NCBI GenBank assembly: GCA_000004985.1 | Contig: GG738866.1 | From: Naegleria gruberi | Taxonomy: Eukaryota | Reading direction: 5' to 3' (one strand) | Length of the DNA: 64,000 bases | Shown here: positions 1 through 64,000 of the stretch, piece after piece | Position numbering within the stretch: the stretch's first letter is position 1 | Layout: each line of letters opens with the position of its first letter | The notes under the pieces: model-generated | Told to the model about the DNA's origin: nothing | Database searches by the model: none | What the model saw: the letters and a program-made list of their open reading frames with translations, nothing else | Position numbers and translations under genes: made by a program

Positions 1-27
1 CTTTGTGTAATTGCTTCCCTTTTATTC

Positions 28-1395
28 GTGTACAATTTACGTTCTGGTGTATTTACAAAGATTCAAAATACTATTACAACTAGTGTTGATGATAGTATGG
101 ACTCTCTAGAAGAAGCTACAACAATTTACGACCATAGCACTTATGATGGATCTCTAATAGCGAATAGACACCATCAGGAACCTGTATCAAAGTCTACCTG
201 GGAAAGTCTGCAGTCTTCAGACCCTAGAACAGATAAATTAGTGATGGGTGTAGATGAACAACCACAAGAAAAGAAGAAGAAGAATAAGAAAAAGGTGATA
301 CAATCACAAACAGAAGAAGAACAAACACCACCAACAACAACAACAATTTCTGAACAAAACCCAAAGTTAATGATGGAAAATAACAAGGCAACAAAAACAA
401 CCACACCTATTCAACCGGAAGGAGGTGTTAAAACAGAAGACATTAAGCCTTTACCATATATCAAACCTTTAAACCATCACGATATCCCACTTCCAACTAG
501 AAAACCAACACCACAAGAAGAAAATGAAATTAATACGGATTTTAAGATTGATCATATTTATGTGATTAATTTGAAAATAAGAGAAGATAGAAGACAAAAA
601 TCTATAAGACGTTTAAACACTTTAGGTGGTATATTTTCGAATTATACATTCTTTGAACCTGTATTTGGTGAAGCATTAACAGACCAAGATATTTTCAATC
701 ATGTATCTATTACAACTTACAAGGCCATTTTGGAAGGAAGAAGTTTGGATTATCAACTTTCCACAAAGGGTGGTGTTGGTTGTTATCTTACACATACCAA
801 CATCTGGAAGGATATGATTGAGAAAGGTTATGAGAGAATTTTAATATTTGAGGACGATTTTGAAATTACCAGTCCTTACGATGAAATTATGACCTATTTT
901 TCACACTTACCAAAGAAATTTGATGTTGCTTTTATGTACTTCAGCTTGTTCCCTGGAAGTGGAGAATTTGAAAGATACAACGATTATTGGATGACAACAA
1001 CAGCCACTAGAGTTTATGGAGCAGCAAGTTACATCATTAATAGGGGTGCTGCAGAAAAATTGTTAGAAAAGGCTTTCCCAATCGATTTGCAATTAGATGC
1101 ATTTATCAATCACTATGTTACATTTACTGGAGGACTCAGATTGTACTCTAGTAAGCTTTTGTTCGGCCACGAGATAACCGAACTCTTCAAGACTAATGTA
1201 CAAGATTATTGTTGGAAATGCATTGCCAATAATTTGATGGATAACTTCCTTTCTGTAGAATTGGTCTTTAACGTATTTCTGATTATGATTGCAGTGGTTG
1301 TAGTTTTAGTGCTGTATGTTAAATTCTTTTCGAAAATTCTTGCTCGTAAACACGGAAAGCAAGATAGACTTGCCGAATGGGCACACGATGAATAA
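28..1395 (+). CDS. Glycosyltransferase family 25-like (LPS/procollagen galactosyltransferase-type) membrane protein. The reading frame is open to the window start and the first ATG is at 97.
   Basis: Low-complexity K/T/P-rich N-terminus. Then HIYVINL..R..R..LGG, GGVGCYLTHTNIWKDMIEKGYERILIFEDDFEI (GT25 motifs) and a C-terminal TM helix LVFNVFLIMIAVVVVLVLYV. The ORF-track start at 28 is GTG and the frame has no stop back to position 1. Confidence 0.55.
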   Translation: MYNLRSGVFTKIQNTITTSVDDSMDSLEEATTIYDHSTYDGSLIANRHHQEPVSKSTWESLQSSDPRTDKLVMGVDEQPQEKKKKNKKKVIQSQTEEEQTPPTTTTISEQNPKLMMENNKATKTTTPIQPEGGVKTEDIKPLPYIKPLNHHDIPLPTRKPTPQEENEINTDFKIDHIYVINLKIREDRRQKSIRRLNTLGGIFSNYTFFEPVFGEALTDQDIFNHVSITTYKAILEGRSLDYQLSTKGGVGCYLTHTNIWKDMIEKGYERILIFEDDFEITSPYDEIMTYFSHLPKKFDVAFMYFSLFPGSGEFERYNDYWMTTTATRVYGAASYIINRGAAEKLLEKAFPIDLQLDAFINHYVTFTGGLRLYSSKLLFGHEITELFKTNVQDYCWKCIANNLMDNFLSVELVFNVFLIMIAVVVVLVLYVKFFSKILARKHGKQDRLAEWAHDE

Positions 1396-1728
1396 TGCAT
1401 CACCACACCTTACCTTTGACTACTACTACTCTAGGATTACTCTGATGTTGTATTATATTGAGACACGATGACGATAATAAATATTGTCCAAATATAATGT
1501 AGATAAATTTATGAGCTATTTGAATTCGAAACACTGAGATTATATTCTCCATTAAGGCATCTCACAAATATCTTCATTCACCTCAAAATCATTGTAAAAT
1601 AGGATAGAAAAAGTACGCACGATCATTAGAAAATTAGAAAAAATACAGTGAAGAGAACACTTTGCATCAGCACTCTTTTCCTCTCCAATTTTAAATTAAT
1701 AATAATATATCAAATTGATATCGAATAG

Positions 1729-2594
1729 ATGATGGATTCACGTAAAACTGTTTTAATTACTGGAGGCTTGAACGGAATTGGTTTGGAAATTTCTCGTGCC
1801 TGTTTACAGAGTAAATTGTATAATATTTGTGTTGCCGATATTGCAATTCCACAAGAAGGTTCATTGCCAATCGATCCTTTCCAAAATATTGAAGAATCAC
1901 AAGGAAGATATCTTTTATTACATTGTGATGTTTCAAAGGAAGATCATGTACAACAAGTTGTCTCGAAAACAGTTGAAACTTTTTCTAGATTGGATGCAGT
2001 GATTAATAATGCAGCCATTTCTCATCCACACTATGGAGCTAAAGATATTACTGGTTTATCTTTGGAAGAATGGAATCGTACAGTTTCTATTAATTTGACA
2101 AGCATTTTCCTCACTACAAAGTATGCAGTCCCACATTTGAAACAATCAAAGGGATGTATCATTAACGTTTCAAGCACAAGAGCTTTGCAAAGTGAGGCCA
2201 ATACAGAAATTTATAGTGCCACTAAGGGTGCAGTATTATCGCTCACTCACTCCTTATCTATTAGTTTAGGACCAGAAATTAATGTAAATGCCATTTCTCC
2301 TGGTTGGATCGATGTTCAAGACCATCAACTTGGAAAGGAAAGAGAATATAATTTGAGAGATTTGGATCATCGTCAACATCCAGTCGGTCGTGTTGGAAGA
2401 GTAAGTATAATTTCACAATAATATTTTAAATAGTTCACAAATGAAAGCCTGAAGATGTCTCAAAATTATGCTTGTACTTGATTCAAGATGGATGTCAAGA
2501 AGGAGGTGGTTTCATCACTGGTCAAAACTTTGTCATTGATGGTGGTATGACAAAGAAGATGATTTATTTGGGTGAACCATGGTGGAATGAATAA
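1729..2594 (+). CDS. Short-chain dehydrogenase/reductase (SDR). Two exons: 1729..2400 and 2448..2594, joined across a 47-nt GTAAGT..AG intron.
   Basis: [11 protein letters not shown] (TGxxxGxG), NNAAIS, catalytic YSATK, C-terminal ...[11 protein letters not shown]...[14 protein letters not shown]. Splicing restores the conserved SDR C-terminus that the unspliced ORF (ending 2421) truncates. Confidence 0.8.
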
Positions 2595-2738
2595 ATATAT
2601 TTATTTTTTGAATTTTGTAATTTTCAAGAATCTTGTTTATGATTTTGTAAGGAGTTTAGGAATAGCCTTATTCTTTGAAGGAATTAGAGAAAATAAGTTA
2701 AATAGTTGCAGATTTCAATTATTGAAATATTTAAAAAT

Positions 2739-3262
2739 TTATCTCAAGAATAAAGCACCATTTCTCCAAGTAGTGTCACCGTTATAATATACACCAGCTT
2801 CATATTGAAATCCTCCTTCAGGAGCTCCATAATAGGTAAAAGTTGTGAAAATACTTTTTGTTTGGGACATGTGGACCAATCCCACATTGTGTCCTATTCT
2901 GAATCCAACACATTGACCATTGGTTGCTTTTGAATAGGACATGTGAGTTGGGACCACTTGTGTACCTGTATGTATTGTACAATTGACTGCTCTATCAGGA
3001 TTACAAATGTCAATGAGGAGTAAGGAACAGCTCTCACCTGTTTGGAGACAGCCATCAATTCTTCTGTCTTAATGTGGAAATAGGTGGTTTCTGAGGTGGC
3101 CACAGCTGTATTGTCATCAAAAACATGGAAGTGAACTCCCTTATAATCAATTCGAATGCCAGCAAACAATGTCCAACCACCTCCATCAGTGGTCATATCA
3201 CAATAAACAGTCATGACTGTAGATCCAGGTTTGATTTGATACAATCCACTTCCTTCATTATT
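2739..3262 (-). CDS. Fibrinogen-related-domain (FReD)-like gene fragment with unresolved exon structure. The 5' exons upstream of 3262 and the phase of the two short downstream introns (about 2992..3037 and 2927..2965) could not be reconciled.
   Basis: NNEGSGLYQIKPGSTVMTVYCDMTTDGGGWTL is a near-perfect match to the FReD core (SGxYxIxP...VYCDMxTDGGGWTV). The downstream sequence is diverged, and the two ORFs (2894..3244, 2739..2957) sit in different frames. Confidence 0.35.
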
Positions 3263-3988
3263 CTAAACATATGGAATGGATGGGAATACATTTATAACCA
3301 ACTGAAGCAGTAAATGTTAAAAGGTAATGACTGGACGTCCAGATATTAAAGTAATTAAGCGACACACAGCAGATCATTCATTTGCTTTCAATAATTCACA
3401 CAATATATAAAACCAGTCATTATTTGAATACCTTAATGGTGACTACACATAAACATCCTTATCTTCTTTACAGTTACTTGATTACTACTCATCAAAGATC
3501 GTGATCCTGTACTGAGATTGTGGTCATCGAACTCATCGTAAATCTTTCTCAAGGAGCTTGTTTCCTCTCCTACTCTGTTTGTTCAAATCAAATTGTTGCC
3601 ACTTGAATGTGTGTGAAAATGATTATCACTTCTAAGGAGTACCATGGACAATAATGAAAACAAGTCCTTTCACACTCCCATCTTCTGACCTTAACTCCTT
3701 TCACTTCCTTCTATTCTAATTCGGAGACGAAATTGGATCATTGAATGATCATGTAGACATTTATTGTCTTTTCTAGGTGTTCGAATATTAAAACTTGAAG
3801 AGTTCGTTTAGTTGCACTGTTCGTTCACAACTCCACATACATCCAAATCGAGATTGTTTACATATTTTTCAATAGTAAAGATTCATGGTATAGGAGTTTC
3901 TTTGAAAATTGTAACCCCCATTCAATTTTTCTAGAACATTGAAGAGAAGTCCTTCCTGACCTCCAAAAACAAACATCTCGAAAAAAAA

Positions 3989-6199
3989 ATGAGTAAATTG
4001 ACAAGTGTCATGTTGCTTGTGGTGGTGATGTTCGCCATCTTAGCACATTTATGCGCAGCACAAAGTACTTTCAGCACTACAAATGAATGTAAATTCTGTA
4101 AAACTGCTGTTGAAATGGTGGTTAGCAAATATGGTAAGTAAAATAATTCATGATGTCATCATGAGTACTGACACACCATTTGACAGTCAAACCAGCATTT
4201 GCTAAAGCCTTTTGTAGACGTATGGGATTTAAATTCTGTACTAAACTTGAAACCTATCTTGAAGGAGCTAGATCAATTAAACATGCCAAAGATTTGAAGA
4301 GTAATTTGGCATTGACAATTTGTAAGGGTGCTTTAAAGATTTGTTCCAATAAGAACCAAAAGGAAACAACACAACAAGTTGATGAAGTGACATATGTTTT
4401 CCAAATTGTTGATGGTCCAAAGTTTTTCAATTTCACAGAACAATCTGATGCTTTCGACTCAATTAATGGAAATGCCACTTTATTTGGTTATTATTATAAT
4501 AGTTCTGCTCATTCAGTTTTTAATGGAACAATGAATACTACTGGAGATGTTTCATTCAATGGAACTCATAATGTTTTTGTTAATGGAAGTTATATTCATC
4601 AAAATGGATCATTGTTTATTGGAAACAATTTGACAGTTATTAATGGAAGTGTTTCACATAATGGATCTTTCCTCATCACAAATAATACCTATCACCATAA
4701 TGGTAGCACCTTTATGAATGGTAGTATTTCAAATGATTTTATGGGAATTAATGGAACTTTGAATTCTACTGGATATATCTATATTTCTAATTCAACTTTC
4801 TATTCTAATGGTTCAGTAACAAAGAATGGATCAATTTCATATGGAAATGGTACTTTTGAAGGAAATGGAACTCATTCACACTCTGGTGTTATCAGATATC
4901 ACAATGATACCATGTATCACAATGGTTCATTGAATCATAATGGTACAATGAATTATGGTAACGGTACATTCTTCTCCAATGGTTCATTAGCTCACAATGG
5001 TTCAATTCATTACAATAATGGTTCAATTTATCACAATGGTTCATTGAATCATAATGGTACAATGAATTATGGAAATGGTACATTCTTCTCCAATGGTTCA
5101 TTAGCTCATAATGGTTCAATTCATTACAATAATGGTTCTGTTTATCACAATGGTTCATTGAATCATAATGGTACCTTGTATTATGGTAATCAAACCTATT
5201 TCAATGGTTCTACATCTCAAAATGGAAGTGTTTGGTATCACAATGGATACCATTTCTCACAATGGTTCATTGAATCATAATGGTACAATGAATTATGGAA
5301 ACGGTACATTCTTCTCCAATGGTTCATTAGCTCACAATGGTTCAATTCATTACAATAATGGTTCAATTTATCATAATGGTTCATTGAATCATAATGGTAC
5401 AATGAATTATGGAAATGGTACATTCTTCTCCAATGGTTCATTAGCTCACAATGGTTCAATTCATTACAATAATGGTTCTGTTTATCACAATGGTTCATTG
5501 AATCATAATGGTACCTTGTATTATGGTAATCAAACTTATTTCAATGGTTCTACATCTCAAAATGGAAGTGTTTGGTACAACAATGGATCAATTTCTTACA
5601 ATGGTTCATTGAATCATAATGGTACTATTTATTATGGAAATGGATCATTGTCATCCAATGGTTCATTATCTCACAATGGTTCAATTTACTATAATAATGG
5701 AACTATTAACCATAACGGATCAATTGTTTACAACTCTAGTACTGGCTCTGATTCATCTCTTTGTTGGGGACAATCCGTTTGCATTCGTGGTGATTATACC
5801 TCTAGTGGTAAACTCAATTCCAGTTTATTCGATAATGCTGTTGGACTCACTGGTAACATGACTGTAAATGGTGATTTGATTATCAATAGATCTTTCAATG
5901 TTCAAGGTAACTTGTTCGTTAATGGTACCCTTAGATTGCACGGTTATTTGAATGTTGCTGCTGGCAGTTCATTCACTTTGTGGGGTAAGATTGTTGTGAA
6001 TGGAAAGATTGTCGTCAGTGGAAATCTCAGTATTACCAGTTTGAAATCCGGCAGATTTAACATTGATTCTTCCAATACTTTATCAGTCAATAACAGCAAT
6101 GTTTACTTTAAGGGAAAGAGTTTCAGCGTTTTCGTTAATAGAAATGGTGAAGGCACCTATTCTGTTAATAAGGAAGTTTCCACCCATGCAAGAGGATAA
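3989..6199 (+). CDS. Secreted saposin-like plus NxS/T (N-glycosylation-sequon) repeat protein. Exons 3989..4133 and 4187..6199 (53-nt intron). One frame break near 5248 inside the tandem repeats.
   Basis: Signal peptide MSKLTSVMLLVVVMFAILAHLCA. Six-Cys saposin-B-like module CKFCKTAVEMV..VKPAFAKAFCRRMGFKFCTKLE..ICKGALKIC. Then about 40-aa NGS/NGT-rich units HNGSLNHNGTMNYGNGTFFSNGSLAHNGSIHYNNGS. C-terminal beta-rich region GDLIINRSFNVQGNLFVNGTLRLHGYLNVAAG. Confidence 0.6.
4921..5600. repeat. Tandem coding repeat: 120-bp (40-aa) units arranged as two 340-bp higher-order copies starting at 4921 and 5261.
   Basis: The string aatggttcattgaatcataatggtacaatgaattatgg recurs at 4921, 5041, 5261 and 5381. 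The 340-bp period is not a multiple of 3: copy 1 has ggataccatttct where copy 2 has ggatcaatttct, which explains the frame break. Confidence 0.8.
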
Positions 6200-6250
6200 A
6201 TAAACTTTGAAATAACCTTCCAAAAAATGGATGCAACCAGCGTGGTTCGA

Positions 6251-8573
6251 TTATCGTCTGTGTGCGTGGAGTATTCCCTCCCCATGAATAGCCAAGTCCT
6301 CTAAAGTATCAGATCCATGAATTTGAGCTCCTTGTTCCGTGGAAAAAATAATTTCATTCTCATTTAAGGAGTGATGTTGACAGTAGGCAGTGAAAAGTTT
6401 TTGTAATGCAGTCGATCGCTTAATTTTAAAATAAACCTCGATATTATTTTCATCCTGTATGTAGATCAAGTAACAGTAATCTAAACTAACTTACAATTAC
6501 AACAATTTGGGCAACACTGTCATCTGGTATATCAGTTGTTGAACTTCTTTTAGATCGCAGTAATCTTCTTGTATCTCTAAAAAATTCTCCATACTCTTCA
6601 GTTACGAATTCAGTAAAAACTGAATAACTATTGTGCTTGATTAAATCAAATGGTGTTACCCCAGCCTTATTTTCTTTTCCAAGGAGAAATGGAACTTTTT
6701 TCAACAGACCTGTAATTGGATAGCTAGATATTTTGTGATTGTACAAAGCTAACTGGATATAATGTAAAAAATTATCTCCAAACTCATTCTCTTCGTATAG
6801 AGAAAGATCCTGATTATCTAATTCCTTGAATATAATATCTATTGTAAATGGACTAGTTTGCGAAATAATGATAACTAGCAGTGGAACATGAACAAATTCG
6901 CTATATATTTCGAAATTTTTAGGCAAACATTGAATCTTTTCATACCACAATTGCATAAACTCATCCTTCTGTGTTTTTAGTAGATAAAGTACTAGTTTTT
7001 CTAAATAGATATAGTTACAACTAGAATAATAGTATTTAACTAAAGATAAACACAAATCTCTGCTAATCTTTCCAATACTGTATAGTACTGTTAAAAAAAC
7101 CTCGTCAGACAATGTACAAAAGAGTAACTCTTCAAGATTTGCTTCAAATCTCCATCCATTAAACATTCCAAAATATATCAATCTTTCCGATTCCTCATTT
7201 AAAAATAATTTTCCATTTTGATAGGTATTTGATAAATAAATTAAATATTGAAATACTTCAGGATTAGAAACTTCCAAGCCATTTAAGGCTAGTCCTGCAA
7301 TGGGTAATTGTATATCAATCACCAAAATATCTAATATTTCTTTCATTAAAAACAAGTCGGATCTATAAGGGCTGTCCATCAATTTCGTAAAATCAAATGA
7401 ATTTGGAATGCAAGACATCATATAGTCAATGAATTTAGAACCAAATTTTTTGCTCATTAACGAAAGATACTTCTTCATCCCATTTCCAGTCGAATTAGGG
7501 AACTTGAAGGTGTTACACTTATACTTCTTCATTAGAATATCCTCTTCTTTTGTATTAGTTATTATTTCAAGTTCGTTGACAGTCTCTAGTAATTGTTCAG
7601 AGTCACCAAATAATGTCACTTTCTCTACTTTCTTACAATGTTTGGTGATAAAGTTAGCAGAAGGATCTAATAATACTAAATGTTTAACAATTGTATTTCC
7701 TTCAAACTCATTGATTGAGTTGTTCTTTTGGAGCACAGGAGATGATCTAAATACTAGTTTAGTATAATTATAATCGAGCAAATTCTTTGATATTGGTATT
7801 GGTGGGGGTGGTGCGTGAAAGAAGAATCCATCATCAAGATAATACCTTTCGTCAACATCTTTAGTATCGCGTTCCAATTTGCCAGAAAAAATTGGAACTC
7901 CATCCTGAAAGAGATGTTTGGGAATTATTTTGGAACTACAATCATCATTTTGATATAAATAGAGCTCATTATCTTGTAATGTGTTGGTTTTGTAGAATTC
8001 TTGTTGCTTTAGTAAATAGAGTATTCTTTTCAAATAATTCTTATCGCCACTCACAAGAACTAATTCTTCCATTGACAAAATTTTGATCATCATTCTCCTG
8101 TTAAACTCTTTTGAAATGACTCTCATTTTGTGATAGTTGACCATTGGAATATCAGTACAATAGCCACCTTCTTCCAAAACTTTGTTGAGCCAAATTGGAC
8201 AAGAATTCAAATCTTTAAATTTTCTTTCCAAACTCTTCCATCTACTCGTAGTAGGAATAAATTCAATAATATCATATCTTATATCGATATTCAACTTTCT
8301 TATTAATTCACAATCAATTTCTAATTGTTGTACATTAATTTGACTTTCAAGCCTTTTTTGATCTTGTTCAATCCAGCCTCTCGCAACATCACCCACAGCA
8401 AAATACAAATTATCACTCACAACATTTCGGAAGGCTTCATAAGAGGTGCTTTTGTATTTTGTTTGCAATTTTTCAAGCATTTTCCGAGACTCTTTATCAA
8501 TTTCTGAGGAAAGCAATCGTTCAATCACAAAAGCCTCTACAGAGAGTTTACCTGGTTCCCCTTGTGTGATCAT
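6251..8573 (-). CDS. Large (about 763-aa) protein of unknown function with a C-terminal SUMO/ubiquitin-like domain. Exons 6495..8573 and 6251..6454 (40-nt intron).
   Basis: The 695-aa ORF ends ...DDSVAQIVVI at a GTAAGT donor. The downstream exon encodes DENNIEVYFKIKRSTALQKLFTAYCQHHSLNENEIIFSTEQGAQIHGSDTLEDLAIHGEGILHAHRR, a SUMO/Rad60-SLD-like fold ending HRR* with no GG. Confidence 0.55.
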
Positions 8574-8820
8574 TTTTTTCTATTTTTTTAAAGTTTACAA
8601 AATTGTAAAGTTTCTTGTTTCAGTTCTTTTCAAAAATTGTTATTGAAAATCCATTCATTGAAAATCAAACGATTGATAATTGATTCTTTATGTGGCCACG
8701 CTATTATTTGGTCAATGTCTCAAAATGGTCACTTTCCATATTTCATTTCCACTTTAAATTTTACATTTAAAGAAATTTCCATTCTCTTTTATTCTTTCTA
8801 CATAAAAAAATCAAAGCAAG

Positions 8821-10413
8821 ATGCCAGATTATTCAACTCAAGCAACCGAACAAATCAGATTCCCAGAAACTGAGTACAAGAAACACCCAACTCTCAAAAT
8901 GAGAGCTCTCCAATGGATGGGCAAGAAAACAGTTAAAGTCAATGAAGTAAGCCGTCCACAAATCACTGAACCAACAGATGTCATTGTAAAGGTAACAACC
9001 TCAACCATTTGTGGAAGTGATTTGCACTTGTACTTTGGAGAATTCTCTGGAATGCATCAGGGAGATATTTTGGGGCATGAGGCAGTTGGAATTGTTGATG
9101 AAGTTGGTGCCAATATTAAGAATGTTAAGAAGGGTGATAGAGTTGTTGTTTCTGCTGTCATTTCATGTGGTCAATGTGAATATTGTGAGAGAAAGGAGTT
9201 TAGTTTGTGTGATATGACTAATCCTAGTAAGGAAATGGAGAAGATGTATGGTCATAGAACTGCTGCCTTATTTGGTTATTCTCATTTAACAGTAAGTTGT
9301 TAGAATAGTTTTGATTCTAATACGGAAATTTATTAGGGAGGTTATGCAGGTGGTCAATCAGAATATGTCAGAGTTCCATTAGGTGATCAAAATCTTCTCG
9401 TTGTAGAGAATGCAAATCTAAAGGATGATTTGCTCATTCTCTTGGCTGATGTTGCCTGTACTGGTTTCCATGCCACTGAATGTGCTGATGTTCATTTCAA
9501 TGATAAGGTAAGTTTCGAATAGAATTTCTAATACTGAATTCTAATCATTTTCAAGGTTGTTATCTTTGGAGCTGGTCCCGTTGGCTTAATGGCAGCTATG
9601 TGGTCTTTCTACAGAGGTGCCCAACACGTTGTCCTCATTGATGGAGAAGAGTACAGATTAGAAAAAGCTCGTCAAGTCTTTGGAAACCTCAACGAATTGG
9701 GAGGAATGAAAAAGGCAGATGTTGAGCTATGGAAAGGCAAATCAAAGAACATTCTCGAATCTGATTTGCAATCATTATCATTGAGTTCACCATTCACCTC
9801 AGGTAGTGAAAGCACTGAAAAGAAAATAGAAAGCAAACAAGAAAATATTCCATCTGAATGTTTCAGTGGAAGTAAAGCTTTCGAACAAGAAATTCCAAAA
9901 CATGTCCAATTCCATACCATTAATTTCCACGATTGGGCATCAGTTGATGGTGGAGTTGTCAAGGCAGTTCAATCCCTAATTCCAGGAGGACCTGATGTTT
10001 GCTTGGATGCTGTTGGTTTCAGATTCGAAAGAGGATTCCTTCACACCATTGAAAGATCTCTTGGATTGGAGACAGACACTCCTCAAATTCTGAATGATTG
10101 CATCATTTGTTGTAAGAAGGGTGGCAGATTGGGAATTGTTGGAGATTACTTGAATAGATGTAATGATTTTGCAGTTGGTCCACTCATGGAGAAGGGTTTG
10201 AATTGGAAGGGAGGTCAAGTCTTTGTTCAAAGATATTGGAAGGATTTGTTGAGAGTTTTTGAAACCAATCAGCTCAATATTGATCCAACCTTTATCATTA
10301 CTCATCAAGTTCCACTCAGTCAAGCAGATAAGGCCTATGACATGTTTGCCAATTATAAGGATGGTTCAATCAAAGTATTATTGAAACCTGGAATGGATAC
10401 CATCAACTTGTAA
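8821..10413 (+). CDS. Zinc-dependent alcohol dehydrogenase family (MDR) protein. Three exons: 8821..9291, 9337..9507, 9556..10413 (introns 45 and 48 nt).
   Basis: GHEAVGIVDEVG, CGQCEYCERKEFSLCD (structural-zinc Cys cluster), GGYAGGQSEYVRV, and the Rossmann motif VVIFGAGPVGLMAA. Includes an unusual S/E-rich insertion of about 100 aa (about 9700..10000). Confidence 0.75.
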
Positions 10414-10613
10414 ACTATCCACATGTGGCATTTCATCTCCACTATCTACCCTCAAAGTATCAACTCCTCAACTTGTTCAATAATTAATAAAGTGTGAAAA
10501 CCATTACTCGATCAAAAAATCAAAAACTCCGTCAAGACAAGGAGTGAATGTAATTTGTAAAAAAACACCAAAAAAAAATCTTCAACAACAAAAACACGAA
10601 ATTTCATCATTAA

Positions 10614-11690
10614 ATGTTAGCTTCATCATCTATCGTGGTGGATCCTTCGGGAAAGTGCAGTTTAGCCTTTAAACAATTGAGAGATGTTCCATCACAAATG
10701 GTTTTCCAAGCAATGGCCCCTAAAATCATTGAATTGGATTTATCACATAATAATTTAACTGATTTATCGGATAATGTTTTGTGTTTGGAGAATTTAACGA
10801 GTTTAGTACTTGATCATAATCGGATACATTCTGCTTCTACTTTTAATTCAGGAAAACCCCTTCCGAAAATTACATTATTGTAAGTGTGTGTGTGGATCAC
10901 ATCATTGGAAATAATTGAAAATATTTAAATATTAAATTGATGAATAATTAAATACTTAAGATGGGTCAATTCAAACAAAATTAAAGATTTAAAACAATTT
11001 GTAGAAAAGGTTGCCTATCATTTTCCTAATTTAAAGATATTTTCCATGTTGAAGAATGAAGCTTGTCCAAACTTTTTCACTGGTGGATCTGCAGAGGAAT
11101 ATGAACAATATAGATTGTTTGTGATTAGTAGATTGAATAATTTAACAGTATTGGATTCATCAACAGTTACAAAATCTGAGAGAGAAATTGCAAAGAAAAT
11201 GTATGGAAGTCCAGATGCAGTTCCGAGCTATATCAAAGTTCAACAACAAGTTAAATTGGAGGAAGCTGAACAAGCAAGATCAAAAACCATAGCTCAACAG
11301 CAACAACCATCGAGTAATCGTCCTAATTTACCATCACTTGGGTTGCAACAAAATAGAGCTCCACCCAATTCACAACCTTCATTCAATTTACCAAGTATTG
11401 ATAATTTACAATCACGTCAATTTGTTACTACATCATTTAATAATAATGGATATTACAATAATAGTAATAATACTCAATATGATCCATATAATCAAGGAGG
11501 ATATAATGTACCATTAGCTTATTCACAACCAACTAATCTAGTTCAAAATCCACAATTTATTTCACCTCAACCACCAATGCCTCCTTCTCAAGGAGGTATG
11601 CAACTTCCTTCCTTAGATTCACTTGCACAACCTAATACCTCTGGCTATCAACTTCCAAATCAATTCAACCAATATGGATATTACAAGTAA
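10614..11690 (+). CDS. Leucine-rich-repeat protein with an LRRcap-like region and a P/Q/N-rich tail. Exons 10614..10879 and 10961..11690 (81-nt intron).
   Basis: LDLSHNNLTDLSDNVLCLENLTSLVLDHNRI..., then ...FPNLKIFSMLKNEACPNFF..YRLFVISRLNNLTVLD (LRRcap-like), then QQQPSSNRPNLPSLGLQQ... low complexity. Confidence 0.6.
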
Positions 11691-11705
11691 ATAAATTAAT
11701 TTATT

Positions 11706-12989
11706 TTAGAGAGATGAAAATAAGGAATGAAGTAAATTATAGTACATGGTAGTATTGAATGAGTTGGCAACATTAATTTGAATGCCACTGGATGAAGAGT
11801 CCTTATAGACTCTTCCAGCAAACTCAGTTGTTGAGTTCACTACTGAGGAAAGGTCAATATTGACCTTTACTTGTTCGAATGTGAAAAGTTCAGGTCTAAT
11901 CAAAAAGGAAGCAGTTATTGGATCATAGGTACAAGAAACTGGATTAATGGTCAGTAAATCTGATAGAAGTGAAGCAGTATTGGATTTTCCCTTCTTGTTG
12001 AAAAGTAATTGTTTCAAATTGGTCAACTGTTCTGAAGAAATTGCTTCCTCATTAGCAACATCCAAACCAATCATGAAGAATTTCTCTGAAAATATTTGCA
12101 TTACTACCTGAACACTCTTTGCATCACAATGATAATTCCACTCCATATCTCTATTTCCATTAAAAAGTGAATTTCCTCCCATTGAAACAATTCTTCTGAC
12201 CTTTCTCTTGAACATTTCCAATTTTGTTGGATTATTTCTAATCCACAATGCAATATTAGTCAGTGGACCAATAGCCAAAATGGTCAGTGAATTATCTGGA
12301 AGAAATTCCAATTGAGTTACTTGATTATTGAGATGTGAGAATGTTGGTTCCAAATGAAAAGTTTCCTCTCCTTCTTTCGACCTATCAATCAATTGATTCT
12401 TCAATGCAAATCCAGTTTTTTGTAAAAATTCAGTTTGTCGTTGATCCACATTCGAATACCAATCAGCATCTTCAAATCTGAACTTTTGTAAATTATCTTT
12501 CAAACCAAAATTTGATCCCTTCTCGATTTTAAATGATCTATCTTTTGAAATACTACTCAGAGTATTGGTTTTTAGCATGTTTGCAATAATTTCCTTTCCA
12601 ATAGTTGCATTCGGCGTCATTCCATGCACAGACGAAAGTGAGCTCAATATCAATAAATTATTTTGCTGCAGTGATTTCTGATTATTCAAATGAATTAGCA
12701 ACACTTGTATTGCAAATATATCATCCATTCCAACATCCGAATCAATCCACAAATATTCACTCAATGAATCCAATTTTCTTTCATTTCTTTTCGAAACTCC
12801 AAACGAAACTCCCAAAATTATACCCAAAGCAACCATTACCAACAAGCTAGCTCCAACAACCAACACCACCTGAATCAAACCTCTTTTCTCCATTCCATCT
12901 GAAAATTCAGATTGCCCTGACATGTAATATCCAACAGCAGCAGCATCAGATGAATCATTCTCAACTTGCACATAATTTATTTCTTTCAT
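11706..12989 (-). CDS. Inosine-uridine-preferring nucleoside hydrolase (IUNH) family protein with an N-terminal TM anchor.
   Basis: WIDSDVGMDDIFAIQVLL (DxDxxxDD Ca-binding motif), ILAIGPLTNIALWIRNNP, RRIVSMGGNSLFNGN. Single ORF with no intron. Confidence 0.7.
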   Translation of the reverse strand: MKEINYVQVENDSSDAAAVGYYMSGQSEFSDGMEKRGLIQVVLVVGASLLVMVALGIILGVSFGVSKRNERKLDSLSEYLWIDSDVGMDDIFAIQVLLIHLNNQKSLQQNNLLILSSLSSVHGMTPNATIGKEIIANMLKTNTLSSISKDRSFKIEKGSNFGLKDNLQKFRFEDADWYSNVDQRQTEFLQKTGFALKNQLIDRSKEGEETFHLEPTFSHLNNQVTQLEFLPDNSLTILAIGPLTNIALWIRNNPTKLEMFKRKVRRIVSMGGNSLFNGNRDMEWNYHCDAKSVQVVMQIFSEKFFMIGLDVANEEAISSEQLTNLKQLLFNKKGKSNTASLLSDLLTINPVSCTYDPITASFLIRPELFTFEQVKVNIDLSSVVNSTTEFAGRVYKDSSSSGIQINVANSFNTTMYYNLLHSLFSSL

Positions 12990-13218
12990 TTCTCTGTTTT
13001 GCTCAAGTGTTCGCAGTTACAATCTTGCTTTTTTTTTCTAGTTTGAAAAGGAAATGAGAAGGTGAGTGAGAATTAATTTTAATTTCCCTCTCACATAATT
13101 CTCATCTACTCTAATATCTCACAACCATTGATCAGACTCGGAAGTTCTTGGTTTCAGTTTTCAATGGTTGTAAACTGTTGATGCATTGCAACGGGATTTT
13201 TGAAAGTTCCAAGTTCAA

Positions 13219-14220
13219 TTGGTCAACCAATATTTTCAAAAACAAATGCAACAAGAAACATTAGTGCAGCTCCAGTTAGATGAAGCATTACAATCCAATT
13301 TACTCTCCACTAAAATCAGAGACATTCCCCACCATCTCAAACATGAAATAATCATTGCTCCGATCATCTCCGCCGAACAATTAAAGGAAACCATTAAATT
13401 TCTCGATACAAGACGTGATTGGTTTACCATTCTCAAATTTATGAACGAACACAATACAGGATATAATCCATTCTACAATGTTTCCATCAGTGCATTGGGA
13501 TTTAAATATTCACTTAGTTGGTGCTATAATTTATTAGAAATTGCCTCCAATTTGGGAAAGGAATTGAAATTTGATACAAATTTTATATTTCAAATAGTTG
13601 GGATAATTCCTGGATTTATTTATAATAATTCGAATGATGTTATTAGAAACGATAGAGAAGTTGTGTTGAGATCTGTTAAGAGATTGGGTTCCATGCTTGG
13701 TGTTGCTTCTGATAGATTGAAAGATGACAGAGAAATAGTAATAACAGCTGTCAAGCAAGATGGTGAAAGTTTACGCTATGCAAATGAAAGATTTAGGAGT
13801 GATAGAGAAATAGTCCTAGCAGCTGTCAAAACTGCTGGTTTGGCATATGTTCATGAATCATTAAGGAATGACAGAGAAATTGTTGAGCTGGCAATTTCAC
13901 ATTGTGGATCATTTCTATCAGGTGCAAGTGAGGAAATGAAAAAAGATAGAGAAATTGTAATGAAAGCCATTTCGACAAGTTCACAAGGATGTGCATTTCA
14001 ATATGTGAGTCGAGAATTAAAGCTCGATAAGAAATTTGTTTTACAAGTTCTCAGAAAAACTGAGGGACAAGCTCTTTGTTATGTGAGTGAAGAATTAATT
14101 AAGGATAAGGAATTTCTTGTTGAAATATTGAAAGTTATTGGGACATCTTTCACGAATACATATGTTATTGGGAGAATTATTAAGGATGATAGAGATTTGA
14201 TATTATTAATTGCTAAATAA
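13219..14220 (+). CDS. DUF4116-type repeat protein (tandem DREIV...L.YA repeats). The repeat series continues in frame for 79 more codons beyond a single TAA at 14218..14220.
   Basis: Repeated units: DREVVLRSVKRLGSMLGVASDRLKDDREIVITAVKQDGESLRYANERFRSDREIVLAAVKTAGLAYVHESLRNDREIVELAI... Downstream in the same frame: DGFIIKYINTELKKDKDIAFEAVSQNVNVFQHIDKSLKDDKEFVLKLAKK..., ending at 14457. Confidence 0.6.
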   Translation: MVNQYFQKQMQQETLVQLQLDEALQSNLLSTKIRDIPHHLKHEIIIAPIISAEQLKETIKFLDTRRDWFTILKFMNEHNTGYNPFYNVSISALGFKYSLSWCYNLLEIASNLGKELKFDTNFIFQIVGIIPGFIYNNSNDVIRNDREVVLRSVKRLGSMLGVASDRLKDDREIVITAVKQDGESLRYANERFRSDREIVLAAVKTAGLAYVHESLRNDREIVELAISHCGSFLSGASEEMKKDREIVMKAISTSSQGCAFQYVSRELKLDKKFVLQVLRKTEGQALCYVSEELIKDKEFLVEILKVIGTSFTNTYVIGRIIKDDRDLILLIAK

Positions 14221-14485
14221 GATGGATTTATAATCAAATATATTAATACAGAGCTAAAGAAGGATAAGGACATTGCATTTGAAGCTGTCAGTCAAAATGT
14301 CAATGTTTTTCAACATATTGACAAGTCATTAAAGGATGACAAGGAATTTGTGTTGAAATTGGCAAAGAAAAATTCAAAGATTATTCAATTTTTGTCCAAA
14401 GTACTAAGGAAAGATCGTGAATTCATGTCTCAAATCAATAAACTAAACCTCGATTAAGAAATTAACATGTTTCCAAACTTTCATT

Positions 14486-15139
14486 TTATTTACAACCAAC
14501 TTGTTTAGTCAAAATAAATCTTGAACTATCAATTCCTTGTTTCCTAAAAGCAACCATAATATTACTCAAAGTTTGTTGTGGTAATTGACGTTGTCTTCCC
14601 AAAATCCATGAAATTTCATAATGATAAACACCCAAAACACTGAAACAACTGAAAACCATTGCATAATTATTGTAATCTGTGTCAATAACCCAATATGGAG
14701 CATAGAATGGGTTTCCACCAACTGAAACAAGTAATTTTGCTGGTTCTTTATCATCTGGACAATATCCAACACCAGTAACAGTTGTCAAATTTCCATCATA
14801 TATTTCAGAATTGGAAACTAATACTTGTGAAGGTTCCTTTGGATTAATGGTATAGTTTGCTTGAATACAGACACCACCACGTTCCATGATATTATCAAAA
14901 CGAGCAATTTCATACCAAAGTCCCATGTATTTAGCTAAATTGAATTCTTGCATGGTTGAAACTTTTTGACATTTTCCCCAATCAGCAGAGACGAATGTTG
15001 TGTAAAGAAGTGAAATGACAATGACAGCAATGAGGAGGGTTTGTTTGAACATTTTTTGAGTTTTTGATGGTGTTGTTTCTTTCTGGTTTTGTGGTTGTTT
15101 TATTGGTTGGATAAAGGATTCTCTCTTGTTCAAGTCCAC
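14486..15139 (-). CDS. Bacterial-type (Blc/ApoD-like) lipocalin with an N-terminal TM/signal segment.
   Basis: FNLAKYMGLWYEIARFDNIMERG (lipocalin SCR1, xRYxGxWYEIA), ...SWILGRQRQLPQQT...GIDSSRFILTKQ (compare E. coli Blc YLWILSRTP...GFDVSKFIWVQQ). Confidence 0.75.
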   Translation of the reverse strand: MDLNKRESFIQPIKQPQNQKETTPSKTQKMFKQTLLIAVIVISLLYTTFVSADWGKCQKVSTMQEFNLAKYMGLWYEIARFDNIMERGGVCIQANYTINPKEPSQVLVSNSEIYDGNLTTVTGVGYCPDDKEPAKLLVSVGGNPFYAPYWVIDTDYNNYAMVFSCFSVLGVYHYEISWILGRQRQLPQQTLSNIMVAFRKQGIDSSRFILTKQVGCK

Positions 15140-15344
15140 TTTATTCGAAACTTTCTGAGCTTGAAGTGGAGGTCACTATCTCAGCTGGTTGAGATTTAAA
15201 GTTGATCATACACTAATCAAACTTCCCGTACTGGAACTAGTATTGATTACAATCATTAGCTGTAGTTCCAAATTTTACAAATTTCATTAAAATATTTTTA
15301 CAAATTTAGAAATTTTACATTTTTACATTTTTTAACTTTTTTAT

Positions 15345-16184
15345 TTAACGTTCAACAAATTTGTAATAAGTTTGATTTGGATTACGAATTTTAAACATTT
15401 TCTCTTCATACTCATTATTGCAGAGAACGATTTTGTGTTTTTTCTTATTTACATTTTTTTTGGTTTTTTGTGTTTTTTGAATTTTTACAGAATTGGAAGG
15501 CAAAGTGTTGAAATTATTTGAGGAGGAGGAAGAGGAATATGAGCTGGTGGATGATTCACAATTTACAATATTATTACAATTCGAATAGGCAAATTGACTG
15601 TTAACATTCGAATAGTTTTCAGGAAACGAGTTTTGGAAATAAGCAGAGTTGTGGAAAGTGTTGTTAGCAAAGGTAGCAATTGGTGGTTGGAAGTAATTAG
15701 TTTGAAAGTTGGTCAATTCGAATTGATTAAATATGGAAGGATTCTGGCAGGTGTGAAAAATTACTTGTTGTGGTTGATAAAATTGGTGTTGCATTGAAGG
15801 TGCAGGTTGTGGAGGTGCTTGCATATTGGTACAGAGTTGGTTATTAGAAACTGAACATTGCAGACCTTTAAACAAACTTTCGAATAAAGGGAAAAATTGA
15901 GAAACCAAGTTAAACTGCACAATAGTGGATGACATATCATTCAATGCACAAGAATCGTTCGAAGAGTTACAAGTCTCGGTGCTGATGATTTCAGCCGGCT
16001 GTGTTTCTTGATTTGGAGAAATGTGTTCATCACCATGTTGTGTCATGGTTTCTGATAAATTAGACGAATTATAATTCACAATTTCTGAAAACGAAAGGAA
16101 GGAATTACTAGTCTTTAAACCAGCAGCATTACTTTCATCACAATTATCAATAAATTGTTCAAGGAAGGTGTCAAGTGATTGCAT
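15345..16184 (-). CDS. Hypothetical Q/N/S-rich low-complexity protein.
   Basis: 279-aa ORF with no recognisable domain. It contains a poly-S tract and a basic KKNVNKKKHK segment. Confidence 0.35.
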   Translation of the reverse strand: MQSLDTFLEQFIDNCDESNAAGLKTSNSFLSFSEIVNYNSSNLSETMTQHGDEHISPNQETQPAEIISTETCNSSNDSCALNDMSSTIVQFNLVSQFFPLFESLFKGLQCSVSNNQLCTNMQAPPQPAPSMQHQFYQPQQVIFHTCQNPSIFNQFELTNFQTNYFQPPIATFANNTFHNSAYFQNSFPENYSNVNSQFAYSNCNNIVNCESSTSSYSSSSSSNNFNTLPSNSVKIQKTQKTKKNVNKKKHKIVLCNNEYEEKMFKIRNPNQTYYKFVER

Positions 16185-17044
16185 TCTTTTTTTAAACCTT
16201 TCTGGTCAACTTGAGAAGTGCCATAAAATTTAAGGCAAATTAAATTTGTTCTAATTTGTAATTTTGTGTTAATGTGCGAACTATTCTATTCGATTATTCT
16301 TTCGAATGGATCAAGAATGGTAATATTATTGAATGCCTCCAGTTATGGTCATTGAATTGATTGAAAGTGCCATGGAAAGTTTTGAATGTGTGCAGATCCA
16401 AAGTCCATTGTCGGGAAGGACGGCATGAGGAGAAAAGCACAGAATCATAATAACATGCATATGGATCTTCCTGTGTGTGTAATAATATTCAAATTAATTC
16501 GTTGGACAAGTAGCATAAATTATGCTTGTTGCCCAGTTGACATATTTGGCTTTTTTTAAAACCCAATGTGTCGCCAAATTTTCTAATATGGTCATATTTT
16601 GTGCTGGTCAAAGTCCAGAATAAGTGAGATCTGTATTGTGAGAAACAAACTGTGATCTTTTCTGGTATGTTAAATTAACAATGGCGAGATGCAAGGAATG
16701 CAATTAATACGAATCCTTTAGGATTCGATTGGATTCAATGAGAAACAGTTTTGAGAATTATTTGTAAATGAGTATACACTAACATGAAAGAATCAACCAA
16801 GAACTCATGATAAGTTCTTTAGATTAGAAAAGAATTGATAGCTACTTTGATTAGAATCAATTCAAGATGCAATGTTTATTACATTTACTTTGGAACTCTT
16901 GAAAGGTCTGCTGGACCGGCATAACTAAACGAGAGCAATGATAATAATTTGATAATATTAAAAAGGGCAGTGTCGATTAAATAAAATAATTTGAACAGAA
17001 AAATAATTCATGTTATCAGAATTATTGAGTAAAATTTAAAAAAC

Positions 17045-18298
17045 TTACACATCATCTTCAATGCCACATTCGTTGTGTCCTCTCAAAATTTTGAAAGTTC
17101 CTGTTTAATAATTAAAATAAAAATAAATTTTAAAAATTATTTAAAATTAAAAAAATTAAAAATATTAAATTAAAAATGTCATGAAGAAATACTTACCGTC
17201 AATACCCCAATCAGTTGACCAAGAGTTGGCAACCAACCAGTAATCAACACCACCTTCAACACCCCAACCAATAATCTTGATGGCGTGACCACCCAAGAAA
17301 GAACCAGTCTTGTGTGAGTAAACTCCAGACTTGTAGTTCATGAAATCTCTGTAATTATAATTATTTTAGACTCGAGTCAATTAGTCTTTAAAACTTACTG
17401 GTAAACACTGAAACCACCTTGGACTGGACCGTTAGTGTAAATTTCTTGTTGGATATCAGCAACTCTTTCCCAGAACATCCATGGAGAAATGTGAGAGAAT
17501 GACTTGGCATAGTAAAGTTGGGAGGAAATTGGAATGTTAGTACCATTACAGCTAAAAATCATGTTAAAAAGAGCTAATTAAAATGAAATGACTTACTTTG
17601 ATGGACAAGCTGGGACGTTACCACCACCAGAGACGTATGGCATACATGAGTCTGGGACGATACCCTTGTTCTTCATCCACCACCAAGCATTATCCAAATT
17701 ACCACCATCACATCCCATATCATTGTAGTCGCAAGAGACCATATCTTGAGGGGACAAAATGACGTCAACCTTTCCGTTAGAAGCAATACAGAATCTATCA
17801 GAGAGAGATTCAGAAGCAGAGACTATTGATCATGATATTTCACAAAATTTCACAAAATTACAACTTACAAGCCCAACAAGAACCACATTGTTCTTGATTT
17901 CTAATTGGGTGAATACACTTGCCCCATTGTTGTCTAGAATCAAAGTTAGTTGGGAGACCAAGAGTCTTGAATTGCTTGGAAGCTTCTTCAACACCAACAG
18001 ACTTGACAGCGGAAGCCTTAGCTTCATTGTAGTGCTTGATAGTAGTCATTTGTTCTTCAGAGTATCTAACTTGACCTTCCTTCTTGGCAAAACCCAACAA
18101 TCTCTTCATTTCAGCAACGGTCTTACCAGCCAAATTTCTATTGACACCAGCCTTCCAAGTAGAAGATGGATCACTATTAATTTCGTTAATCATCTTAAAG
18201 TTAATAGCCATGGTTTCATGGTCTTCAGCAGTGATTGGAGCGCAATAAACTGCGGCAGCCAAACACAACAAGAGTGTAGCGATAAACAAGCTCTTCAT
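17045..18298 (-). CDS. Cathepsin B-like papain-family cysteine protease. Five exons: 17869..18298, 17597..17822, 17398..17551, 17197..17347, 17045..17100 (introns 46, 45, 50, 96 nt).
   Basis: Signal peptide, [34 protein letters not shown] (catalytic Cys), occluding-loop region [25 protein letters not shown] (catalytic His), [22 protein letters not shown]. Every junction has a GTAAGT donor and AG acceptor, and the exon phases are consistent. Confidence 0.85.
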
Positions 18299-18708
18299 TT
18301 TTTTTTTAAATTTTATTATTTTTTGAGCGCGGGATGAGGTTTTTATTAGGAACTGGAGGTTGAAAACTCCAACTTGACTCCGTCCTTCAACTAGTAGTTC
18401 ATTTCATTGATTAGTGGAGATGAAAATCAATCCTAGGAGTTGTTATTTCACATAATTCTACCCTTAGTTAAACTCAATTTTGACCCTATCCATATCTTTC
18501 ACTCTTCAGGAATAACATTATTTGTGGGAGTTTAAGTTGTGAGTTCATTGAGGGAGCTCTTCTTTACACAAAGAAATATTCGAAACATTTGTTTCCTCAA
18601 TTTATCAGGAATTCCACATACTGACTTGTATCTTCAAGGCGTTTCCACAGTTCGTTTCTTTTTGGCAATGAGTACATTAACCTTCAATTAACAGACAACT
18701 CAGGAGTA

Positions 18709-20807
18709 CTACCGGTATTTCTTTTTAAAAACAAATTTAATGTACTTGTGGGTAGAAAAGATAGTGGAAAGAGTACCATTTTCGACACATCGTTCTGTCA
18801 GTTCAAAGATATTACCACTTGATGGATGTATGTATTGATATGAATGAGGTTTTTTCATTACCTCAATTGGAATAAGTGCTGTCAATATCTTCATCAATGC
18901 TGAATAGTCGATCAGAGTACTTCTGTCAACTATTTCCAAATAGCATTTATCATGGAAGCATAATTCAATATCCACTCTATCTAAAACAGTTATCTCATCC
19001 ATGCAGGAGTCGATGGCACATCTGTCTTGCTCTCATTCCAAGATCTATTGCAAGTCCCTATTTTTGCAATAAAGGAATTTTGAATATTGCTCCTCACCTC
19101 TTCATTTGGACATCTAAGAAAGAAAGGATTTTTCAAGGTATATGTTATTTGAGAGCAACTTTCCCTCACATTACTGGTTTGAGAAGTTTTAGATCCAGTT
19201 AGATACCCAGAATAAAACATTAATTTCCAGAATAGTTCGTGTTTTCTCTTAATTTGTCCACAAGTAAATATTGTAACATCCACATCCAAACTCATGTCAA
19301 TTTCTATTTCTCCTCCGTTCTTCAAGGTTTCTAAATCATCAATCATTTCAATATCATCTGAAGATTCAATGTTTAATATCTGAACTAGCTCTCCAGTTGT
19401 ACCTGTTGAAATCCAATAATCAGAAATCTTTCCTAAAGCAAAATATGAGCATAATGACCACATGTTGAACACTAACTTGGAATTGCCATCAACATTGTAA
19501 CCGTTGTACCAATGATTGAGCTCTTTGAACTCAGTATCCAATCCTGGATAATCTTTACCTCTGATTCTTTTTAATGCTGAAGACAGTTCTGGTTGGGTAA
19601 TTCCAAACTCTGTCGTAAAAATCTCATCACTTTGTGTTGAATAATAACACAAGTTATTGAGTCCCGAAAGGTATCCCATATCTGTAAGTAGTACAATACC
19701 CATGAACAAGCTAAACTCAATAGACTCATTCCTTTTTAAAAAGGAAAATATATTTGCAAATATTTCAAAAATCTCTTTTCTAAAGCTCATATAAACACTT
19801 CCCATAAGAGGTGAGTCATATTCATCTATCAGTAAAACGACCTTAGATTGGTGATGCTTGTGTAGACATTCTATCAGGTGTTCCAAAGCGAATGTATCTG
19901 TTTGTTTTTGATATTCTAATAATTTCTGCTTGTCAGAATCTGTTAAGGTTTCACTATTCAATAAATAGCCAAACTCGTTGACTAGTTTAGTCAACAAATG
20001 GAGAATATTGCATCTAGTTTCTTCCAAGGAGTTAGATACTACACCATTAAATGAAATAAGGACTACAGGATATTTGTTCATGTGCAGTTTGCACAAGTCT
20101 TCCCTTTGCATAATCTTTAAATCTTTAAACAATTTCTCTGAAGTGGCAGTTTGGTTTATATCAAGGAAATATGATAACATGTTCAAATTGAATGATTTTC
20201 CAAACCTTCTTGGCCTCAATATTAGTGAGTGTTGTGACTTTCTCTTTTCTAATACATGCTCAATGAACAGTGACTTATCAAAAAGAAGCATTTCTTTGTC
20301 ACATGTATTGGAGAATGTAATTCCAGGATAACAACTAACAAGGGCAGAAAATGCAACAATTGAAATCTCATCACCCCATAGTAGTTCTTGTATAAGCAAT
20401 TCTTGCAATGAATCATCTCCCCTAATCGGCTTATTTTCATAACAATAACTCCATTGTTGGGATCTCTTATTCTGTTGGTATGCTACTTGTTCAAACAATG
20501 CAAAAGCAGCACCGAGTGGTCTTTTGGAACTCATCTTTGTAGTTATGGAAGTAGTTTTGTTGTTTGTTATTATTTTCACAATCACCACATCATCACAAGC
20601 AGTGGCGCTAACAATTATTTGTGTTTCACCAAAACTGTGCCAAGTGTCTTCATAATTCAACAAATGGCCACAAGTAAATTCGAAACCTGAGTATTCATCT
20701 AGAAGAGATCCGATCAAGCTATCTTCAGACATAGCCTTAACTGTGCTTTCTTGTTTGTCGAACAAAATGTGTACACGAACAGAGAGAGACATTTTTTTGT
20801 TGTACAA
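18709..20807 (-). CDS. Bacterial-type AAA-ATPase_like (PF09820) plus PD-(D/E)XK nuclease-like (DUF1703/PDDEXK_9) protein. Its two halves are in different frames, with a +1/-1 break near 19000.
   Basis: LILRPRRFGKSFNLNMLSYFLD (family-specific P-loop LxRPRRFGKS), ...NMWSLCSYFALGKISDYWISTGTTG, then in the downstream ORF (18709..19002) LEIVDRSTLIDYSALMKILTALIPIEVMKK...YIKFVFKKK (PD-(D/E)XK core D..E.K). Confidence 0.6.
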
Positions 20808-21053
20808 TCATGAAAGGAATTCGAATATGTGTAAGTATCAACACATTGACCTCTTCCAGAACATGCTAGTAATGTATTCATAATTGTTCAAATATGTTTC
20901 AATTTCATTAATGATACTAAGGTGAGTTATCAATATCTTAATAATCAAGTAACACTTCTGTTGATAATTGGATTCTATTCGGGAGGATGGAGTTAGAAAT
21001 ATGCAATGACAATAAAATATTTTATTGTATTGAATGAAAAGCAACAAATCTAA

Positions 21054-22013
21054 TTATTCCTCATTTTCTTCTTCCTCTTCATTCTCGTCATTCTCTTCAT
21101 CACTGTCATTTGTTATTTTCACTTGTTTCAATAATGCAACAATATTATCGAATTTCTTACTCTCTGCAATTGTTATTGGTTTTTCATTATTGACTTTAGT
21201 ATAACCATATCCATCCCAATAACCTGAGTAGGTGTGCTTTCCCTTATTTACCTTAATTTTTGAATTTTCCAATAATAATTTGACAATTTCCTCATGTCCA
21301 TTCATACAAGCTCCATATAGTGGTGTAATATATCCCAAATTAATTTCAATTTCTTGTTTTGATAGCAATAATTTCACAATATCAACAAATCCATTCAAAC
21401 ATGCAATAAAGAGTGGTGTTACTCCACTGAAACAACTCTCAAACTCTGCATGATCTTCGCCAACCGATTCTTCAAGTCTTCCCTTTGAAATATCAAACTT
21501 TTTACTCTCTGAAAGCAATAGTTCAACAATTTCCAAATCACCCTTTTCACATGCTACAAACAATGGTGTAGTTGTTCCCAAATCAATTTTCACACCCTTT
21601 GAAAGAAGCAATTTCACCATCTCTCCATTGCCCAATTCACATGCCATACACAATGTTGTTCTCTTATCAATCAATCTATTAGTGGAGTAATCTATTTCAT
21701 ACTCTTCTTCATCATCAATACTCTTTTCATTCTCATCTGCAACAAACAACCAATCGAGAAGATATAAATCAGCAGCATCAACCAAAACATTCATCATTTC
21801 AGGATTCTTTTCTGATGCAACAATCTTGCCAAACTTGTCTTGGTTTTCAATGATCCATTCTTTGAATACTCCCTTATCTGCTTTCAACAAATCGGAAGCA
21901 TTGCTATGTGCAATCAAGTAGTCAAAATCTACATCTTCTTCTTGATTGGATGGTTTAGTTTTCTTCCTTGGTGGTGAAAGATTTTCGTCCTTGCTGTGAT
22001 CAGATGAAGACAT
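21054..22013 (-). CDS. Ankyrin-repeat protein with an acidic C-terminal tail.
   Basis: Four or more ANK repeats: TPLFVACEKGDLEIVELLL, TPLFIACLNGFVDIVKLLL, TPLYGACMNGHEEIVKLLL. C-terminal DSDEENDENEEEEENEE. Confidence 0.7.
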   Translation of the reverse strand: MSSSDHSKDENLSPPRKKTKPSNQEEDVDFDYLIAHSNASDLLKADKGVFKEWIIENQDKFGKIVASEKNPEMMNVLVDAADLYLLDWLFVADENEKSIDDEEEYEIDYSTNRLIDKRTTLCMACELGNGEMVKLLLSKGVKIDLGTTTPLFVACEKGDLEIVELLLSESKKFDISKGRLEESVGEDHAEFESCFSGVTPLFIACLNGFVDIVKLLLSKQEIEINLGYITPLYGACMNGHEEIVKLLLENSKIKVNKGKHTYSGYWDGYGYTKVNNEKPITIAESKKFDNIVALLKQVKITNDSDEENDENEEEEENEE

Positions 22014-22363
22014 TTTTATTTTAATAAGTTTTTATAAACACAATCCCCTATTCAATAAAATCATTTTTTACTCAATTGACTTCGATCACCAACTCGAAGT
22101 GTTAAAATATCAACATCAATAATATTGTAATCATGATTATTAATTAACTACCAACCAATAGCCTTTATTTTACTCCCAAATGAAGTTTCAAAAGGGAAAA
22201 TTTCTTCAATGCAACATCATGAAAACCAATGGTTCCTTGTGTGAATGAAAAAAACTAGAGAACCTTCAACGGAGGATAAAGAGAGCGGTCTTTGCTTCTC
22301 TTGGTGATTTTTGCTTTTTGAAAAATTTGATTAAAAAAATTGCAAAAGAATCTCTTCATTAAG

Positions 22364-24008
22364 ATGCCATCATCATCAGAGCAGAATAATAACCAACAAG
22401 AATTGGTTGACAATGATCAACAAGAACAAGAACAACACACAGAAAATTCGGAACAAGCTGCTGCTGTTTCTACCAATTCGTCATCGGCAGTGATATCATC
22501 ACCTAATAGCAATGTCGGAAAGACACTTCCTCCTGTGTATGATGACGTTAATGCCAAGCCTAGTGAGTTGCAAAATTTAATTGGATACAAATCGAATGGT
22601 GTTGATGATTCTCTATTGAGAAAATATATTTTAAATCCATATATTTACGAGACTAGTATCAAATTATTTCCAAAGTGGATTGCTCCAAATATGATAACGT
22701 TGACTGGGTTTTCTTTTATTTGCATCAGTTTGATTTTCTCTTATATTTATGCTTGGGGAGGTTTTTCAATGTACTATTGTCAACATGTACATTTTCTTGC
22801 AGAAGTTGGTGGAATGAAATCAGTAATTCCAAATGCTACTTATCATTCAATCACTGATTTTTGTGTTTCCGAACAAACACAATTCTTTTTAGAGAGAAAT
22901 CAAACCTCTCCATTTAATGAATCTTTGAACAGTACAAGCAACTTTTCTCAAAACTTTGTCACAGATACTTTCCTGATGGGTTATCTCCCTCGTTGGGTGT
23001 TTTTCATTAATGCATTGTGCATCTTTTTATATCAAACCTTTGATAATTTGGACGGAAAGCAAGCTAGAAATATGAAACAAAGCTCTCCTCTTGGAGAAAT
23101 GTTTGATCACGGTGTTGATGCCTTAACTTGTACATTGGGTGGTATGGCTTTTTTAGCTACTGCAGCAGCTGGAAATTATGGAGTATGGCAATTATCAGGT
23201 ATGTAATATTCGAGAATTGTGGATTTTAAAACTCAATTTAGACACATTCAGTATCGATGTTAAATGGTTTTATTTCTTACTACTTGTAGTTTCCGGAGAT
23301 TTGCCTTTCATTACTGCTACATGGGAAGAATTTCATATTGGATATTTGTATTTGGGTTTCGTCAATGGACCAATTGAAGGAGTATTGTCAATTGTTTTTT
23401 CACAACTTATTGGATTGTGTTTAGGAGCAGCTGTTTTCCAATGGCAACCATTAGGATTCGTATGGGAAAGTTGTCCACCTTTCCATCTTATTTGTATTGG
23501 AGGATCTGCTGCATTGGCTGTTGTTTCTGCTTTAATGAATATGAAGAAAGTTCTCATGCTCAACAAATCTATCAAACCACTCATTGAACTCTTCCCATTC
23601 ATTTGTTATATTGCATTCATGGTCTTGGCCTTCTTAATCAACACCAAAGCATTGAATACTATTCCTCTTGTTGCAATTCTTGGATATTGTTTCCAATTCG
23701 GATATTTGGCATCAAATGTTACTCTTGCTCACTTACTGAAACGAAAGATTCCAAACATTTTGGATATTAGATATATTATCATCTTCTTCCTTCAATTGTG
23801 TGGTGTTTTTGCTGGAGTTTGGGGATTGGCCTTCTACAGTTTCACAATGGCATTAATTTACTTTAATTTTGCATTGAGTGTTTGTCATTCCATTGCTGGT
23901 TTCTTAAAGATTAATGTGCTTACCATTACACCTCCAAAGGAAGATAAAAAGATTGAATCCAACACCACCAACCAAAATACCACCACTGCAGCTGCAGCTG
24001 TCCAATAA
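22364..24008 (+). CDS. CDP-alcohol phosphotransferase (choline/ethanolamine phosphotransferase-type). Exons 22364..23198 and 23290..24008 (91-nt GTATGT..AG intron).
   Basis: Catalytic motif [28 protein letters not shown] (DG(x2)AR(x8)G(x3)D(x3)D), multiple TM helices, N/Q-rich N-terminus. The ORF-track start at 22340 is TTG; the first ATG is at 22364. Confidence 0.75.
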
Positions 24009-24345
24009 AGGCTTGCATCTATTTCCTAAAAAGCTCAGTAGGAGATATCCATTTATTCTTATTCAGTTTATTCCTTGCATCCAAAGTAAGGACAAATGGT
24101 ACTGTAACAATTGTTTGGATGTTGTGGCCTCCCTTTTCTTCCAAACCACTGACCTGAACCAACAATTATTCAAAAAAACAAATCATTGCTTTCTCTTAGA
24201 GACAATTTACCCATCCAGTTCCGATAAGAAAAAAGGCTTGTTTTTTCCGACCTAATATTCCAAGGCTTTCCGTTTGAATAGTCTTCCGAGTAGTAACAAA
24301 TAACATCAAACAAACCTTGTCAGGACAACAACAACATTCAACATT

Positions 24346-26422
24346 ATGGTTAATAAGACCAAACATTTATCGAATAGTATTCTTCCCAATAATAATAACA
24401 ACAATAACCATGGAAATAATCATGGAAGTGGTCAAGAAGAACCACCATCACTACATCCCATCTCATGTAATCGGTGCCGATCTAGACACACCAAATGTGA
24501 TAAACTACTTCCAACATGTTCATATTGCATGGAGAATAACCTTCCATGCATTTACGAAACTCCCAAAAAGTTGAGGAAAAACTACATGGCAGAATTTGTT
24601 GATTTGAATCAGAATGTAGTTTCTTCTGCATTGACTCACTTGCAAAATCCCCAATCGAAATATAAGGTCTACAAATTCAGTGTAGGAGAAAAGAAAAAGA
24701 AGAAGAGGAGAGAAAGACCAAGTAGAAATGAACATCTTCAACAACATGTTGTTGCATCTTCAAATTCCACTTTGGAAAATATGGATAGTAATAGTCCTGC
24801 TAGGATCAAATGCACAATCTATTAATTTGCATGCCACTCAACAAGAATTTGAACGATCACAACAACAACAACATAAAACATATAGAGCATTCATGTACAA
24901 ATTAATGACAAATCACTTGGATGAGAAGCTATTGTTAAAAACATTCCGAACCGATGCTTACACCTACTACACACAGTATATTGCGTAAGTTTACTGTTTA
25001 TACCCATCTATTTACCTTAATAGTTTTGGAACGACATTGCTGAGTGAAAAAACAATTGAGAGAGTTTATGAATTTGTGGATGAGGACCAAATGACTCAAA
25101 TATATCCTGAGGATGTTCTCTCACTCATCTATGCAATACATGCAGTGAATTTGTTTGTTTTTGAACAACGAGATGTATCTTTTAAGAGTTTTGAGAAGTC
25201 ACTTCGATTATTGCAGTACGATCCATCAAATATTGAGAATTTAATTTTATGTTTGGATGTTGCTGCAAATGGATCAGAAGGTTCTAGCGTTTTATGTTTA
25301 TCGAGCGATGGAAGCAGTTCAGATGTCTACTTTTCTAGTAATAGAGATCACAATTCATTATTTTTAATTAGTGCAAGACTGATGCTTTCACAATATTGTT
25401 TATGTTTGGGATTTATTCCTACAGCAAGCCATTTTCTTAATGAGGCAGATATCATGCTGAAGAATAGATTTCCTACTTACAGAAATCAGAGCTACTTGCC
25501 ATCAAGCATTCTAGGAGCAATGGTGGATCCTATTGCCTCTCTTTATCAAGGACTAACACCAGACGAAATCTTTGTTTTGAAATACAGATTAGTATGTGGT
25601 GTTAAATTAGACGATATTAGATTTTTCCAAGAGAGATTGCCTCAATATATTGGATATTCAACACCTCAAACTTTTGAACCCTATACGAGAACGTCATCTG
25701 TGCTATTAGATGACCCTAAATATTTATTTTCTTCCTATGTTAACAAGTATATATTTGGTACAGCACTGTTTATTATTGGAATGGGAAAGAAGGATTTGCT
25801 GAACTTACTTCTTTCACCAAATATTGTACTGAAAGATCAGCCAAATATACCATTCATGATCATTGGAGTATTGGATTTTAATGGAAAATTATTGAAAAAA
25901 CTCACAATTGATAGATTCAAAATGACTGAATCAGAGGTAAGCTCTCTTACCATCCCAACTGAGATTACCCATAGATATGCAGACTTGGTTTTCACATTCC
26001 AGAAAATATTCACGACAAGCTATAGCTTCCTGGTATTGCATGAAGTTGTTATCAATTATTCTAGTCCTCTCACCTTGATGAACATTGGCAGAAATGATAT
26101 TGATATTGAAAATGTTAGAAAATGTTTGAATTTTAGAAATGAATTTGCTGATGAGTTGAGTGATCTGTATGCTGTTTTACCTGATTACACCATTCATTTC
26201 ATAAGTTTAGTAGTAATTACAGTATTTCAAGTTGCAAAAATTCACTATGACAAGATATTAGATAGTGGAATGAACTTTGAACGAAAATTATTAACAAGAT
26301 TGAAAAATGATTTTAGAATGTTGCATATATTAAGAAAGAAATTCCCACAATTATTTGAACATGACCATCTCATTACTTTCTACAATGCAATTGAGGATAA
26401 AATAAACCAAATATCTAATTAG
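24346..26422 (+). CDS. Zn(II)2Cys6 (GAL4-type) binuclear-cluster transcription factor with a fungal_trans-like middle domain. One 39-nt intron at 24985..25023, plus an unresolved frame discontinuity near 24820.
   Basis: CNRCRSRHTKCDKLLPTCSYCMENNLPC (CX2CX6CX6CX2CX6C). The exon joining ...YTQYIA|FGTTLLSEKTIERVYEFV... (GTAAGT donor) is clear. The DNA-binding ORF (24346..24825) and the next exon (24728..24984) are in different frames, with no GT..AG between them. Confidence 0.6.
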
Positions 26423-26798
26423 TCAACCCTCTCTTAAATGTCAATACTTCAAATAACATTTTCCAATCTCCCATAAAACTCCAAAGTGGATAAGTAAATG
26501 TTGCAGGTCTATTTCTCTCAAAAACAAAATGACCAATCCAAGCCAATCCATATCCAACAAGTAACATGACTGGCAAGGCAGATTTAAATCTTCTCTTATA
26601 TAATAAATAACCACCGATTGCAGTTGAAGATAAAGTTCCAATCACATGCAAAGATCTACAAATGGCATTGGAATGTTGTGAAATATAGAATGGATAAAAT
26701 TCATCAAACGATTTATAAACAACGACTGATGAAGATGGAGTTGCTGCTGGTGAAGTAACAACAGCTGTTGTTGTTGATGAGGAGGTGGAGGTGGACAT
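26415..26798 (-). CDS. Small membrane protein of the DUF962 / Mpo1-like family (tentative).
   Basis: S/T-rich N-terminus, YPFYISQHSNAICRSLHVIGTLSSTAIGGYLL...GYGLAWIGHFVFERNRPATFTYPLWSFMGDWKML (Y...H.N...H ... GH..FE.N.PA pattern). Confidence 0.4.
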   Translation of the reverse strand: MSTSTSSSTTTAVVTSPAATPSSSVVVYKSFDEFYPFYISQHSNAICRSLHVIGTLSSTAIGGYLLYKRRFKSALPVMLLVGYGLAWIGHFVFERNRPATFTYPLWSFMGDWKMLFEVLTFKRGLTN

Positions 26799-26934
26799 TT
26801 TTTTAAACTGTTATTAAAGGACTTGACTAAATATTTCCTAATTTGTTCATTATTTTGTAAAGTGAAACTCCAATTCTCCAATAGTACAATACTACTCTTT
26901 CATAATATTTTACTTTATTGTCTTGTAAATTTAT

Positions 26935-27683
26935 TTAAAACAATGTTACAAACAATGTCATGATCATTGAAATGACAATCAACATTCTTTCCCATGACAA
27001 TGACACATTACTATTACCTTCATTTCTAGAAGTAACTGCCTTAGTCGAAGTAGCTGCCTTGGTACTAGTTTGAGCTTGAGAACAAGTACTAGCAGTGAAA
27101 AAGTCCAAAACAATTGAATTGGTATAATCATGTTTGTTTGGATAGGCAGATGAGGAATGAGAAGCAATCAATAATCTCATAGAGTTTCCCTTGGCAATTT
27201 CAAAATAGGTGCCAGGAGCTGTGCCTGGACGAGTTAATGGACGAACCAAAGTGATGGTTGTTGTGGAGCCAGAAATGGAAGATGTGGCAGAGGTGTAATA
27301 TGGAGCTCCTGAAATTGCTGATGGTTGACTGTTGGCAGAAGCATAGAACTGTTTGTGTTAATTAATATTTGTGTGAAGAAATGTGTAAAAATTAGTGTCA
27401 AATAAATAGCACAACTTACTTCACCAGTGATGGTTGACTGAGTGGCAAGCAAAATAGTGGCACCTGTCATTCCGGTTGTTGAACCTGACTTTAAACCAAT
27501 GGAAGCCCAACCAGAAGAGTTTGGAATTGTGAAACGAGCAGAAAGTTTGTTTCCTGTTTGATCAGCTGTCCACTCAACCTTGTATCCATTTCCAATATCT
27601 TTACAATTCGAATAGGTTTGGGCGTTGATGAGTGTAGCAGCAATGAGAGTTAAAAACAAGGCAATGATTACGAATCTTGACAT
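26935..27683 (-). CDS. Secreted DOMON-like protein with a S/T-rich stalk and hydrophobic C-terminus (GPI-anchor-like), paralog A. Exons 27420..27683 and 26935..27348 (71-nt intron).
   Basis: Signal peptide, QTYSNCKDIGNGYKVEWT...FTIPNSSGWASIGLKSG..MTGATILLA...TITGE|FYASANSQP...TLVRPLTRPGTAPGTYFEIAKGNSMRLLIASHSS..., then a T/S-rich segment and hydrophobic tail MLIVISMIMTLFVTLF. Confidence 0.5.
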
Positions 27684-27966
27684 TTTTTTAAGAGATTAAT
27701 AGATCAAAAAGTTGGAAAGTGTGAAATTTTCAAGTGACACTTCTAGTCAACTGGAAAAGATTGAGGCCTGTAAGAATTTTACGATTGGATGATACATTGT
27801 AAAATGCAGTAATTTGATGAAAAGTGAGTGGCGTTTTACAAGATTGAATATCTTTCAATTAGGCAAACAGTCCAATTACAGAAAGAATCCTTTCCAATTT
27901 TTGACCACTGACATCTTTACGGCTCAACATTCAAAAATTACAACAAAATTTGAAGCTAGCTTTTAT

Positions 27967-28675
27967 TTAACAAACCAACAATCCAACAAGAGCCAAAACA
28001 ACCACAACCATCAAACCAACTCCATTTCCAATAGTAGTAGTAGCAGTAGCTGCACTAGTTGTTCCACAAGTACTCGATGCAAATAAATTCAATGTAGTTC
28101 TATAAGTACTTGCATGAATGGATGGATAGGAATTAGAATTGTGAGCAGCAAATAAGATATCCATTGAGGTACCACTTGAAAAGGTATAGTAGGTGGCTGG
28201 AGAGGAGGATGGACGAGTTAGTGGACGAACCAAAGTTAAAGTTGTGGTTGAGCCAGAGAGGGATGAAGATGCAGAGGTAAAGTTACTGGCAGTCTGAGTT
28301 GGAGCAGTATTGGCACTAGCATAATACTGTATAATAGTTTTACAATAATATATTAAATACATTACAAAAAAATAATAACAATGTTAAAAAAAATTGATAA
28401 ATACAACAATGAAAACTTACTTCACCAGAAATGGTAGACTTGGATCCAATGAGAATGGTTGAACCACTCATTCCTGATCCAGAATTTTTAAAACCAACAG
28501 CAGCCCAACCAGAAGAATTTGGAATTGTGAAACGAGCTGTCAAAGTTCCATTGGCGACAGTCCATTCTGCCTTGTAACTATTACCAAAGTCTTTACAGTT
28601 GGAGTAGGTTTGGGCATTGACCAAGAGGATGGCACAGGAGAGGAGTAAACACAAGGTGATTAAGAGTTTTGACAT
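27967..28675 (-). CDS. Secreted DOMON-like protein, paralog B (tandem duplicate of 26935..27683). Exons 28421..28675 and 27967..28326 (94-nt intron).
   Basis: QTYSNCKDFGNSYKAEWT...FTIPNSSGWAAVGFKNSGSGMSGSTILIG...TISGE|YYASANTAP...LTLVRPLTRPSSSPATYYTFSSGTSMDILFAAHNS... The intron sits at the identical position (after GE) as in paralog A. Confidence 0.5.
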
Positions 28676-28965
28676 GTTTTTTTTGATGTTGAAATTTTGT
28701 TATTCGAATGTAGTAGAATGTTGTTGTTGAAGAAATTGTTTGATGTGAAAGGAAAGTCAGCTGGATAATGTCACAACAAGGATGACAAACGGGGAATTTA
28801 CAGGTTCATTAGTTTACAATGCGTAAGAATCCTTGTAATTTTTTGGCAACAGGTAAAAGTGGAATCTTCCTACAAACAATGAACTCGTGCTTCCAATGGT
28901 AAGAGATTTTGGCATACAAATTATTTTAGTTTACAATTTGTAGAAATGTTTACAGAAGAATGCTT

Positions 28966-31599
28966 TTAATTTTTGGTAGGTTTATAAAAGTGGAAGGTAA
29001 AACCACTATCATTATCCTTAATAGGTTTGTCTTCGTTATCAAACTCATGGAATTTCCATCTCTTATTGCCTTGACATTGTGGTGGAGGTTGGAAGGAAGA
29101 CATTACAAACATGCCAGCACCGGGCACAGGTGGTTGTTGACTTTCATTTTGGAATGCAAGAGCCTTCTTTGATTTGGCCTTAATAGCCTTTTGTTTTGGT
29201 TCAGATGGTGGATCCATAGGAGCAAATTGTTGTTGGTTTTGAGCAGCAAGTGCAATAGAATCCATAGAATGTGCTTTTCTGACACCACCTATCACACCAC
29301 CAATTTTGACAGATTTGGCCTTTGGTCTTGTTTCTCTTGGTGTTGTTGATTCTTCTACAATAAAATCAGCAGAATGAGTTGAATCAGTAGGTGTTGGAAC
29401 TTCTAGTGTCTCTGATGTTTCAGTATCATTATTATTCTCTGTTGTGTTATTCAATTCTGACTCAGCACTCTTCTCTAGAGCAAGTAAATCGTTACTGGAC
29501 TCTGAATGGTTCTTTTTACGTCCCTTCTTGCTAAAGTTGTTATTCTTTCTCTTTTTAGATGTTTCTTTATCCATTTCTTTTTCAAGTAATCCTGTAAGAT
29601 TATCACTACTTCTGGTAGGAGGCATTTTCTTGGACTTGGCTCTCTTCAAATTTCTCATAGAACTTGTGCTCATTGATCTTTTCATTTCACTTGAGGATGG
29701 CTTTTCAGGCTGGACAATTTGTTCACCAAATGAAGTAAGAGAAGACTCAGTTGGAATGTGTAAATTATTAGCATTGATGGATGAAAGACAGTTCATTGAT
29801 TGAGATCTACTCAAAGGGCTGAATGGTATTGAGCTATATGGATATCCACTTGTCTGACTAGAAGATGATGTATTACTAGAGACACTTGTAGTTGAGGTAG
29901 ATCTTTTCATACCTGAAACAGCATTTTGTTGTTGAGTGATGGTATTAGCCAAATTTGCAAGATTTCCATATGCATTCGCAAGTAATTTTTGATTCTGTTG
30001 AAGAGTATTCATCATGGTGTTATACAATTCAACAGAGCTCAAATTATTGGAATTCAAAGCATAATTTTCGTAAGCATCATCAAGATCAATAGTATTCTTA
30101 TTGGCAGAATCTTCAGACTCTTCAGTATTATTTTGGACCTCTGTTTGTTCTGTTGGTTGTTTTGGTAAATTAGATTTTGGTCTTTGTGGATTTCTATTGT
30201 TAGAAGTTTGTGGATACAAGGATGAAATTGGGATAATATTGCTGGAAGACGCTGAGGATATTGAAGGCATAGTTTTGCTTCTTGTGATACTGGAGTTTGA
30301 AGAGGTTGTGCTGGTTGGAGTGGACACTGCTGGTTTAGTAGTTTGTTGTTGTTGCTGTTGTTGTTGTTGAATAAGCTCTTGAACAACTTGGAGTGACTTC
30401 ATTTGAGAACCAATCATAGATGCCACAACTTGTTGCTGTTGAGCTAATTGTCTAGAGAGTGCTAAATTTTGTTGTGCCAAGTTTTGTTGTTGAAGATGGA
30501 ATGCAGATGGAGGAGATGAAGAAACACTTGGTGGTGTAGAAGGAAGAAGATTACTAGCTGATGCCCTCAAAATTGCTTGTTGTAATTCTTCCAAGTTTGT
30601 GGAAGGGGGTATTGTACCATTGATTAGCATTTCTTCAATGAGTGACATGTTGTATTGGTTCATATATTGTTGTTGTGTATTATTTAACATTTGTTGAGGG
30701 CCAAGTTGAGGTACTAGTTGTGGCTTACTCCTAGGTATAGAATTAGGAATGTTTAAACCACCAGTAGACTGCAGTAATTGTTGTTGTTGGAGTTTTTGTA
30801 GTTGTTGTTGGAATAGGAGAGTGTTACTGAGATTGGCAATAATATCTTGATCTTCAAGAAGAGGTTCTACATCTTCTCTTGAATTTGTCAGCAAATCTTC
30901 ATTGAGGAACATTTGTTCATTAGTTGTAGGAGGTGTCATGTTTAGTAATTGTTGTTGAAATAAATTATGTTGTAGTGAATTCATCATATTAGGATTCAAT
31001 AGTGGATTATAGGTATTCATTAAAGGTGTAGTGGTGTGTTGCCCATAATGTGAGTGATTATTATTTGGTTGAATACTGTGTTGGGACATCATGTAGGTTA
31101 GTCCAGGTGGTGTAAGAGATAGATGAGACGAACTGGAAATGTAGGAATCGCTCGTTGTTTGCCCTCCATCATCGTCATCAACAAAGGATGAAAATTGAAA
31201 AGCCTCTGATGAAGAAGAAGTTGGAGACGTTGAACTGGCATTATTCAACATGAAAATAGGATTAGAACTACTTTGAAAGAGAGGTTGATTATTGGTAGGT
31301 GTTGATGCTGTATCTTCAAAACCAGTAGTAAAATCATCTTGAAATTCATCATCTAAAAGTGAATTATGTTGTTGTTGTTGCTGTATACTCTGTCCATTAT
31401 TGAGTAAAATTTCGGAAGAAGGTATTAGCAAACTATTATTTCTACTATTAGTACTCGATGATGTTGTTGTTGTTTTAAAGAGGCTTGAATTTATCACTCC
31501 GCCACTATTACTTGAATCAAAAAGAAAAGATGGTGTCGTTGATGATGCACTATTATTATTGACTGGTATCGTTCTTGTTCGCATTGTTGTGTTGTACAT
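28966..31599 (-). CDS. Large (877-aa) Q/N/S/T-rich low-complexity protein of unknown function.
   Basis: Long intron-less ORF containing poly-Q (a CAA/CAG tract at about 30340..30370, reading QQQQQQQQ) and S/T/N runs. C-terminus ...KRWKFHEFDNEDKPIKDNDSGFTFHFYKPTKN. Confidence 0.4.
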   Translation of the reverse strand: MYNTTMRTRTIPVNNNSASSTTPSFLFDSSNSGGVINSSLFKTTTTSSSTNSRNNSLLIPSSEILLNNGQSIQQQQQHNSLLDDEFQDDFTTGFEDTASTPTNNQPLFQSSSNPIFMLNNASSTSPTSSSSEAFQFSSFVDDDDGGQTTSDSYISSSSHLSLTPPGLTYMMSQHSIQPNNNHSHYGQHTTTPLMNTYNPLLNPNMMNSLQHNLFQQQLLNMTPPTTNEQMFLNEDLLTNSREDVEPLLEDQDIIANLSNTLLFQQQLQKLQQQQLLQSTGGLNIPNSIPRSKPQLVPQLGPQQMLNNTQQQYMNQYNMSLIEEMLINGTIPPSTNLEELQQAILRASASNLLPSTPPSVSSSPPSAFHLQQQNLAQQNLALSRQLAQQQQVVASMIGSQMKSLQVVQELIQQQQQQQQQTTKPAVSTPTSTTSSNSSITRSKTMPSISSASSSNIIPISSLYPQTSNNRNPQRPKSNLPKQPTEQTEVQNNTEESEDSANKNTIDLDDAYENYALNSNNLSSVELYNTMMNTLQQNQKLLANAYGNLANLANTITQQQNAVSGMKRSTSTTSVSSNTSSSSQTSGYPYSSIPFSPLSRSQSMNCLSSINANNLHIPTESSLTSFGEQIVQPEKPSSSEMKRSMSTSSMRNLKRAKSKKMPPTRSSDNLTGLLEKEMDKETSKKRKNNNFSKKGRKKNHSESSNDLLALEKSAESELNNTTENNNDTETSETLEVPTPTDSTHSADFIVEESTTPRETRPKAKSVKIGGVIGGVRKAHSMDSIALAAQNQQQFAPMDPPSEPKQKAIKAKSKKALAFQNESQQPPVPGAGMFVMSSFQPPPQCQGNKRWKFHEFDNEDKPIKDNDSGFTFHFYKPTKN

Positions 31600-32184
31600 A
31601 TTCGAAGAAGAAGAAGAAATAGAGGAGATGTGGAGAGGTTATAGTGAGTTATTGTTGATGTTGTAACCTTGCTCTCAGAAGAAAAGATTCAGAGTGTTTG
31701 TTGGTGGTTTTCGTTCACTGTCAAAGAAAGCCGTTTTTTTTTGCCTTGCTCCTTTTGTCTGAGATTCGAAAACTGATGGCACAAATGATGAACGACAATG
31801 AACAGGAAAAGGTAACCCTGTCTAATGGTTTGACTTTTCAAATAATGTTCAACACAATGCATTCGTTAATGGCCATCTGATTGGTTGCCATGATGTTAGG
31901 ATTATCAAGAATTTCAAGTTAAGGTTGTTAAATTTCATTACTGCAGCAGCAGAGGTTAAAATTCGTTATTGATTCAACTCAGATTATTGAGCGACTCGAA
32001 AAATTTCTCTATCTGTACATTAATCTCAGGTTTAAATAAGGAATGAATATTACCACATTTCAAAATAAGATGTTAAAAGGTCCATTTCCAATAAATCCGA
32101 TGACATTACTGGATTTTTGAACAAATACTGGAACGTATCTAATATATATTGTTTAATGTTTATTCATTCAATAACATGCAAGAA

Positions 32185-34092
32185 TTATTTGTGTATGAGT
32201 GAATCAATAACTGAATAGATGGTACTTCCCATAATAACTAATCCCATCAAGAGTGTTAAGGCAGAACAGATTTTCAAAATTGTAAATCTTCCAGGTTCTA
32301 ACTTTAAAGCGAGTAAACATGGTAAAATATAAGCCATGCTACAAGCACTAACACCTCCTGTGATATTGAAAACAATTCCCAAATCAGTTACTGAAAGGGC
32401 AATAACTAAGGCCAACCCCATAACAAAGAATGTTGCACAATAGTGAATTACAGACTTCTTCAATTGTTTAGCCTTCTTGCTAACACCATTTTCATCGAGG
32501 TCTGGATTATTATTTAGGAGAGCATTGGTTTCTGTGCTAGTCTTCTTTTTTGGCCAGCACCCAATAATTCCATTCTTTGAATTGTACCAATCTTCAAACA
32601 AAACTTCTATAACTAGAATGATACTATTTCTTGGCATGAATGCAGAATATGGAATTGAGAAAACAATAGAAACTGTCAAAAACATTCTTCCTACAATAGC
32701 AGCTGTGACATTCTTTGGGAATAAGTCCAAAACATTGGCTTCTTCCAAATTTCTATCCCAGAAAATCAAATAACCACCAATACCCATAGCTGTACAACAA
32801 ATAACAGTCATAATAACAGTCGCAAATACTACAATGTAATACCTCAGTCTAGTAGCTCTTCTCAACTCTTGGAAAACGTGGAAGCTCATATCGTGACATA
32901 TATAAATGTACGCCAGATTACCAAGAGATGACATAAACTTTGGATGTACAAACTGAAAAGCTTCCTGCCTGTCGTGAGGAATGTATCGTTTAGGTCCAAA
33001 TAAAAGCTCATAATTTACAATAGCTGTGACAGCAAATACAGAAAAAACAGCTGCAAATGAGAAGAATGCAAAACTACCAAGTCTCTTTTGAAGAGCAATT
33101 GGAAGCAAGGCAACTGCCAAATAAATTAAGATAGCTCTTCTACTCAAAAATATACTATCAGAGTCAAATGCATATGCTAAAAGATCAGGAACAACTCTAT
33201 TATGTGTTAATCTATAAAATTAGAGAAATACATACTGTCCAAACATGAGTAATTGAGCACAAGCACCTCCAAAATTGAAGAAAAATATAAAAACACAAGT
33301 CAAAAAGAATCCAATCTTTCCAAAACCTAACATGGCCAACTCTGGTAATGTAGTTTTTAAATGCCTCCTTGATAATTCGTACACTAAACAAAGTGTGAAA
33401 GCAGTCACTACACCAAACAATACAAACCAAATAATTGACATGTAAAGACCACTGGATGCAACTACTTGAGGCATACTGACAGTACCTGGGCTAATAACAT
33501 CATTAATTAAATTCCAAATTGAGAAAAATAATCCTGTCTTTTTCATACTCATTAATTCCTTCCATAATTTGTCTTGTCTCTGTTTTCTCTTCAATTTTCG
33601 AGCTTCCTTTTCCTCATCAGGTAAATTTTCATTTGAAGTATTAATTGAATTTACATTTTCCAAACTATTAGTTGATTTCTTTTTTGGTACAAAATAATCA
33701 TGATTCATGTCATTTACTACAAGAGTAGAACCTTCATCAGTTCTCCTTGTTGTATCTATTGGAACTCGTTGACCAGTTGAATCAAAGAAGACAACTTCTT
33801 CTTCTTGGTCTTCATGATTTTTCTTATTGAATATCTTACTAAACAATGACTTCTTTTTAGATTTTGGTGGATATGATCCTGCTTGAATATCATCATAATT
33901 AGGAGCAGAATAATACATTCCATTTTGTTCTACACTATTACCATGGTGATTACTACTATTATTATTAATTAATATTCCTGCAGATGGTTGATATGAAAAG
34001 GCTTGGTCAAATGTTGGTGAAACAATAATTGATGAGCCTGTAGTAGTTTCGGACGAATCCATCGTATTGAAATGATATTGATGCGGAGCCAT
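32185..34092 (-). CDS. Amino-acid transporter (Aa_trans / AVT-SLC38-like) with a low-complexity N-terminal extension. One very short intron near 33197-33235 (24 or 39 nt).
   Basis: N-terminal exon ...SPGTVSMPQVVASSGLYMSIIWFVLFGVVTAFTLCLVYELSRR...AQLLMFGQ, then a GTATGT donor. C-terminal exon ...AILIYLAVALLPIALQKRLGSFAFFSFAAVFSV...IPYSAFMPRNSII... (11-TM Aa_trans pattern). The first ATG (MAPHQYHF) is at 34090..34092. Confidence 0.6.
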
Positions 34093-34801
34093 TTCTAAAA
34101 TAAATATATTTAAAAATGATAACAAAATTATAATAATAATAAATAAATATTTCAAAATAAGATAATTTTTCTCTCTTCAAAAATTTAATATTGTGTGTTG
34201 TGTTGTGATGATGGAAGGTTTTGTTTTCAACTCGCTTCTATAACTTGGAGAAAGAGAATTGATGATGAGCAAGTGTGTGAAACGTTTTTTTCTTCTTCGA
34301 TCCTCGCCGATTGTTTTGTGAAAACTCCGAGGAGAGAGTTTTGCAAAGGATGAACAAGTTTGGGAGTGAGACCAATTTGAAATACAAACAAGAAAGTGCA
34401 GAAGTTTTCAATTCCAATTCAATTGAAGTATTTTCTTTCTCAGAAACATGAAATATTGAGTTTTTCAATATTTTCATTTAAATTCATCACATACATGGTT
34501 GATTCCTATGATATAAAGTATTCCAAATGAAACTATTTGAAAAGAATAGACTAATGGGATCAGTAAATAGTTCAATAATCTTTTCTTTTTCGAATAGAAA
34601 CTGAACATTACCAGATATTACAAATTTTCGAGAAATTCCTTACATCACTTCTCACCAACAACAAATGTAACTGAACGATTTATTGAATTAACCAATAACG
34701 TTCTTTTGAAAATCATCATGAGACTAATAAGGATCGGAAATAGATGGAGGACATTCTTATTGTAAACTTCTAAAACAATGATGTATTAATAATACAAAAA
34801 A

Positions 34802-36745
34802 ATGCGTCGAAATAAAACCTCACAAGATAAGCAAGATGTAGTGGAGGAGGTGAATGAGGTTGAGAAGGTTGATTCTCAACAAAAAGAAGAGATAATGCAA
34901 GCACCACCACCTGAAAGTAAAGAACAAATTGAGAAGAACCTAGTTGTGGATCATGCTAGAAAGCCTAAAACAGTTGAGGATTTCTTTTTGGAACGTCCAT
35001 CATTATTAACATTTGAAGAGTCGGATTCTGAAGACGAATTGGATTTAAAGAAGAAGAAGAAAGTTAGCTTTGATGGATTTATGAATTTGACAATAATTTT
35101 TCTTGTTGCAGCAGTGATAAGAACAATGATTGATAATTTATCAGAGAGAGGTTTATTATTTCCGAATCTGGGTTTATTACATTGTATAAGTGATGAGTTA
35201 ATTCAAAGATCTTGTGTTGATGTATTAATATTTACATTGACTTATAATTCTGTAATTTATTTGAATAGTTCTTTGAGAATGTATTTATTGCCACTTATTG
35301 GAAAAGATGGATCAATTGTCGACAAGTTAATAACAATTATTGAGACATTGGTGTTTTATGGATCTACATTTTCATATATTGGAATATTTGTAGTGGCAAT
35401 TTTCATCAAGAGACTGTCATTGATGGTGAATATTGTAATCGTTTTCACAATGATGATCTATGGAATGAAAGCATACAGTTATTATGATTATATTAGAAGA
35501 AGAAAGTTTACTTTGAAGAAGGAAGGAAAGAGTGTAAATAGCGACGATGAAAGAAATATTGAAAAACCAACATCTCCAATTTCTCTCTTCAGGGAGTATT
35601 GCTACTTTTTATTTGCTCCAACATTGTGCTTTTTTAGGAGTTATCCAATGACCAATACCATTCGAATTTCTTTCATTCTAAAACAGGTTTTCAGTATTCT
35701 TATCTGTGGACTTGTAGGATGGTTTATATTTATTCAGTATTTGGAACCACTTTTTAGAAATAGTGCCAGTGTTGATCTTACTCCTCCAAGTATTGAGCAT
35801 CTGATCACATTGTTTGAGGAAAACAAAAACAGCTCAACACAGAACATTATTGATGCATTTAGAGGATCTAAATCTGATCAACACTTTCTTAATAATTTAG
35901 GAAAATTTGGATACTTGCTCCTCAAAACCAGTGTGCCTTGGTTTGTTTTGTGGTTGATTCTCAGTTTTGCATTCTTCCACTGCTATCTCAATATTCTTGC
36001 TGAATTATGTTGTTGGGGTGATAGATATTTTTTCAATGATTGGTGGAATGCTCCAGATTTTCAAACATTCTGGAAGAATTGGAATAGACCTGTACATCAA
36101 TGGCTCCTTCGTCACGTTTATCAACCTTCTCTCGGTTCTAATATTTCCAAGCCAATTTCTGTATTCTTTACCTTCTTGACATCAGCAATTCTTCATGAAA
36201 TCTGTATGGCCATGGTGTTCAGAAGCTTGAAACTATACTTTTTCTATGCAATGATTGTACAAGCTCCATTTGTGTTACTTGCTCAATATTTTGGTCAATA
36301 CAAGCCAAGAAAAGAGAAAAAGGATAAACAAAAGGAGTCAGGAATGAAGAAAGTTCCATCACTTTTGCAGCTTCCAGCAAAAGCTGAAGAAAAATTCAAA
36401 GAACTTGAAAGAAGAATATTGGAATTTAAATCTGATGTTGAAAAGAAATTGAAATCAAGAAAAAGCAAGAACTTTTTAAATAGACTTGGTAATACTTCAA
36501 TGTGGATATCACTATTCCTTGGTCAACCATTACTATGCTTTGCTTACTTCCAAGTTTTTTATAGCTCTGAAAGTATGATTTGTGATGTAAGAAATAACAA
36601 GTATGGATATGGATTGGTATTTGATAGATGGTCTGATTCCTTCTCCAACGGAACCATTTCAAATATTGGTAATAGACTCATTGATGGAGAATGGAAAATA
36701 ATATTGGATCAATTATTTTCCATTGTTACAGCAGCTTTGTTGTAA
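34802..36745 (+). CDS. MBOAT-family acyl-CoA:diacylglycerol/sterol O-acyltransferase (DGAT1/ACAT-like).
   Basis: Acidic N-terminus, multiple TM helices, CCWGDRYFFNDWWNAPDFQTFWKNWNRPVHQWLLRHVYQP...LTSAILHE (FYxDWWN ... HEY-type MBOAT signature). C-terminal K/E-rich extension. Confidence 0.75.
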   Translation: MRRNKTSQDKQDVVEEVNEVEKVDSQQKEEIMQAPPPESKEQIEKNLVVDHARKPKTVEDFFLERPSLLTFEESDSEDELDLKKKKKVSFDGFMNLTIIFLVAAVIRTMIDNLSERGLLFPNLGLLHCISDELIQRSCVDVLIFTLTYNSVIYLNSSLRMYLLPLIGKDGSIVDKLITIIETLVFYGSTFSYIGIFVVAIFIKRLSLMVNIVIVFTMMIYGMKAYSYYDYIRRRKFTLKKEGKSVNSDDERNIEKPTSPISLFREYCYFLFAPTLCFFRSYPMTNTIRISFILKQVFSILICGLVGWFIFIQYLEPLFRNSASVDLTPPSIEHLITLFEENKNSSTQNIIDAFRGSKSDQHFLNNLGKFGYLLLKTSVPWFVLWLILSFAFFHCYLNILAELCCWGDRYFFNDWWNAPDFQTFWKNWNRPVHQWLLRHVYQPSLGSNISKPISVFFTFLTSAILHEICMAMVFRSLKLYFFYAMIVQAPFVLLAQYFGQYKPRKEKKDKQKESGMKKVPSLLQLPAKAEEKFKELERRILEFKSDVEKKLKSRKSKNFLNRLGNTSMWISLFLGQPLLCFAYFQVFYSSESMICDVRNNKYGYGLVFDRWSDSFSNGTISNIGNRLIDGEWKIILDQLFSIVTAALL

Positions 36746-36779
36746 ATAATTTAATATAATAATTTAATTGGAAATGTGG

Positions 36780-39036
36780 CTAGTTCAACTCTTGACTTTC
36801 TTCATCTGTTGGAGTCTCATCACCACCATACGAAGGAGTAGAGGCAGAAACTCCATCACTTTCTGATAAATAGGTTGCACTCTTTGATTTAAATGAAATG
36901 TGACCCTTAATTCCTGTACTCACTGGTGGGAATTCATTACTTCTTTCTCTCAAACTGTATGGCAACAATTCGTACAGTTTCTGATCTCCATCGATACCTT
37001 TGAGAGTGAATTCTCCCAATGGTCTAACAACTGGAGGCATAATTTCACCACCAACAATTAAATCATGCAAATTATGCTTGATGAGCTCATAGATATTATC
37101 GTGAATAATAATTTGACCTCCGTTGGCAGCACTTGCAACTCTGGCACTCAAATTTACAGAATTACCAAAGTAATCCAATTTACCAACGTTATCCTTATGT
37201 ACATCAGGATTACAGATTGCTGTTCCCATTCTAACACGCACTCCTCTAAAGATAATGTTACCAAACTTGTCAACTTTGAATGCAGTTTCTTTGAAATTCA
37301 TTACATTAGTTGGCCAATCCAATTTCATCAATTCACTTTGAGATCTCAACATCCATCTAATAGCATTCAAATAATCCTTAAAGGCAACCATGAAACTGTC
37401 ACCTTGAGTTTTGATTTCATATCCTTGATATTCTTCCAATAATTTTCTCAGCAAGACATTGTGCAAATTGAGTGAAATTTTCATATCTTCTGTTGCTTCA
37501 CTCCATAACTTGGTGGATTCTTGAATATCTGTGAAAATAATTGGGAATTCTCCATCTTTTGCAGTTGGAGCATAGGCAATAACCTTATTTCTCTTTCTAA
37601 TGTGAGATCTCCATCCACATGCAATGCCAATTATAATCAATACACCAATTATTAAGGCAACTCCCAATACTGACACGAGAACTGCAATAATGACAACAGT
37701 GTTATCAACTTTACCAGTACAAATGAATACTGTTTCCTTCACTTGATCATAACAAAAGTTAACTCGCTGGTGAATATAGCCGAGTGCAGAGAAATCACCA
37801 AATACTGATGCAGTCTTACTAGATTTAACGTCATTACTCAATGAGATATAAGCTTGCTCAACAAATTCATTAGTATATGCTCCAATACCATAACTGGCAT
37901 TTGGAATGATTTGGAATTGGGTGGAAATGTCAATAGACTGTTTAGCTATTGTGGAATTGACAATACCCATTCCATCAACTTCTGCTGGCCATATGAGAGA
38001 ATTTACTTCACGCATCATCCACTGTTGATGGTATGTCTGATCTGGAAGAACGTTAATACACTTATCTTCATTATCACGACAGAATATCCATCCCATAATG
38101 ATAGACTTTATGAGACGAATAACAATATTTCTATTCTTTGTTGGATTAGCATTAAACCAGTCCATATTCATCATGAGACCATCTTCATACATTTGAGTCC
38201 CTTCTTCATTGAATCCCATCACATTAAAATCATTGAGTGTATACAGATCTGTCTTACTGTCTGTTTTTAACTTTTCCAGTAATTGAGCAAGTTCATTGTA
38301 AACCATAGCCATAATCACATCGTATCTGTCTGGTTGTGTGATTAGAGGAAGTGCAGAGTATGATTGTTGTCTCATGCTGAGCTCCGATTCTGGATTGATA
38401 TTGTACTTTCTCATGGTTGCTTTCAATGAATATCTATTCCATCATGTTATTTTGATCACTCAAGAATTCCTTGATCAGAATACTTACTCATAACCAGACC
38501 AATAACCGATATTCTTATCTTTGAATTGTGGAAATTTAGTAATCCCAGACTTTTTAGTGCTCACCATAACAGTTGCAGATCGTTTAAAGTGTTGAAACAC
38601 GTCCACAAGATTGACACCATCAATGGCTCTTGCTACTAACATTCTAGAGAAGAGAATAACTGCAAACTGTGCAGAACCTGATTTAATGTTCTCTATTGGA
38701 TCAACACCAGCTCCTCCTTTATATAATTGTGATAATTAAAATAATGTTAAGGAACATTGATTAGTATGCAAGTTAGTACGACCCATATAAAATTAAAAAC
38801 ATACCTTGCTTAATAATAACATTGAGACATTCATTCTCAAAGTATCCCATCTCCTTTGCAGCTATAAAACCTGCATACTGTGCTTGAAAAACCCATCCCA
38901 ACTGTATGGCCACTGTATCCGTCCCGTTGGGGCAAGAAATTGCTGTAGTTCTTGTAATGAGATGTGCCAAACACAACAAGAGAAGTGAGAGTGTCAGCAA
39001 GAAGTGTCTGTTATGTGTTGAGTAGATGATTTTCAT
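36780..39036 (-). CDS. Receptor-type class III nucleotidyl (adenylate/guanylate) cyclase: signal peptide, SsuA/NMT1-like solute-binding ectodomain, TM helix, cyclase domain. Exons 38805..39036, 38488..38716, 36780..38433 (introns 88 and 54 nt).
   Basis: Ectodomain: MKIIYSTHNRHFLLTLSLLLLCLA...VAIQLGWVFQAQYAGFIAAKEMGYFENECLNVIIKQ|GGAGVDPIENIKSGSAQFAVI... TM helix: VIIAVLVSVLGVALIIGVLIIIGIACGW. Cyclase domain: FTDIQESTKLW..GYEIKTQGDSFMVAF...RVRMGTAICNP...GKLDYFGNSVNLSARVASAANGGQI. Confidence 0.7.
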
Positions 39037-39900
39037 GTTGTTTTGTGTTGAATTAATGTGAAATGTGTTAAGAATCACAATTTCCTTTCTGTTTTGTGTG
39101 TTCTTATTGTTTTTTGAAGTGTAAAGATATTTACTTTGCTTGTTTTCCCTTAAGGGGCAAAGTTTAAGGTGGGACAAGTTTAAATTTCCACTAAATTTAC
39201 ATACGGCAGCAGCTAAAGACGCGTGTTGGAATAATGGGTGAATACCACCAGCTATAATTACTGTGAACAAAATGGCAGTAAAAGACGAAGTGCTACAAGC
39301 CCTATTTCAACACCAAATGCTTTAATTGATGGTAGTACGGCCTTTGTTGGATAAACAAGTTCTTGGTAATTGGATGAACATTAGAGGTTGAGGAGGCTCT
39401 AAATGGGAAAAATACAAACATTTGGGCATCTTGTAGGTATTTGTTAGAATATATTCTTTTCATTCAATATATGGTATGTCGTTTACTAGTTAAAGTCCTC
39501 ACTAGTATGTTAGTGAAGGTTGGAATGGTGAATTCTATGAATGAATAAAATCCTTGTTGGTTCGTTCAACTTGTTGTTTACTCCTGTTTCGGCACGTGCC
39601 GAGGTGAGGGTGATTGAAGAGTGTTAATTATTGTTTTTTTTATTGACGTTTAGTTTTGGCGTCCTAGTATTGTTTGAATAATACTATGGATTCAACACTA
39701 ATAGTAGTCGTCCTGATGATGATTATTTGTTTCGCTGCCGATATATATAGTGATCCAATAGAGTTTTTTCCATAATATTTCCACAACCAAGTCCAATCCG
39801 TCTCTAGATTATTTATTTGAATTTAATTTGTGTTTCCGCGCTTTACATTGAAAACTCTTTTCCAAATTATTTATATATAAGGTACAAATCCAATATCTAT

Positions 39901-41060
39901 TTACCAATTGTTATTTGGTGGTCCATTATGACCAATATCTCTTCTTCCCATGTTTCCACTACGATCATTTGGTCCACTATAGTGAGGAGGGCTACCACCA
40001 GGATGAGCATCTTGGTGTGGAGGACTTCTATAACCGCCTCTATAACCACCTCTGTTGTAATTTCCTTGTGGAGGAACTCTGCTATATGGTTCATATCTTT
40101 GTTGAGAACCATAGTATGGTCTGTCTCTTCCATTGTTGTGTGGATAATTGGAAGGAGGATATGGGTCGTGATGGTGGTGATATGGTGGTGGTCCATTGCT
40201 TGGTGGTGGTCCATCCATTGGTCCCATTCCGTATGGTGGTGGGTTATAAGGTGGTGATCTTCCTCCATTACCTCCATAAGGTGGATGATGCATACCTCCA
40301 CGATGATAGCCTCCTCTTCTCATTGGTGGTCCATTGTTGAATCTTCCTCCATTGTTAAATCCTCCGCCTCTTCTTGGTCCTCCTCTAAATCTTCCTCTCA
40401 TTCCTCCTCTACTTGGTGGTATTCCCAACTCCTTTTTCTTATCTTTTCCTATATCATAGTCAACTCTCCACGATAAACCTTCTTGAGGTGGTTGATCTCC
40501 AATAAATCCGTCCTTGACAGCTAGAAATGCCTTCTCCGCAGCGTCTCTTTCATGGAATGTAATAAAACAATATCCTAAAGGCTGACCGCCTGAATATCCG
40601 ACCTTAACATCAACAACTTCTCCAAAGCGTTCGAAAACTCTTCGTAAATCCATATCATTGTAGTGAAATGGTATTCCTCCCAACCACAATGTTTTAGTTT
40701 CCTTTTTGGCTTGATCCAAAACTTCCTCGCTACAAGTCCGTCACCAAATAATTATACAAAATAAATTATTAGTAAATAAATATAAAATTATGAGAGGAAA
40801 CGTCTTCATCTTCTTACCTTGGTGGTGGTCTGGCATCAAAATCTTGTGGAGGTTGATCACCGTATGGTTGTCTCATATCAGGTGGTGAAAGTGGTACACC
40901 TCCAGGAACCATATCCATTGGTGGATGTCCATGATATGGTGGAGGAACTAACCCTCCAGGTGAAAGTGGTGGTGGTGATCTTCCGTGTTGTTGGCTCTGA
41001 AAATTTCCAACGAAAGAAGCATATTATCAGCATTAGAATCATTCAAATTGCACTTACCAT
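39901..41060 (-). CDS. RRM-domain RNA-binding protein with a P-rich N-terminus and RGG/PY-rich C-terminus. Exons 41058..41060 (ATG only, tentative), 40818..40996, 39901..40729.
   Basis: RRM: TLWLGGIPFHYNDMDLRRVFERFGEVVDVKVGY...GYCFITFHERDAAEKAF. C-terminal RGGMRGRFRGGPRRGGGFNNGGRF...PPYGG... Intron 2 (40730..40817, GTAAGA..AG) is solid. The ATG-only first exon followed by a GTAAGT..TTTTCAG intron (40997..41057) is an inference. Confidence 0.6.
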
Positions 41061-41240
41061 TTTTTTTTTGTTTTTTTAAAAACTTTACAATGAGAAGTTT
41101 TTTGTCTCATTTTTAAACCTTTTCATTACAAAAACAACCTCATGATGAATTCTTGGGAAGGTGAGATGAATTGTTGAAGGATAGTGATGAGTTTTTGTGG
41201 TGGAAACATAAAATGGATATCGATGAGTTTTTCATTCAAT

Positions 41241-42365
41241 TTATTGAATAATCATGTTAGGAGAAAATGTCATGGCACTGCTAATGAGTTGTAAACGAGG
41301 TGCATTTTCAGCGTTTCCGATATTGTTTCCACTAATATTAAGTGCTTTTAGTTTATCAAGAATGGTGCTGGAAGTGAGTTTGTATGCAACTTCTTGAGTA
41401 ATTGAGCACATGCTCAAATCAAGAACTTGTAGGGATGGAAATGGATTTGATACTCGGGACACTTGAATGAAACTTTCGAATGATTCGCCAATAGAGTTAC
41501 AAGAAAGACATAACATTCTTAGTTCTGTAATGTGTTTGCACTTTGCTAATGGCTCAATATTTGAAATGTTATTCGATCTCAGATTGAGAATCCTCAAATT
41601 TACAAGTTGCGAATTTTCTGCAAACTCTTTTAGCCCATTATCATTTAACTTACAATTACTTAAATCTAAATGGGTTAGATTTTTAAGGTTTTTGCACAAC
41701 TCTGCAACATTTCCAATAGGATTGTCATTGATAGATAAATCAGTTAACTGACTCAATTTGTTTGAAATATTGACAATTGCTTCTCCTCCCATAAAGGCTG
41801 AATTTTTTGAAATGTCCAATTTGGTTAAATGAACCATGGTGCTACATAGGTATTTCACTCCAATATTTCCAACATTATTATTTCGAATAGATAATGATCT
41901 AAGTGATTCAGCAATATCTTGATTCACTGAAATTAATCTCATAGCTACATCATCAATAGAACACGAGTTCAGATTCAACTCTTCTAATTGTTTAAACTTG
42001 GATGTTGTCCCCAAAAAACTTGCTCCAGTTCTATGAATCATGTTATTTTGTAGGTTCAAGCTTTTTAAATTTGGAAAACCATCACAATTACATAAGGCTT
42101 CTATTACTTCCTTCGTTAAATTATTTTCCGATAGATTTAGGCTCGTTAATTTAAGGAGATGATTTTTGCTACTCTTCAACATGAGGGACAACCTCTGGAT
42201 ACCAATTCTCTTCTTAAAAGATAAATCCAGTGAGAGAGGTACGCTTAGAGAAATCCTAAAAAATGTTTTGGAAACTCGCATCACTCTGATCCGATCAATA
42301 GAATCAATAAATTCCAATATGCAATAAATCATATCATCTGGAATGTATGTGGTTAGTTGAGCCAT
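41241..42365 (-). CDS. F-box-like / RNI-type leucine-rich-repeat protein.
   Basis: N-terminal IPDDMIYCILEFIDSIDRIRVMRVSKTFFRI (F-box-like), followed by about 10 RNI-like LRRs (LxxLxLSxNxIGxxG...). Confidence 0.6.
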   Translation of the reverse strand: MAQLTTYIPDDMIYCILEFIDSIDRIRVMRVSKTFFRISLSVPLSLDLSFKKRIGIQRLSLMLKSSKNHLLKLTSLNLSENNLTKEVIEALCNCDGFPNLKSLNLQNNMIHRTGASFLGTTSKFKQLEELNLNSCSIDDVAMRLISVNQDIAESLRSLSIRNNNVGNIGVKYLCSTMVHLTKLDISKNSAFMGGEAIVNISNKLSQLTDLSINDNPIGNVAELCKNLKNLTHLDLSNCKLNDNGLKEFAENSQLVNLRILNLRSNNISNIEPLAKCKHITELRMLCLSCNSIGESFESFIQVSRVSNPFPSLQVLDLSMCSITQEVAYKLTSSTILDKLKALNISGNNIGNAENAPRLQLISSAMTFSPNMIIQ

Positions 42366-42482
42366 TTTTTTTGTGATGTCATAAATGGTGGTGTTTTGTA
42401 AAACAACGTGTGAACTTAAAATTAGGATTTGGTGATGATTTTCGCATAAAAATTCTCTACAAGGATTCTTTAATTAAAAATT

Positions 42483-42555
42483 TGCCGACACCAGGGATCG
42501 AACCAGGGACCTTAAGATCTTCAGTCTTACGCTCTCCCAACTGAGCTATGTCGGC
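42483..42555 (-). tRNA. tRNA-Phe (anticodon GAA), 73 nt, no intron.
   Basis: The minus-strand sequence GCCGACATAGCTCAGTTGGGAGAGCGTAAGACTGAAGATCTTAAGGTCCCTGGTTCGATCCCTGGTGTCGGCA folds into a cloverleaf: 7-bp acceptor stem, D-arm AGCTCAGTTGGGAGAGC, anticodon loop CTGAAGA, T-loop TTCGATC. One U:U mismatch in the T-stem. Confidence 0.85.
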
Positions 42556-42725
42556 TTCTCATCATTTGTCATTAACTAAATATCATTGACCAATTTGCAT
42601 AACTACGGAATTCTTATCAACAGAATTCGTAATTGCATATCAATAAATGTATCGTGTAGCTAAACGTTTTCAAGATATTACACAATTGAAATTTTAAAGA
42701 ATATTAAAAAATCAAGATCAAAAAA

Positions 42726-44195
42726 ATGGTTTTCAATACCTCTTCGACAAACTCTTCTAGCAACAATAACAACACTTCCGAACAAAACAACTCTAATTCC
42801 AATTTTACAAATCCAACTTTTAATGTCAACACTAACGAAAAACAAGAATCACTTTTTAATGCTCTTACTAATTTGAATAACCAATTTCTTAAGCTAAATA
42901 CGAATCCGACGTTGAACTTGCCAATTAATTTTCCAACCGTTTCCTCAACATTGGTCAGTGAAAATCCTTTGAATTCATCAGCTACTGAGAACACTCATGG
43001 GGTTGAATCAATTTCAGTAAACAGATTTCCTAGGTTTAAAGTTACTACATGCAAAGACAATAATGGATTGTCTGGTATTCTATTAAACTATTATTCCATC
43101 ATATCAATGCCAGAGTATAAAGAGAGATCATTTGAGGAATGGAGATGGCTTTACACACTTTCTTCTCAAGGTAAACTCACTTTTGATCCATTCCGTAATC
43201 AAGAAATAGGAAGCAGAAATGGCACCATTAAGAGTGACTCTTTCAAAAGTTGGAAATTCAATGAAACAAATACGAAACCTGCCTTTTCTAGTTTTAGTTT
43301 TTTTAACAATTCCACTCCTCAAATCAATGCAGGAGTTATGACTATTAGTAGTAGCCATTTTCACACTTTTGATATGCAATTCTCTGATTTAGATATTGAT
43401 ATTTATGAAGGTGATAAGCTTTTTGGAAGTATTGATACACATAGAGTGCTAGTTAGCAATCAAAGCAAAGTTCTTTCTAATATGATTACAACTAAATGTA
43501 AAAAGAGAAATGAAAAATATGTATTGGAATTGAATACCTCAATGTTTGGAGATAGACTGGGGAAAATTAGTGGAGCATTGTTATACACTTCTATCAAATC
43601 AATAGTTACAAGCGTAAATGTGCATATTGATGATTTCCTTCAAGTATTTCTAATAGTAGACTATTATCAATCAATAACAATTGGTAGATTGTCCAATACT
43701 ATGACTGCAGCACTAAAATCATCAGAAAGTGTGGCCAGATCTTTCATCAAGAGTTTTGGTACCTCTTATTTCAATATTTCACAATCAGAAAATATTCAAA
43801 CTTTGTTTACACTTTTTAGAGAAGCATTCCGTACTTTGATGGTTGGTACCGAACTCGAAAATGAGCACATATTCAAAATGATGAGTAAAGATATGTTCCT
43901 TGATGGCCTCATTCATTCTGAATGCAAAGAAATCACAACATTATTGAAGGTTATTGACTGCTGGGCTAGTTCAAATTTGAACTTTTCTGCACAAGATTCA
44001 ACTTCCCAAGTTTACACATTTCTAGATGTTATCCCAAATGCTCAACCACTTGTTATGATTGGCATTCTTAGCTCTAGCCCATCGGTTTATAGCTTTATCA
44101 ACAATCTTAGCTCCGATTGGAAATTGAAACTCATCAACAAGTACGTCTTGGTCCTTAATAACAATTCTAGCAAAATTTCACATGATGAAAAATGA
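42726..44195 (+). CDS. BTB/POZ-domain protein with an N-rich low-complexity N-terminus.
   Basis: SDLDIDIYEGDKLFGSIDTHRVLVSNQSKVLSNMI...KYVLELNTSMFGDRLGKISGALLYTSIKSIVTSVNVHIDDFLQVFLIVDYYQ (BTB fold pattern). Poly-N/S N-terminus. Confidence 0.5.
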   Translation: MVFNTSSTNSSSNNNNTSEQNNSNSNFTNPTFNVNTNEKQESLFNALTNLNNQFLKLNTNPTLNLPINFPTVSSTLVSENPLNSSATENTHGVESISVNRFPRFKVTTCKDNNGLSGILLNYYSIISMPEYKERSFEEWRWLYTLSSQGKLTFDPFRNQEIGSRNGTIKSDSFKSWKFNETNTKPAFSSFSFFNNSTPQINAGVMTISSSHFHTFDMQFSDLDIDIYEGDKLFGSIDTHRVLVSNQSKVLSNMITTKCKKRNEKYVLELNTSMFGDRLGKISGALLYTSIKSIVTSVNVHIDDFLQVFLIVDYYQSITIGRLSNTMTAALKSSESVARSFIKSFGTSYFNISQSENIQTLFTLFREAFRTLMVGTELENEHIFKMMSKDMFLDGLIHSECKEITTLLKVIDCWASSNLNFSAQDSTSQVYTFLDVIPNAQPLVMIGILSSSPSVYSFINNLSSDWKLKLINKYVLVLNNNSSKISHDEK

Positions 44196-44644
44196 TGACA
44201 GCTATGTCAATAAAATAGATAAAAGTGTGCAAATCAACCCTTCAATAATTCCATTATGATCTATTTTTCCACTCATGTTGGTAATTGGGGCGACATTAAG
44301 CTTGCTTCGTTTAATTATAAAGTAGTGCCGATTTGCTAACATGTAGGGCCGAAAATCTCCCGATCCATTAAAAACAAACTTTTTAGCACAGAACACTCAA
44401 ACTCATGTTCTAACCAGTTTCTCTTTCTTTTTTATAATATTAATTATTTCTTTCAACCAGAGAGTCAGGTCCAGATACAAGAGTGTATTTTACAACCACC
44501 TCTGTAATCTTTGAGAACCATTTTTGTCCTTATTTGAACAATTTTCGAACGCCTTGAAACGCCTTCAGTCGCCAAAGGTTTAAAGCACAACAAACAACCT
44601 CTCAAACCCTTAAACCAAACAATAAAAAAAAACAACGACAAACA

Positions 44645-45036
44645 ATGAGCATGCATAAACTCACCCAATCTTATTTCTGTAAGTGGTCTCATTGATGAGC
44701 GAGTTCACCAACTGACTTTTTCTAAACGATTTTATCTGTTATTGCACCACCTCACAACATCTTAATATTTATACCTTAATATCTTGTTTTTGATCGCAAA
44801 TAGTCTACAAGCCTCAAATCTGGATCCTTGGTGTTGCCCTCTTGGGTGCTGGTAGTGTGATGCACCTCAAGGTATTGGAAAATGGTCAAGGACGTGCTTT
44901 CCAAGAACGTAGACTTCAACCACCAACTGATGAATTCCAAAAGAGACATTGTCTCAGACCAGGTGAAAATAAGGATGCTGTTTATGGTGTCGATTTTGCT
45001 CCTTCAACACACATTTACTTCCCAAAGAAGGAATAA
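44645..45036 (+). CDS. Small (about 88-aa) single-pass membrane protein, possibly a mitochondrial respiratory-complex accessory subunit. Exons 44645..44678 and 44804..45036 (125-nt intron).
   Basis: MSMHKLTQSYF|FYKPQIWILGVALLGAGSVMHLKVLENGQGRAFQERRLQPPTDEFQKRHCLRPGENKDAVYGVDFAPSTHIYFPKKE. GTAAGT donor, AG acceptor, and the phases fit. No confident family assignment. Confidence 0.4.
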
Positions 45037-45247
45037 ACACATTGTATCATATTTTGTAATCTCTCGTTCCGTATCTTTGATTAGCCCGCCATTGAGCGAA
45101 AACGCAGTTCATAAAAAATTGGTGCATGAAAGTAACATCATTGTGAACGTGTGATCATATCAACAACTGTTATTTCCTCAAATCATCATTGATTTCAAGA
45201 CAATTATTAAACAAAATAATAGATTCATTCCAGCAGCATTACACAAT

Positions 45248-64000: not shown

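What the first reader, a model, noticed from the sequence alone, without database searches (positions are those of the whole stretch)
3989..6199. Saposin-like domain fused to a hyper-N-glycosylation (NGS/NGT) repeat array with a frame-breaking indel between two 340-bp copies
The 5' exon encodes a signal peptide and a six-Cys saposin-B-like module. The main exon is dominated by about 40-aa units each carrying 5-7 N-x-S/T sequons (over 60 sequons in total), followed by a beta-rich C-terminal region. The array is organised as 120-bp units and two 340-bp higher-order copies. 340 is not divisible by 3, and the copies differ by one extra base (ggatAccatttct versus ggatcaatttct near 5248), which shifts the frame between ORFs 4180..5280 and 5168..6199. 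This is either a collapsed or mis-called repeat or a real, recently disrupted surface-glycoprotein gene. Antisense ORFs across the repeats are artefacts.
Basis: seen in the sequence. Interest (0 to 1): 0.5.

Follow-up and report, generated by a model that had tools for sequence, protein, structure and literature searches.

The report
Unannotated Naegleria beta-helix glycoprotein gene, frame-broken
This is an unannotated Naegleria gruberi gene for a secreted rod-shaped beta-helix protein with a potential N-glycosylation site at almost every corner; one extra base in the reference assembly breaks its reading frame, probably a consensus error or a very recent mutation, and the proposed saposin domain is not supported.

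Summary
The window is Naegleria gruberi NEG-M: nine window ORFs are exact matches to its proteins. At 3989-6199 lies a two-exon gene that is absent from the protein collection. Exon 1 is 3989-4133 and exon 2 is 4187-6199, separated by a 53-nt GTAAGT...CAG intron.

The repeat array and the frame break are real. The basic units are 57 and 114 bp (19 and 38 aa), not 120 bp. The higher-order unit is 339 bp (113 aa), and only copy 2 is 340 bp. Deleting any one base in 5238-5261 gives a 718-aa ORF with 72 N-x-S/T sequons, against 23.6 +/- 4 expected from composition. The sequons are spaced 6-6-7, giving a 19-residue coil.

Saposin is not supported: there is no Pfam or PDB hit, hhalign probability is 0.2% against 95.7% for a control, and the paralog lacks four of the six Cys.

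The four differences inside the repeat copies are all synonymous in their own frames, and the downstream frame is intact. So the break is an assembly artefact (about 55%) or a very recent real mutation (about 35%). Overall this is ordinary, with modest interest.

The parts
3989..4133 (+). Exon 1: ATG, signal peptide (about residues 1-24, MSKLTSVMLLVVVMFAILAHLCAA|QS) and the N-E-C-K-F-C-K-T..EMV motif. It ends in phase 1.
   Evidence: Kyte-Doolittle maximum 2.57 at residues 6-24, the only window above 1.6. This stretch aligns with the N-terminus of N. gruberi D2VYC7 (E 2e-4).
4134..4186 (+). Intron 1, 53 nt: GTAAGT ... TACTGAC ... CAG.
   Evidence: Read directly from the sequence. Splicing keeps the frame. 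Other genes in the window use GTATGT/GTAAGT short introns.
4187..4461 (+). Start of exon 2: a four-Cys, probably helical segment (C58, C66, C94, C101) plus a linker, residues 49-140.
   Evidence: A low-confidence AF2 model shows two long helices. No saposin signal.
4462..4897 (+). Divergent x-N-G-S/T-x-x coils (residues 141-286), not part of the higher-order repeat.
   Evidence: Sequon spacing. AF2 gives 3-5 residue strands separated by 2-3 residue turns.
4898..5236 (+). Higher-order repeat copy 1, 339 nt = 113 aa = six coils (5 x 19 + 18 aa), reading frame 1.
5237..5576 (+). Higher-order repeat copy 2, 340 nt. It is 97.6% identical to copy 1 at offset 340 (8 mismatches). After the extra base the body is read in frame 2.
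   Evidence: The four differences inside the copies are synonymous third-position changes.
5245..5250 (+). Frame-break site GGATAC, with one surplus base. Deleting A5249 gives HNGSISHNGS (like copy 3). Deleting G5245 or G5246 gives HNDTISHNGS (like copy 1).
5577..5734 (+). Partial and degenerate third copy: the last NG[ST] coils.
5735..6196 (+). C-terminal 154-aa region: a Cys pair (C-x5-C), then V-x-G-x-h-x-h beta-helix coils. The weak Bactofilin PF04519 match maps to about 5846-6016. The C-terminus is hydrophilic.
   Evidence: Pfam E 0.003, 18 bits, below the 27.9 cut-off. Remote hits are bactofilin-type repeat proteins. Hydropathy.
6197..6199 (+). Stop codon TAA.
4892..5498 (-). Antisense ORFs 4892..5158 and 5238..5498. 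They are repeat by-products, not genes.
   Evidence: they are repetitive mirror images of the sense repeat (MNHCDK...).

Best explanation
The locus is a lineage-specific Naegleria gruberi gene, absent from the protein collection and so apparently unannotated.

Gene structure:
- Exon 1 (3989-4133) encodes a signal peptide and a C-x-F-C motif.
- Exon 2 (4187-6199) encodes a short Cys-rich helical segment followed by about 28 coils of a right-handed beta-helix.

Inferred protein architecture:
- Each coil is 19 residues built from three x-N-G-S/T-x-x(-x) sides, so nearly every corner of the helix is an N-glycosylation sequon.
- The last coils are bactofilin-like.
- The product would be a secreted, probably heavily N-glycosylated, rigid rod about 13 nm long, with a structural, coat or adhesive role.
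- The array grew by in-frame duplication of a 339-bp block of six coils.

The frame break:
- In the reference sequence the second block has one surplus base at its first corner.
- That junction (AATGGATACC) carries both of the compensating indels that separate the two neighbouring in-frame junction variants (AAT-GATACC and AATGGAT-CA).
- Everything downstream is still under the signature of purifying selection.
- I therefore think the break is most likely a consensus artefact of the 8x Sanger draft. It could come from two in-frame read populations (alleles or misplaced repeat reads) merged by a gap-averse consensus caller. The real gene would then be intact at 718 aa.

Shown: gene structure, repeat anatomy, the +1 base, the organism, the lack of annotation, and beta-helix-type similarity.
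Inferred: secretion, glycosylation, rod function, and artefact rather than mutation.
For: Organism:
- Nine window ORFs are exact N. gruberi proteins.
- The NEG-M genome is a Sanger assembly, and NEG-M is treated as a heterozygous diploid (PMC9928731).

No annotated product:
- Searches with the full-length and C-terminal queries found nothing.
- Exact look-ups of seven candidate products failed, while the neighbour D2VEG8 was found.

Frame break:
- Any single-base deletion in 5238-5261 gives a 718-aa ORF.
- Copy 1 is 339 nt and copy 2 is 340 nt.
- The 4 substitutions inside the copies are all synonymous in frame 1 (copy 1) and frame 2 (copy 2). The synonymous fraction of random changes is 0.21, so P is about 0.002.
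- None of the 67 frame-restoring GT..AG pairs has the GTAAGT/GTATGT donor seen at the three introns read in this window.

Fold:
- Sequons are spaced 6-6-7.
- AF2 pLDDT is about 80 over the repeats, with a break every 19 residues.
- An exhaustive HMMER search gave 36 hits. All ten of those scanned against Pfam showed the Bactofilin family, eight above its gathering score.

Paralog:
- D2VYC7 has the same layout: signal peptide, C-x-F-C motif, NG[ST] coils, and PF04519 at 37.6 bits.
Against: - No reads, transcripts or second strain could be examined, so artefact versus mutation rests on indirect arguments.
- An 8x Sanger consensus is usually accurate to about 1 error per 10 kb.
- The junction's mixed character is also what a true evolutionary intermediate would show at substitution sites.
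- The AF2 models are single-sequence and of moderate or low confidence (pLDDT 63.5 and 54). Foldseek against the PDB gave nothing significant.
- Glycosylation of N-G-S corners is untested, and N-G-S is a relatively weak sequon (my own knowledge).
- The absence of any gene model could instead mean the annotators judged it a pseudogene or low-complexity sequence.
Confidence: 0.55

Rival explanations
1. The extra base is real. It would be a very recent +1 frameshift, fixed or heterozygous in the long-cultured axenic clone NEG-M, that truncates the protein after 412 residues. That removes half of the beta-helix and the C-terminal domain. It could have arisen by slippage or by a short gene-conversion tract between repeat junctions that ended between the two compensating indels.
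For: - The sequence as given has the base.
- The junction is exactly the intermediate state between the copy-3-like and copy-1-like junctions, which a partial conversion tract could create.
- Near-identical tandem copies favour such events.
- No gene model exists in the protein set.
- Sanger consensus errors are rare.
Against: - There is no second lesion anywhere in the 316 downstream codons.
- All differences inside the copies are synonymous, so the event would have to be extremely young.
- A conversion tract would need several switches within 30 nt to give the observed mosaic.
Confidence: 0.35
2. One reading: a saposin-B-like lipid-binding domain fused to a mucin-like hyper-N-glycosylated surface array.
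For: - There are six Cys in three close pairs within about 70 residues after the signal peptide. The first pair is C-x2-C, and the region is predicted helical.
- Naegleria is known to be rich in SAPLIPs (my own knowledge).
Against: - No SapB Pfam hit and no PDB sequence hit.
- hhalign probability is 0.2% against 95.7% for the granulysin control.
- The Cys spacing is off at all four variable gaps.
- Paralog D2VYC7 keeps only the first Cys pair, and that pair is encoded with the signal peptide in exon 1.
- The repeats model as a beta-helix, not as a disordered mucin-like stalk.
Confidence: 0.1
3. Programmed +1 ribosomal frameshifting, or an unusual intron, restores the frame in vivo.
For: The two ORFs overlap by 113 nt, and the downstream frame is conserved.
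Against: - There is no stop codon or known slippery or hungry-codon context at the shift site.
- Identical sequence in copies 1 and 3 is plainly read as coding.
- None of the 67 frame-restoring GT..AG pairs has a canonical donor.
Confidence: 0.02

Closest known systems
Naegleria gruberi D2VYC7 / XP_002670928.1 / NAEGRDRAFT_81705 ('predicted protein', 394 aa)
   Same: Same organism and same layout: signal peptide, N-x-C-x-F-C-x-T..MV motif, x-N-G-S/T-x-x coils, and a bactofilin-like C-terminal beta-helix. Similarity: BLASTP E 4e-22 at about 31% identity, phmmer E 7.5e-6, N-terminus E 2e-4.
   Different: It is half the length and has no 339-bp higher-order repeat. It lacks the four-Cys segment of exon 2. 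Its PF04519 score is above the gathering cut-off (37.6 bits), whereas the target's is below (18 bits). It is uncharacterised, and no paper mentions it.
Bactofilin domain (Pfam PF04519) and bactofilin-type beta-helix repeat proteins of bacteria and phages
   Same: A triangular right-handed beta-helix with 17-19 residue windings and a V-x-G-x-h-x-h motif. All remote sequence relatives of the C-terminus that were scanned carry PF04519. The fold description comes from bioRxiv 10.1101/617639.
   Different: Genuine bactofilins are small cytoplasmic proteins of six windings that polymerise. The target is secretory, has about 28 coils, has sequons at the corners, and scores below the Pfam cut-off. That preprint explicitly sets aside eukaryotic hits outside stramenopiles and ascomycetes, some of them as non-bactofilin repetitive sequences.
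Beta-helical secreted adhesins (EtpA/TpsA, the pertactin and Vag8 autotransporter passengers, Candida glabrata Awp1 A-domain)
   Different: There is no sequence relationship (8-20% identity). The secretion route is different (a eukaryotic signal peptide). Coil length and the corner motif differ. The model itself is single-sequence.
Saposin-like proteins (SAPLIPs: saposins, NK-lysin, amoebapores, naegleriapores)
   Same: Six Cys in a short helical secreted module that begins with C-x2-C.
   Different: No profile similarity. Cys spacings differ. The module is not conserved in the paralog.

Membership tests
Saposin-like (SapB_1 PF05184 / SapB_2 PF03489) | Significant match to the family HMMs | tested here: not met
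   hmmscan of the full protein and of residues 1-140 at E <= 1 gave no SapB hit. phmmer against the PDB at E <= 10 gave no saposin-like chain; the best hit was S100A12 at E 0.07.
Saposin-like (SapB_1 PF05184 / SapB_2 PF03489) | Profile-profile similarity to known SAPLIPs | tested here: not met
   hhalign against a six-member SAPLIP alignment gave probability 0.2% over 9 columns. The granulysin control gave 95.7%, E 9e-9.
Saposin-like (SapB_1 PF05184 / SapB_2 PF03489) | Six Cys with spacing C-x2-C ... C-x9/10-C ... C-x5-C | tested here: inconclusive
   Six Cys are present (34, 37, 58, 66, 94, 101), but the spacing is x2, x20, x7, x27, x6, against x2, x26-27, x9-10, x23-25, x5 in alignment A2.
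Saposin-like (SapB_1 PF05184 / SapB_2 PF03489) | Four- or five-helix bundle fold with C1-C6, C2-C5 and C3-C4 disulfides | not testable with these tools
The exon-2-only model has two long helices at pLDDT below 60.
Bactofilin (PF04519) | Score above the Pfam gathering threshold (27.9 bits) | tested here: not met
   The target scores 17.9-18.4 bits, E 0.003. Paralog D2VYC7 scores 37.6 bits.
Bactofilin (PF04519) | Right-handed triangular beta-helix with about 17-residue windings | tested here: inconclusive
Bactofilin (PF04519) | Small cytoplasmic protein of about six windings that polymerises end to end | tested here: not met
   The target has a signal peptide and about 28 coils in 718 aa. Polymerisation is not testable here.
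N-linked glycoprotein | Entry into the secretory pathway plus N-x-S/T sequons | tested here: met
   An N-terminal hydrophobic signal. There are 72 sequons, 55 of them NG[ST], against 23.6 +/- 4 expected.
N-linked glycoprotein | Glycans actually attached | not testable with these tools
   Needs PNGase F/Endo H treatment or glycoproteomics.
Decayed pseudogene | Multiple disabling lesions and relaxed selection | tested here: not met
   There is a single +1 base. 316 downstream codons remain open, and the differences inside the copies are all synonymous.

The most novel reading that the evidence does not exclude
The gene may encode a previously undescribed eukaryotic design. It would be a secreted beta-helix whose three corners per 19-residue coil are all N-glycosylation sequons, giving a rigid 'bottle-brush' glyco-rod. 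This rod might stack end to end through its bactofilin-like terminal coils into extracellular filaments, for example in a coat or cyst-wall matrix. Its length would be tuned by gain and loss of 339-bp six-coil blocks. On this reading the +1 junction is a real product of partial gene conversion between junction variants that carry compensating indels, that is, a repeat-driven on/off switch.
Probability: 0.12. Interest if true: 0.55.

Novelty: new member of a known kind. Interest (0 to 1): 0.27.

Why it matters
- It flags a probable annotation gap in the N. gruberi reference. A 2.2-kb gene with a clean signal peptide, a clean intron and a conserved frame has no protein model, probably because one base breaks the ORF.
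- It shows that a small Naegleria-specific family (this gene and D2VYC7) couples a bactofilin-like beta-helix to the secretory pathway and places sequons at the helix corners.
- If the protein is made and glycosylated, it would be a useful natural example of how dense N-glycosylation coexists with a beta-solenoid fold.
- Otherwise the finding is ordinary: a repeat protein with a likely consensus error. The saposin fusion that made it look unusual does not hold up.

Tried and rejected
- Homology searches with the full repaired protein and with the C-terminal 154 aa found nothing in the word-indexed collection. The repeat words swamped the 8000-candidate limit.
- A search with the paralog P0007 (D2VYC7) returned only itself.
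- The look-up of encoding contigs failed for four window ORFs and for P0007. That index does not appear to hold this genome.
- Two metagenome scans, with C-terminal and N-terminal queries, found no relative.
- There is no paralog inside the window.
- The AFDB Foldseek library was unavailable. Foldseek against the PDB was insignificant.
- Intron rescue of the frame was rejected.
- Other overlapping ORF pairs in the window were checked as an error-rate proxy. They are explained by canonical introns or by ordinary gene ends, so they give no estimate of the assembly's indel rate.
- A simple single-crossover origin of junction 2 was rejected, because the junction switches between copy-1-like and copy-3-like states several times within 30 nt.
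- Literature searches found nothing on D2VYC7 or on Naegleria bactofilin-like proteins.

Full report
**Observation**

The region was read directly. ORFs 4180..5280 (frame 1) and 5168..6199 (frame 2) exist as stated. Tandem Repeats Finder reports nested periods of 57 and 114 bp (6.9 copies of 114 bp, 80% matches). It also reports a 340-bp period with 2.4 copies, 94% matches and score 1433, over 4897-5700.

Aligning the three higher-order copies shows the following.
- Copy 1 (4898-5236) is 339 nt.
- Copy 2 (5237-5576) is 340 nt.
- Copy 3 is partial.
- The surplus base sits in the first corner of copy 2: AATGGATACCATT, against AAT-GATACCATG in copy 1 and AATGGAT-CAATT in copy 3.

So the native higher-order period is 339 bp (113 codons). 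Copy 2 is 339 + 1, rather than 340 being an intrinsically out-of-frame unit. Removing any one base between 5238 and 5261 yields a single 718-codon ORF.

**Gene model**

- Exon 1 (3989-4133) starts at an ATG preceded by an A-run. It encodes a classical signal peptide and ends at G|GTAAGT.
- The 53-nt intron (4134-4186) has a TACTGAC branch-like motif and a CAG acceptor. Splicing keeps the frame.
- Two other split genes in the window use the same kind of short GTATGT...YAG introns.
- Only the first two Cys (C-x2-C) are in exon 1. The other four lie in exon 2.
- The only hydrophobic segment is the signal peptide. The C-terminus is hydrophilic, so there is no TM or GPI-type signal.

**Organism and annotation**

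GC content is 34%. Nine window ORFs are exact matches to Naegleria gruberi proteins from one 469,335-bp scaffold. Examples are D2VEG8 at 6486-8573(-), immediately 3' of the target, and D2VEH1, D2VEI6 and D2VEJ0. NEG-M is a Sanger assembly, and the strain is treated as a heterozygous diploid (PMC9928731).

The target gene has no product in the collection.
- The full-length and C-terminal queries found nothing.
- Exact look-ups of the truncated spliced product, an internal-Met version and five ORF2 versions all failed.

The gene therefore appears to be unannotated.

**What the protein is**

The repaired product has 72 N-x-S/T sequons (55 are NGS or NGT), against 23.6 +/- 4.0 in residue shuffles. 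Their spacing is a strict 6-6-7 (19 residues) through the regular part, with one 18-residue coil per 113-residue block. Three x-N-G-S/T-x-x(-x) sides per 19 residues is the geometry of a triangular beta-helix.

Structure prediction points the same way.
- A single-sequence AF2 model of 5249-6196 has pLDDT of about 80 over the repeats, with a strand break every 19 residues.
- Foldseek against the PDB was not significant.
- A second model of 4189-4899 is low-confidence (pLDDT 54). It shows two long helices for the Cys segment, then 3-5-residue strands separated by short turns through the divergent repeats.

The C-terminal 154 aa gives a sub-threshold Bactofilin PF04519 match (18 bits, cut-off 27.9). 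An exhaustive HMMER search of 1.84 billion representatives with 5579-6196 gave 36 hits (best E 2e-10). All ten hits scanned against Pfam showed the Bactofilin family, eight of them above its gathering score. By their sequences and sources most of the 36 look bacterial or phage-like.

One hit, P0007, is N. gruberi D2VYC7 / NAEGRDRAFT_81705. It shares the whole layout:
- a signal peptide;
- the motif N-P-C-T-F-C-Q-T-S-F-D-M-V, compared with N-E-C-K-F-C-K-T-A-V-E-M-V in the target;
- NG[ST] coils;
- a PF04519 domain above threshold.

No further relatives were found, and no paper mentions the paralog.

Bactofilins proper are small cytoplasmic beta-helices of six windings. The bactofilin survey that looked at eukaryotes accepted only the stramenopile and ascomycete clusters. 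It set aside the other eukaryotic hits as non-bactofilin repetitive sequences or as isolated hits whose best matches were bacterial (bioRxiv 10.1101/617639). I therefore call the fold bactofilin-like without claiming membership.

**Saposin claim**

- No SapB_1 or SapB_2 hit at E <= 1.
- No saposin-like PDB chain at E <= 10.
- hhalign against a SAPLIP alignment gives probability 0.2%. The same profile recognises granulysin at 95.7%.
- Cys spacings (x2, x20, x7, x27, x6) differ from the canonical ones.
- The paralog retains only the exon-1 Cys pair.

A saposin-like fold is therefore unsupported, though not strictly excluded.

**The frame break**

At offset 340 the two copies differ at 8 of 340 positions. 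The four differences inside the copies (4959, 5034, 5109, 5196) are all third-position synonymous changes when copy 1 is read in frame 1 and copy 2 in frame 2. Only 21% of random substitutions there would be synonymous, so P is about 0.002. The 316 codons downstream of the break are open and keep the repeat motif perfectly. Both copies have therefore been maintained as coding sequence in the frame of the C-terminal domain, so the extra base is either not real or very young.

None of the 67 GT..AG pairs that would restore the frame has the canonical donor. The site has no frameshift-signal features.

The junction of copy 2 carries both members of the compensating indel pair that distinguishes the copy-1 junction from the copy-3 junction. 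Among roughly 70 possible single-base insertions in that window, this is the one expected if two in-frame variants (GATACC and GGATCC) were merged by a gap-averse consensus caller. The variants could be alleles of a heterozygous clone or misplaced reads from the neighbouring junctions. A short gene-conversion tract ending between the two indels could produce the same state in reality, but it would need several switches within 30 nt.

My weights are: artefact about 55%, real recent mutation about 35%, other about 10%.

**Mechanism proposed**

This part is inferred. The protein enters the ER and is N-glycosylated co-translationally at many of the corner sequons. It then folds into a beta-helical rod of about 28 coils. 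At about 4.8 Å per coil (my own knowledge) that is roughly 13 nm. The Cys-rich helical N-terminal segment may act as a cap. The bactofilin-like C-terminal coils may act as an end cap or stacking surface. With no membrane anchor, the protein would be released or retained in an extracellular matrix, coat or cyst wall. Array length changes in steps of six coils (339 bp) by unequal exchange.

**Verdict**

The repeat, indel and glycoprotein reading is supported, and the saposin fusion is not. The locus is a new, unannotated member of a small Naegleria family of secreted beta-helix repeat proteins, with a probable single-base consensus error. Interest is modest.

Noticed in passing
window 6251..6496 (-): An ORF at 6251..6469(-) encodes a Rad60-SLD/SUMO-like domain (Pfam E 7.6e-9). 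It lies directly 3' of the annotated D2VEG8 gene (6486..8573 -). On the minus strand, GTAAGT (6494..6489) is followed at once by the annotated stop TAG (6488..6486). A 40-nt intron ending in CAG at 6455 would join ...AQIVVI in phase to DENNIEVYFKIK.... The 695-aa model therefore probably lacks a C-terminal SUMO-like exon.
   Followed up: partly
window 3989..6199: The target gene has no product in the 15-billion-protein collection, although nine neighbouring ORFs are exact N. gruberi entries. This looks like an annotation gap, probably caused by the frame break.
   Followed up: yes
window 13219..14220 (+) and 58711..60702 (-): Two proteins are built from DUF4116 repeats (Pfam E 5e-76 and 1e-51).
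   Followed up: no
window 42483..42555 (-): A single tRNA-Phe(GAA) gene, the only tRNA or Rfam hit in the 64 kb.
   Followed up: no
window 23199..23289 (+) and about 33190..33232 (-): Short GTATGT...TAG introns split a CDP-alcohol phosphatidyltransferase gene and an Aa_trans amino-acid transporter gene. They give this window's donor consensus (GTAAGT/GTATGT) and its intron sizes (about 40-90 nt).
   Followed up: partly
proteins P0038, P0043, P0044, P0046 (clusters of window ORFs 42726..44195, 15345..16184, 21054..22013): ENA metagenome contigs of 1.5-1.9 kb encode proteins at least 90% identical to N. gruberi proteins of this window. Close relatives of this amoeba are therefore present in public environmental assemblies and could supply an independent copy of the target gene.
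   Followed up: no
window 28..1395 (+): A glycosyltransferase family 25 ORF (Pfam E 6e-22) lies 2.6 kb upstream of the sequon-rich gene. No functional link was tested.
   Followed up: no

Follow-up and report, generated by a model that had tools for sequence, protein, structure and literature searches.

UAF1/WDR48 is a scaffold with a C-terminal non-conjugatable SUMO-like domain (SLD), and this SLD has been reported to recruit partners via SIM-like sequences. The protein, of the WD40 type, activates deubiquitinases and is conserved in both animals and fungi. The RENi proteins (S. pombe Rad60, S. cerevisiae Esc2 and mammalian NIP45/NFATC2IP) combine a polar, charged low-complexity N-terminus with two SLDs, or with a single one in plants (PMC549199). 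Their SLD2 binds the backside of Ubc9 (PMC549199, PMC7849368), and an acidic residue at the position of Smt3 D68 or SUMO1 E67 is needed for this binding (PMC7849368).

A further member of this small set of architectures is predicted at a locus of Naegleria gruberi, NAEGRDRAFT_48893, all features of which lie on the minus strand. By description it resembles UAF1/WDR48 in joining a single scaffold to a non-conjugatable SLD, but the scaffold here is an ankyrin-repeat protein from a family found only in heteroloboseans. With the RENi proteins it shares an SLD at the extreme C-terminus that lacks Gly-Gly and belongs to PF11976. It departs from them in having a single SLD, which follows some 690 residues that are largely folded and include ankyrin repeats, in showing no sequence relation to them outside the SLD, and in an altered Ubc9-contact loop. 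We regard the locus as a credible case of an annotation fix combined with a new domain combination, and not as a novel kind of system.

A probable overlooked last exon

The public record describes a protein of 695 aa and unknown function. The features of the locus, within the window (the whole 64-kb stretch of DNA that was analysed), are as follows.

8573..6495, minus strand: exon 1 from the ORF list, 2079 nt and 693 codons, with ATG at 8573..8571 and the C-terminal end ...AQIVVI
7920..8444, minus strand: family-specific N-terminal block, residues 44-218, from phmmer and alignment, with the motifs W-I..DQ, LxxLxxDxKYxIIxFIPTxS and HKMRLIxKEFNxRM
6534..7376, minus strand: helical-repeat domain, residues ~400-680, the C-terminal part of which (~590-680, NEFGDNFLH...KAGVTPFDL) consists of ankyrin repeats
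6513..6578, minus strand: linker, residues 666-687, RDTRRLLRSKRSSTTDIPDDSV, a basic patch and then a Ser/Thr/Asp-rich stretch
6263..6512, minus strand: SUMO-like domain interrupted by the intron, residues 688-757, with beta-1 in exon 1 and the remainder in exon 2, from PF11976 and SUMO PDB matches
6494..6455, minus strand: candidate spliceosomal intron, 40 nt, phase 0, GTAAGT...CAG, GTAAGTTAGTTTAGATTACTGTTACTTGATCTACATACAG
6454..6251, minus strand: exon 2, 67 codons and TAA (6253..6251), DENNIEVYFKIK...GILHAHRR and stop

The translation of exon 1 is 100% identical to residues 1-693 of XP_002677619.1 / EFC44875.1 / UniProt D2VEG8. Codons 2 and 3 of the intron read AGT TAG, and the annotated ORF has 695 aa because the unspliced frame (..VIVS, then stop) meets this stop two codons inside the intron; exon 2, with the peptide DENNIEVYF...ILHAHRR, is missing from the model. 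Splicing would yield a predicted product of 760 aa with the junction ...CAAATTGTTGTAATT/GATGAAAATAAT... (6495/6454). The initial annotation had proposed that the tail is attached in frame to a large upstream ORF via this 40-nt intron, and the proposal holds. Its figure of 695 aa for the upstream protein does not: the large ORF is present, but the share of exon 1 is 693 residues and that of the whole product 760.

Several lines of evidence bear on the splice junction. When all combinations were compared, 6494/6455 proved the sole GT..AG pair near the junction that offers a consensus donor, keeps the frame and completes strand beta-1, and ten further GTAAGT introns in the 64-kb window measure 34-54 nt. 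The alignments to PF11976 and to SUMO cross the junction between the exons without a gap. Strand beta-1 (AQIVVI, with the invariant Val) is accordingly supplied by the last codons of exon 1, and its spacing to what follows is exact. Exon 2 itself looks like coding sequence in its GC content by codon position (0.50/0.31/0.29, similar to 0.39/0.27/0.27 in exon 1), and 133 of 20000 shuffles of it (0.7%) stay open. Taken as a separate gene, for example a free Ubl, which the initial annotation had named as an outcome that would refute it, exon 2 is rejected: it contains no Met codon and beta-1 lies inside exon 1, and it is thus not a free-standing small protein with a start codon of its own. NAEGRDRAFT_48893 very probably has a short last exon that annotation overlooked.

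The exact 760-aa product had no entry in a collection of 15 billion proteins (exact look-up). A word-index homologue search with a junction-spanning fragment of 165 aa gave no match either, a result that is uninformative since the known 695-aa entry was likewise missed.

A SUMO-like tail without a Gly-Gly motif

Pfam PF11976 (Rad60-SLD, SUMO family) matches an 84-aa fragment with 37.5 bits (E 2e-9) and the full 760-aa protein with 32.4 bits (E 8e-8; residues 689-756, profile positions 2-69 of 72), the curated gathering cutoff being 23.8 bits. PDB chains of SUMO1, SUMO2 and Smt3 match the domain over 64-74 residues with E from 1e-7 to 5e-6. Confidence in the predicted model is low across the SLD (pLDDT 30-50, with beta-1, beta-2 and alpha-1 alone drawn, and pLDDT below 50 from residue 678 on), and single-sequence AlphaFold reached a pLDDT of 39, too low for use. 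For this reason the assignment of the tail to the SUMO-family beta-grasp fold rests on its sequence, through the matches to solved SUMO structures. The top PDB rows were of another kind, a likeness to TAL effectors at E 1e-21; this is an artefact, because it sums many sub-threshold LQKLFTAYCQHHSL matches to the 34-residue TALE repeat, each worth 0.4-5 bits.

The chain ends ...ILHAHRR where SUMO reads ...IEVYQEQTGG: in the alignment the stop codon falls directly after beta-5, four residues ahead of the GG column, and no Gly-Gly was found anywhere in the domain, in its sequence or in the SUMO alignment. As read from the gene, the domain is neither activatable nor conjugatable; as the fused C-terminal part of a large protein, it would not admit processing, activation or conjugation. 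This bears out the initial annotation, which had described a SUMO-like tail ending HRR without a di-Gly.

Free SUMOs (SUMO1/2, Smt3) are the best sequence matches, at ~25-39% identity. They share with the domain the beta-grasp core (by sequence), the beta-2 FKIK motif and the alpha-1 L..AYC motif, and the polar stretch ahead of beta-1 resembles the N-terminal tail of free SUMOs, a likeness that we infer from the composition of the linker. Unlike them, the domain has no start codon, no Gly-Gly tail and no acidic patch, its chain is 4 residues shorter with one residue inserted, and it is fused to a large protein. The hydrophobic core and the residues of beta-2 and alpha-1 are conserved. At the positions of SUMO1 F36, K37, V38, K39, T42, K46, L47 and Y51, which we take from SUMO-SIM structures to be residues of the SIM groove, the domain has F, K, I, K, T, K, L and Y; changes in the groove are H43 to A and R54 to H in the alignment. 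Elsewhere the domain has diverged: the SUMO acidic patch MEDEDxID has become IHGEGILH, the Arg of the SUMO 'RF' motif is Ile, and a Gln is inserted between the Glu aligned to Smt3 D68 and the invariant Gly.

These losses mean that the domain could be decaying, and the tail might be the relic of a SUMO gene copy lying downstream of the ORF, the 695-aa protein being the sole real product and the intron unused or the SLD functionless. The absence of the exon from the public gene model and the occurrence of the SLD in one paralogue of one species also speak for this. However, the 67 codons run without interruption in a genome of 34% GC, where so few shuffles remain open, and the frame closes immediately past beta-5. 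The splice sites match the consensus, beta-1 stands in frame and at the exact spacing at the end of exon 1, and the conserved core with the beta-2/alpha-1 residues passes the Pfam curated cutoff. We therefore consider a relic unlikely.

The initial annotation had placed the protein among genome-stability factors of the Rad60/Esc2/NIP45 type. As a member or analogue of the RENi proteins, it would use its SLD to bind the Ubc9 backside and to steer sumoylation in genome maintenance. A non-conjugatable C-terminal SUMO-like domain is indeed what RENi proteins have, and plant RENi proteins also make do with a single SLD (PMC549199); moreover, a Glu aligns with the key acidic position of Smt3 D68 and SUMO1 E67 (PMC7849368). 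Yet the inserted Gln separates that Glu from the invariant Gly, and the second acidic patch has not been kept. PF11976 matches the 760-aa protein once, behind ankyrin-like helical repeats, and the N-terminus is folded instead of polar and of low complexity. No RENi protein was found among 90 relatives retrieved with phmmer. A search of the large exon for SIM motifs, suggested together with the RENi assignment, gave four acid-flanked matches rich in Val, Ile or Leu and none credible: three of the four lie inside confidently folded segments and the fourth is the SLD's own beta-1, so no SIM-like motif falls in any disordered region. The RENi assignment is thereby abandoned as very unlikely.

The N-terminal 690 residues and their heterolobosean family

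Residues 1-690, in which the initial annotation had seen no obvious domain, are part of a family of paralogues confined to Naegleria and Willaertia, which has ankyrin-like repeats in its C-terminal part. The sequence is rich in Leu and Ile, and in the predicted model 409 of 760 residues have a pLDDT of at least 70, in helical and strand-helix domains. Repeated helix-turn-helix units that match ankyrin profiles or structures were found. With phmmer the N-terminal block was recovered in more than 20 Naegleria and Willaertia proteins, and relatives that match over both blocks (N ~44-218; C ~380-660) have whole-protein E-values between 1e-30 and 1e-8, counted over the two conserved blocks together. 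Overall identity to the paralogues is 19-29%. These 20 or more paralogues come from N. gruberi (NAEGRDRAFT_67849, _51003, _48660, _52520, _72320 and _69892), N. fowleri (FDP41_001350), N. lovaniensis (C9374_007277 and others) and Willaertia magna (ABK040_007932 and others). Exhaustive phmmer searches with residues 1-660 returned heterolobosean paralogues exclusively, while the SLD returned SUMO and poly-SUMO proteins; a word-index search with the family alignment added nothing new.

While NAEGRDRAFT_48893 has the N block and the ankyrin-like C block in common with its paralogues, it is the only one with the SLD. None of 27 relatives has a SUMO-like domain, no SLD exon adjoins or lies downstream of four paralogue loci, and no orthologue with the same architecture was found.

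The N block may perhaps be a split F-box. On such a reading the protein would be an SCF adaptor: a loop-split F-box would make it a cullin-RING substrate receptor, with the ankyrin repeats and the SUMO mimic bringing in targets to be ubiquitylated, such as SIM-containing proteins. The pattern LxxLxxDxKYxIIxFIPT ... HKMRLIxKEFNxRM resembles LPxELLxxIxxxL...VCKxW, and the predicted model draws helices at 96-105, 143-150 and 155-166, and strand-helix units come after them. In hhalign comparisons with a set of F-boxes, removal of the loop raised the score of the N block to 75-90% (P 2e-6 to 2e-5, 34 columns), control joins reaching 28-61%. The native profile, however, scored 20%, and the F-box reference alignment behind all these values had been typed by hand. 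Pfam detected an F-box in 0 of 28 family members, the N block had no Pfam or PDB sequence match, and neither its native nor its insert-deleted profile retrieved an F-box protein among PDB sequences. We judge an SCF adaptor to be highly improbable.

About 12 of the 28 family members begin with a near-exact copy of the histone H3 tail. NAEGRDRAFT_48893 starts MITQGEPGKLS, with no H3 tail, and no H3-tail coding sequence was found upstream of it, over the ~250 bp to the divergent neighbour. The H3-tail copies in many paralogues hint that the family acts in the nucleus or on chromatin. Its members might even be adaptors with built-in chromatin-signalling handles, an H3 tail at the start or, in the present case, a SUMO mimic at the end, serving as decoy or bait for histone-modifying, histone-reading or SUMO-binding machinery; this idea seems quite unlikely at present. 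If the N block were a true F-box, the partners of these handles might be coupled to ubiquitylation. In the literature we found no paper on NAEGRDRAFT_48893, on any SLD in Naegleria or on the H3-tail family.

A probable permanently attached SUMO mimic

The account that we favour, and hold to be probable, is that of a two-exon NAEGRDRAFT_48893 encoding a 760-aa product in which the N block and the ankyrin-like domain are followed by a C-terminal SUMO mimic acting as a docking module. Splicing of the 40-nt intron would produce a protein with, in order, a family-specific helical N block, a disordered linker, ankyrin-like repeats, a short basic/acidic linker and one SUMO-family domain. Because the SLD is absent in all other family members, one gene of this heterolobosean family presumably captured a SUMO copy at its 3' end. 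The domain would then most likely be a permanently attached SUMO mimic. Its beta-2/alpha-1 groove is largely kept (FKIK...T..KL...Y), which suggests that the SLD could bind SIMs and dock SIM-containing partners onto a target held by the ankyrin repeats. More speculatively, a transcript that keeps the intron would encode the 695-aa form, which lacks a functional SLD, and the module could for that reason be switchable by splicing. Against the two-exon account, the public model ends at 695 aa and no database searched contains the spliced protein.

The gene model of NAEGRDRAFT_48893 is corrected by this analysis, which also indicates that the annotation of N. gruberi overlooks short terminal exons behind 40-nt introns. 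The locus would represent an independent, lineage-specific case in which a SUMO copy was fixed as a non-conjugatable module on an ankyrin-repeat scaffold. It would support the view that evolution has arrived at a built-in SUMO repeatedly, and not in the Rad60/Esc2/NIP45 family alone. Few components of the SUMO pathway have been characterised in N. gruberi, an early-branching eukaryote, and the paralogues with H3 tails would offer a testable entry point.

Gene structure of NAEGRDRAFT_48893

The observation of a downstream open frame encoding a SUMO-like domain (SLD) is real, and re-reading the DNA returned the same coordinates and sequence as the initial annotation. As read from DNA rather than transcripts, the following structure of the gene is very probably right:

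8573..6495, minus strand: exon 1, from the ATG at 8573, 693 codons, ending ...DDSVAQIVVI
6494..6455, minus strand: 40-nt intron, starting with GTAAGT right after exon 1 and ending with CATACAG at 6455
6454..6251, minus strand: exon 2, 67 codons (DENNIEVYFKIKRSTALQKLFTAYCQHHSLNENEIIFSTEQGAQIHGSDTLEDLAIHGEGILHAHRR), TAA at 6253..6251

The intron and the join were correctly placed at the outset, but exon 1 contributes 693 residues of the 760-aa spliced product and not the 695 first assigned to it. Left unspliced, the frame continues for two further codons (VS*), and the resulting 695-aa ORF is identical to the N. gruberi 'predicted protein' NAEGRDRAFT_48893 (XP_002677619.1, EFC44875.1, UniProt D2VEG8). 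The public model therefore ends within the intron, without the final exon. In a collection of 15 billion proteins, none of the sources contains the exact 760-aa product. A protein search with a fragment spanning the junction gave no match and missed even the 695-aa entry, so its negative outcome carries no weight.

The strongest support for the predicted splice is the domain match running across the junction. The match to PF11976 spans residues 689-756, SUMO alignments proceed without a gap from AQIVVI in exon 1 into DENNIEVYFKIK in exon 2, and exon 1 encodes the beta-1 Val that is invariant across the aligned SUMOs. With all GT..AG pairs near the junction enumerated, only 6494/6455 combined a consensus donor, an in-frame join and a complete first strand. 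A survey of the window for GTAAGT donors joining long open frames identified 10 further introns of 34-54 nt with acceptors ending in TAG, AAG or CAG, making a 40-nt GTAAGT...CAG intron typical of this genome. In GC content by codon position, exon 2 (0.50/0.31/0.29) shows the coding pattern seen in exon 1 (0.39/0.27/0.27), and when the bases of exon 2 were shuffled 20000 times, only 133 of the results stayed open. The exon contains no Met codon. That the small exon could be an independent gene was ruled out, the fusion requiring exactly the 6494/6455 splice.

Two genes flank this locus:

8821..10413, plus strand: divergent neighbour, zinc-type alcohol-dehydrogenase-like (ADH_N, E 2e-22; ADH_zinc_N, weak)
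3989-6199, plus strand: convergent neighbour, whose end and the SLD stop codon lie about 50 bp apart

The alcohol-dehydrogenase-like gene, whose promoter region, about 250 bp long, is also that of the SLD gene, is interrupted by two GTAAGT introns, at about 9292-9336 (45 nt) and about 9509-9556 (48 nt), and its second coding block holds a long insertion atypical of the family (residues about 40-120 of ORF 9589-10413). The convergent gene opens with a signal-peptide-like start (MSKLTSVMLLVVVMFAILAHLCAAQ), followed past a GTAAGT donor at 4134 by a Cys-rich segment and then by near-tandem repeats rich in Asn-Gly-Ser/Thr that extend over hundreds of residues (NGSLNHNGTMNYGNGTFFSNGSLAHNGSIHY...). 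Its frame is broken within the repeats, between ORFs 4180-5280 and 5168-6199, which an intron, a frameshift or a slip in the assembly could explain. Near its C-terminus, a Bactofilin-like match is sub-threshold (20.4 bits, cutoff 27.9).

A SUMO-like domain without Gly-Gly

By its sequence, the C-terminal domain is SUMO-like. It matches Rad60-SLD (PF11976), the Pfam family that includes SUMO itself, with 37.5 bits as a fragment and 32.4 bits in the full protein (curated cutoff 23.8 bits), covering profile positions 2-69 of 72, and a PDB sequence search recovered solved SUMO1, SUMO2 and Smt3 chains (E 1e-7 to 5e-6). TAL-effector proteins topped that search ahead of the SUMOs (E 1e-21) because the SLD helix LQKLFTAYCQHHSL (6380-6421, minus strand) resembles the repeat core LLPVLCQAHGL; these matches sum dozens of sub-threshold repeat matches and are an artefact, not homology. 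AlphaFold prediction from the single sequence reached a pLDDT of 39; the alignment-based model, with no alignment depth over the SLD, scored 30-50 there and placed beta-1, beta-2 and alpha-1 correctly.

The domain ends in ILHAHRR*, compared with IEVYQEQTGG in SUMOs, its stop falling four residues short of Gly-Gly. Without any GG, it cannot undergo processing, activation or conjugation. The residues of the beta-2/alpha-1 groove, which we take from SUMO-SIM complexes to bind SUMO-interaction motifs (SIMs), have for the most part been retained: at SUMO1 positions 36, 37, 38, 39, 42, 46, 47 and 51 the domain has F, K, I, K, T, K, L and Y, with H43 changed to A and R54 to H. The acidic patch MEDEDxID of SUMOs reads IHGEGILH and the RF-motif Arg is Ile. 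One extra residue (Gln) separates the invariant Gly from the Glu aligned to Smt3 D68; mutating D68 abolishes Ubc9 backside binding (PMC7849368).

The SLD also matched giant proteins of 1000-2700 aa, two of them from the dinoflagellates Effrenium voratum (P0002) and Biecheleria cincta (P0003), together with P0004, P0006 and P0007. Their 8-15 tandem SUMO-like domains form a striking poly-SUMO-like architecture, unrelated to NAEGRDRAFT_48893 beyond the SLD.

A heterolobosean family with ankyrin repeats

The N-terminal part, initially described as having no obvious domain, turned out to belong to a family with two shared blocks and ankyrin repeats. When 1.84 billion representatives were searched exhaustively with phmmer, over 20 proteins (500-990 aa) emerged that share residues about 44-218 and about 380-660:

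N. gruberi: NAEGRDRAFT_67849, 51003, 48660, 52520, 72320, 69892
N. fowleri: FDP41_001350
N. lovaniensis: C9374_007277 and others
Willaertia magna: ABK040_007932 and others
Naegleria-like metagenome contigs

All are unnamed, and none has a confident Pfam domain. With a 28-sequence alignment, AlphaFold gave a usable model (pLDDT 67.5, pTM 0.63), confident at residues 55-205, 290-350 and 400-680 and disordered at 211-288. The ankyrin repeats are evident from the sequence.

The N block (7920-8444, minus strand; residues 44-218), with the pattern LxxLxxDxKYxIIxFIPTxS ... HKMRLIxKEFNxRM, appears F-box-like, with a loop of 30-90 residues interrupting it and strand-helix (LRR-like) units after it. Profile-profile alignment to a small hand-typed F-box reference gave a probability of 20% natively and 75-90% with the loop removed, control joins giving 28-61%. 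Pfam, PDB sequences (with both profiles) and structural search returned no F-box support, and a possible F-box identity should be taken as a lead rather than as an established result.

The feature of greatest interest is one that NAEGRDRAFT_48893 itself lacks. About 12 of the 28 family members open with a near-exact or degenerate version of the N-terminal tail of histone H3:

Willaertia magna: P0077, P0056, P0082, P0064
N. fowleri: P0050 (FDP41_001350)
N. lovaniensis: P0019, P0042
N. gruberi: P0046, P0029, P0018 (72320, 69892, 52520)
Paralogue-bearing contigs: L003 471-2972 (P0026); L004 4908-7382 (P0022)

P0077 is identical at 28 of 28 residues to what we take to be the canonical H3 tail. A histone fold is absent from all of these members. 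On two metagenome contigs, one uninterrupted ORF encodes both the tail and the rest of the protein, and the tail is therefore not a gene-model chimera. No description of such a family was found in the literature searched.

Relation to Rad60/Esc2/NIP45, origin and proposed role

The initial annotation had pointed to the Rad60/Esc2/NIP45 (RENi) family, whose members combine a low-complexity polar N-terminus with two SLDs, or one in plants (PMC549199), and whose SLD2 works through Ubc9 backside binding (PMC7849368). Both share the principle of a built-in, non-conjugatable SUMO. However, the Naegleria protein has one SLD, a largely folded N-terminus with ankyrin repeats and an altered Ubc9-contact loop, and is unrelated in sequence outside the generic SUMO fold. 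Nor does any disordered region of it contain a SIM-like motif, all four candidates lying in folded segments or being beta-1 of the SLD itself. It is not a RENi member, and the suggested RENi link finds no support.

PF11976 is found in this protein only among the 28 family members, no SLD-coding sequence was found downstream of four paralogues (contigs L001-L004), and the searched data held no closer orthologue, the best relative being 29% identical. The fusion consequently looks young and confined to the N. gruberi lineage. Ahead of beta-1, the polar stretch SSTTDIPDDS is similar to the tail at the N-terminus of free SUMOs, which suggests in-frame capture of a whole SUMO copy, intron included.

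The SLD most likely acts as a fixed SUMO mimic, serving as a docking surface that would recruit partners with SIMs to the binding targets of the ankyrin repeats. We favour such recruitment over an Esc2-like E2-cofactor role, since, of the surfaces, the SIM groove is conserved best and the acidic ones facing E1 and E2 are lost. Intron retention, common among eukaryotes including N. gruberi (PMC6142364), would yield the annotated 695-aa protein, cut off after beta-1, so splicing could determine if the module is included. The type of partner, this regulatory role and the origin by capture are what we infer. The annotation of NAEGRDRAFT_48893 is hereby corrected, and in this gene a module of a known kind stands in a domain combination that is new.

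What the first reader, a model, noticed from the sequence alone, without database searches (positions are those of the whole stretch)
14215..14460. Single in-frame TAA inside a perfectly continuing DUF4116 repeat array
The repeat protein at 13219..14220 stops at TAA (14218..14220), but the same frame continues with no further stop for 79 codons (DGFIIKYINTELKKDKDIAFEAVSQNV...KDREFMSQINKLNLD*) and keeps the repeat periodicity (..LLIAK*DGFIIKY.. where other repeats have K/Q-x-G-x-x-L-x-Y). There is no convincing GT..AG intron spanning the stop; the only GT upstream, GTTATT, is weak. Candidate explanations are a recent nonsense mutation (CAA, AAA or GAA to TAA), a base-call error, or programmed read-through. 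Global reassignment is unlikely because other genes here end with TAA at plausible C-termini.
Basis: seen in the sequence. Interest (0 to 1): 0.5.

Follow-up and report, generated by a model that had tools for sequence, protein, structure and literature searches.

The report
Premature stop in Naegleria repeat gene
One of three closely related repeat-protein genes in the amoeba Naegleria gruberi has a tyrosine codon changed by one base into a stop codon, which is either a very recent gene-truncating mutation or a sequencing error, and is ordinary in both cases.

Summary
In this Naegleria gruberi window, the DUF4116 repeat gene (ATG 13246; GenBank model XP_002677544.1, 324 aa) stops at TAA 14218-14220. 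The same frame then runs 78 more codons to TAA 14455-14457.

- The downstream peptide is DUF4116 (Pfam E=1e-21). It is 82-84% identical to the C-termini of two full-length N. gruberi paralogs (400 and 410 aa).
- Both paralogs align across the stop without a gap and carry Tyr there (LLTAK-Y-DGFIIKY).
- The stop cuts repeat unit 8 of about 10.5, after its first helix.
- The downstream part shows no extra divergence, no second lesion and normal codon bias, so the change is very recent or not real.
- An intron is excluded. The smallest in-frame GT..AG would remove 30 conserved codons.
- Reassignment is excluded. TAA ends 25 of 34 long open frames, and it ends this gene where the paralogs end.
- Programmed read-through is unsupported. 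The context is UAA-G, there is no notable RNA structure, and the stop is not conserved.

Most likely this is a recent, possibly heterozygous, nonsense mutation. A base-call error is second. No independent reads could be reached. Interest is low.

The parts
13246..14217 (+). Coding sequence of the truncated DUF4116 protein as annotated (NAEGRDRAFT_67278, XP_002677544.1, 324 aa). Residues 1-135 are a paralog-specific N-terminal region. The repeats start at D136 (nt 13651).
   Evidence: 100% identical to P0001. Pfam DUF4116 E=2e-76.
13651..14454 (+). DUF4116 repeat array of about 10.5 units of roughly 25 aa. It is continuous through the stop.
   Evidence: Unit split and HMM built from the units. 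Pfam hits on both sides of the stop. The AlphaFold model of paralog P0003 is a continuous helical solenoid with pLDDT above 90 from about residue 140 to 410.
14188..14262 (+). Repeat unit 8 (DRDLILLIAK * DGFIIKYINTELKK), which the stop interrupts.
   Evidence: The paralogs read DRDLILLTAK-Y-DGFIIKYIN.
14218..14220 (+). Premature TAA at the position where both paralogs have Tyr. It is one third-position change from TAT/TAC. The following base is G.
14221..14454 (+). 78-codon remainder of the ancestral coding sequence. It is intact and conserved, and it is untranslated if the TAA is real.
   Evidence: 82-84% identical to P0002/P0003, against 74-77% upstream. BLASTP E=4e-43. In-frame codon-usage score 0.267 per codon, against 0.243 upstream.
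14455..14457 (+). Ancestral stop codon (TAA), within 2 residues of the C-termini of the paralogs.

Best explanation
The TAA at 14218-14220 is a genuine and very recent nonsense substitution. A Tyr codon (TAT or TAC) changed to TAA by one third-position transversion. This happened in one of three N. gruberi-specific paralogs that share an N-terminal region followed by a DUF4116 alpha-solenoid. The change is either fixed in the sequenced strain or is one allele of a heterozygous site captured by the assembly. Ribosomes terminate there. The product is a 324-aa protein that ends after the first helix of repeat unit 8 and lacks the last ~2.6 units (78 residues). The remaining 234 nt are a former coding sequence that has not yet begun to decay. 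Shown here: the stop itself, its position in the repeat, Tyr in the paralogs, and the absence of decay downstream. Inferred: that the base is real, that termination is efficient, and that the truncated copy is a young pseudogene or a crippled paralog backed up by the two intact copies.
For: The paralogs P0002 and P0003 align across the stop with no gap and both carry Y there. The downstream 78 codons are still open, match DUF4116 (E=1e-21) and match the paralog C-terminus (E=4e-43). The window-specific branch length is 0.151 downstream against 0.202 upstream, so there is no acceleration after the stop. Codon bias is retained downstream. TAA is the normal terminator in this window, ending 25 of 34 long open frames. 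The ancestral ORF ends in TAA at the same place as the paralogs. The public annotation already ends the model at this TAA. Naegleria is described as mainly a heterozygous diploid (PMC9928731, section 3.2.3). An independent N. gruberi-like data set differs from this window by about 0.4%, so segregating single-base variants, nonsense alleles included, are plentiful. My rough estimate, from general knowledge and not computed here, is that such alleles outnumber consensus substitution errors in an ~8x Sanger assembly.
Against: Nothing here verifies the base independently. The complete absence of decay downstream is equally what a sequencing error predicts. No transcript or peptide data were available. 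The paralog DNA could not be fetched, so dN/dS was not computed and the paralog Tyr codon (TAT or TAC) is unknown.
Confidence: 0.62

Rival explanations
1. The TAA is a base-call or consensus error in the assembly. The real codon would be TAT/TAC (Tyr), and the gene would encode an intact 403-aa protein like its paralogs.
For: One base separates TAA from the paralogs' Tyr codon. Downstream conservation, codon bias and an ORF ending at the paralog C-terminus are exactly what an intact gene would show. No second disabling lesion is present.
Against: Substitution errors in multi-fold Sanger consensus are rare (my general knowledge, not tested here). The flanking sequence is not a homopolymer or a low-complexity run. 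No full-length Y, Q, K or E version of the protein exists as an exact sequence in a 15-billion-protein collection, although that collection seems to lack this locus from any second source.
Confidence: 0.28
2. The UAA is read through, either by programme or by leakiness. Most ribosomes would stop, giving a 324-aa form. A fraction would insert a near-cognate amino acid and make the 403-aa full-length form. Tyr, Gln and Lys are the residues inserted at UAA in yeast (PMC4150775), and Tyr insertion would restore the ancestral sequence.
For: The downstream frame is open, conserved and codon-biased. Tyr is both the paralog residue and a known read-through insertion at UAA (PMC4150775 abstract).
Against: The stop is not conserved, because both paralogs have a sense codon. 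Conservation of the stop together with the extension is the signature of programmed read-through. UAA followed by a purine is generally an efficient terminator, and the sequence after it (GAUGGA) is not one of the known leaky contexts such as CUAG or CARYYA (general knowledge). The 120 nt after the stop fold no better than shuffles (z=-1.08, 28 of 200 shuffles fold as well). The downstream conservation is fully explained by recency.
Confidence: 0.04
3. The stop lies in an intron, or TAA is a sense codon in this genome.
For: Another in-frame TAA in this window (33220-33222, minus strand) is indeed intronic and leaves long open frames on both sides.
Against: The nearest upstream GT is 14164. The smallest in-frame GT..AG spanning the stop removes 30 codons, all of which align to conserved paralog residues. 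TAA terminates 25 of 34 long open frames and terminates this gene's ancestral ORF. Only two TAAs in the window have at least 60 open codons on both sides and confirmed homologous coding sequence on both sides. This is one of them, and the other is the intronic one.
Confidence: 0.01

Closest known systems
Young (unprocessed) pseudogene or nonsense allele in a duplicated gene family
   Same: There is a single disabling substitution relative to intact paralogs. The rest of the ORF is intact and the paralogs provide redundancy.
   Different: There is no second lesion and no relaxed-constraint signal yet, so pseudogene status is inferred from one codon only. The base itself is unverified.
DUF4116 (PF13475) helical repeat proteins
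   Same: Strong Pfam matches lie on both sides of the stop. The predicted fold is an alpha-solenoid, as modelled for the family in PMC8078820.
   Different: Residues 1-135 form an N-terminal region that is well conserved among the three N. gruberi paralogs (75-90% identity). All other hits share only the repeats, with the best at 27-38% identity. The function of the family is unknown. No solved structure matches beyond generic solenoids (no hit with E<=0.001).
Programmed stop-codon read-through genes (for example UGA-CUAG extensions in animals and fungi, or the TMV-type UAG-CARYYA)
   Same: An in-frame stop is followed by a conserved, coding-like extension.
   Different: The stop is absent from the homologs, it is a UAA in a non-leaky context, and there is no stimulatory structure.

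Membership tests
DUF4116 (PF13475) repeat protein | Match to the Pfam profile above the gathering score (24.9 bits) | tested here: met
   Upstream ORF 251.7 bits with 7 stretches. Downstream peptide 76.7 bits with 2 stretches.
Nonsense-disabled paralog (young pseudogene or nonsense allele) | A stop codon at a position that is a sense codon in intact, colinear homologs | tested here: met
   P0002 and P0003 have Tyr at the stop position and no gaps.
Nonsense-disabled paralog (young pseudogene or nonsense allele) | Relaxed constraint or further lesions downstream of the stop | tested here: not met
   Downstream identity is 82-84% against 74-77% upstream. The window branch is 0.151 against 0.202. 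There is no further stop or frameshift. This is compatible only with a very recent event.
Nonsense-disabled paralog (young pseudogene or nonsense allele) | The base confirmed by independent reads | not testable with these tools
   No second source of this locus was found. One search was uninformative.
Programmed stop-codon read-through | The stop codon conserved together with the extension in homologs | tested here: not met
   Both paralogs carry a sense (Tyr) codon. No closer orthologs were found. The best non-gruberi hits are 27-38% identical and match the repeats only.
Programmed stop-codon read-through | A leaky stop context or a downstream stimulatory RNA structure | tested here: not met
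   The context is UAA-GAUGGA. The fold of 14221-14340 gives z=-1.08.
Programmed stop-codon read-through | Translation beyond the stop demonstrated | not testable with these tools
   This needs ribosome profiling or proteomics.
Stop-codon reassignment (TAA as a sense codon) | TAA rarely terminates genes, and in-frame TAAs are common at conserved positions | tested here: not met
   TAA ends 25 of 34 open frames of at least 200 codons. The only other confirmed in-gene TAA is inside a 39-nt intron.
Spliceosomal intron containing the stop | GT..AG boundaries, and a gap in the homologs over the removed segment | tested here: not met
   The smallest in-frame GT..AG is 14164-14253 (30 codons) with a weak GTTATT donor. 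The paralogs are gap-free and conserved over that segment.

The most novel reading that the evidence does not exclude
The UAA is real and is partly read through by near-cognate tRNA-Tyr. One gene would then yield both a truncated and an ancestral-sequence full-length DUF4116 protein, which would be a very young, not yet conserved case of functional read-through in a heterolobosean.
Probability: 0.03. Interest if true: 0.4.

Novelty: already known. Interest (0 to 1): 0.08.

Why it matters
It matters little. At most it corrects an annotation: the GenBank model XP_002677544.1 (324 aa) is a truncated version of a ~403-aa protein family member. It is also an example of a just-disabled paralog. Scans for recoding should check such single in-frame stops against paralogs before treating them as read-through candidates. 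The same window also shows the other common trap, a short intron whose length is a multiple of three and which contains a stop.

Tried and rejected
1. Intron: I enumerated all in-frame GT..AG pairs spanning the stop. This was rejected because the paralogs are colinear across the segment.

2. Genome-wide recoding: I scanned all six frames for single stops flanked by at least 60 open codons.
- The most striking case (33220-33222, minus strand) is a 39-nt intron of an Aa_trans gene. The annotated protein P0124 reads ...FGQVVPDLL, and a related species has an intron at the same site.
- Reassignment was therefore rejected.

3. Independent sequence of the locus: every route failed.
- Exact look-ups of P0001, P0002 and four neighbouring-gene products failed.
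- Exact look-ups of hypothetical Y, Q, K and E full-length versions failed.
- A degenerate-pattern scan of JGI metagenomes with the paralog alignment found nothing.
- An exact 30-mer with N at the variable base found nothing.

4. A second homology search with only the junction and downstream peptide returned nothing, not even the known paralogs. I treat it as uninformative rather than negative.

5. The paralog DNA was not obtainable, because no eukaryotic genome collection is offered. dN/dS was therefore not computed and protein-level branch lengths were used instead.

6. A fold search of the paralog model against the PDB gave only generic alpha-solenoid resemblance and no functional lead.

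Full report
**What the window is.** The window is AT-rich (about 34% GC), gene-dense eukaryotic DNA. The ORF in question is 100% identical to a GenBank "predicted protein [Naegleria gruberi]" (P0001 = XP_002677544.1 / EFC44800.1, NAEGRDRAFT_67278, 324 aa, on a 469,335-bp scaffold). The neighbours are ordinary genes:
- a nucleoside hydrolase at 11706-12989 on the minus strand;
- a lipocalin at 14486-15139 on the minus strand, convergent, whose stop lies 28 nt from the end of the downstream open frame;
- a P450 and an MBOAT gene.

**The observation.** TAA sits at 14218-14220 in the frame of the gene. The likely start is ATG 13246, as in the annotated model, because 13219 is only a TTG. After the TAA the frame stays open for 78 codons, to TAA at 14455-14457.
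- Pfam DUF4116 scores 251.7 bits (E=2e-76, 7 stretches) upstream.
- It scores 76.7 bits (E=1e-21) for the downstream peptide alone, and the first downstream stretch begins at profile position 12 of 49.
- Splitting the array at the D[RK][EDK] motif gives about 10.5 units of roughly 25 aa.
- The stop is residue 11 of unit 8: DRDLILLIAK * DGFIIKYINTELKK.

The description is therefore correct. The downstream frame is not a chance open frame. P(78 open codons) from composition is 0.003, and its homology to a paralog is E=4e-43.

**What the paralogs show.** N. gruberi has two full-length paralogs on another scaffold:
- P0002 (NAEGRDRAFT_74173, 400 aa, 77-78% identical);
- P0003 (NAEGRDRAFT_74193, 410 aa, 74-76% identical).

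Both align from the N-terminal region to the C-terminus with no gap at the stop, and both read LLTAK-Y-DGFIIKYIN. Both end within two residues of the window's second TAA. The stop codon therefore occupies a Tyr position. TAT or TAC to TAA is a single third-position transversion. Because the two paralogs are sisters (91-96% identical to each other), the root state is formally ambiguous. Within the array, the equivalent position of the other units is variable (R/Q/T/H/T/K/V/Q/K), so the repeat consensus does not decide the question.

**How old the change is.** Identity to the paralogs is 74-77% upstream and 82-84% downstream of the stop. In a three-sequence decomposition of p-distances, the window-specific branch is 0.202 upstream and 0.151 downstream. 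The twelve downstream differences shared against both paralogs are mostly conservative (K/R, D/E, A/V, S/T, L/F, L/M). The in-frame codon-usage score is 0.267 per codon downstream against 0.243 upstream, and it is negative in the other two frames. The 234 nt after the stop therefore show no sign of neutral decay. Either the stop arose very recently or it is not there in the organism.

**Alternatives tested.**
- *Intron.* The nearest GT upstream is at 14164 (GTTATT). The smallest in-frame GT..AG spanning the stop would delete 30 codons, all conserved and gap-free in the paralogs. This is excluded.
- *Reassignment.* Of 34 open frames of at least 200 codons, 25 end in TAA, 6 in TAG and 3 in TGA, and this gene's own ancestral terminus is TAA.
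- *A second in-frame TAA in the window.* A six-frame scan for single stops flanked by long open frames found one other striking case, TAA at 33220-33222 on the minus strand, with 318 and 344 open codons on either side. It splits an Aa_trans gene, with Pfam profile positions 4-108 before it and 120-409 after it. That TAA lies in a 39-nt GTATGT...AATAG intron (33235..33197). The annotated protein P0124 reads ...LLMFGQVVPDLL. A related Naegleria contig has an 84-nt GTAAGT...CAG intron at the same codon. It is a different and equally ordinary phenomenon.
- *Read-through.* The stop is UAA followed by G (GAUGGA), which is none of the known leaky contexts (general knowledge). The 120 nt downstream fold at -19.5 kcal/mol with z=-1.08, and 28 of 200 shuffles fold as well. 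The stop is not conserved in the paralogs. Basal read-through of UAA in yeast inserts Gln, Tyr or Lys (PMC4150775). Any leak could therefore regenerate the ancestral protein, but nothing suggests this is programmed.

**Consequence for the protein.** An AlphaFold2 model of paralog P0003 (46-sequence alignment, mean pLDDT 82.7, pLDDT above 90 for about residues 140-410) shows a continuous helical solenoid. Each unit is one ~10-residue helix plus two short helices. The homologous Tyr334 is the last residue of helix 325-334. Truncation there removes helices 336-409, which is about 2.6 of 10.5 units, and leaves a broken unit at the C-terminus. The fold agrees with the alpha-solenoid modelled for DUF4116 in PMC8078820. 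A PDB fold search returns only generic solenoids, with no hit at E<=0.001. The family's function remains unknown.

**Mutation or error.** This could not be settled.
- Independent Illumina data from an N. gruberi-like strain do exist: ERR1078381 / PRJEB11402, seen as Logan contig L001 and ENA contig L004. They are 99.4-99.6% identical to window 32730-34071.
- The DUF4116 locus could not be reached by exact protein look-ups of the gene, of hypothetical sense-codon versions or of neighbouring genes, nor by metagenome scans.
- The short-query homology search failed to return even the known paralogs and is uninformative.

Naegleria is described as mainly a heterozygous diploid (PMC9928731), and roughly 0.4% single-base divergence is seen between near-identical sources. 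I therefore judge a real, possibly heterozygous, nonsense variant more likely than a consensus substitution error. That weighting rests on general knowledge of Sanger assembly accuracy, not on a test made here.

**Verdict.** The finding is real in the sequence and ordinary in kind. It is a one-base Tyr-to-stop change in one of three paralogs, already reflected in the public annotation as a shorter model. My probabilities are:
- recent nonsense mutation or allele, about 0.62;
- sequencing error, about 0.28;
- read-through, about 0.04;
- intron or reassignment, about 0.01.

Noticed in passing
window 33197..33235 (minus strand); gene about 32185..34095: The Aa_trans gene (NAEGRDRAFT_67290) has an in-frame TAA (33220-33222) inside a 39-nt GTATGT..AATAG intron. 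The intron length is a multiple of 3, so one frame stays open for 318 and 344 codons on either side. A related Naegleria contig (L002 1627-1710) has an 84-nt intron at the same codon.
   Followed up: yes
L004 1..2774 versus window beyond 34071: The ENA metagenome contig (ERZ929261, from ERR1078381) is 99.6% identical to window 32730-34071. Its other 2.77 kb (gelsolin and LRR genes) has no match in the window. This is either a synteny break between strains or a chimeric contig.
   Followed up: partly
window 58608..60702 (minus strand): A second DUF4116 gene (663-aa ORF, Pfam E=1e-51). Its repeats appear to continue in another frame at 58608-58793 after '...DREVVL'. This is probably a 3' intron.
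   Followed up: no
window 24986..24988 (+) and 45152..45154 (+): Single stops (TAA and TGA) with about 100 open codons before them and 477 and 539 after. These are probably introns or 5' leaders of the genes at 25037-26422 and 45248-46774.
   Followed up: no
window 42483..42555 (minus strand): tRNA-Phe (GAA), the only tRNA gene found in the window.
   Followed up: no
window 13246..13650: The N-terminal ~135 residues are conserved among the three N. gruberi paralogs (75-90% identity). They have no Pfam match and were modelled with low confidence (pLDDT 31-74). No other hit in the homology search covered this region.
   Followed up: partly

What the first reader, a model, noticed from the sequence alone, without database searches (positions are those of the whole stretch)
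18709..20807. Bacterial-type AAA-ATPase_like + PD-(D/E)XK (DUF1703) gene in a eukaryotic context, split by a frame break
Seen in sequence: the signature loop LILRPRRFGKS and the downstream ...YWISTGTTG... and D..E.K core match the two-domain family (Pfam AAA-ATPase_like PF09820 + PDDEXK_9). That family is overwhelmingly bacterial (Bacteroidetes, Firmicutes). Here it sits among intron-containing eukaryotic genes, has no intron itself, and shows local AT-rich codon usage. This suggests an old horizontal acquisition that is either still intact, with a sequencing error near 19000, or is decaying into a pseudogene. Its function is unknown even in bacteria, where a nuclease/ATPase role is assumed.
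Basis: partly seen in the sequence, partly recalled or inferred. Interest (0 to 1): 0.7.

Follow-up and report, generated by a model that had tools for sequence, protein, structure and literature searches.

The report
Bacterial-derived ATPase gene in Naegleria
This is a real gene of the amoeba Naegleria gruberi, taken long ago from bacteria; it keeps the bacterial ATPase engine but has no recognisable nuclease part, and its last ~95 codons sit out of frame in the reference assembly.

Summary
The window is Naegleria gruberi nuclear DNA. ORF 18990-20792(-) is 100% identical to the NCBI 600-aa 'predicted protein'. It carries Pfam AAA-ATPase_like (PF09820, 2e-31), with the family's Walker A (RPRRFGKS) and Walker B (LLIDEYD) intact.

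The PD-(D/E)XK (PDDEXK_9) half of the finding is not confirmed. Pfam, a custom HMM of 112 bacterial homologs run on all frames, and hhalign find nothing past the IPNxEV motif. A Fusobacterium control hits PDDEXK_9 at 3e-24.

The frame break is real. The tail (19026-18709) lies in the -1 frame, still looks coding, and weakly matches the contiguous tail of the only eukaryotic ortholog, in Willaertia magna. It is not a canonical intron. One inserted base anywhere in 19026-18993 restores a 694-aa ORF.

The two amoeba proteins group together (200/200 NJ bootstraps) among thousands of bacterial, phage and plasmid homologs at 27-35% identity. They share weakly similar N- and C-terminal regions that match nothing in the databases searched. 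GC3 equals that of neighbouring genes. This points to one old horizontal transfer, after which the new ends arose and the nuclease became unrecognisable.

Function is inferred only: an ATP-driven switch or remodeller rather than a nuclease. Modest interest; a new variant of a known family.

The parts
18990..20792 (-). Annotated CDS (600 aa + stop TAA at 18990-18992) of the N. gruberi 'predicted protein'.
   Evidence: 100% identity and 100% coverage to NCBI/UniRef N. gruberi protein P0001 on a 469-kb contig; ORF list.
20313..20792 (-). N-terminal extension of ~160 aa, absent from all bacterial homologs. It is weakly similar to the W. magna N-terminus.
   Evidence: Bacterial proteins start at alignment column ~165. 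Smith-Waterman against W. magna: z=4.1, 7/2000 shuffles. Exhaustive phmmer over 1.84 billion representatives finds only itself plus one borderline repeat protein. AF2 pLDDT <50.
19683..20318 (-). AAA-ATPase_like (PF09820) domain.
   Evidence: Pfam E=2e-31 / 2.7e-31, profile positions 6-196 of 201.
20193..20216 (-). Family-specific Walker A motif, RPRRFGKS.
   Evidence: Read from the sequence. R193-K199 are invariant across 120 aligned sequences. The motif is defined for DUF1703 in PMC1913061.
19815..19835 (-). Walker B motif, LLIDEYD.
   Evidence: Sequence. L321 I322 D323 E324 Y325 are invariant and D326 is >=90% conserved. DEYD is the DUF1703 Walker B per PMC1913061.
19029..19682 (-). Family-specific middle region. 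It holds the motifs GYLSGLNN, WYNGY, FNMWS, YWISTG, FWKLMFYSGYL and PNEEV, and it is the last stretch alignable to bacteria.
   Evidence: The bacterial HMM aligns through position 408-410 of 547. 24 of 36 conserved middle-region columns are retained.
18982..19026 (-). Frame-break zone. A 1-nt insertion anywhere in 19026-18993 restores one ORF. Alternatively, removing the 41 nt at 19022-18982 restores the frame and gives a gapless 40-aa match in length to W. magna.
   Evidence: The zone has no GTAAGT-type donor, no copy elsewhere in the window and no explanatory repeat.
18709..19026 (-). C-terminal tail in the -1 frame (ATG at 19002, stop at 18709-18711). It is not in the annotated protein but looks coding, and it matches nothing in the databases searched.
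   Evidence: Codon log-likelihood is +0.09 in this frame and -0.86/-0.95 in the other two. An open run this long occurs in 6/5000 shuffles. Smith-Waterman against the W. magna tail: z=4.6, 3/2000 shuffles. No protein in the 5.8-billion collection matches it.

Best explanation
The feature is a genuine nuclear gene of Naegleria gruberi. It descends from a bacterial DUF1703-type AAA+ ATPase (Pfam AAA-ATPase_like).

Shown:
- The ATPase module and the family-specific middle region are conserved, including the Walker A RPRRFGKS and the Walker B DEYD.
- The only eukaryotic relative found is an ortholog in Willaertia magna. It groups with the Naegleria protein and shares two weakly similar regions found in no other protein: ~135-160 aa at the N-terminus and ~100 aa at the C-terminus.
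- The canonical PD-(D/E)XK nuclease domain is undetectable in both species.
- Codon composition equals that of neighbouring host genes.

Inferred history: one horizontal transfer from a bacterium, or from a phage or plasmid of one, into a common ancestor of Naegleria and Willaertia. The N-terminal extension was added afterwards, and the nuclease was eroded or replaced.

Inferred mechanism: the protein still binds and hydrolyses ATP but no longer cuts nucleic acid. It would act as an ATP-driven switch, sensor or remodeller whose specificity lies in the new terminal regions.

In the reference assembly the last ~95 codons lie in the -1 frame after a break at about 19026-18982. The break is not a canonical intron. 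Because the tail still has coding character, the break is either a very recent or allelic mutation or a one-base assembly error.
For: Identity and context:
- 100% match to the N. gruberi predicted protein on a 469-kb contig.
- Flanked within 260-410 nt by an ankyrin gene and a five-intron cathepsin-B gene. The rest of the window is typically eukaryotic.

Family:
- PF09820 at 2e-31. The bacterial HMM scores 288 bits over positions 12-410.
- Invariant Walker A and Walker B columns are kept.
- 54 of 81 (Naegleria) and 52 of 81 (Willaertia) conserved columns are retained in the ATPase + middle region. Bacterial leave-one-out retention is 0.91.

Nuclease absent: and 0/22 columns.

Transfer and age:
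- 5705 homologs at E<=1e-5, nearly all bacterial or metagenomic. Best bacterial identity is ~31-35%, spread over many phyla.
- 193 IMG/VR viral contigs and a Fusobacterium plasmid carry the family.
- Ngru+Wmag are monophyletic in 200/200 NJ bootstraps.
- Shared N- and C-terminal regions: z=4.1 and z=4.6.
- GC3 is 0.318, within the host range.

Tail is coding.

Not an intron:
- No GTAAG anywhere in the gene, while 5 of 5 neighbouring introns start GTAAGT.
- Every frame-restoring GT..AG pair I checked by hand from the list removes conserved coding sequence or runs into a stop.

One base restores a 694-aa ORF.
Against: - No expression, read-level or protein data were available, so the gene may be non-functional in this strain.
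- The W. magna assembly also has a frame disruption, at a different site. Taken at face value, that could mean decay in both lineages.
- No ortholog appeared from other Naegleria species.
- Similarity of the N- and C-terminal regions between the two amoebae is weak: 24-27% identity, shuffle p about 0.002-0.004.
- AF2 models were low-confidence (pLDDT 54-55). The folds of the new regions are therefore unknown, and a degenerate nuclease fold is not excluded.
- The ATP-switch function is inference from motif retention only.
- The donor lineage is unresolved. The NJ sister is a Fusobacteriia MAG (193/200), but the branches are long and the sampling is thin.
Confidence: 0.7

Rival explanations
1. 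The gene is a decaying pseudogene. The transferred gene has lost its nuclease domain and is now accumulating frameshifts in both amoebae.
For: - The frame break in N. gruberi truncates the annotated product at 600 aa.
- W. magna has an independent frame shift, hidden by an artefactual 52-nt 'intron'.
- The nuclease domain is undetectable.
- No orthologs from other Naegleria species were retrieved.
Against: - A 600-codon ORF stays open in a 34%-GC genome.
- About two-thirds of family-conserved columns, and all invariant ATPase motifs, are retained in both species.
- The tail beyond the break is still open (6/5000 shuffles) and has codon bias only in its own frame.
- Each break is repaired by a single base. 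In W. magna that base lies in a T5 homopolymer, a typical assembly-error site.
- At most one very recent lesion per lineage is therefore allowed.
Confidence: 0.2
2. The gene is an intact two-domain ATPase + PD-(D/E)XK nuclease, whose nuclease lies in the out-of-frame tail and is split only by a sequencing error.
For: - After removing 41 nt, the junction reads SWNESKTDRVDIEL...CYLEIV. This resembles the family's SNRESGxGRYDIxL...hhExK motifs.
- The tail looks coding.
Against: - The motif alignment scores -4.1 bits. Pfam finds nothing at E<=10, against 2.9e-24 for the control. hhalign gives 1.4%.
- The catalytic Lys position is Val in Naegleria, and Asp, Glu and Lys are all absent at the matching W. 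magna positions (read from the sequences).
- The ~50-aa helical linker and first core helix that precede the nuclease strands in bacteria have no counterpart.
Confidence: 0.08
3. The break is bridged biologically, either by a short non-canonical intron (the 41-nt segment 19022-18982) or by programmed -1 ribosomal frameshifting.
For: - Removing exactly 41 nt restores the frame and makes the Naegleria and Willaertia sequences equal in length (40 aa) between the KT and IP anchors.
- The tail has been kept open.
Against: - The possible ends of the segment are GA..TA, AT..AG, TG..GA or GT..AT, never GT..AG.
- The local introns all begin GTAAGT and are 47 nt or longer.
- No slippery heptamer is visible at the junction.
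- The W. magna sequence is contiguous there.
Confidence: 0.07
4. The region is bacterial contamination or a mis-assembled bacterial fragment.
For: The nearest relatives outside Heterolobosea are all bacterial, phage or plasmid.
Against: - The gene is embedded in a 469-kb N. gruberi contig, between intron-containing eukaryotic genes a few hundred bases away.
- GC and GC3 are identical to the neighbours.
- It is only ~33% identical to any bacterium.
- An ortholog sits inside a 410-kb W. magna contig among multi-exon genes.
Confidence: 0.01

Closest known systems
Bacterial DUF1703 proteins (Pfam AAA-ATPase_like PF09820 + PDDEXK_9 PF08011), e.g. the Fusobacterium 'AAA family ATPase' P0036. Described by Knizewski et al. 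2007 (PMC1913061).
   Same: - The N-terminal AAA+ module, with the unusual Walker A RPRRFGK[ST] and Walker B DEYD.
- The helical/middle region, with the SGLNN, WY.GY, NPWS-like, YW.NT, W.L..GYL and IPN.E motifs.
- 31-35% identity over ~400 aa.
   Different: - No detectable PDDEXK_9 nuclease or preceding helical linker.
- An added ~160-aa N-terminal extension and a ~100-aa tail, neither found in any bacterial homolog.
- Encoded in a eukaryotic nucleus.
Willaertia magna hypothetical protein ABK040_006586 (KAL9654521.1; P0002).
   Same: - Ortholog: 36% identity over 390 aa and 200/200 NJ support.
- Same architecture: N-terminal extension, ATPase, middle region and a non-nuclease tail.
   Different: - The tail is contiguous at the position where N. 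gruberi is broken.
- It has its own 1-nt frame shift at a T5 run near L001:11252, masked by an artefactual intron.
- No synteny within +-10 kb.
Bacterial-origin DUF1703 homolog in the Medea selfish element of the beetle Tribolium castaneum (Lorenzen et al. 2008, as cited in PMC6387759).
   Same: A precedent for a DUF1703-family gene of bacterial origin residing in a eukaryotic genome.
   Different: It is described as an intact DUF1703 homolog within a selfish element. The Naegleria gene lacks a detectable nuclease, is shared by two genera and lies among ordinary genes. No sequence comparison was made here.
Expanded DUF1703 paralog families in intracellular symbionts (Cardinium cCpun, Simkania, Rickettsia; PMC6387759).
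   Same: The same family, with documented horizontal spread, plasmid carriage and association with bacteria that live inside eukaryotic cells. Legionella and Babeliaceae MAG homologs were also seen here.
   Different: Those are full ATPase+nuclease proteins, some predicted to be secreted. None is specifically close to the amoeba genes (27-35% identity).
RADAR RdrA ATPase, listed under PF09820 in a review of defence-system domains (PMC10952713).
   Same: Said to share the PF09820 ATPase domain and to use ATP hydrolysis to activate a partner effector. This is a possible functional analogy for a nuclease-less ATPase.
   Different: No PADLOC model, including RdrA, matches the Naegleria protein or two bacterial relatives at E<=0.01. 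No PDB chain matches the family profile at E<=10. Membership is therefore not supported.

Membership tests
DUF1703 family (AAA-ATPase_like + PDDEXK_9) | Significant match to Pfam PF09820 above the gathering threshold | tested here: met
   109.8 bits against a cut-off of 26.1, E=2e-31. W. magna scores 103.7 bits.
DUF1703 family (AAA-ATPase_like + PDDEXK_9) | Non-canonical Walker A RPRRFGK[ST] and Walker B DEYD (PMC1913061) | tested here: met
   RPRRFGKS at aa 193-200 and LLIDEYD at aa 320-326. These columns are invariant in 120 sequences.
DUF1703 family (AAA-ATPase_like + PDDEXK_9) | Family-specific middle/helical region between the ATPase and the nuclease | tested here: met
   The bacterial full-length HMM aligns through position 408-410 of 547. 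24 of 36 conserved columns are kept.
DUF1703 family (AAA-ATPase_like + PDDEXK_9) | C-terminal PDDEXK_9 (PF08011) domain | tested here: not met
   No hit at E<=10 on frame-joined products, against 2.9e-24 for the control. The custom nuclease HMM gives negative scores in all frames. hhalign gives 1.4%.
DUF1703 family (AAA-ATPase_like + PDDEXK_9) | Catalytic Asp ... Glu-x-Lys triad plus the motif I acidic residue and motif IV Gln | tested here: not met
   0 of 22 conserved linker+nuclease columns are alignable. The best motif-like stretch (RVDIEL...YLEIV) has Val at the Lys position and is non-significant. In W. magna all three residues are absent at the matching positions.
RADAR RdrA-type defence ATPase | Match to PADLOC RdrA or any other defence-system model | tested here: not met
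   No PADLOC family at E<=0.01 for P0001, P0036 or P0003.
Spliceosomal intron at the frame break | GT..AG boundaries with the local GTAAGT donor consensus, removing a length that restores the frame without deleting conserved codons | tested here: not met
   No GTAAG occurs in 18600-20900, while 5 of 5 neighbouring introns start GTAAGT. The frame-restoring GT..AG candidates, checked by hand, delete the conserved PN.EV region or hit stops.
Horizontally acquired gene (bacterium to eukaryote) | Patchy eukaryotic distribution within a large prokaryotic family, plus physical linkage to host genes | tested here: met
   Two heterolobosean proteins against 5705 mostly bacterial or metagenomic hits. More than 580 GTDB loci across many phyla. 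Flanking intron-bearing genes. The donor lineage and the absence from other eukaryotes were only partly testable.
Active, expressed gene in N. gruberi | Transcript or protein evidence across the break | not testable with these tools
   No read or RNA-seq data were available. ORF2 is absent from the protein collection, and exact look-up of P0001 found no contig.

The most novel reading that the evidence does not exclude
Vahlkampfiid amoebae have domesticated a phage- or plasmid-borne bacterial conflict ATPase. They stripped off its nuclease and grafted new N- and C-terminal domains. The result would be a eukaryote-specific ATP-gated sensor or effector, for example in defence against the intracellular bacteria or giant viruses that infect these amoebae. 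On this reading the -1 tail is read through in vivo, or is polymorphic between haplotypes.
Probability: 0.12. Interest if true: 0.55.

Novelty: new variant of a known kind. Interest (0 to 1): 0.3.

Why it matters
DUF1703 ATPase-nucleases are abundant in gut, oral and symbiotic bacteria and on their phages and plasmids, yet nobody knows what they do. This copy has apparently been kept in two amoeba genera while losing the nuclease. That suggests the ATPase plus middle module has a function of its own. It also gives a tractable eukaryotic model, since Naegleria gruberi can be cultured, in which to ask what that module binds.

The locus adds a dated example of bacterium-to-amoeba gene transfer followed by domain remodelling. 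On the practical side, it flags two annotation problems: a truncated N. gruberi model and an artefactual intron in the W. magna model.

The gene itself is already in public databases with the Pfam domain attached. Horizontal transfers into Naegleria are not rare, and there is no functional evidence. The finding is useful but not surprising.

Tried and rejected
1. Canonical intron models across the break. I enumerated all GT..AG pairs of 30-150 nt and checked the frame-restoring ones by hand. Each removes the conserved PN.EV region or meets a stop, and none has the local GTAAGT donor. The 68-nt candidate 19097-19030 was rejected because its 'intron' aligns as coding sequence to the bacterial HMM.
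2. Structure route. AF2 of W. magna P0002 and of N. gruberi P0001 gave pLDDT 55 and 54, with the N-terminal region and the tail below 50. Foldseek against PDB gave nothing below E=0.1, only weak AAA ATPase hits. The structures are uninformative for the new regions.
3. PDB by sequence and by profile: no relative.
4. PADLOC defence models: none.
5. Origin of the N-terminal extension. The alignment-mode word search found nothing and did not even recover the query proteins, so it is a weak negative. Exhaustive phmmer found only the query itself and one borderline repeat protein.
6. Origin of the tail: no protein in the collection matches it.
7. Environmental relatives. Two degenerate-motif scans of JGI metagenomes (ILRPRRFGKSFNL and D.GYLSGLNNL..Y) returned nothing.
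8. Giant-virus or phage intermediary. IMG/VR hits are ordinary 25-32% relatives without the amoeba-specific regions.
9. Repeat or duplication origin of the 41-nt segment: none found.
10. Synteny between the Naegleria and Willaertia loci: none.
11. Exact-sequence look-up of P0001 for other assemblies: not on record.
Full report
WHAT THE WINDOW IS. The 600-codon minus-strand ORF from the ATG at 20792 to the stop at 18990-18992 is 100% identical, over its full length, to the NCBI/UniRef 'predicted protein [Naegleria gruberi]' on a 469-kb contig. GC content is a flat 30-37% across the window.

The gene's neighbours are ordinary eukaryotic genes:
- An ankyrin-repeat gene ends 260 nt upstream.
- A cathepsin-B-like gene starts 410 nt downstream of the tail. 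It has five introns, each beginning GTAAGT.
- Further out lie genes for lipin/LNS2, cytochrome P450, adenylate cyclase, LRR, MBOAT, RRM, nucleoside hydrolase and DUF4116 proteins, plus a tRNA-Phe.

Contamination is therefore excluded.

CHECKING THE OBSERVATION. The ATPase half is solid.
- Pfam AAA-ATPase_like (PF09820) matches at E=2e-31, 109.8 bits against a cut-off of 26.1.
- A profile I built from 112 full-length bacterial homologs scores 288 bits.
- The family's peculiar Walker A (RPRRFGKS, 20193-20216) and Walker B (LLIDEYD, 19815-19835) are present. They fall on columns that are invariant in a 120-sequence alignment. Both motifs are defined for DUF1703 in PMC1913061.

The nuclease half is not there.
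- I joined the two frames in two ways: a simple frame shift, and removal of 41 nt.
- Pfam finds no PDDEXK_9 on these products even at E<=10. A Fusobacterium control scores 2.9e-24 in the same run.
- My bacterial HMM aligns only to model positions 12-408 of 547 in any of the three gene-strand frames. A nuclease-only HMM gives negative scores.
- hhalign of the two amoeba tails against the bacterial linker+nuclease profile gives 1.4% probability, and covers only the shared IPNxEV motif.
- Among 31 diverse bacterial and viral homologs, 22 linker+nuclease columns are conserved at >=80%. None of them is alignable in either amoeba. In the ATPase + middle region, 54 of 81 (Naegleria) and 52 of 81 (Willaertia) such columns are retained.
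- One stretch is suggestive: SWNESKTD/RVDIEL...CYLEIV resembles SNRESGxGRYDIxL...hhExK. It scores -4.1 bits, has Val where the catalytic Lys should be, and is not conserved in Willaertia.

The claim of locally AT-rich codon usage also fails. GC3 is 0.318, inside the 0.21-0.34 range of 26 other long ORFs in the window.

THE FRAME BREAK. It is real in the assembly. After the TAA at 18990-18992, the -1 frame is open from 19026 to 18709. Three results indicate that this tail is, or very recently was, coding:
- An open run of this length occurs in 6 of 5000 shuffles.
- The codon-usage log-likelihood is positive only in that frame: +0.09 against -0.86 and -0.95. ORF1 shows the same pattern, and the intergenic DNA downstream does not.
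- It aligns co-linearly with the tail of the Willaertia protein. The Smith-Waterman score is 50, against 27.6+-4.8 for shuffles (3 of 2000 reach it).

It is not a normal intron.
- The gene contains no GTAAG at all.
- I checked by hand the frame-restoring GT..AG pairs listed. Each either deletes the conserved PN.EV segment or runs into a stop.
- Removing exactly 41 nt (19022-18982) restores the frame. It also makes the Naegleria and Willaertia sequences the same length (40 aa) between two anchors. However, the segment's possible ends are non-canonical. It is also unique in the window and not a duplication.
- A single inserted base anywhere in 19026-18993 gives one 694-aa ORF.

I cannot distinguish an assembly error from a recent or allelic mutation without reads.

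THE WILLAERTIA ORTHOLOG. The best non-self hit is a Willaertia magna hypothetical protein: 225 bits, against 186 bits or less for the best bacterial hits. Its locus lies in a 410-kb contig among multi-exon genes.

The annotated 52-nt 'intron' in this gene model is an artefact. It deletes GYDINGQRKILFNVWSLS, which aligns to the Naegleria GYNVDGNSKLVFNMWSLCS. The real cause is a one-base frame shift at a T5 run, and dropping one T gives an uninterrupted 642-aa ORF.

The corrected protein has the same layout as the Naegleria one: an N-terminal extension, the ATPase, the middle region and a non-nuclease tail. The N-terminal extensions are weakly but significantly similar (z=4.1). There is no synteny within +-10 kb.

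ORIGIN.
- The family is huge in prokaryotes. There are 5705 hits at E<=1e-5, nearly all bacterial or metagenomic.
They span Lachnospiraceae, Fusobacteria, Gamma- and Alphaproteobacteria, Bacteroidota, Polyangiaceae and Calditrichaceae. They also include amoeba-associated Legionella and Babeliaceae MAGs and a Fusobacterium plasmid.
- 193 IMG/VR viral contigs carry the family.
- All of these are only 25-35% identical to the Naegleria protein. None covers its N-terminal extension or its tail.
- In a neighbour-joining tree (33 taxa, 392 columns), Naegleria and Willaertia are sisters in 200 of 200 bootstraps. Their nearest neighbour is a sequence from a Fusobacteriia MAG (UBA1095), with 193 of 200 support. 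Given the long branches and thin sampling, I treat the donor as unresolved.

Four observations fit one acquisition before the two genera split, followed by a long period of purifying selection on the ATPase + middle module:
- Naegleria and Willaertia group together.
- They share the same extra N- and C-terminal regions.
- Codon composition is fully host-like.
- The family's invariant residues are retained.

No other Naegleria species appeared among the hits. That suggests loss elsewhere or missing annotation, and I could not test it at the genome level.

THE NEW REGIONS. The 160-aa N-terminal extension has no detectable relative. An exhaustive phmmer search of 1.84 billion representatives found only the query itself and one borderline repeat protein. 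The tail matches no protein in the 5.8-billion collection. Both AF2 models are low-confidence in these regions, and Foldseek returned nothing usable. The family has no sequence-detectable solved structure and no PADLOC defence model.

HOW IT MOST LIKELY WORKS. Three things are shown: an intact nucleotide-binding module, an intact family-specific middle region, and no recognisable nuclease. From these I infer that the protein still cycles ATP but has lost DNA or RNA cleavage. It would then act as an ATP-dependent switch, sensor or remodeller, with partner or target specificity residing in the terminal regions unique to these two amoebae.

In bacteria the parent family is predicted to be an ATP-controlled PD-(D/E)XK nuclease (PMC1913061). 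It spreads horizontally, sits on plasmids and prophages, and expands in intracellular symbionts (PMC6387759). That fits a role in genetic conflict, but the role is untested.

A bacterial-origin DUF1703 gene in a eukaryote has a precedent in the Tribolium Medea element (cited in PMC6387759).

VERDICT. The horizontal-transfer interpretation is supported and sharpened. The transfer is old, shared with Willaertia, and followed by domain remodelling.

The locus is a new architectural variant of a known family. The gene is already in databases and has no functional data. Interest is 0.3.

Noticed in passing
L001:10001-11930 (Willaertia magna JBEGDK010000040.1), site about 11246-11266: The W. magna gene model KAL9654521.1 uses a 52-nt 'intron' that deletes conserved codons (GYDINGQRKILFNVWSLS). 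The real cause is a 1-nt frame shift at a T5 homopolymer. Dropping one T gives a clean 642-aa ORF, so this is probably an assembly indel.
   Followed up: yes
window 16930-18298 (-): A cathepsin-B-like cysteine protease gene (Propeptide_C1 + Peptidase_C1) with five short introns, all starting GTAAGT. I used it as the local splice-site reference.
   Followed up: partly
window 21054-22013 (-): An intronless ankyrin-repeat gene with an acidic C-terminal tail lies immediately upstream of the transferred ATPase gene. Ankyrin genes are also expanded in the symbionts that carry DUF1703 (PMC6387759). Whether this gene was co-acquired was not tested, and W. magna has no ankyrin neighbour.
   Followed up: no
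window 13246-14217 (+) and 58714-60681 (-): Two genes encode multiple DUF4116 repeats (7 and 5 matched stretches; E=2e-76 and 1e-51). This repeat family of unknown function occurs twice in 64 kb.
   Followed up: no
window 39904-40653 (-), within 40001-41000: A local GC peak (0.43, against ~0.33 elsewhere) coincides with an RRM-domain ORF whose overall GC is 0.44 but whose GC3 is only 0.22. This suggests a compositionally biased, possibly low-complexity, coding region.
   Followed up: no
window 42483-42555 (-): A single tRNA-Phe (GAA) gene, the only Rfam or ARAGORN hit in the window.
   Followed up: yes
L138, L145, L100 (GTDB loci), L002-L081 (IMG/VR): DUF1703 homologs occur in amoeba-associated bacteria (a Legionella sp. 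MAG and a Candidatus Babeliaceae MAG), on Fusobacterium plasmid pSB021B, and on at least 193 viral or prophage contigs. These are plausible vehicles for transfer into amoebae, but none is specifically close (27-32% identity).
   Followed up: partly
P0137 (3263 aa), matched by window 20538-20651 (aa 48-85 of the N-terminal extension): A borderline hit (E=9e-4, 21 matched stretches) of the beta-strand-rich segment of the N-terminal extension to a giant repeat protein. It is probably compositional.
   Followed up: no

Follow-up and report, generated by a model that had tools for sequence, protein, structure and literature searches.

A predicted receptor-type adenylate cyclase of Naegleria gruberi with an NMT1/THI5-type ectodomain

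Results

Gene structure

Positions 36780-39036 on the minus strand of the window (the whole 64-kb stretch of Naegleria gruberi DNA that was analysed; all features below lie on this strand) are exactly the coding sequence of a single gene, stop codon included. Splicing of three exons (232, 229 and 1654 nt) gives a CDS of 2115 nt that translates to 704 aa. Exon 1 (38805..39036, 232 nt) opens with an ATG at 39036-39034, the earliest ATG in the upstream ORF, and encodes the signal peptide and the first strand/helix of the binding-protein domain with its QLGWVFQAQYAGF motif, colinear with homologues. Exon 2 (38488..38716, 229 nt) encodes the central part of the NMT1 domain's N-lobe, and exon 3 (36780..38433), whose 1654 nt end in the TAG stop at 36780-36782, the remainder of the ectodomain, the stalk, the transmembrane (TM) helix, the cyclase and the tail. 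The junction left by intron 1 (38717..38804; 88 nt, phase 1, GTATGT...TACTAAC...AAG) is K-Q-G/G-A-G, which aligns without gaps to the N. gruberi paralogue P0001, the chytrid homologue P0003 and bacterial binding proteins. Intron 2 (38434..38487; 54 nt, phase 2, GTAAGT...AATAG) carries an in-frame TAA and must therefore be spliced out; its junction, GYWSGYE/YSLKAT, aligns to GYWVGNDYSLLAT in P0001 and to GNWGFGNEFELFA in the bacterial proteins. Both junctions are thus gapless against the paralogue, the chytrid homologue and bacterial homologues that have no introns.

These alignments, together with a Pfam NMT1 match that spans all exons, confirm at the level of sequence comparison the three-exon model that an earlier note on this DNA had proposed. 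We give hardly any credence to the alternative that exons 1 and 2 are a separate small gene and that the cyclase protein begins inside exon 3: the one NMT1 match runs through all three exons, the junctions are colinear with the intron-less bacterial proteins and with the full-length homologues P0012, P0027 and P0063, both introns have canonical GT-AG ends and intron 2 has its in-frame stop, and a product of exon 3 alone would begin in mid-fold with no signal peptide. The points in its favour are that no start variant equals a deposited protein (exact look-ups of the 704-aa model and of five alternative starts returned no matching entry) and that the public model of the paralogue P0001, which is 51% identical and lies on another scaffold, begins at an internal Met. 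We suspect that the P0001 gene model is truncated, and accession numbering suggests that a public model of the cyclase gene exists. Searching with tblastn found no further copies within the 64-kb window. The flanking genes are unrelated and eukaryotic (MBOAT, RRM, amino-acid transporter and F-box/LRR), and a functional gene cluster around the cyclase gene was rejected on these grounds.

Protein layout

As read from the sequence and from structure models, the protein consists of a signal peptide, an NMT1 ectodomain, a Cys-hairpin stalk, one TM helix, a linker of about 22 residues and a class III cyclase. The signal peptide (about residues 1-33, MKIIYSTHNRHFLLTLSLLLLCLAHLITRTTAI, 38938..39036) has a hydrophobic stretch at residues 12-30, the cleavage site being a prediction, and equivalent hydrophobic leaders are found at the N-termini of the homologues P0012, P0047 and P0003. 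It is followed by the ectodomain (residues 34-372, 37779..38937, a span that includes both introns), an NMT1/THI5/ThiY-like type II periplasmic-binding-protein domain with Cys35, Cys70, Cys272 and Cys279 and N-glycosylation sequons at N37, N313 and N332. An extracellular location is indicated by the three N-X-S/T sequons and by six cysteines of the ectodomain whose positions are conserved. The juxtamembrane stalk (residues 378-396, VNFCYDQVKETVFICTGKV, 37707..37763) is a beta-hairpin with two cysteines, Cys381 and Cys392, which are invariant in all eight aligned eukaryotic ectodomains and absent from bacterial binding proteins; it forms two strands in both AlphaFold2 models.

The single TM helix (about residues 399-427, 37614..37700) has a hydropathy peak of 3.2 and is followed directly, on the cytosolic side, by a positive cluster (RSHIRKRNK). 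The AlphaFold2 model of the window's own exon-3 product, which covers the stalk, TM helix and cyclase (pLDDT 87.6), has one unbroken helix at residues 398-440, the TM segment running into a short cytosolic helix. Only about 22 residues separate the TM helix from the catalytic core, and this interval contains no HAMP, kinase-homology or coiled-coil module. The cyclase domain (residues 442-650, 36945..37571) was identified by Pfam PF00211, phmmer and Foldseek, and behind it comes a Ser/Thr/Asp/Glu-rich tail (residues 659-704, 36783..36920) that appears disordered, with pLDDT <50 (residues 505-550 of the exon-3 model). The leader and the one TM helix, both of which the earlier note had named, give a protein that crosses the membrane once and has a large ectodomain at its N-terminus, and the whole is best explained as a type I receptor-type adenylate cyclase with one TM pass and its N-terminus outside.

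The ectodomain belongs to the NMT1/THI5 family

Pfam NMT1 (PF09084) matches residues 52-257, encoded by all three exons, with E 1.1e-21 and 78.1 bits against a cut-off of 20.5, covering profile positions 2-198 of 216, and the motif quoted in the earlier note, GWVFQAQYAGFIAAKEMGYFENECL, was found at residues 47-71. A full ectodomain model was taken from the chytrid homologue P0003 (33% identical to the window protein) and predicts a two-lobed type II binding-protein fold like that of ThiY and THI5; the nearest solved folds are ThiY with FAMP, thiamin-bound C. difficile 4NMY and the HMP synthase THI5, at 13-19% identity to the modelled homologue. The name given to the ectodomain earlier, NMT1/THI5/SsuA type, stands for NMT1/THI5 and falls for SsuA: the SsuA_fam model TIGR01728 scores 14.3 bits (E 0.018) against a cut-off of 163.5, NMT1_2 scores 13.1 bits, under its cut-off of 24.7, and in the fold matches ThiY and 4NMY come ahead of SsuA structures. 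An SsuA-, TauA- or NrtA-like ectodomain sensing sulfonate, nitrate or bicarbonate is accordingly very improbable in our judgement; such structures rank clearly under ThiY and 4NMY, and the gene contexts of bacterial relatives (below) contain no sulfonate or nitrate genes. A generic VFT/ANF receptor domain was also looked for and not found, as neither ANF_receptor nor Peripla_BP nor any other type I flytrap family gave a Pfam match even at E<=1, and there was no type I flytrap among the best 50-60 fold matches listed.

The cyclase domain carries the ATP-type residue pair

The assignment of a class III nucleotidyl cyclase domain is borne out by the Pfam Guanylate_cyc match (PF00211; E 1e-18, 68 bits against a cut-off of 21.9, residues 450-609). 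In phmmer the domain matches T. brucei GRESAG4.3 (structure 1fx4, E 1.5e-23) and GRESAG4.1 (6.3e-21), and with the exon-3 model the top two Foldseek matches are 1fx4 and 1fx2 (target-normalised TM-scores 0.79 and 0.78, full-length alignment). At the site of the delta-subdomain insert of trypanosomatid-type cyclases, the LDW and GxRVRxG flanks are common to this domain and GRESAG4.3, the insert between them being 23 residues here against 40 there in the phmmer alignment. All seven catalytic residues are present (D456, K495, D499, D574, N581, R585 and K632; codons for D456 at 37527-37529, K495 at 37410-37412 and D499 at 37398-37400) and the same residues stand at these positions in 28 of 30 active-looking relatives. 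By the residue roles established for class III cyclases, D456 and D499 are the metal-binding aspartates and N581 and R585 the transition-state residues; all four align with their counterparts in T. brucei GRESAG4 as well. The substrate pair in class III cyclases is Lys/Asp for ATP and Glu/Cys for GTP; as K495 and D574 form a Lys/Asp pair, the protein is predicted to be an adenylate cyclase and its product should be cAMP, not cGMP. A guanylate cyclase was rejected on the same pair, so that of the two products first entertained, cAMP or cGMP, the former is retained and the latter dropped. The enzyme should be a homodimer, since all catalytic residues are on one domain and class III sites lie at the dimer interface.

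Eukaryotic relatives

The same architecture is found in the paralogue P0001, in P0012, in the diplonemid Lacrimia lanifica (P0027) and in P0054/P0160, environmental protists being included. The stalked ectodomain is also found on a class-C-type 7TM domain (7tm_3, P0056); P0063 has lost the catalytic residues and kept the ectodomain, and P0047 has the ectodomain with no output domain. In a neighbour-joining tree, which carries no support values, the stalked ectodomains of eukaryotes group as a single clade next to a bacterial subfamily. From this tree a single acquisition from bacteria is the probable origin of the ectodomain, which would then have been joined in protists to a cyclase, to a class-C 7TM domain or to no output.

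Bacterial relatives and the likely ligand class

The nearest sequence relatives of the ectodomain are NitT/TauT-type ABC binding proteins of Actinobacteria and Chloroflexi (for example P0161-P0173, P0190 and P0203, the last from Microbacterium deminutum), 36-39% identical across about 87% of the ectodomain. No curated family model matches this bacterial subfamily. At all 10 bacterial loci examined the relatives adjoin genes for the breakdown of pyrimidine-like nitrogen rings: five (L001, L002, L007, L009 and L010) have a dihydropyrimidinase (TIGR02033, 560 bits), along with CN_hydrolase, aminotransferase, methylmalonate-semialdehyde dehydrogenase and F420-dependent oxidoreductase genes, L003 and L004 have a cyanuric-acid/barbiturate-type ring amidohydrolase (AtzD), and L005, L006 and L008 have subunits of xanthine-dehydrogenase-family molybdoenzymes. 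This gene neighbourhood, taken by itself, points to a pyrimidine/ureide-type ligand for the bacterial subfamily. Of 78 columns with at least 90% conservation in that subfamily, 56 (72%) are kept in the window protein, polar and aromatic residues among them (W48, Q51, Q53, Q119, R123, W150, E154, D192, Y199, N200, E201, H289, W292, E296, N298 and W302). It departs from the bacterial consensus at GFGNE (SGYEY) and DM (SA), changes by which the specificity of the ectodomain may have shifted.

Because the closest bacterial relatives sit in ring-catabolism operons and the conserved residues are largely kept, the likeliest ligand class for the Naegleria ectodomain would be nitrogen heterocycles of the pyrimidine or ureide type (uracil, thymine, dihydropyrimidine, barbiturate or a cyanurate-like compound). 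The closest solved structures speak against this, in that they bind thiamin or FAMP and not free pyrimidine bases; the three of them (ThiY with FAMP, 4NMY with thiamin and the HMP synthase THI5) would fit a cyclase that senses a vitamin, either thiamin or a thiamin-pyrimidine precursor (HMP or FAMP). Such a vitamin sensor seems to us a long shot, as these structures are just 13-19% identical to the modelled homologue, whereas the bacterial relatives at 36-38% identity are in ring-catabolic, not thiamin, operons at 10 of 10 loci.

Discussion

We consider it reasonably probable that this gene, whose architecture is established, encodes a dimerising adenylate cyclase whose regulatory ligand, the compound it senses, is pyrimidine- or ureide-like, ligand and regulation being the parts that we infer. 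A small molecule would close the flytrap ectodomain, closure would alter the proximity or rotation of the two TM helices of the dimer, and the shift of these helices would change the pairing of the catalytic domains. Natriuretic-peptide receptor guanylate cyclases and trypanosomal receptor cyclases have been proposed to work in the same way. Activation of the trypanosomal type is through dimerisation (PMC6027212).

It is also conceivable, although we think it unlikely, that the ectodomain is a relic fold acting as a ligand-independent dimerisation or structural module, with control exerted by the membrane, pH, osmotic stress or cytosolic factors. The trypanosomal cyclases, the closest catalytic kin, have no known ligand and are activated via dimerisation by acid, osmotic (hypotonic) or proteolytic stress (PMC6027212); P0063 kept its ectodomain while losing its catalytic residues, and P0047 has no output domain. 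Retention of 72% of the columns conserved in bacteria, many of them polar or aromatic, at an overall identity of 36-38% nevertheless suggests a conserved functional site and not a relic fold, and in P0056 the same ectodomain is joined to a class-C 7TM domain; receptors of this class bind their ligands through flytraps.

The protein resembles the ESAG4/GRESAG4 cyclases of T. brucei (PDB 1FX2, 1FX4) in its extracellular N-terminus, its one TM helix and its one cytosolic class III domain, which would have to homodimerise. The GRESAG4 catalytic domain is its closest solved relative by both sequence and fold, the LDW...GLRVR region being common to both, and the Naegleria and trypanosomatid receptor cyclases are both Discoba proteins. 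The flytraps of the trypanosomal cyclases belong to another binding-protein class than NMT1. The ectodomain of those cyclases is far larger and contains two flytrap domains (PMC6027212), whereas the Naegleria protein has a single flytrap, of the NMT1/ThiY type, and the Cys hairpin.

ThiY, 4NMY and THI5 are soluble transport proteins or an enzyme, whereas the Naegleria family is membrane-anchored with a cyclase output and adds a C-terminal extension of about 80 residues, extra disulfide-type cysteines and the stalk. That extension is shared with the bacterial NitT/TauT subfamily, as are the motifs CRDNxxxC, QLxWxxQAQFAG, AMxYNEYAQ and HQxWxMNEVNKLIWP. The bacterial proteins are ABC-importer lipoproteins adjoined by two permease genes and an ATPase gene; the Naegleria domain, in contrast, lacks a transporter partner, has the Cys hairpin that is specific to the eukaryotic members and is part of one polypeptide with a cyclase, and its membrane anchor and unrelated gene neighbours likewise set it apart from the substrate-binding proteins of ABC importers. 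Bacterial NMT1 sensors, namely the histidine kinases P0007 and P0009 and the GGDEF diguanylate cyclase P0010, also use an NMT1 domain as a covalent extracytoplasmic sensor, but they are 21-27% identical, are outgroups in the tree and have His-kinase or GGDEF outputs; the searches made found no bacterial protein in which this NMT1 subfamily is fused to a class III cyclase. By analogy the Naegleria protein may work like natriuretic-peptide receptors (membrane guanylate cyclases) and class C GPCRs, in which a dimeric flytrap drives the output via a single membrane-proximal connection. The flytraps of those receptors are of type I (ANF_receptor), with kinase-homology and coiled-coil modules added in the guanylate cyclases, whereas the Naegleria flytrap is type II and NMT1-like, with a linker of about 22 residues and cAMP as the predicted product.

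The N. gruberi genome was published in 2010, and the domain pair of P0001 is already visible in public Pfam annotation. Consistent with the remark in the earlier note that the pairing was not known to be characterised, we found no description in the searchable literature either of an NMT1 ectodomain paired with a class III cyclase or of a receptor module made of an NMT1 flytrap and a Cys hairpin, and a review of solute-binding-protein signalling mentions neither NMT1 nor eukaryotes.

Receptor cyclases have been called 'a hallmark of trypanosomatids' and the natural ligands of the trypanosomatid enzymes are still unknown (2018 review, PMC6027212). The Naegleria gene shows that the catalytic type of these enzymes also occurs in an organism that is not a trypanosomatid. 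Its one ectodomain is small and interpretable and has bacterial relatives that suggest a ligand class, so that one can test directly whether a ligand controls a eukaryotic adenylate cyclase. One sensor, probably of bacterial derivation, has been shuffled among cyclase, class-C 7TM and anchor-only proteins, which bears on how eukaryotic receptors are assembled. More tentatively, and with doubts that outweigh our confidence, we suggest that the protein is a directly ligand-gated pyrimidine/ureide cyclase built on a module of bacterial origin, the NMT1 flytrap plus Cys hairpin, which protists and chytrids would have wired in three ways, namely to a class III cyclase of trypanosomatid type, to a 7TM GPCR domain of class-C type and to nothing more than a membrane anchor. 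If this is true, it would offer a ligand hypothesis for trypanosomatid-type receptor cyclases, and the coupling of flytraps to 7TM domains and to cyclases would have arisen with a second, unrelated flytrap class.

Gene structure and domain organization

Splicing of the reverse strand resolved the gene at 36780–39036 into three exons (39036–38805, 38716–38488 and 38433–36780, all on the minus strand), separated by canonical GT–AG introns of 88 nt (38804–38717, GTATGT...TACTAAC...AG) and 54 nt (38487–38434, GTAAGT...TAG, with an in-frame TAA inside). The spliced coding sequence is open over 2115 nt and translates into 704 amino acids. Both junctions are colinear and gap-free in alignments with P0001 (a Naegleria gruberi homologue), a chytrid homologue and intron-less bacterial homologues, which bears out the coordinates and exon count proposed in the earlier note; the reading that the gene model is an artefact finds little support. 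An exact look-up of the 704-residue model and five start variants gave no match among deposited proteins, although, going by how accessions of minus-strand genes are numbered, a public model of the gene may well exist. Seven of the ten neighbouring ORFs are identical to N. gruberi proteins encoded on a single 469-kb contig, including exact matches to D2VEI6 (an O-acyltransferase, 34802–36745) and D2VEI9 (41241–42365), and the surrounding genes are unrelated eukaryotic ones (amino-acid transporter, MBOAT, RRM protein, F-box/LRR protein, P450), with no second copy of the cyclase gene found within the 64-kb window. The MBOAT gene, on the plus strand, converges with the minus-strand cyclase gene (stop codon at 36780–36782); only 34 bp separate the two stop codons, which forces the 3′ UTRs to overlap or else to be very short. 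Further away, a minus-strand ORF at 28966–31599 (877 aa, identical to N. gruberi D2VEI4, no Pfam domain) sits where the GC skew of the window peaks (+0.32 at 30001–32000).

The product comprises a hydrophobic leader (residues 1–33), a binding-protein domain (34–372), a juxtamembrane two-cysteine stalk (VNFCYDQVKETVFICTGKV, 378–396), a transmembrane segment (about 399–427) followed by RSHIRKRNK, a cyclase fold (442–650) and a disordered, acidic Ser/Thr-rich tail (659–704). Both cysteines of the stalk occur without exception in the eight eukaryotic ectodomains aligned and are missing in bacterial relatives, and structure models predict a beta-hairpin here. In the AlphaFold2 model of the exon-3 product (pLDDT 87.6) residues 398–440 form a single unbroken helix running almost directly into the first cyclase strand at ~450; no HAMP, coiled-coil or kinase-homology module was found between membrane and cyclase. 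The six ectodomain cysteines (35, 70, 272, 279, 381 and 392) and three N-glycosylation sequons are consistent with an extracellular location.

The ectodomain is of NMT1 type

A Pfam search matched both domains expected from the earlier note, NMT1 (PF09084) at residues 52–257 (E = 1.1e-21), spanning both splice junctions, and Guanylate_cyc (PF00211) at residues 450–609 (E = 1e-18); the ectodomain motif pointed out earlier lies at residues 47–71. The alternative that the ectodomain is instead an ANF-type flytrap is contradicted by this result, as no such family matched even at E ≤ 1. The proposed SsuA/NMT1 assignment survives in its NMT1 part: the ectodomain is NMT1/THI5/ThiY-like and not SsuA, the SsuA model reaching 14.3 bits where its cut-off is 163.5. 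Against solved structures the family profile matched 4NMY (1.8e-26) and ThiY (3IX1, 2.8e-15), and by fold the solved structures ranked in the order ThiY with FAMP (29.4), 4NMY (28.3), THI5 (24.7), NrtA (about 22), SsuA (20–21) and TauA (19.8). As 4NMY is a Clostridium difficile binding protein with thiamin bound (PMC10586155), and ligands of that kind occur in the nearest solved folds, the ligand might alternatively be thiamin or HMP; a sulfonate or nitrate has little in its favour.

Bacterial relatives point to a possible ring-type ligand

Outside the eukaryotic homologues, the nearest sequences (36–39% identity over ~87% of the ectodomain) come from Actinobacteria and Chloroflexi, where they are lipoprotein binding proteins; they share with the ectodomain a C-terminal extension and the motifs QLxWxxQAQFAG, AMxYNEYAQ, GWIFCRDNxxxC and HQxWxMNEVNKLIWP; no curated family model matched this subfamily. 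The ectodomain derives from ABC binding proteins but is not itself one. At all ten bacterial loci inspected (L001–L010) the gene is the last of an ABC operon (permease, ATPase, permease, binding protein) adjoining enzymes that open nitrogen-heterocycle rings. Five loci (L001, L002, L007, L009 and, with only a partial set, L010) have dihydropyrimidinase (TIGR02033, 560 bits), CN_hydrolase, aminotransferase, methylmalonate-semialdehyde dehydrogenase and F420-dependent LLM oxidoreductase (TIGR03842); L003 and L004 encode a ring amidohydrolase of AtzD type (455 bits; cyanuric acid or barbiturate type), accompanied by nearby All genes and, in L003, by a PucR regulator; L005, L006 and L008 have xanthine-dehydrogenase-family molybdoenzyme subunits. 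Gene sets of this kind are reminiscent of the reductive and oxidative pathways by which pyrimidines are degraded, suggesting that a ring of pyrimidine or ureide type is the most likely ligand of the bacterial subfamily. Of the 78 columns with ≥90% conservation in the subfamily, the Naegleria ectodomain retains 56, many of them polar and aromatic, so that a related ligand is plausible but unproven. Separately, the recurrent dihydropyrimidinase/F420-oxidoreductase/CN_hydrolase operon, which includes the ABC importer (and in L009 is accompanied by CofC and CofD for F420 biosynthesis), may constitute a module, so far undescribed, in which pyrimidine/ureide uptake and catabolism are linked to F420.

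The cyclase domain and a proposed model for signalling

The closest solved sequences to the cyclase are the Trypanosoma brucei receptor cyclases GRESAG4.3 (E = 1.5e-23) and GRESAG4.1 (6.3e-21; profile match to these cyclases 1e-29), which are also closest by fold, aligning along their entire length with target-normalised TM-scores of 0.79 and 0.78. The seven canonical positions are D456, K495, D499, D574, N581, R585 and K632, and almost every relative that looks active has the same residues. By their established roles in class III cyclases, D456 and D499 are the metal-binding aspartates, K495 and D574 the adenine-selecting pair, N581 and R585 the transition-state pair and K632 a phosphate-binding lysine. 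Because the set includes the Lys/Asp pair, an adenylate cyclase is predicted, so that of the two products entertained earlier cAMP is favoured and cGMP disfavoured; with every catalytic residue on one domain, the enzyme should be active as a homodimer. Architecture, apparent catalytic competence and ATP-selecting residues are evident from the sequence and the models.

The protein is predicted to work like a trypanosomatid receptor adenylate cyclase, with which it shares its catalytic lineage, but it departs from that family in its ectodomain, which has a single NMT1-type flytrap where those receptors carry two of the trypanosomal type. The flytrap would close around a small ligand, and the resulting change in dimer geometry would pass through the Cys-hairpin stalk and the rigid transmembrane-plus-juxtamembrane helix to the catalytic domains, whose active sites would arise only in the dimer. 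Trypanosomal receptor cyclases and natriuretic-peptide receptors have been proposed to work in the same way (PMC6027212). Regulation of a different kind, a ligand-independent, stress-regulated dimer, has been described for trypanosomal cyclases and provides a rival to ligand control.

Distribution of the stalked ectodomain

The best database hit was P0001 (633 aa, 51% identity, NMT1 plus cyclase), which lies on a different, 396-kb contig and is therefore a paralogue. Its public model begins at a methionine aligned with M63 and lacks the leader and first binding-domain strand, so it is probably truncated, with part of the 5′ exon sequence missing. In an exhaustive profile search the NMT1–TM–cyclase architecture recurred in P0012 (metagenome), P0027 (the diplonemid Lacrimia lanifica), P0054/P0160 and P0063 (632 aa, Logan), the last, judged by its seven positions (N, Y, D, A, R, H, G), being a catalytically dead pseudo-cyclase. 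P0056 (674 aa, Logan contig of 2184 bp) carries the stalked ectodomain on 7tm_3 (PF00003, E = 1e-34) and by its domains belongs with class-C-type GPCRs, except that its flytrap is of NMT1 type and not of the usual ANF type; P0047 has a bare anchor. Two chytrid fungi also have the stalked ectodomain (P0003 and P0174); in P0003 (Borealophlyctis nickersoniae, partial, 417 aa) the Cys hairpin is followed at ~385–417 by Cys-rich CxxC...G.Y repeats with no TM helix, hinting at a further architecture. A neighbour-joining tree, which carries no support values, groups every stalked ectodomain from eukaryotes in a single clade next to the bacterial subfamily, suggesting a single acquisition followed by domain shuffling.

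The same cyclase clade also occurs with PstS-like phosphate-binding-protein domains: P0082 (Willaertia magna, KAL9656567.1, 649 aa) and P0113 (702 aa) combine PBP_like_2, one TM segment and the cyclase. In these proteins the clade is joined to another class of bacterial binding protein, the second after NMT1, and they are possibly phosphate-sensing cyclases. Other partners are CHASE2, PH, CH and myosin-TH1/RGS modules, and the gene studied here is one product of this combinatorial expansion. The N. gruberi genome has been public since 2010 and the domain pair of P0001 is already visible in public Pfam annotation; our literature search found no description of a class III cyclase that carries an ectodomain of NMT1/THI5 type. 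The value of the gene is chiefly twofold: it would allow ligand control of this class of cyclase to be probed concretely and at low cost, and it shows that a single bacterial-type sensor has been coupled both to cyclase and to class-C 7TM outputs.
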